Positions 1 through 16,368 of a DNA stretch of 16,368 nucleotides are shown here, one piece after another. The stretch is from Bdellovibrionia bacterium (GTDB taxonomy: Bacteria > Bdellovibrionota > UBA1018): contig JBMSSC010000058.1 of assembly GCA_049424145.1 (NCBI GenBank), positions 1 through 16,368 on the forward strand, in the 5' to 3' direction. The notes beneath the pieces were generated by a model. That model worked only from the letters and a program-made list of their open reading frames with translations, was not told the origin of the DNA and searched no databases. The position numbers and the translations under genes are program-made. Every line of letters begins with the position of its first letter. The stretch's first letter is position 1.

Positions 1-214
1 CCACAAATGCGTCGCCTGCATTATTGCCCTTGCCGGCTAAGACGAGGATTTCCGTCTCTCTGCCTGCCCTCGGGTAGCGCTCCAAAATAATTTGCGTGGC
101 TGCTCGACCTGCGTTCTCCATGAGGAGGGTCGCGTCAATGCCGTATTCTTGTTCTGCGATTTGATCGAGATTTCTCATTTCGGCGCTGGAGCAGATTCTC
201 ATGGGCGTTTGCAT
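1..214 (-). CDS. nnr: NAD(P)H-hydrate epimerase (YjeF N-terminal domain; possibly bifunctional Nnr), 5' part only, runs off window
   Basis: Hand translation of the minus strand from ATG at 214: MQTPMRICSSAEMRNLDQIAEQEYGIDATLLMENAGRAATQIILERYPRAGRETEILVLAGKGNNAGDAFV. Contains the YjeF_N motifs 'M..LD', 'LMENAG' and 'GKGNNxGD'. AGGAGG Shine-Dalgarno at 225-230 (minus strand). Not in the ORF track because it is truncated. Confidence 0.92.
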   Translation of the reverse strand, partial: MQTPMRICSSAEMRNLDQIAEQEYGIDATLLMENAGRAATQIILERYPRAGRETEILVLAGKGNNAGDAFV

Positions 215-505
215 GGGCCAAGTTCCTCCTGTGCTCAAATTCTTCTGGTATTGGATTCCTCTTTTTTCTAGAGGACACTCCTGCTTGGGGTTTCACACGA
301 CCCGGGGGAAGTTGGCGAATGAAGGGTCAGTCGAGCGTGCGACACCTCTTCAATACTACGCTAATCTGGCCTCAAAGCGTATCCCTATTTTTGCGGAAAA
401 CCGCGATTCTTCGAATTGTCGTTGCCCAGATTAGTAGTTGACGTGTAAGATAGGGCATGATAACCCCATGATTCAGTACGCGAGAGGAAAAGGGAGAAAA
501 AAAAG

Positions 506-1021
506 ATGCGCTTAACCTCAAAGGGACGGTATGCAGTTCGAGCGATTTTGGACCTCACATTTAATTCCAACGGACGGCCCGTTCGACTTCAAGAAATTTC
601 AGAACGACAAAAGATTTCACTTCATTACTTAGAGCAATTATTTCGCCGCTTAAGAAAAGGGTTGGTGGTGAAAAGTGTACGTGGACCGGGCGGAGGCTAC
701 GTGTTAGCCCGCTCGATGGATGAGATCTCCATTCGCGATGTGCTGACCAGTGTGGGCGAAAACATCAATCCTGCTCGGGACTTAATTGGTACCGGGGATG
801 TGAAAAGCGATACGGTTGAGTTTATTTTAACTAAAACTTACTTTGAGAACCTAGGGACCCTCATGCAGGAGTACCTCACTTCTACCTCTGTTGGAGACTT
901 GGTTCGTAAAGCACGAGGCACCCAGGAGCTTCCTAAAACTCCAGCCGCCTTGTTGGATATCGGTGGGTTAACCCCTCCAGGCCTCCAGCCCAATGTCGGA
1001 AAAGGTCGCGAGTTATCTTGA
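506..1021 (+). CDS. Rrf2-family transcriptional regulator, IscR-like DNA-binding domain, no cysteines
   Basis: N-terminus MRLTSKGRYAV...ISERQKISLHYLEQLF.RLRK...SVRGPGGGY closely follows the IscR winged helix. GGAG SD at 493-496. Directly upstream of a cysteine desulfurase. Fe-S ligands are absent, so the symbol iscR is not assigned. Confidence 0.93.
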   Translation: MRLTSKGRYAVRAILDLTFNSNGRPVRLQEISERQKISLHYLEQLFRRLRKGLVVKSVRGPGGGYVLARSMDEISIRDVLTSVGENINPARDLIGTGDVKSDTVEFILTKTYFENLGTLMQEYLTSTSVGDLVRKARGTQELPKTPAALLDIGGLTPPGLQPNVGKGRELS

Positions 1022-2168
1022 TTCAAATGCAGGGGCGCCTCTTCATCCAGCTGTGGTGGAGGCGCTTTCTCATTTCTTAAAGCGTCCATCAATCTATTTC
1101 GGAAACCCCTCTAGCCCTCATTCTGTGGGCCGAGCTTCGAAGAAAATTCTAGCCCAAGCGCAAGAGAAGGTAGCAACTTCCTTAGGCTTGTCATCGTCTT
1201 TTGGGCAGGTGTCTGGACAATTCTGTTTCACGTCCTCAGGAACGGAAGCCAATCAAACCATCATTCGCTCGGTCTTTGAGCCCTTATTGGAGCAGGGAAA
1301 AAAGCCTCATTGGATTCTAACTCAAGCGGAGCACCCCTCGGTGGTGAAGATGGTCCGTTGGCTCACGTCGCAAGGAGGGGAGGTGAGTTTTTTATCCCTC
1401 GATGAGAGGGGACAGCCGCAGGTGGATCAATTAGAAGATGAGATTCGATCTGAGACGGCTTTAATGAGCCTGATTTGGGTGCATAATGAGACGGGCGTGA
1501 TTACGGATGTGGCCAAAGCCTCAGCCATCGCCGAGCGAAGAGGGCTCCCTCTGCATTTGGATGGAGCTCAGGCCTGGGGGAAGATTTCCCTCGATCTTTC
1601 TCAATGCGGAGCCGATTGGGTGAGCTTTTCCGGGCACAAGATCGGTGCTCTGGCTGGGGTGGGCGTCCTTTGGGCCAGGCAGGGAAAAAAAATCAGATCC
1701 CCCCTTTTTGGCACGGGCTGGGGTGGGCGTGGCGGTACAGAGAACCTCCTTGGGATCTTGAGCCTGGGGGAAGCTGCTCAAGCCTTGTGTCCCACTCAGT
1801 GGAGCAAGCAGGTCACTCCCCTGCGAGATCAACTGGAGGCCTGGGTGATGAGTCAAATCGATGGGGTGATGATCAATGGCCAGGGGGCCCCTCGAGTAGG
1901 AAATACCTCGAGCTTGAGCTTTCATGGGATTGAAAAAGAAGGACTGGTCATGGCGCTCGATCTAGCCGGTTTTTGTGTGAGCTCGGGGGCTGCCTGCCAG
2001 ACGGGCGTGGCTGAGCCCTCAGCCACGCTGCTTGCCCTGGGGAGAACTCCAGGACAAGCCAAGGGCTCGATTCGAGTTTCTTTGTCTGCATGCACCTCGG
2101 AGCAGGAGATGAGTCGATTTGCTCAAGCTCTTCAGAGGACGGTCGAGAGGGTTCGGAGGTTACAATGA
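993..2168 (+). CDS. iscS: Cysteine desulfurase, group I (IscS/NifS family), PLP-dependent
   Basis: Motifs YLD, GNPSS.H, FTSSGTEAN, EHPSV, HNETG, HLDGAQ, SGHK (PLP lysine), RGGTEN, VSSGAAC (catalytic Cys loop) and IRVS. Confidence 0.93.
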   Translation: MSEKVASYLDSNAGAPLHPAVVEALSHFLKRPSIYFGNPSSPHSVGRASKKILAQAQEKVATSLGLSSSFGQVSGQFCFTSSGTEANQTIIRSVFEPLLEQGKKPHWILTQAEHPSVVKMVRWLTSQGGEVSFLSLDERGQPQVDQLEDEIRSETALMSLIWVHNETGVITDVAKASAIAERRGLPLHLDGAQAWGKISLDLSQCGADWVSFSGHKIGALAGVGVLWARQGKKIRSPLFGTGWGGRGGTENLLGILSLGEAAQALCPTQWSKQVTPLRDQLEAWVMSQIDGVMINGQGAPRVGNTSSLSFHGIEKEGLVMALDLAGFCVSSGAACQTGVAEPSATLLALGRTPGQAKGSIRVSLSACTSEQEMSRFAQALQRTVERVRRLQ

Positions 2169-2199
2169 AGAACGGTTCATTTTTAGAAAGAGGCGGTTC

Positions 2200-3303
2200 T
2201 TGACCAACATCGGGGTGAAACAAAAAGTCTTAGTGGGAATCAGTGGGGGACTCTCCAGCGCTCTCACTGCCGCGTTACTGAAGACTCAAGGGTATGCAGT
2301 CGAAGGGGCCTTCATTGATTTGTCTTCAGAGCTGGTGCAGGGCTTTAAAAGCCGCTGTAGGGAGGGGTCGAAGGCCCAGGGCCTCGAGTTGGCGCAGAGG
2401 CTTTCGGAAAAAATCGGCATCCCACTTCATGTCATCGATGCATCGGCTTTATTTGAGGCCCAGGTGATGGATCCCTCGGTTCATCGCGCGCTCATGAACC
2501 AAACGTTTAACCCGTGCCTGGCTTGCACGCGCGATGTGAAGATTCGTCTTCTTTTTGAAAAAGCCGAGGAGTCTGGGATTCAGTGGATTGCTACAGGGCA
2601 TTTTGCTCAAACGTCAACGGATCCTGTTACGGGTCAAGTGAGTCTGCTCAAGGCCTTGGATCCAAGCTTAGATGAGAGCTATTTTTTGTCCTCCTTAGGA
2701 ACTCAGCAGGTGAGTCGGCTTCTGCTGCCTTTAGGGGGGTTGAGTAAAAAGATGATTGAAAAAATCGCTGAAAAGTCTGAAGTCTCTCAAGTCCTCAAAG
2801 GCGAGCGTGGATTTCGTGGGTTTCGTGGTTTTGATGATGAGTCGATTTTTGCTCAGACAAAAACCTGCTTTGTCGAGGAGCCTGAGTTCCTCGCCTTTAT
2901 GGAAAAGCGCGTGGCTCCCTCGCTCAGTCATCTGCGAGTGATTAAAAAAGCGATGCAGAAGTCGGAGAGTGAAATTTTTGACTCAGCGTCGGGTTTTCAA
3001 TCGCGTGGCGGTTCCATGGAGGTTCAGTCCCAAGAACACGTGTTGAGCGTCGTTCAGGTGAGTTGGGTTCGCCCGATGAATCAGTTGAAGGGCTTTCAAG
3101 GGAGTGTCAAGTTTGCTCCCGATCAACCTGAGTTTCCCGGCGTTTTTACTTGCTTTGAGAACCACACCGTGCAAGTCCGAATCTCTGAGAAACCTGGAGA
3201 TTTACTTCCCGGGATGGCCGTCGCTTTCTATCAGGGACAAGAGGTGTTAGGAGCAGGGATCTTAGATCGGATGAAGGATCCCCTAGGAGCAGCCAGGCGG
3301 TGA
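2200..3303 (+). CDS. MnmA/TrmU-like tRNA 2-thiouridylase homologue with degenerate motifs
   Basis: MnmA fold recognisable throughout: KVLVGISGG, LLKTQGY.VEG, NPCLAC, IATGH, D.SYFL, PLG.L.K, CF, and C-terminal PG..VAFY.G.EVLGAG.I. Start moved from 2119 to TTG 2200 (AAAGAGG SD at 2187-2193); GTG 2215 is an alternative. Several catalytic and tRNA-binding residues are substituted. Confidence 0.85.
   Translation: MTNIGVKQKVLVGISGGLSSALTAALLKTQGYAVEGAFIDLSSELVQGFKSRCREGSKAQGLELAQRLSEKIGIPLHVIDASALFEAQVMDPSVHRALMNQTFNPCLACTRDVKIRLLFEKAEESGIQWIATGHFAQTSTDPVTGQVSLLKALDPSLDESYFLSSLGTQQVSRLLLPLGGLSKKMIEKIAEKSEVSQVLKGERGFRGFRGFDDESIFAQTKTCFVEEPEFLAFMEKRVAPSLSHLRVIKKAMQKSESEIFDSASGFQSRGGSMEVQSQEHVLSVVQVSWVRPMNQLKGFQGSVKFAPDQPEFPGVFTCFENHTVQVRISEKPGDLLPGMAVAFYQGQEVLGAGILDRMKDPLGAARR
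2806..2832 (+). repeat. In-frame 9-bp tandem repeat x3 (cgtggNttt) encoding RGF-RGF-RGF
   Basis: cgtggattt cgtgggttt cgtggtttt, differing only at the Gly wobble position. Confidence 0.85.
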
Positions 3304-3473
3304 TTGGTGTTTTGGGTTCTGAAGGCGTCTTTTGGCTGAGAATCAAAGGCAGAGTTGTGATGAGCGCGTCTCCGATCCGTAAGGGTCGATCCAGGCGGAT
3401 TCTGATTCAGTTGACGAGCGTGATACCAAGTGAGGGGCATGGTGTGCCTGAGTTGAGAAAGGGTTGTTTTTAA
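3300..3473 (+). CDS. Putative 57-aa small basic protein between mnmA-like gene and mtaB
   Basis: GTG 3300 overlaps the upstream TGA (GTGA). AGGAG at 3285-3289. Frame is open to TAA 3471-3473, 1 nt before the mtaB GTG. Translation: MIGVLGSEGVFWLRIKGRVVMSASPIRKGRSRRILIQLTSVIPSEGHGVPELRKGCF. No recognisable family. Confidence 0.45.
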   Translation: MIGVLGSEGVFWLRIKGRVVMSASPIRKGRSRRILIQLTSVIPSEGHGVPELRKGCF

Positions 3474-3474
3474 A

Positions 3475-5025
3475 GTGAGTCGTTCGAAGTACATTCTGAA
3501 AACCTTAGGCTGTAAGGCCAATCTTTACGATAGTCAGGTGTTGGAAAAAGAACTCAAGGAGCGGGGTTGGGCTCCAGAGAATTCTTCTCCCTTAGCTCGC
3601 GATGGGGGAGCAGACCTGGTGATCATTAATAGTTGCACCGTGACGAATGAGGCGGATCGGCAGACTCGAAAGTTAGCCTCTCAGCTGGCACGAGAGAATC
3701 CCCAAGCCTCAGTTGTGGTGACGGGATGTGGGGCTGAGGTGGATCCTCAGGGTTTGCTCCAAGTCCCAGGCGTTCAGTGGGTGGTGGGAAATCAAGATAA
3801 GACCCGATTGGTGGATTTGGTTCAGTCTAAAATAGATTCGCATATCCTTAACACTTCTCCCAGTCATCCTGAAATCCTAGGCGGGGTCCAAAACTACTCG
3901 GAGATTCTCTCTCGGCATCCCATGGATCGCCCTTGGCCTTCGGCCGTCGAGTCTTTTTCACCGCCTCCGACTTATTCGACTCAGTCGGATCACGGCTTTG
4001 TCGATAAGACTCGAGCCTTTGTAAAAATCCAAGAAGGATGTAACTCTTTTTGTACTTACTGCATCATTCCCTATGGACGAGGTCCTTCTCGAAGCCTCGA
4101 TCCCGATCGATTGATTCAGCAAATTCAAAACCTGGTGGATCAAGGAGTAAAAGAAGTCATCCTCACGGGAACGAATCTGGGAGATTATGGATCTTCTGAA
4201 GCAGGGATAACTCAAGGAACTGAGTCACTCGCATCCAATAAAACTGAAAAACTTTTAAAACTCATTGAAGCCATCTTGGAGAAAACACCGCTAGCTCGTC
4301 TTCGTTTAAGCTCGCTTGACCCAGGGGAGATCACCTCAGAGCTTACGGACTTTATGGCTGAAAATCCAAGGCTCTGTCCCCATTTTCATGTTTCTCTTCA
4401 AAGTCCTCACAGTCGAATCTTAAAGCTCATGAAACGAAACTATCGCTTTGAGGAGGTGGAGGAGTGCTTATTGAGAATCTCAAAGATTCCTGCCCCGGTG
4501 GGAGGAGTCTTTGTCGGGATGGACGTGATTACGGGCTTTCCTGGAGAAACGAAAGAAGAGTTTGATTGGACTCTGAAAGCTTTGGAGTCTCTGCCCTGGA
4601 GTAGGCTCCATGTGTTTCCCTACAGTGAAAGAAACGGTACGCCAGCCACACGTCTCCCACACCCTGTGCGACCTGAGGAGAGAGTGCGTCGAGCTCGAGC
4701 CCTCAATGAGCTGAGCCTCGAGCGCCAAAAGCAAAATGCAAAAACCATCATTGCTCACTGTCAAGCTCACGGGCTGCAATTGGAGAATATCTTGATGGAA
4801 AAGCCAAGCTTAGGATCCAGTGAAACGCAGGGGCAGACTCGTAAAGTTTGGGTTTCTGGCCTAACACCGAATTACCTTCGAGTTTTGGTGCAGGGCCAAA
4901 AGATTCCTCAACGAAATCAACTCGTGTCTGCTCAACCCATCGATCTGATGATTGACTCTAAGGCCAAGGATGTGGCGTTCGTGGTGGATCAATTAGCGGA
5001 GACTGAACCAGCGGATCGTCTCTAA
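3475..5025 (+). CDS. mtaB: tRNA t6A37 methylthiotransferase (radical SAM MTTase, MtaB family)
   Basis: N-terminal cluster Cys in TLGCKAN.YDS, INSCTVT and VTGC. Radical SAM motif KIQEGCNSFCTYCIIP. Also RLRLSSLDP, HFHVSLQS, DVITGFPGET, LHVFPYSER.GTPA and C-terminal GLTPNYLRV typical of MtaB. Confidence 0.92.
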   Translation: MSRSKYILKTLGCKANLYDSQVLEKELKERGWAPENSSPLARDGGADLVIINSCTVTNEADRQTRKLASQLARENPQASVVVTGCGAEVDPQGLLQVPGVQWVVGNQDKTRLVDLVQSKIDSHILNTSPSHPEILGGVQNYSEILSRHPMDRPWPSAVESFSPPPTYSTQSDHGFVDKTRAFVKIQEGCNSFCTYCIIPYGRGPSRSLDPDRLIQQIQNLVDQGVKEVILTGTNLGDYGSSEAGITQGTESLASNKTEKLLKLIEAILEKTPLARLRLSSLDPGEITSELTDFMAENPRLCPHFHVSLQSPHSRILKLMKRNYRFEEVEECLLRISKIPAPVGGVFVGMDVITGFPGETKEEFDWTLKALESLPWSRLHVFPYSERNGTPATRLPHPVRPEERVRRARALNELSLERQKQNAKTIIAHCQAHGLQLENILMEKPSLGSSETQGQTRKVWVSGLTPNYLRVLVQGQKIPQRNQLVSAQPIDLMIDSKAKDVAFVVDQLAETEPADRL

Positions 5026-7083
5026 ATTGCCTTGATGGGTTTGTTGGGTTGCTCCCTCAATTTTTGCTGTGATCTGAAAGTGCTTGAGGGATTTTGGGAT
5101 TTGTACTTTCCAGACGAAGGCTTGGGTTTCCCCGGAGTCTAATGGACTGATGGCGAGGGGCTCTCCTAATTCGATGAGATGAGGTGACATGCCATCGTTT
5201 TGGGAGTTCTGATTAAGAAACACTCGAACCCGTGCCTCGGATTCTTGCGATCGCGTGGCTCCATAGTTTTTCACTCGCAGCTCGAGAGTTCCCACTCCGT
5301 GTTTGCGGGTGAGGTGATGGACTGTCCAGTTTAAGTCTTCAGGAAAGATGGAGAGGTCCGCTCCTTGGGTTTGAATGCGATTCTCTCGTGGAATGGAGAG
5401 CGCATTCAGAGGCGAGATGGCTTGAATGTGATCCGCCGTCACCCGCCAGTTCTCAAGTCCCGTATCTTCGAGTCCGTCTAACGAGATGAAGCGTGGGAGG
5501 CGACGTTTGAGAAACTGTAAGGCTTCAATGAGTCCGCCTCCTGTGGCCATGCGGTAGGTGCGATTCAATTCAAGCGGTTGCCCTTGAACTCGAATAGCCG
5601 CAACTGGTGGGATTCGCTGGGTAGAGAACTCGGGTTCGGATTGACTGCCTAAAACAAAGACTTGAGTCAGTGGCGTCATGGGAGGTTGAGGATCTTCAGA
5701 AGAGAGGAGGTCGAATTCGGTTTCCGATTTGGACCATGAAAAAATGGGATCATAAATGAGGCTTAAGCCTGAGGTATTGAGGAGTCCTAGGGTTCCTAGC
5801 CGGTGGGTAGAAAAGAAGAACGAGAGAATCCACTTCAAAGTGCGCCCGGAGAGGGGGAGGAGCTTAACGCTCCACGATTTTTGAGAGACGGGGTTATAGA
5901 CTGCTGGATTCATCTGAAAGATATCGGAACGAGTGATTTCTCCCTCATGGAGTCCTCCGTAGATGAACTGGGTACTCTCCATTGCAAAATCAGCATGCGT
6001 GGACTGAAGGTAGGCGTCGGTGACGAGGTTTCCAATGGAGTTGTTCTGTCCCAGACGAGCAAGCTCCACTTGACTCTCACCAATGCGCTCGGAGAACAAG
6101 GGGCCTAGACGTCCTTCAATGCGTTGCTCCAGATCGAAGACTCGTTGAGCAATTTGGGGGTCTTCAGGAATGCTCCCATCAATGGGCAGAAGTCGATAGC
6201 TCTGCAGGCGAGCGGTTCCTCCTTCGACCGTAAGATCCACTTTTCCTAAGTACCGTCCCCAGGAGCCTGCTTCAACCAACCAGGCAAGGCGTCCATTCGA
6301 ACGCCTGACTTCGATGGGTTCGGTGAGCTTCACATGATCATGGGCACCAATGATCAAATCCACCTCATGAGACAGTCTTAAGATCTTCTCATTCACCCAG
6401 TTGGAGTTGTGAGAGAGAAGGACGATCACATCGGCTTGCCCCTCTTCTTTGAGACGCTTGGCCAGGTTTCGCGTGCTTAGAAAAGGCTCTCGGATTTGAA
6501 TGGGAGCAAAGAACGAATCAAAAACGAACTCATAAGTGGAGAGCCCAATGAAGGCGATCTTGATGCCTTGGAGTTCTTGAATGAAGTAGGGTTGGACGTG
6601 GGCTCTAAATTCGTCTTTTCGAGGGTAGTCGTCTAGTTTGAGATTTTCAGAGAGAAATTTCACCTTGGAGTGGGCCTGCTCCAGGGTGTCCAGTAGAATA
6701 TCCGGGCCGTTGATCCAGTCGTGATTCCCAATGACCGCAGCATCATATCCAATCTCATTCATCATTTGGATGCTTTGGAGTCCACAGCTCTCCGTGTAGT
6801 AGAGGTCCCCTTCGGACCAATCCCCTCCATCAAGCAAAAGTGTTGAGGGGTTTTGCCGTTTCAAACGATCCACTAAGGTCTTCAGTCGAGCCACCCCACC
6901 TAATTGAAGCGGACTTTTATCGGGACGAAAATGAGAGTGAAGGTCATTGGTGTGAAGAAGGGTAATGGTTTTGAGGGGCGAGGAGGACAAACGGGAACGA
7001 GAGGCCTTGGCAGGCGAACTGAGTGCGGCCAAAATCATGAAGTAACCCACGAGTTTAACGAGAAAAGTCGTATTTTCCTTCAT
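4993..7083 (-). CDS. Exported metallophosphoesterase / 5'-nucleotidase family protein with C-terminal CARDB-like Ig domain
   Basis: Signal peptide ending AKA. Calcineurin-like motifs HTNDLHS, DGGD, GNHD, LSH and GAHDH; EAG.WG.YLG; 5'-nucleotidase C-domain IGNLVTDA. Tail ADLSI...LRVKNYG...ISPLDSGET...ITAKIE...N resembles CARDB. Start moved to ATG 7083 (GGGGGA upstream). Confidence 0.88.
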   Translation of the reverse strand: MKENTTFLVKLVGYFMILAALSSPAKASRSRLSSSPLKTITLLHTNDLHSHFRPDKSPLQLGGVARLKTLVDRLKRQNPSTLLLDGGDWSEGDLYYTESCGLQSIQMMNEIGYDAAVIGNHDWINGPDILLDTLEQAHSKVKFLSENLKLDDYPRKDEFRAHVQPYFIQELQGIKIAFIGLSTYEFVFDSFFAPIQIREPFLSTRNLAKRLKEEGQADVIVLLSHNSNWVNEKILRLSHEVDLIIGAHDHVKLTEPIEVRRSNGRLAWLVEAGSWGRYLGKVDLTVEGGTARLQSYRLLPIDGSIPEDPQIAQRVFDLEQRIEGRLGPLFSERIGESQVELARLGQNNSIGNLVTDAYLQSTHADFAMESTQFIYGGLHEGEITRSDIFQMNPAVYNPVSQKSWSVKLLPLSGRTLKWILSFFFSTHRLGTLGLLNTSGLSLIYDPIFSWSKSETEFDLLSSEDPQPPMTPLTQVFVLGSQSEPEFSTQRIPPVAAIRVQGQPLELNRTYRMATGGGLIEALQFLKRRLPRFISLDGLEDTGLENWRVTADHIQAISPLNALSIPRENRIQTQGADLSIFPEDLNWTVHHLTRKHGVGTLELRVKNYGATRSQESEARVRVFLNQNSQNDGMSPHLIELGEPLAISPLDSGETQAFVWKVQIPKSLKHFQITAKIEGATQQTHQGNLETIRWFSLR

Positions 7084-7113
7084 GGATCCCCCCGGCTTCA
7101 ATCATTCACTCCC

Positions 7114-7142
7114 ATTCTTCAGTTTAGAGTAAAAATTGGCAA
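7114..7142 (-). promoter_or_regulatory. Putative sigma70-type promoter for the nucleotidase gene
   Basis: Minus strand TTGCCA (7142-7137), 17 nt spacer, AAGAAT (7119-7114), in the AT-rich divergent intergenic region. Confidence 0.4.
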
Positions 7143-7156
7143 AGAAAAACAGATTG

Positions 7157-7185
7157 TTGACAGTATTTGACTAATATTATATGAA
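7157..7185 (+). promoter_or_regulatory. Putative sigma70-type promoter of rnc-era-der
   Basis: Consensus TTGACA (7157-7162), 17 nt spacer, TATGAA (7180-7185). A second TTGACT lies at 7167-7172. Confidence 0.5.
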
Positions 7186-7214
7186 ATTTGAAGGTGGTTT
7201 TAGGAGATCCAATC

Positions 7215-7907
7215 ATGCCATTCGAAAGGCTGCAGCAGAGAATCAGATACACTTTTGGAGATCGGGCAGTTTTACTTCAATCACTCACGCATAAGTCGTT
7301 TGGGCATGAATACTTTCAAAATAAGCCAGTGGCGCATCGAGACAATGAGAGGCTTGAGTTTTTAGGGGATGCCATCTTAGATGTGATTATTTCAGACATC
7401 CTGCTTGAACTTTTTCCAGATGCCAACGAAGGCCATCTTTCCAAAATGAGAGCCGCTGTGGTCAATGAGAAAACGCTCAGTGAGCTGGCTAAGTCAATTC
7501 ACATTCAAGATTGTCTCCGATTAGGAAAAGGGGAGACTCAAACAAACGGAAAGGCCAAGGCATCGATCTTAGCCAGTGCGTTTGAAGCTTTAATCGCAGC
7601 CATTTATCTCGATGGGGGGTTTAACGCAGTTTATCCCGTGGTGAGGCATATTTTTGTTCCCCTTTTGGCGCAGGAAAATGAGCTTCGAGCCTTCTATGAT
7701 CATAAAACCCAACTCCAAGAGTTGGTGCAAGCTCGTTGGAAAGTCACTCCCACTTATCATCTTTTAGAGTCCCACGGCCCGGATCATGCCAAGGTCTTTG
7801 AAATTGAAGTCAGAATGAACGGAAAACCTTTGGCTGTGGCTAAAGGGTTTTCAAAAAAAGAAGCAGAACAGAACGCAGCTCGAACTGCGATCTTATCAGT
7901 CGAATAA
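7215..7907 (+). CDS. rnc: Ribonuclease III
   Basis: Signature NERLEFLGDAIL, LTHKS, EG.LSK.RA..VN, FEALIAAIYLD; dsRBD K..LQE...GPDH.K.F...SKKEAEQ.AA. Start moved to ATG 7215 (AGGAGA at 7202-7207). Confidence 0.97.
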   Translation: MPFERLQQRIRYTFGDRAVLLQSLTHKSFGHEYFQNKPVAHRDNERLEFLGDAILDVIISDILLELFPDANEGHLSKMRAAVVNEKTLSELAKSIHIQDCLRLGKGETQTNGKAKASILASAFEALIAAIYLDGGFNAVYPVVRHIFVPLLAQENELRAFYDHKTQLQELVQARWKVTPTYHLLESHGPDHAKVFEIEVRMNGKPLAVAKGFSKKEAEQNAARTAILSVE

Positions 7908-7931
7908 GCAGGACAAAGAACGGTAGTACAG

Positions 7932-8903
7932 ATGTTCAAATCAGGTTTTATCGCCATCGTGGGGCGACCCAACGCAGGGAAATCCACTCTTTTAAACGCA
8001 CTTTTGGATCAAGAAATTTCCATTGTGACCCCTAAAGCCCAAACCACTCGAGACCAAGTGCTGGGGATTTTAACTCAGCCCGATCGGGGACAAATTGTGT
8101 TTGTGGATACCCCGGGAGTTCATCGAGCCAAGCAAGGGGGAATTAATGAGGCCATGATGGATCAGGTGAGAACAGCCTTAGAAGCGCCTGAGGTCATTTG
8201 GTATGTGATGGATCCTGCATCCAAGCTCGAGCATGAGGCCGCTGTGATCGATCTTTTGGCCAAAGCAGAAGCGCCTGTTTTAGTGCTCATGAATAAAATC
8301 GATCGAACGGAAGTAGCAGAGGGCACCAAAGCGGGGAAGAAGGCTTCGTTTCTCCTTCCTTCAGCACGAGTGGAGGAGCTTGAGGCTTCGGTGAGGGAGG
8401 CTCTTCAGAATAAGGGCGTTGAAGTTTTAGGTTGGAAGCGAATCTCGGCTTTGACGCGAGATGGGGTTGCTGAGTTGTTGGATCACGCGTGGGCTTTACT
8501 TCCTGAGGGGCTGGCGTTTTTTCCCGATCCAGATCAGGTGTCGGATCGCCCGGTGCGGTTTTTTGTGGCCGAAAAGATTCGCGAGCAGCTTTTGAAGTTG
8601 CTTGGAGATGAAGTGCCCTATTCGTGTGCGGTTGAGATTGAGAAGTTTGATGAGCACTCCAAGCCCATTCGGATTGAGGCGAACATTCATGTTGAACGAG
8701 AGAGTCAAAAAGGCATTGTGATTGGCGAGGGCGCTAAAAAGATCAAAGAGATTGGTCAGGCAGCCCGATTTGAGATTGAGAAGTTTTTAGGAAGTCAGAT
8801 TTTCTTAGGTCTGAAGGTGAAGCTCTTGAAAGATTGGAGTCGAGATCCTGAAGCTCTGAGTCGGATGGGCTACTTTCTTCCTAAAAAGGAGAGAGTGAAG
8901 TGA
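7932..8903 (+). CDS. era: GTPase Era
   Basis: KSGFIAIVGRPNAGKSTL, QTTR, DTPG, NKID, ISA, EKIRE, EVPY and KH motif SQKGIVIG. Follows rnc. Confidence 0.97.
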   Translation: MFKSGFIAIVGRPNAGKSTLLNALLDQEISIVTPKAQTTRDQVLGILTQPDRGQIVFVDTPGVHRAKQGGINEAMMDQVRTALEAPEVIWYVMDPASKLEHEAAVIDLLAKAEAPVLVLMNKIDRTEVAEGTKAGKKASFLLPSARVEELEASVREALQNKGVEVLGWKRISALTRDGVAELLDHAWALLPEGLAFFPDPDQVSDRPVRFFVAEKIREQLLKLLGDEVPYSCAVEIEKFDEHSKPIRIEANIHVERESQKGIVIGEGAKKIKEIGQAARFEIEKFLGSQIFLGLKVKLLKDWSRDPEALSRMGYFLPKKERVK

Positions 8904-10366
8904 GCAAGCGCTTAAAGTTAGTGATCATGGGAAGACCGAATACGGGAAAAAGTACGCTCTTTAATCGGATCAGCGGTCAGAGAAAAGCACTCGTGCATGA
9001 TGAGCCGGGAGTGACACGCGATCGCAATGAGATTGAGGTGGATTTAAAGTGGGGAAAAAAAACACTGCCTCTGCTTTTAGTGGATACGGGAGGGCTTGGG
9101 GGTGAGCGCTTTGCTGGGGAGATTCAAAAGCAGGTGAAAGCAGCCCTGAAAGATGCCCATGTCATTTTATTTGTATTTGATGGGGCAGCAGGGTTGTTGG
9201 GATTAGATGAAGAGCTTTTGGATGATCTGTATCGCTCAGGAAATCAGGTCCCTATTTTAGGAGTGGTCAACAAAGTAGATGATGAGCGCCATGAAGAGCG
9301 TCTTTTGGATTTTTATCGAAGCCGTTTGGAGAGCTTATTGACCCTCTCGGCTGAGCATGGTCGAGGGATGGATGATTTAGTGGAGCGACTCATGGAGTTA
9401 GCTCACGCTCAAGGTTTTTTTAAAGCCCATGAGGATCCGCCCGAGTCTGAGCTGATTTCAGAGTCCGAGGCAGAAGGGGCCAATGAAAAAGTCAATGAGG
9501 AGGAGGGGGCTTTAGAAAGTCCAGGACCTAGGCGCACTCCTGCCATCGCCATCGTGGGTCGACCCAACGTAGGGAAGAGCACTTTGTTTAATGCGATTTT
9601 AGGAGAGGATCGTGTGATCACCAGTCCAGTGGCTGGAACCACCGTGGACTCGGTGGACTCTTGGGTTGAACTTCAGGGCGAGACCTATCGTTTTGTGGAT
9701 ACAGCTGGAATTCGAAGGAAGAGCAAAACGGAGCAAGGCATTGAGGTCCTCTCGGTGGTTCAAGCAAAAAAAGCCTTGGAACGAGCGGATCTGGCTTTTT
9801 TGGTACTGGACGCCGAAGTGGGCGTGACCGATCAAGATCAAAAAATCAGTGGACTGATTGAAGAGGCGGGTTGTTCGGTTGTGATTGTGATGAATAAGTG
9901 GGATTTGCATAAGAAGAATGTGCAATTCACCAAGGAGAAAGCAGCCGAGCGTTTGCGTAAGGAGCTGCCTCACTTAAAGTATGCCCCCCTAGTTTTTGTT
10001 AGCGCACGCAGGAGGCAGGGCCTGAGCGAGCTTGGGGATTTAATTGAAGAGATTCTGCATCAACGGAAGCTTAAAGTTTCCACGCATGAGTTCACCGAGT
10101 GGGTTAGGAAAGAGGCTCCGATTCATAACCCCAAGGGAGCTAAGTTTTATCTCTGTCATCAGTCCGGTCGAAATCCTCCCACATTTGTTTGTCATGTGAA
10201 TGACCCTAAGAAGATTGTCTTTAGTCTCAAGCGGCACTTGATTAATGCCCTTCGAGCCAAGTGGGGATATTTAGGGACGCCAATTCGGATGCATTTTCTT
10301 GAAGCATCTAGTGACCGAAAGAAGCCCAAGAACTTGGCTCAACCTGCATTTGTCCGAAAACGCTGA
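8900..10366 (+). CDS. der: Ribosome biogenesis GTPase Der (EngA)
   Basis: Two tandem G domains (GRPNTGKS/PGVTRD/DTGG/NKVD/SAEHGRG and GRPNVGKS/GTTVD/DTAG/NKWD), an acidic linker, and a C-terminal KH-like domain (PPTF, GTPI). GTGA overlap with era. Confidence 0.97.
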   Translation: MSKRLKLVIMGRPNTGKSTLFNRISGQRKALVHDEPGVTRDRNEIEVDLKWGKKTLPLLLVDTGGLGGERFAGEIQKQVKAALKDAHVILFVFDGAAGLLGLDEELLDDLYRSGNQVPILGVVNKVDDERHEERLLDFYRSRLESLLTLSAEHGRGMDDLVERLMELAHAQGFFKAHEDPPESELISESEAEGANEKVNEEEGALESPGPRRTPAIAIVGRPNVGKSTLFNAILGEDRVITSPVAGTTVDSVDSWVELQGETYRFVDTAGIRRKSKTEQGIEVLSVVQAKKALERADLAFLVLDAEVGVTDQDQKISGLIEEAGCSVVIVMNKWDLHKKNVQFTKEKAAERLRKELPHLKYAPLVFVSARRRQGLSELGDLIEEILHQRKLKVSTHEFTEWVRKEAPIHNPKGAKFYLCHQSGRNPPTFVCHVNDPKKIVFSLKRHLINALRAKWGYLGTPIRMHFLEASSDRKKPKNLAQPAFVRKR

Positions 10367-10378
10367 GCCCGGTTTCGT

Positions 10379-11227
10379 TTACCAGACGAAAAGAAGGCCA
10401 CCGGTGACGGTGTAGAAATTTCCAGTTAAGTTGGGGACCCCGACGGATTGAAAAAGCGTAGTGAACGTATCTTTGAAGGTCACCGTATGAAACTTTCCTT
10501 CGACCTGAAAGTAGGTTTTTCTTGGGCTAATGACGAACTCCAGTCCTGCGCCTAAGCTAATGCCCAAGCTTGTGTCGTTGTCTTGAGAGGCTTGGGCATT
10601 GGAGTTTTGGGTTTTTGAAAACGATCCCACCCCGGCTAAAAGGTAAGGGCTGGCAAAACTAATGGCAGAGCTGAGGTCGCGGGTTTGAAGGTAGTACTTG
10701 ATATCCACGCCCGCATGAACCATGTTGACATCCACATGGCCTAAGCCTTGAGCCGTGGTTTGAAAGAATTGTTGAGCGGTAAAAAAGCCTAAATCAAGGG
10801 CTACGTTAAAATCAAACCAGTAATGAAGTTTGAAGTCCACAACGGGGAATCCTCCCTGCCAAAGAGCTCCGCGGTTTCCATCCACGATTTGTGCTCCGAT
10901 TCCTAAGCTCACGCCAAAGAATCGACCGTATTGAAAGAATTTTGAATCGGCCTCTTCATCGGCAAGACTGTGAAATTCTCCGTAACTGGTAAATGGAGTG
11001 GTGCTGTAGTCTTCTTCCTCCGATTGTTCGGCCTTGTTGGGTTGGTCCTGAGATGAAGGAGAGGATGAGTTTTCTTCTTGAGGAGCTCTGCTTGCTGCAG
11101 GAGGCGGCGCGCCTTGGGAGCTTGAGGGAAATAAGGCACTTAAGATTAACAGAATCAAGCAGAGGATGAAAAAACACAGCCTCACAGCGGGCTGGTTCAT
11201 CCACTGAGCCCAGCGAATCCACTCCAT
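10379..11227 (-). CDS. Outer-membrane beta-barrel protein (small, probably 8-stranded) with low-complexity N-terminal extension
   Basis: Hydrophobic signal-like segment, a Ser/Pro/Glu-rich stretch, then amphipathic strands (FFGVSLGIG, GVDIKYY, SPYLLAGVG, LGISLGAGLEF), ending in aromatic ...GLLFVW. Start moved to ATG 11227 (AAAGGT upstream, just after the preceding stop). Confidence 0.75.
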   Translation of the reverse strand: MEWIRWAQWMNQPAVRLCFFILCLILLILSALFPSSSQGAPPPAASRAPQEENSSSPSSQDQPNKAEQSEEEDYSTTPFTSYGEFHSLADEEADSKFFQYGRFFGVSLGIGAQIVDGNRGALWQGGFPVVDFKLHYWFDFNVALDLGFFTAQQFFQTTAQGLGHVDVNMVHAGVDIKYYLQTRDLSSAISFASPYLLAGVGSFSKTQNSNAQASQDNDTSLGISLGAGLEFVISPRKTYFQVEGKFHTVTFKDTFTTLFQSVGVPNLTGNFYTVTGGLLFVW

Positions 11228-11237
11228 GAGACGACCT

Positions 11238-11744
11238 TTAGAAATAAAAGTGAATGCCGGCATCGAGAAAGCTCGCCCCAAAGGATTTTAAAGCGTAAGT
11301 ACCGGTGCCATTATCAAAAGTCGCTCCAGTTTCCAGCGCGAAGCCTACGGAGTCTAGGCCTGGGATGAAGAACTCCACCCCCATGCCTGCTAAAAACTGA
11401 ACCCCTGCTTGAGGCGCAGAGATGAGACCAAACCCCCCTACGAGATAAAAGTTGTAGTACGGTTCTAAGATGACATTTTTAAAAAGCTTTACTGCCGTAG
11501 CGTAACTAGAGGGTGAGGTAGTTGCAAATTGCAGGATCCCTTCAATGGCTAGGTCCCTGTGTAGAGCGTACTTTAAGCTGATTCCAGGGATCTTAAAACC
11601 ATTGGAATGGTAGCCTGAGAACTGAGCGTTGTATCCCAATCCCAATCGGCCTGTGAGTTCCTTACTCCATCCAAGTTGAGATGAAGTCAGGAATAAAACT
11701 GAAATCCATAGATGGAAAAGTCGGAGAGATTGTTTCAGATTCAT
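11238..11744 (-). CDS. Small outer-membrane beta-barrel protein
   Basis: Signal peptide (…QLGWS-KE), alternating strands (RLGLGY, GISLKY, NFYLVGGFG, GMGVEFF) and C-terminal beta-signal DAGIHFYF. Confidence 0.75.
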   Translation of the reverse strand: MNLKQSLRLFHLWISVLFLTSSQLGWSKELTGRLGLGYNAQFSGYHSNGFKIPGISLKYALHRDLAIEGILQFATTSPSSYATAVKLFKNVILEPYYNFYLVGGFGLISAPQAGVQFLAGMGVEFFIPGLDSVGFALETGATFDNGTGTYALKSFGASFLDAGIHFYF

Positions 11745-11753
11745 GGTCCAATA

Positions 11754-11782
11754 AGAATAAATCTAAAACAGAGGCTTGGCAA
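11754..11782 (-). promoter_or_regulatory. Putative internal sigma70-type promoter for the two OMP genes
   Basis: Minus strand TTGCCA (11782-11777), 17 nt spacer, TATTCT (11759-11754), filling the 61-nt AT-rich gap after the bamB-like gene. Confidence 0.55.
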
Positions 11783-11805
11783 TAAGACTGATTTAAACCT
11801 TTAGT

Positions 11806-13023
11806 TCAAAATGAACGAAATGAGTAGGGATCAACGCCTGCGTTTAAAAGTTTCTTATTGGAATGAAGGTGTTTGAGAGAAAAGCAATAGAGATTCCCTG
11901 CGCTGGAGAGGAAGAAGAGTTTTTGGCTCTCTCGATCAAATAAAGGAGAACCGTAAAACCCACTTCCATAGCCGAGATTCATTCGATAAAGACCGCTGCC
12001 TGTTTTCTTATCTAGAACATAAAGATACTGATAAGAGGATCCTACAATCACATACTCGTCTGTGATTGCAAGCTGCGTGGGAGTGCCGCCATCGAGTTGA
12101 AACTTCCAAAAGACCTGGGAGTTTTCTTTAGAAAGACTGTAGATGAAACCATCTGAAGAGGGCAAGTAGAGTCTTTCGCCTTCAATGACGACATCTTTAC
12201 TTCCTCCTGCGTCAAAGCGCCAGAGGGTGGCGCCGCCGTTTCGTTTGATCGCATACAAAGCGCCATCATAAGAGGGTAAGTAAATGATGCCGTTTTCTAA
12301 AACGGGCTGGGCGTTCACGTCGGTGAATTTATTGGAGGAGTGAAGTCTGCGCTCCCACTTGAGCTGCCCTTCTTCTAAAGAAAGAGCCACTAGAAATCCA
12401 TCACTGAAGCCGCTTAAGACTTCATTCCCATCGACCAGGGGAGCTGAAGCTCCGTAGATGCTTGGCAGTCCGGAGCGTTGCCGTCGATAATGCCAAAGCC
12501 ATTTTCCTGTGCCCGCGTCCAAGGCGTAAACAACATCGTCGGAGGTGGTCACAAAGACCCGACCTCCTGAAATGGTGGGTTTTGAAACCACTGGATTTCT
12601 CACCTCGTAGCGCCAATTGATTTTTCCAGTCTCAGCGTTCACGGAGTAGATGAAGCCATCGGCGGCACCGAAATAAACGGAACCCCGATGAAGGCTTAAG
12701 GGACTTACGACTCCGCCATGCAAGGGGAGGCTCCACCGCTTTTGATTGATGGACGGATAAAGCGCAGTTAACCCTTCCGTTCGATTTCCAAAAATTAACG
12801 TGTCTTCAGAAAGAACTGGATTGGAGAAGTCCACTCCCGGGGAGGACCCCATGAAAGGCTGGGTCGTACTTAAAGTCCATTTACGAGTCATGATCCGGGG
12901 CTCTTCTTTGAGCTCAGGATGAATCAGTGGGGCGCTACAAGCACCCGAGAAGAGGCTTAAGCCGAGGAGTAAACCACACCAAGAAATCGACGAGTTGAAC
13001 CTCAGCCCTTCATTAAGGTTCAA
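11806..13023 (-). CDS. bamB: PQQ-like beta-propeller lipoprotein, BamB-like
   Basis: Lipobox LFSGA-C. Repeated blades (YSVNAETGKINW, YALDAGTGKWLW, ALSLEEGQLKW, YAIKRNGGATLW). Lies directly downstream of a YfgM-like gene and near der, as in yfgM-bamB-der clusters. Start uncertain (TTG 13023 used; see findings). Confidence 0.75.
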   Translation of the reverse strand: MNLNEGLRFNSSISWCGLLLGLSLFSGACSAPLIHPELKEEPRIMTRKWTLSTTQPFMGSSPGVDFSNPVLSEDTLIFGNRTEGLTALYPSINQKRWSLPLHGGVVSPLSLHRGSVYFGAADGFIYSVNAETGKINWRYEVRNPVVSKPTISGGRVFVTTSDDVVYALDAGTGKWLWHYRRQRSGLPSIYGASAPLVDGNEVLSGFSDGFLVALSLEEGQLKWERRLHSSNKFTDVNAQPVLENGIIYLPSYDGALYAIKRNGGATLWRFDAGGSKDVVIEGERLYLPSSDGFIYSLSKENSQVFWKFQLDGGTPTQLAITDEYVIVGSSYQYLYVLDKKTGSGLYRMNLGYGSGFYGSPLFDRESQKLFFLSSAGNLYCFSLKHLHSNKKLLNAGVDPYSFRSF

Positions 13024-13837
13024 GGAGGCTTTTTGAGGCCTCTGCGGCTTGTGAGTAATCCGTGTTGGGTAATTCTGCGAGGATTTGATCATAGGTGCTC
13101 CGGGCTTTGGCTCGATCGGAAAGGGCTTCATAGCAGCGGGCCGTGGCCAGAAGAAGGTCTCCTTTGACCCAGGTTTGTCCCAAACTTAAGGCTTTTTGAA
13201 AAGCGGTAACCGCATCCGATTTTTTTCCGGTGTTTTCTAAAGCATAGCCTAAAGAGCTCAGGGCGAGAGTTTTTTCAAATTTGCTTGAGGCCGATTGAAC
13301 CGACTTCTCAAACCAAGACAGCGATTTGCTGGCCTCACCGTGGCTGTAGTAGAGTTCTCCCAACTTCAGTCGAGCTTCAAACGCAGCTCGAGTGGAGGGG
13401 AATTGGCGAACCACTTCTTCTAGCTTTTTTAAGGTTTCTGGGAATTTCTGATCGACATTCACTGAAACGTAGCGGAGTTGGTCGCGTAAAGCGGCATTCG
13501 CTCGATCTGATTTCTTTTGACTGGTTGATTTTTCAAGGGCGGCGTTCGTCTTTTCGTTTTCTGGGGACGGGGGGGCTTGGAGCGCCTGGACTTCGGATTC
13601 CAGGGCCTTTTCAGCCAGATAAAGGGCATTGCGCGCTTGTTCCGACTGAGTGCCTTTCTGGTTGATGAAGTAAGCCGCGATGAATCCTAAAACCAGCAGC
13701 CCAGCAACACCGGCTAAAAACCAATTTAAATGGTGAGCAATGGAGTCAAAAAAACCATTCAAAGACCTAAGAAATCCATCGGGTCGTTTGATGGATTTAC
13801 GATGCACTGAACCTGAGTTGGAGATGATGGAATCCAT
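13013..13837 (-). CDS. Membrane-anchored tetratricopeptide-repeat protein, YfgM-like
   Basis: Short N-terminus (RKSIKRPDGF), one TM helix (WFLAGVAGLLVLGFIAAYFI), then TPR helices (ARLKLGELYY, LSSLGYALE, LLATARCYE). Upstream of bamB-like gene. Start moved to ATG 13837. Confidence 0.8.
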   Translation of the reverse strand: MDSIISNSGSVHRKSIKRPDGFLRSLNGFFDSIAHHLNWFLAGVAGLLVLGFIAAYFINQKGTQSEQARNALYLAEKALESEVQALQAPPSPENEKTNAALEKSTSQKKSDRANAALRDQLRYVSVNVDQKFPETLKKLEEVVRQFPSTRAAFEARLKLGELYYSHGEASKSLSWFEKSVQSASSKFEKTLALSSLGYALENTGKKSDAVTAFQKALSLGQTWVKGDLLLATARCYEALSDRAKARSTYDQILAELPNTDYSQAAEASKSLLEP

Positions 13838-13993
13838 ATATCTTTCTTTCTCGCATATCCTGAAGGGCATCACAACTGAAACTCGACACTCAAGAGCGGT
13901 CGCCTGAATTTCCAGCTGCTTGAAGGAAGTTCTTTGATAATTGACTTAAATAATTCAGTTTTAGTTCTCCAAGAAATCAGGTAAACCCCCCTC

Positions 13994-14317
13994 ATGGCTT
14001 TACGTGCAGACGATGGGACTCTTTTAGAGCCCAAAGAAGCGGTAGTTTTAGATCAAGATGGAAACCTCCTGCTCGATCCCGCAGATCATGAATCCTTTGC
14101 TCGCTCCTCTTCTTCGTTTCAGGGATTCTCAAAGACCCGGGTCTTTCAGGTTCAAGGCGTCTGGATTCCTTTGCTTGCTGTGGGTCTGGTGGTTTTATTT
14201 ACTCTGGGTTCTTTAGTCGTGGGAGGAGCTTTGGCCCTAGGATTGAGCTCATTATTCATCCTGTGGACTCTTAAAACTCTGATACGATGGGTGAATCACT
14301 TTCTGGAGAGACGATGA
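13994..14317 (+). CDS. Small hypothetical membrane protein
   Basis: Acidic N-terminus followed by about 40 hydrophobic residues (1-2 TM helices) and a basic tail. Stop overlaps the next start (ATGA 14314-14317). Confidence 0.7.
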   Translation: MALRADDGTLLEPKEAVVLDQDGNLLLDPADHESFARSSSSFQGFSKTRVFQVQGVWIPLLAVGLVVLFTLGSLVVGGALALGLSSLFILWTLKTLIRWVNHFLERR

Positions 14318-15831
14318 CCCCATCTGAGATGCAAAAAAAGTCCACCTCAAGCTTCAATCCTTCTGCCATGGATCCAAAGGGCTCTTTGAACCCTTTGGGC
14401 TCTCAGGGGTCAGATTCCTCTCTGCCCTCGGATCGAAGAAAAGTATTTTGCAATCGAACGTTAAATCTCAGATCCATTCGGGCCATTGGCTATGACATGG
14501 ACTACACTCTGATTCATTATCATGTGGAGCAATGGGAACAGCGCGCCTATGAGTGCGTTCGAGATCAGCTGGTTTCCCAGGGGTGGCCTGTCGGGCATTT
14601 GCGCTTTGATCCTACTTTGGCCGCACGCGGCTTGATCATTGACACGGAGAAGGGAAATTTAATTAAGGCCAACCGCTTTGGTTTTGTCAAGCAGGCCATG
14701 CATGGCACCTCGCGCTTGGATTTTGCAGAACAGCGAGAGTCCTACTCGCGGATTATTGTGGACCTTATGGATCGAAGGTGGGTGTTTTTAAATACGCTCT
14801 TTTCGCTCTCCGAGGGGTGCATCTATGCTCAGCTCGTGGACCTTTTGGATCAGCGAAGGATCCCCGAGGTTCTGGGTTATGCTGACCTCTATGAACGCGT
14901 GAAGCGAGTCTTAGGCAATGCTCATATGGAAGGACAACTGAAGGGGGAGATCATTGCTAGTCCCGAGCGTTTTGTGATCCTCGAGCCCGAAGTTCCTTTG
15001 GCTCTTTTGGATCAGAAAAGGGCCGGAAAAAAACTCATGCTCATCACCAACTCGGAGTGGAGCTATACGGCCCCCATGATGAGCTATACGTTTGATCGAT
15101 TTCTGCCTCAGGGCATGAGCTGGAGAGATCTCTTTGACCTCGTCATTGTTGCTGCGGGAAAACCTGAGTTCTTTACAGGACGCCAGGCGCTGTTTGAAAT
15201 TGTAACTGAAAGCGGTCTGCTGAAGCCCCATGTGGGAAAGCTCTCGCATGAGAAAATTTACTTTGGGGGAAGTGCCCAGCAAGTGGAGTCTCACCTGGGC
15301 TTCTCAGGCGATGAGATCCTCTATGTCGGTGATCATATGTTCGGGGATGTTCATGTGACCAAGAACGTTCTACGCTGGCGAACGGCTTTGATCCTAAGGG
15401 AGCTGGAAAGTGAACTAGCCGCTTTGGATCAGTTTCGCTCGACTGAGGCTCAGCTGGAGAAGCTGATGGAGGAGAAAGAGCAACTGGAAGCTCAACTGTG
15501 TCTATCCAAGCTTCAGTTGCAAAGAAAATTAGAGGGCTACGGAACACCTGATTCTCCCGCTTCCGTTGATCCGGAAGCTCAAATTGCGGCCTTAAGAGAA
15601 GAGCTGTTTAAGCTCGACCAAAAGACCGCTCCGCTTGCCAAGCTCTCCTCTGAGCTCAATAATCCTCACTGGGGTCTGCTGATGCGGGCGGGTAACGATA
15701 AGAGCTACCTTGCCTATCAGCTCGAACGGTATGCAGACATTTATACCTCGCGGGTGGCCAATTTCTTAAATGTCACTCCGTTTGGCTATTTACGCTCCTT
15801 AAGGGGCAGTCTCCCTCACGATCGAGGCTGA
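14314..15831 (+). CDS. HAD-superfamily subfamily IG 5'-nucleotidase (cytosolic IMP/GMP nucleotidase cN-II-like)
   Basis: VFCNRTLNL, motif I GYDMDYTL, RGL.ID, NTLFSLSE, LITNS, FDLVIV.A.KP.FF, ILYVGDH.FGDV, WRT.LI..EL, RYADIYTS. Coiled-coil insert near the C-terminus. Start moved to ATG 14314 (GGAGAG SD, ATGA overlap). Confidence 0.92.
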   Translation: MTPSEMQKKSTSSFNPSAMDPKGSLNPLGSQGSDSSLPSDRRKVFCNRTLNLRSIRAIGYDMDYTLIHYHVEQWEQRAYECVRDQLVSQGWPVGHLRFDPTLAARGLIIDTEKGNLIKANRFGFVKQAMHGTSRLDFAEQRESYSRIIVDLMDRRWVFLNTLFSLSEGCIYAQLVDLLDQRRIPEVLGYADLYERVKRVLGNAHMEGQLKGEIIASPERFVILEPEVPLALLDQKRAGKKLMLITNSEWSYTAPMMSYTFDRFLPQGMSWRDLFDLVIVAAGKPEFFTGRQALFEIVTESGLLKPHVGKLSHEKIYFGGSAQQVESHLGFSGDEILYVGDHMFGDVHVTKNVLRWRTALILRELESELAALDQFRSTEAQLEKLMEEKEQLEAQLCLSKLQLQRKLEGYGTPDSPASVDPEAQIAALREELFKLDQKTAPLAKLSSELNNPHWGLLMRAGNDKSYLAYQLERYADIYTSRVANFLNVTPFGYLRSLRGSLPHDRG

Positions 15832-15886
15832 CTTGGCTAACTTGCAAAGCTAAAGTTGCTCCGGTGCCTCTGAGTTTTTTCTCTTT

Positions 15887-16368
15887 TCACTTGAGCGTAG
15901 GAAGTCTGGTCCCGCTGAGAGCCGCCTCAATCATCTGCCAGGCTAAGTCTTGATCCAGTCCGTCCGGGTCATGCAGCCCTAGCTTTTCTCGCCAAGACTC
16001 AGGCGCCTCAGGATGGGGTCCGGATAAGAAGATCATCCCTTTGCCGGTATCTGCTTGGATGATGGCAGCCTGATCCGTGTCCTCGTATCGAGCAATGACG
16101 CCGTGCGGGACTTCAGGCAAAGAAGGTCCTCCCCACCAAAGTACACTTCGAACAGAGCTATTTGCAAACCTCAGTCCTACCATTGCATACTCGATTCCTT
16201 CATCCTCCAAATGGTAGTAGGGGAGGGACTCTTGAGAAAGAAGCGAAAACCCCGTGTCAGGAGCGATTGCAGAGCCTTGAGCCTCAGGTCCTACCGCAAT
16301 AAAAGCTCCTGCACAAAATCCCACAAAATTCACTCCGTACTCCCGAACGGCACGACGAATCCAGAGAT
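15887..16368 (-). CDS. BPL-N / class I glutamine amidotransferase-like domain protein, 3' part; start lies beyond the window
   Basis: Frame is open to the window edge (LWIRRAVREYGVNFVGFCAGAF). Nucleophile elbow GFCAGA, 'GGP', 'IARY', 'AAII', 'GKG...LSGPHPE' match the biotin-protein-ligase N-terminal domain pattern. Confidence 0.8.
   Translation of the reverse strand, partial: LWIRRAVREYGVNFVGFCAGAFIAVGPEAQGSAIAPDTGFSLLSQESLPYYHLEDEGIEYAMVGLRFANSSVRSVLWWGGPSLPEVPHGVIARYEDTDQAAIIQADTGKGMIFLSGPHPEAPESWREKLGLHDPDGLDQDLAWQMIEAALSGTRLPTLK

Follow-up and report, generated by a model that had tools for sequence, protein, structure and literature searches.

MnmA, the tRNA 2-thiouridylase, is treated as a near-universal enzyme with one function. 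Its KDQ, RY and PGQ motifs, and also GQRxG and R(Y/S), contact the tRNA. In xenologous gene displacement, an incoming gene assumes the role of a resident housekeeping gene, and the displaced gene is usually lost.

Direct sulfur transfer from the cysteine desulfurase YrvO to MnmA is reported for B. subtilis (PMC5372745), and direct supply by a desulfurase is reported for TtMnmA, the C-type enzyme of Thermus thermophilus (PMC7025502). According to the same source, TtMnmA D13A had no activity and kept cluster binding, and the CC motif was dispensable (PMC7025502). Transfer in the one system and supply in the other imply a pre-existing interface between desulfurase and MnmA. Ctu2 is described as an inactive paralogue without the cluster cysteines that partners Ctu1 (PMC10067955).

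The window analysed here (the whole stretch of 16,368 nucleotides, contig JBMSSC010000058.1 of the Bdellovibrionia assembly GCA_049424145.1) carries an mnmA homologue between a desulfurase gene and mtaB. Judged from its sequence and its relatives, this gene encodes an MnmA of a kind that has been displaced repeatedly and retained as a pseudoenzyme. That it was displaced, is dead and has been kept for some function is highly probable.

Sequence sets and scoring

Homologues of mnmA were taken from 60 relatives and from the majority of the family's other genomes (75 searched, 60 regions fetched). The comparison set comprised 85 near-full copies in operon position (alignment A1). Omitted were one locus (L108) that is a probable contaminant in G064, contig-end fragments from G015, G031, G049 and G074, and G065, G068 and G089, for which the fetched regions gave no complete operon copy. 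Copies were scored at 25 residues common to C- and D-type enzymes. The set of degenerate (dead) copies comprised 79 sequences of at least 340 aa, namely 53 operon-position copies of the order and 26 copies from families f21 and f16.

Origins of the degenerate state were counted on a tree of iscS, mtaB and rrf2 (the operon tree), because the gene tree of all copies was distorted by long branches. The D-type sequences in the trees were those of the compared genomes. dN/dS was calculated pairwise between degenerate copies (Nei-Gojobori); five pairs were saturated, one could not be aligned, and pairs below 55% identity in larger genera were skipped.

Organization of the locus

The gene order is rrf2-iscS-mnmA-mtaB (Table 1). 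The Rrf2 protein contains no Cys and so is not a cluster-binding IscR. It is strongly conserved (dN/dS 0.02–0.05 in most pairs), and its gene remains with the desulfurase gene in f21, where mnmA and mtaB have left. A separate ISC operon (Rrf2, iscS, iscU, iscA, hscB) is found in this genome on contig C3 (130–3385, minus strand), so the desulfurase beside mnmA is a second, dedicated one.

Table 1. Coordinates of the operon genes and of the motifs of the degenerate mnmA in the window.
Feature	Position	Strand	Remark
Rrf2-family regulator, zero Cys	506..1021	+	
IscS/NifS-like cysteine desulfurase, candidate partner	993..2168	+	PLP Lys and catalytic Cys motifs present
GAGG, putative Shine-Dalgarno-like sequence	2190..2193	+	6 nt 5' of TTG start at 2200
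Degenerate native C-type mnmA	2200..3303	+	367 aa, open frame
PP-loop SGGLSS	2242..2259	+	Ser instead of catalytic Asp
Cys53, first Cys of C-type CC motif; second Cys gone	2356..2358	+	
CxxC (C106, C109), two of three predicted cluster ligands	2515..2526	+	
TGHF, Tyr lost; T-G-H retained, likewise in 91–100% of degenerate copies	2593..2604	+	
LDESYF replacing KDQ[ST]YF	2668..2685	+	
Loop 5' of third Cys, 16 residues longer, KxDSQEI motif lost	2800..2865	+	alignment to intact orthologues
C223, third predicted cluster ligand	2866..2868	+	
Central PRC-barrel remnant, about 26 residues shorter, without GxHxG and GQRKG	2929..3039	+	
KFAP, AP replacing RS/RY	3109..3120	+	alignment to 2der
MtaB tRNA methylthiotransferase	3475..5025	+	TIGR01579 above cut-off

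Downstream, a 5'-nucleotidase-like gene (Metallophos and 5_nucleotid_C domains and a further C-terminal part; 4993–7101, minus strand) lies between mtaB and rnc. Polarity on rnc-era-der was rejected as a reason for retention in this genome because this minus-strand gene intervenes; in a relative, G027, mtaB runs straight into rnc. Envelope genes follow at 10379–13873 on the minus strand: a TPR protein, a BamB-like PQQ propeller, a 168-aa protein with no Pfam match and an OMP beta-barrel.

The genome is 95% complete. The initial annotation had suggested searching it for a second, canonical mnmA, and such a gene was found on contig C27. It is D-type by the scheme of PMC7025502, with the motifs SGGVDS, NPDILCN, KDQTYF, KKDSTGICF and GQRKG, and its best matches in a plasmid collection were from Bacilli (56–58%) and enterobacteria (55%). 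The genome also has tRNA genes for the anticodons TTT, TTC and TTG.

Motifs and domains of the operon copy

The uninterrupted frame (2200–3303, 367 aa) described in the initial annotation was confirmed, SGGLSS (2242), CLAC (2515 and 2524), LDESYF (2668) and CF (2866) stand where it had read them, and TGHF and PGM are present. It had also recorded the absence of KKDS/ES before CF, where the KxDSQEI motif is lost, and of the central-domain motifs, where GxHxG and GQRKG are indeed gone. Two readings needed revision. What replaces RY is AP and not KF, and the native motif in this group is RS. The three Cys said to remain do so at 2515, 2524 and 2866, but the protein has five in total, with two more at 2356 and 3151.

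Compared with C-type enzymes, the copy has lost the PP-loop Asp, the Lys and Gln of KDQ, KxDS, GQRKG, RS/RY and the Gln of PGQ, and it retains S-G-G-x-x-S, T-G-H and the Cys triad. Eleven of the 25 universal residues are changed, against none in 31 intact orthologues. Scores fell below the family cut-offs (TIGR00420, 159 bits, cut-off 236.95; PRK00143, 174.1 bits, cut-off 284). Pfam matched the HUP domain (PF03054) and the C-terminal barrel (PF20258); the central PRC barrel (PF20259) was not matched in this protein and is present in the canonical MnmA of the genome. Between alignment anchors, the central stretch has 26 residues fewer than that of intact orthologues. Codon use is ordinary. An imperfect 9-nt tandem repeat (GFR-GFR-GF) was observed at 2800–2835 on the plus strand, within the 16-residue insertion. 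By descent, the sequence belongs to the C-type MnmA lineage; as an active MnmA it fails on cut-off, PP-loop and domains.

An assembly artefact was excluded as the origin of the shortened centre, since contigs of 4 runs from 3 studies cross it with no gap listed, although one of these runs may be the source of the assembly. A metagenome scan with the protein gave 280 pattern matches, none of which was confirmed, and no RNA holder of the gene was listed.

An alignment-based model (85 homologues) reached pLDDT 86.2 and pTM 0.87; its weak parts were residues 201–220 (the loop before the third Cys, pLDDT 57–64) and 258–269 (the central remnant, below 50). A single-sequence model reached only pLDDT 35.6. 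The best Foldseek matches of the alignment-based model were MnmA structures (2hma/2det; TM 0.72, E 1e-26), TtuA matches were weak (TM 0.33–0.35), and the protein is accordingly modelled with the MnmA fold. Atlas searches returned MnmA clusters only and, in the case of the f21 protein, two further clusters from Bdellovibrionota.

Degeneration and second copies in relatives

All 50 operon copies from genomes with a second mnmA had lost at least one universal residue, and 49 had lost at least two. Where no second mnmA was found, 31 of 35 had lost none. The exceptions were G088, which lost two residues and lies at a contig end, and three degenerate copies without a second copy found (G028, 74% complete; G085, 85%; G034, 97%). 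The absence in G034 is probably an assembly gap, because all seven other genomes of its genus have a high-scoring second copy.

These three genomes, together with the retained Cys triad, S-G-G-x-x-S and T-G-H, would suit a protein that is still an enzyme, with residual s2U synthesis or Fe-S sulfurtransferase activity on another substrate. Against this stand the lost PP-loop Asp, whose D13A counterpart abolishes TtMnmA activity (PMC7025502), and the variety of residues that take the place of this Asp from copy to copy, with no new motif in common. An enzymatic role is highly improbable. The view of the initial annotation that this is not a tRNA 2-thiouridylase probably holds, judging from the same loss and the reported inactivity of D13A, and no sign was found of the altered substrate that it had offered as an option.

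On the operon tree, the degenerate state changed 15 times, with at least 11 changes forced by well-supported branches. Among 11 independent pairs, degeneration followed the second copy about 8 times and the opposite occurred 0 times (sign test, median p 0.008). A tree uniting the dead copies in one clade was rejected (p-AU 0.00014; 16 dead copies among 43 rows). Most second copies are D-type; those of G007, G008 and G039 are C-type of other origin. Genus g10 represents the onset of the process, with one intact gene in G061 and two copies in G062, G063 and G009, in which 1–3 residues are lost. Across operon-position copies, losses are graded from 1 to 19.

Descent of the window's copy from the native lineage is indicated by synteny and by the tree, with the caveat of long branches, and a grouping with D-type sequences was rejected, though weakly (p-AU 0.0375). 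An origin as a duplicate of the D-type copy was rejected on synteny, tree and this p-AU test. The gene had been called a repurposed paralogue; in the sense of a duplicate this does not apply, as the gene is native to the operon and was displaced by a later arrival.

Order of residue loss

In the 15 least diverged dead copies, the Cys triad was kept in 100% and T-G-H-D-Q in 97%, while R-S was kept in 23%, the KDQ Lys in 27%, K-x-D in 33% and the PP-loop Asp in 67%. The tRNA-contact residues are lost first, then the PP-loop Asp, and the Cys triad last and together. Features retained in the dead copies are the fold, S-x-V-x-A-x-LLKxQG, T-G-H, D-[QE] and PLG.

Of the 79 dead copies, 42 have the whole Cys triad, 35 have none of it and 2 have part of it. 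Each of 969 control triples, drawn from columns with similar retention, left at least 27 copies in the partial class, with the reservation that kin are not independent. On the operon tree the triad changed 4 times. This all-or-none pattern indicates that the three Cys function jointly, and a role as putative cluster ligands is the simplest account. Since selection persists after their loss, the triad is not the universal retained function. The Fe-S or sulfur-carrier role put forward in the initial annotation is not the whole explanation, because the 35 dead copies lacking all three Cys are still kept under selection.

Two substitutions are confined to dead copies. Pro takes the place of the R-S Ser in 27 of 79, against 0 of 118 active-type sequences, with 15 changes on the operon tree; this recurrence may reflect mutational ease. 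CxxCN has become CxxCH in 23 of 79, again against 0 of 118, and the His might serve as an additional metal ligand. A search for a surface patch particular to dead copies gave weak candidates only (Q28, K/R186, L96, L116).

Selection on degenerate copies

dN/dS was 0.036–0.26 in all 26 measurable pairs of dead copies (0.036–0.26 in 14 pairs, 0.175 and 0.22 in two, and 0.043–0.164 in 10 of 11 f21 pairs), values that are rough because many dS exceed 1. The least saturated pairs agreed, with 0.143 at dS 0.26, 0.081 at dS 0.49 and 0.215 at dS 0.70. The check on relatives that the initial annotation had called for therefore gave values not near 1. These figures come from relatives only, as the genome has no same-genus relative; strain variants within the gene itself (3 synonymous, 1 non-synonymous) are too few to judge. 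In g46, whose dead copies lack the Cys and the Asp, dN/dS was 0.06–0.08, compared with 0.09–0.10 for iscS and 0.045 for the D-type mnmA. In g28 and g35 it rose to 0.26, above the D-type gene.

The window's copy has no stop at 35–38% identity to intact orthologues. Neutral simulation down to 40% identity produced a mean of 12 stops, and 0 of 200 runs were stop-free. Always-hydrophobic columns were kept at 56 of 66 positions in the N-domain and 22 of 26 in the C-domain. The dead copies are not simply decaying, and the alternative of a gene in early decay, which the initial annotation had left standing, is contradicted by the stop-free frame at this divergence and by dN/dS far below 1 in relatives.

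A slower decay without function would have the frame kept, to spare mtaB polarity or the cost of misfolding, until deletion occurs. The graded losses (1 to 19), the clean deletion in G027, a frameshift in G255, the values of up to 0.26 in g28 and g35 and the missing central domain of the window's copy all accord with it. It is less easily reconciled with dN/dS of 0.04–0.16 in f21 and 0.06–0.08 in the Cys-less g46, near those of neighbouring active genes, with the triad being held as a unit, or with deletion being possible yet rare. Moreover, f21 retains the dead copy apart from iscS and mtaB, with two matches in 44 of 46 genomes. Such slow decay is decidedly unlikely. Retention for some function is preferred; among the points against it, the window's copy, alone among the 53 operon-position dead copies, lacks the Gly of GQ in the central domain, and may be nearer to loss.

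Family f21 and the wider phylum

Among 201 genomes of the phylum, at least two MnmA matches were found in 44 of 46 genomes of f21, the family that includes Bacteriovorax, and one in 24 of 24 f20 genomes. All 25 f21 genomes inspected had a D-type gene and a dead copy; in 24 of them the two are no more than 6 kb apart, and neither rrf2-iscS nor mtaB is close by. In the tree, the f21 dead copies fall on the side of the native C-type enzymes, though their branches are long. In f16, three genomes have a dead copy, which adjoins iscS in two. Homologues of an f21 copy are named Bacteriovorax sp. (among the 120 listed of 305 proteins).

The f21 neighbourhood (L270, L273, L277, L279, L299) contains a DNA cytosine methylase-like gene and a divergent, degenerate ABC-ATPase-like gene, followed by the dead mnmA, an M28-type peptidase-like gene and the D-type mnmA (names assigned by eye). 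In the single-contig genome G255, one of the 25, the dead copy is frameshifted directly upstream of the D-type gene (L301, 1390–2663); the split is either genuine or a sequencing error. In two f20 genomes (L314 in G118, L316 in G168) the only mnmA is an intact C-type gene flanked by iscS and mtaB; it carries the variants LPCVNCN and GQSKG, and its KKDS(T/Q)GICF loop resembles that of the D-type.

Losses were also found. In G027 (96% complete; L164, contig C16) the dead mnmA is cleanly deleted and the iscS stop abuts the mtaB frame. G176 and G228 keep D-type mnmA, desulfurase and mtaB, and a dead copy was not found in them. In G221 (93% complete) the entire block was not found. G027, G176 and G228 suggest that none of the candidate partners always needs a dead MnmA.

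The f21 arrangement bears on a role as inactive subunit or regulator in the manner of Ctu2/Ncs2, in which the dead copy would bind the D-type MnmA and stabilise, position or throttle it. Proximity to the D-type gene in 24 of 25 genomes, in several arrangements, fits this, as does the precedent of Ctu2 itself, which lacks the cluster Cys and partners Ctu1 (PMC10067955). Yet the f21 linkage may be one ancestral insertion, D-type genes occur in G027, G176 and G228 with the dead copy absent or not found, and the role would have to be newly invented at each of at least 11 origins with unrelated newcomers, C-type in G007, G008 and G039. MnmA is moreover monomeric, which counts against such a partnership. 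On balance this role is unlikely.

No fresh invention per origin is required if native MnmA moonlights with a partner outside the operon, a protein or an RNA, beyond the reach of the newcomer. Retention regardless of where the gene lies and of whether the Cys triad is present speaks for this, as does the nature of what is kept (the fold, S-x-V-x-A-x-LLKxQG, T-G-H, D-[QE] and PLG). On the other side, neither a partner nor a dedicated surface was found, and at least two lineages get by after a clean loss. An outside partner seems rather unlikely.

Discussion

The reading preferred here for the retained job, and held tentatively, is that of a non-catalytic partner of the operon's cysteine desulfurase; it is plausible rather than probable. 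Such a partner would reuse the interface of active MnmAs with their desulfurases (PMC5372745; PMC7025502). The D-type enzyme would now make s2U34, and the protein of the operon copy would be expressed and catalytically inactive. Its tRNA binding would have gone first, perhaps since an inactive protein that still bound tRNA would compete with the newcomer, and the triad in this genome would still hold a [4Fe-4S] cluster. The protein would bind the desulfurase, and sulfur would be handed on, or its flow tuned, toward the D-type MnmA or MtaB.

Core conservation of the desulfurase followed the state of its neighbour (0.956 beside intact copies, 0.881 beside dead copies with Cys, 0.79 beside dead copies without), whereas that of MtaB was 0.966, 0.962 and 0.957 in the same classes. 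The catalytic Cys motif of the operon desulfurase was kept in nearly all rows. The desulfurase trend also fits plain relaxation after the loss of its main client. A partnership with the desulfurase is further opposed by f21, where the dead copy is gone from the rrf2-iscS unit and sits near the D-type gene in 24 of 25 genomes, and by G027, G176 and G228, in which a dead copy is absent or was not found.

More generally, and more tentatively still, C-type MnmA may have a second job that is independent of ATP chemistry, tRNA binding and the cluster. The arrival of a D-type enzyme would then have split the two jobs at least a dozen times in Bdellovibrionota and given rise to an undescribed, Ctu2-like family of pseudoenzymes, adaptors or regulators of tRNA sulfur traffic. 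The displacements amount to a repeated natural experiment in which the chemistry was stripped and the protein kept, which points to a hidden second function. Many of the dead copies are annotated as active thiouridylases (among the 120 listed of 305), and the question is testable in Bacteriovorax.

No paper on dead or duplicated MnmA was found in a literature search; the main text of PMC11656739 makes no mention of such genes, which its supplements may list. The new points are the link with a second gene, the number of independent origins, the sequence in which residues go, the joint fate of the three Cys and the retention across family f21.

With TtMnmA, the window's copy shares the HUP domain and C-terminal barrel, CxxC plus the third Cys, and the first C of CC (PMC7025502). 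Its gene likewise follows a cysteine desulfurase gene, and it descends from intact C-type orthologues of its order. Unlike TtMnmA, it has lost the catalytic and tRNA motifs, its central barrel has collapsed, it scores below the NCBIfam cut-offs and it coexists with a D-type gene. As in B. subtilis YrvO-MnmA, a dedicated desulfurase gene stands directly upstream of mnmA (PMC5372745), but here the mnmA at that position is the dead one, and the gene of working type is on another contig. Like Ctu2/Ncs2, it is a stripped U34-thiolase homologue beside an active one (Ctu1/Ncs6; PMC10067955). It differs in belonging to the MnmA subfamily and not to NcsA/TtuA, in having arisen many times by displacement and not by duplication, and in being sometimes lost. 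As in xenologous gene displacement, a newcomer takes over; here, however, the displaced mnmA has been kept under selection in most lineages examined.
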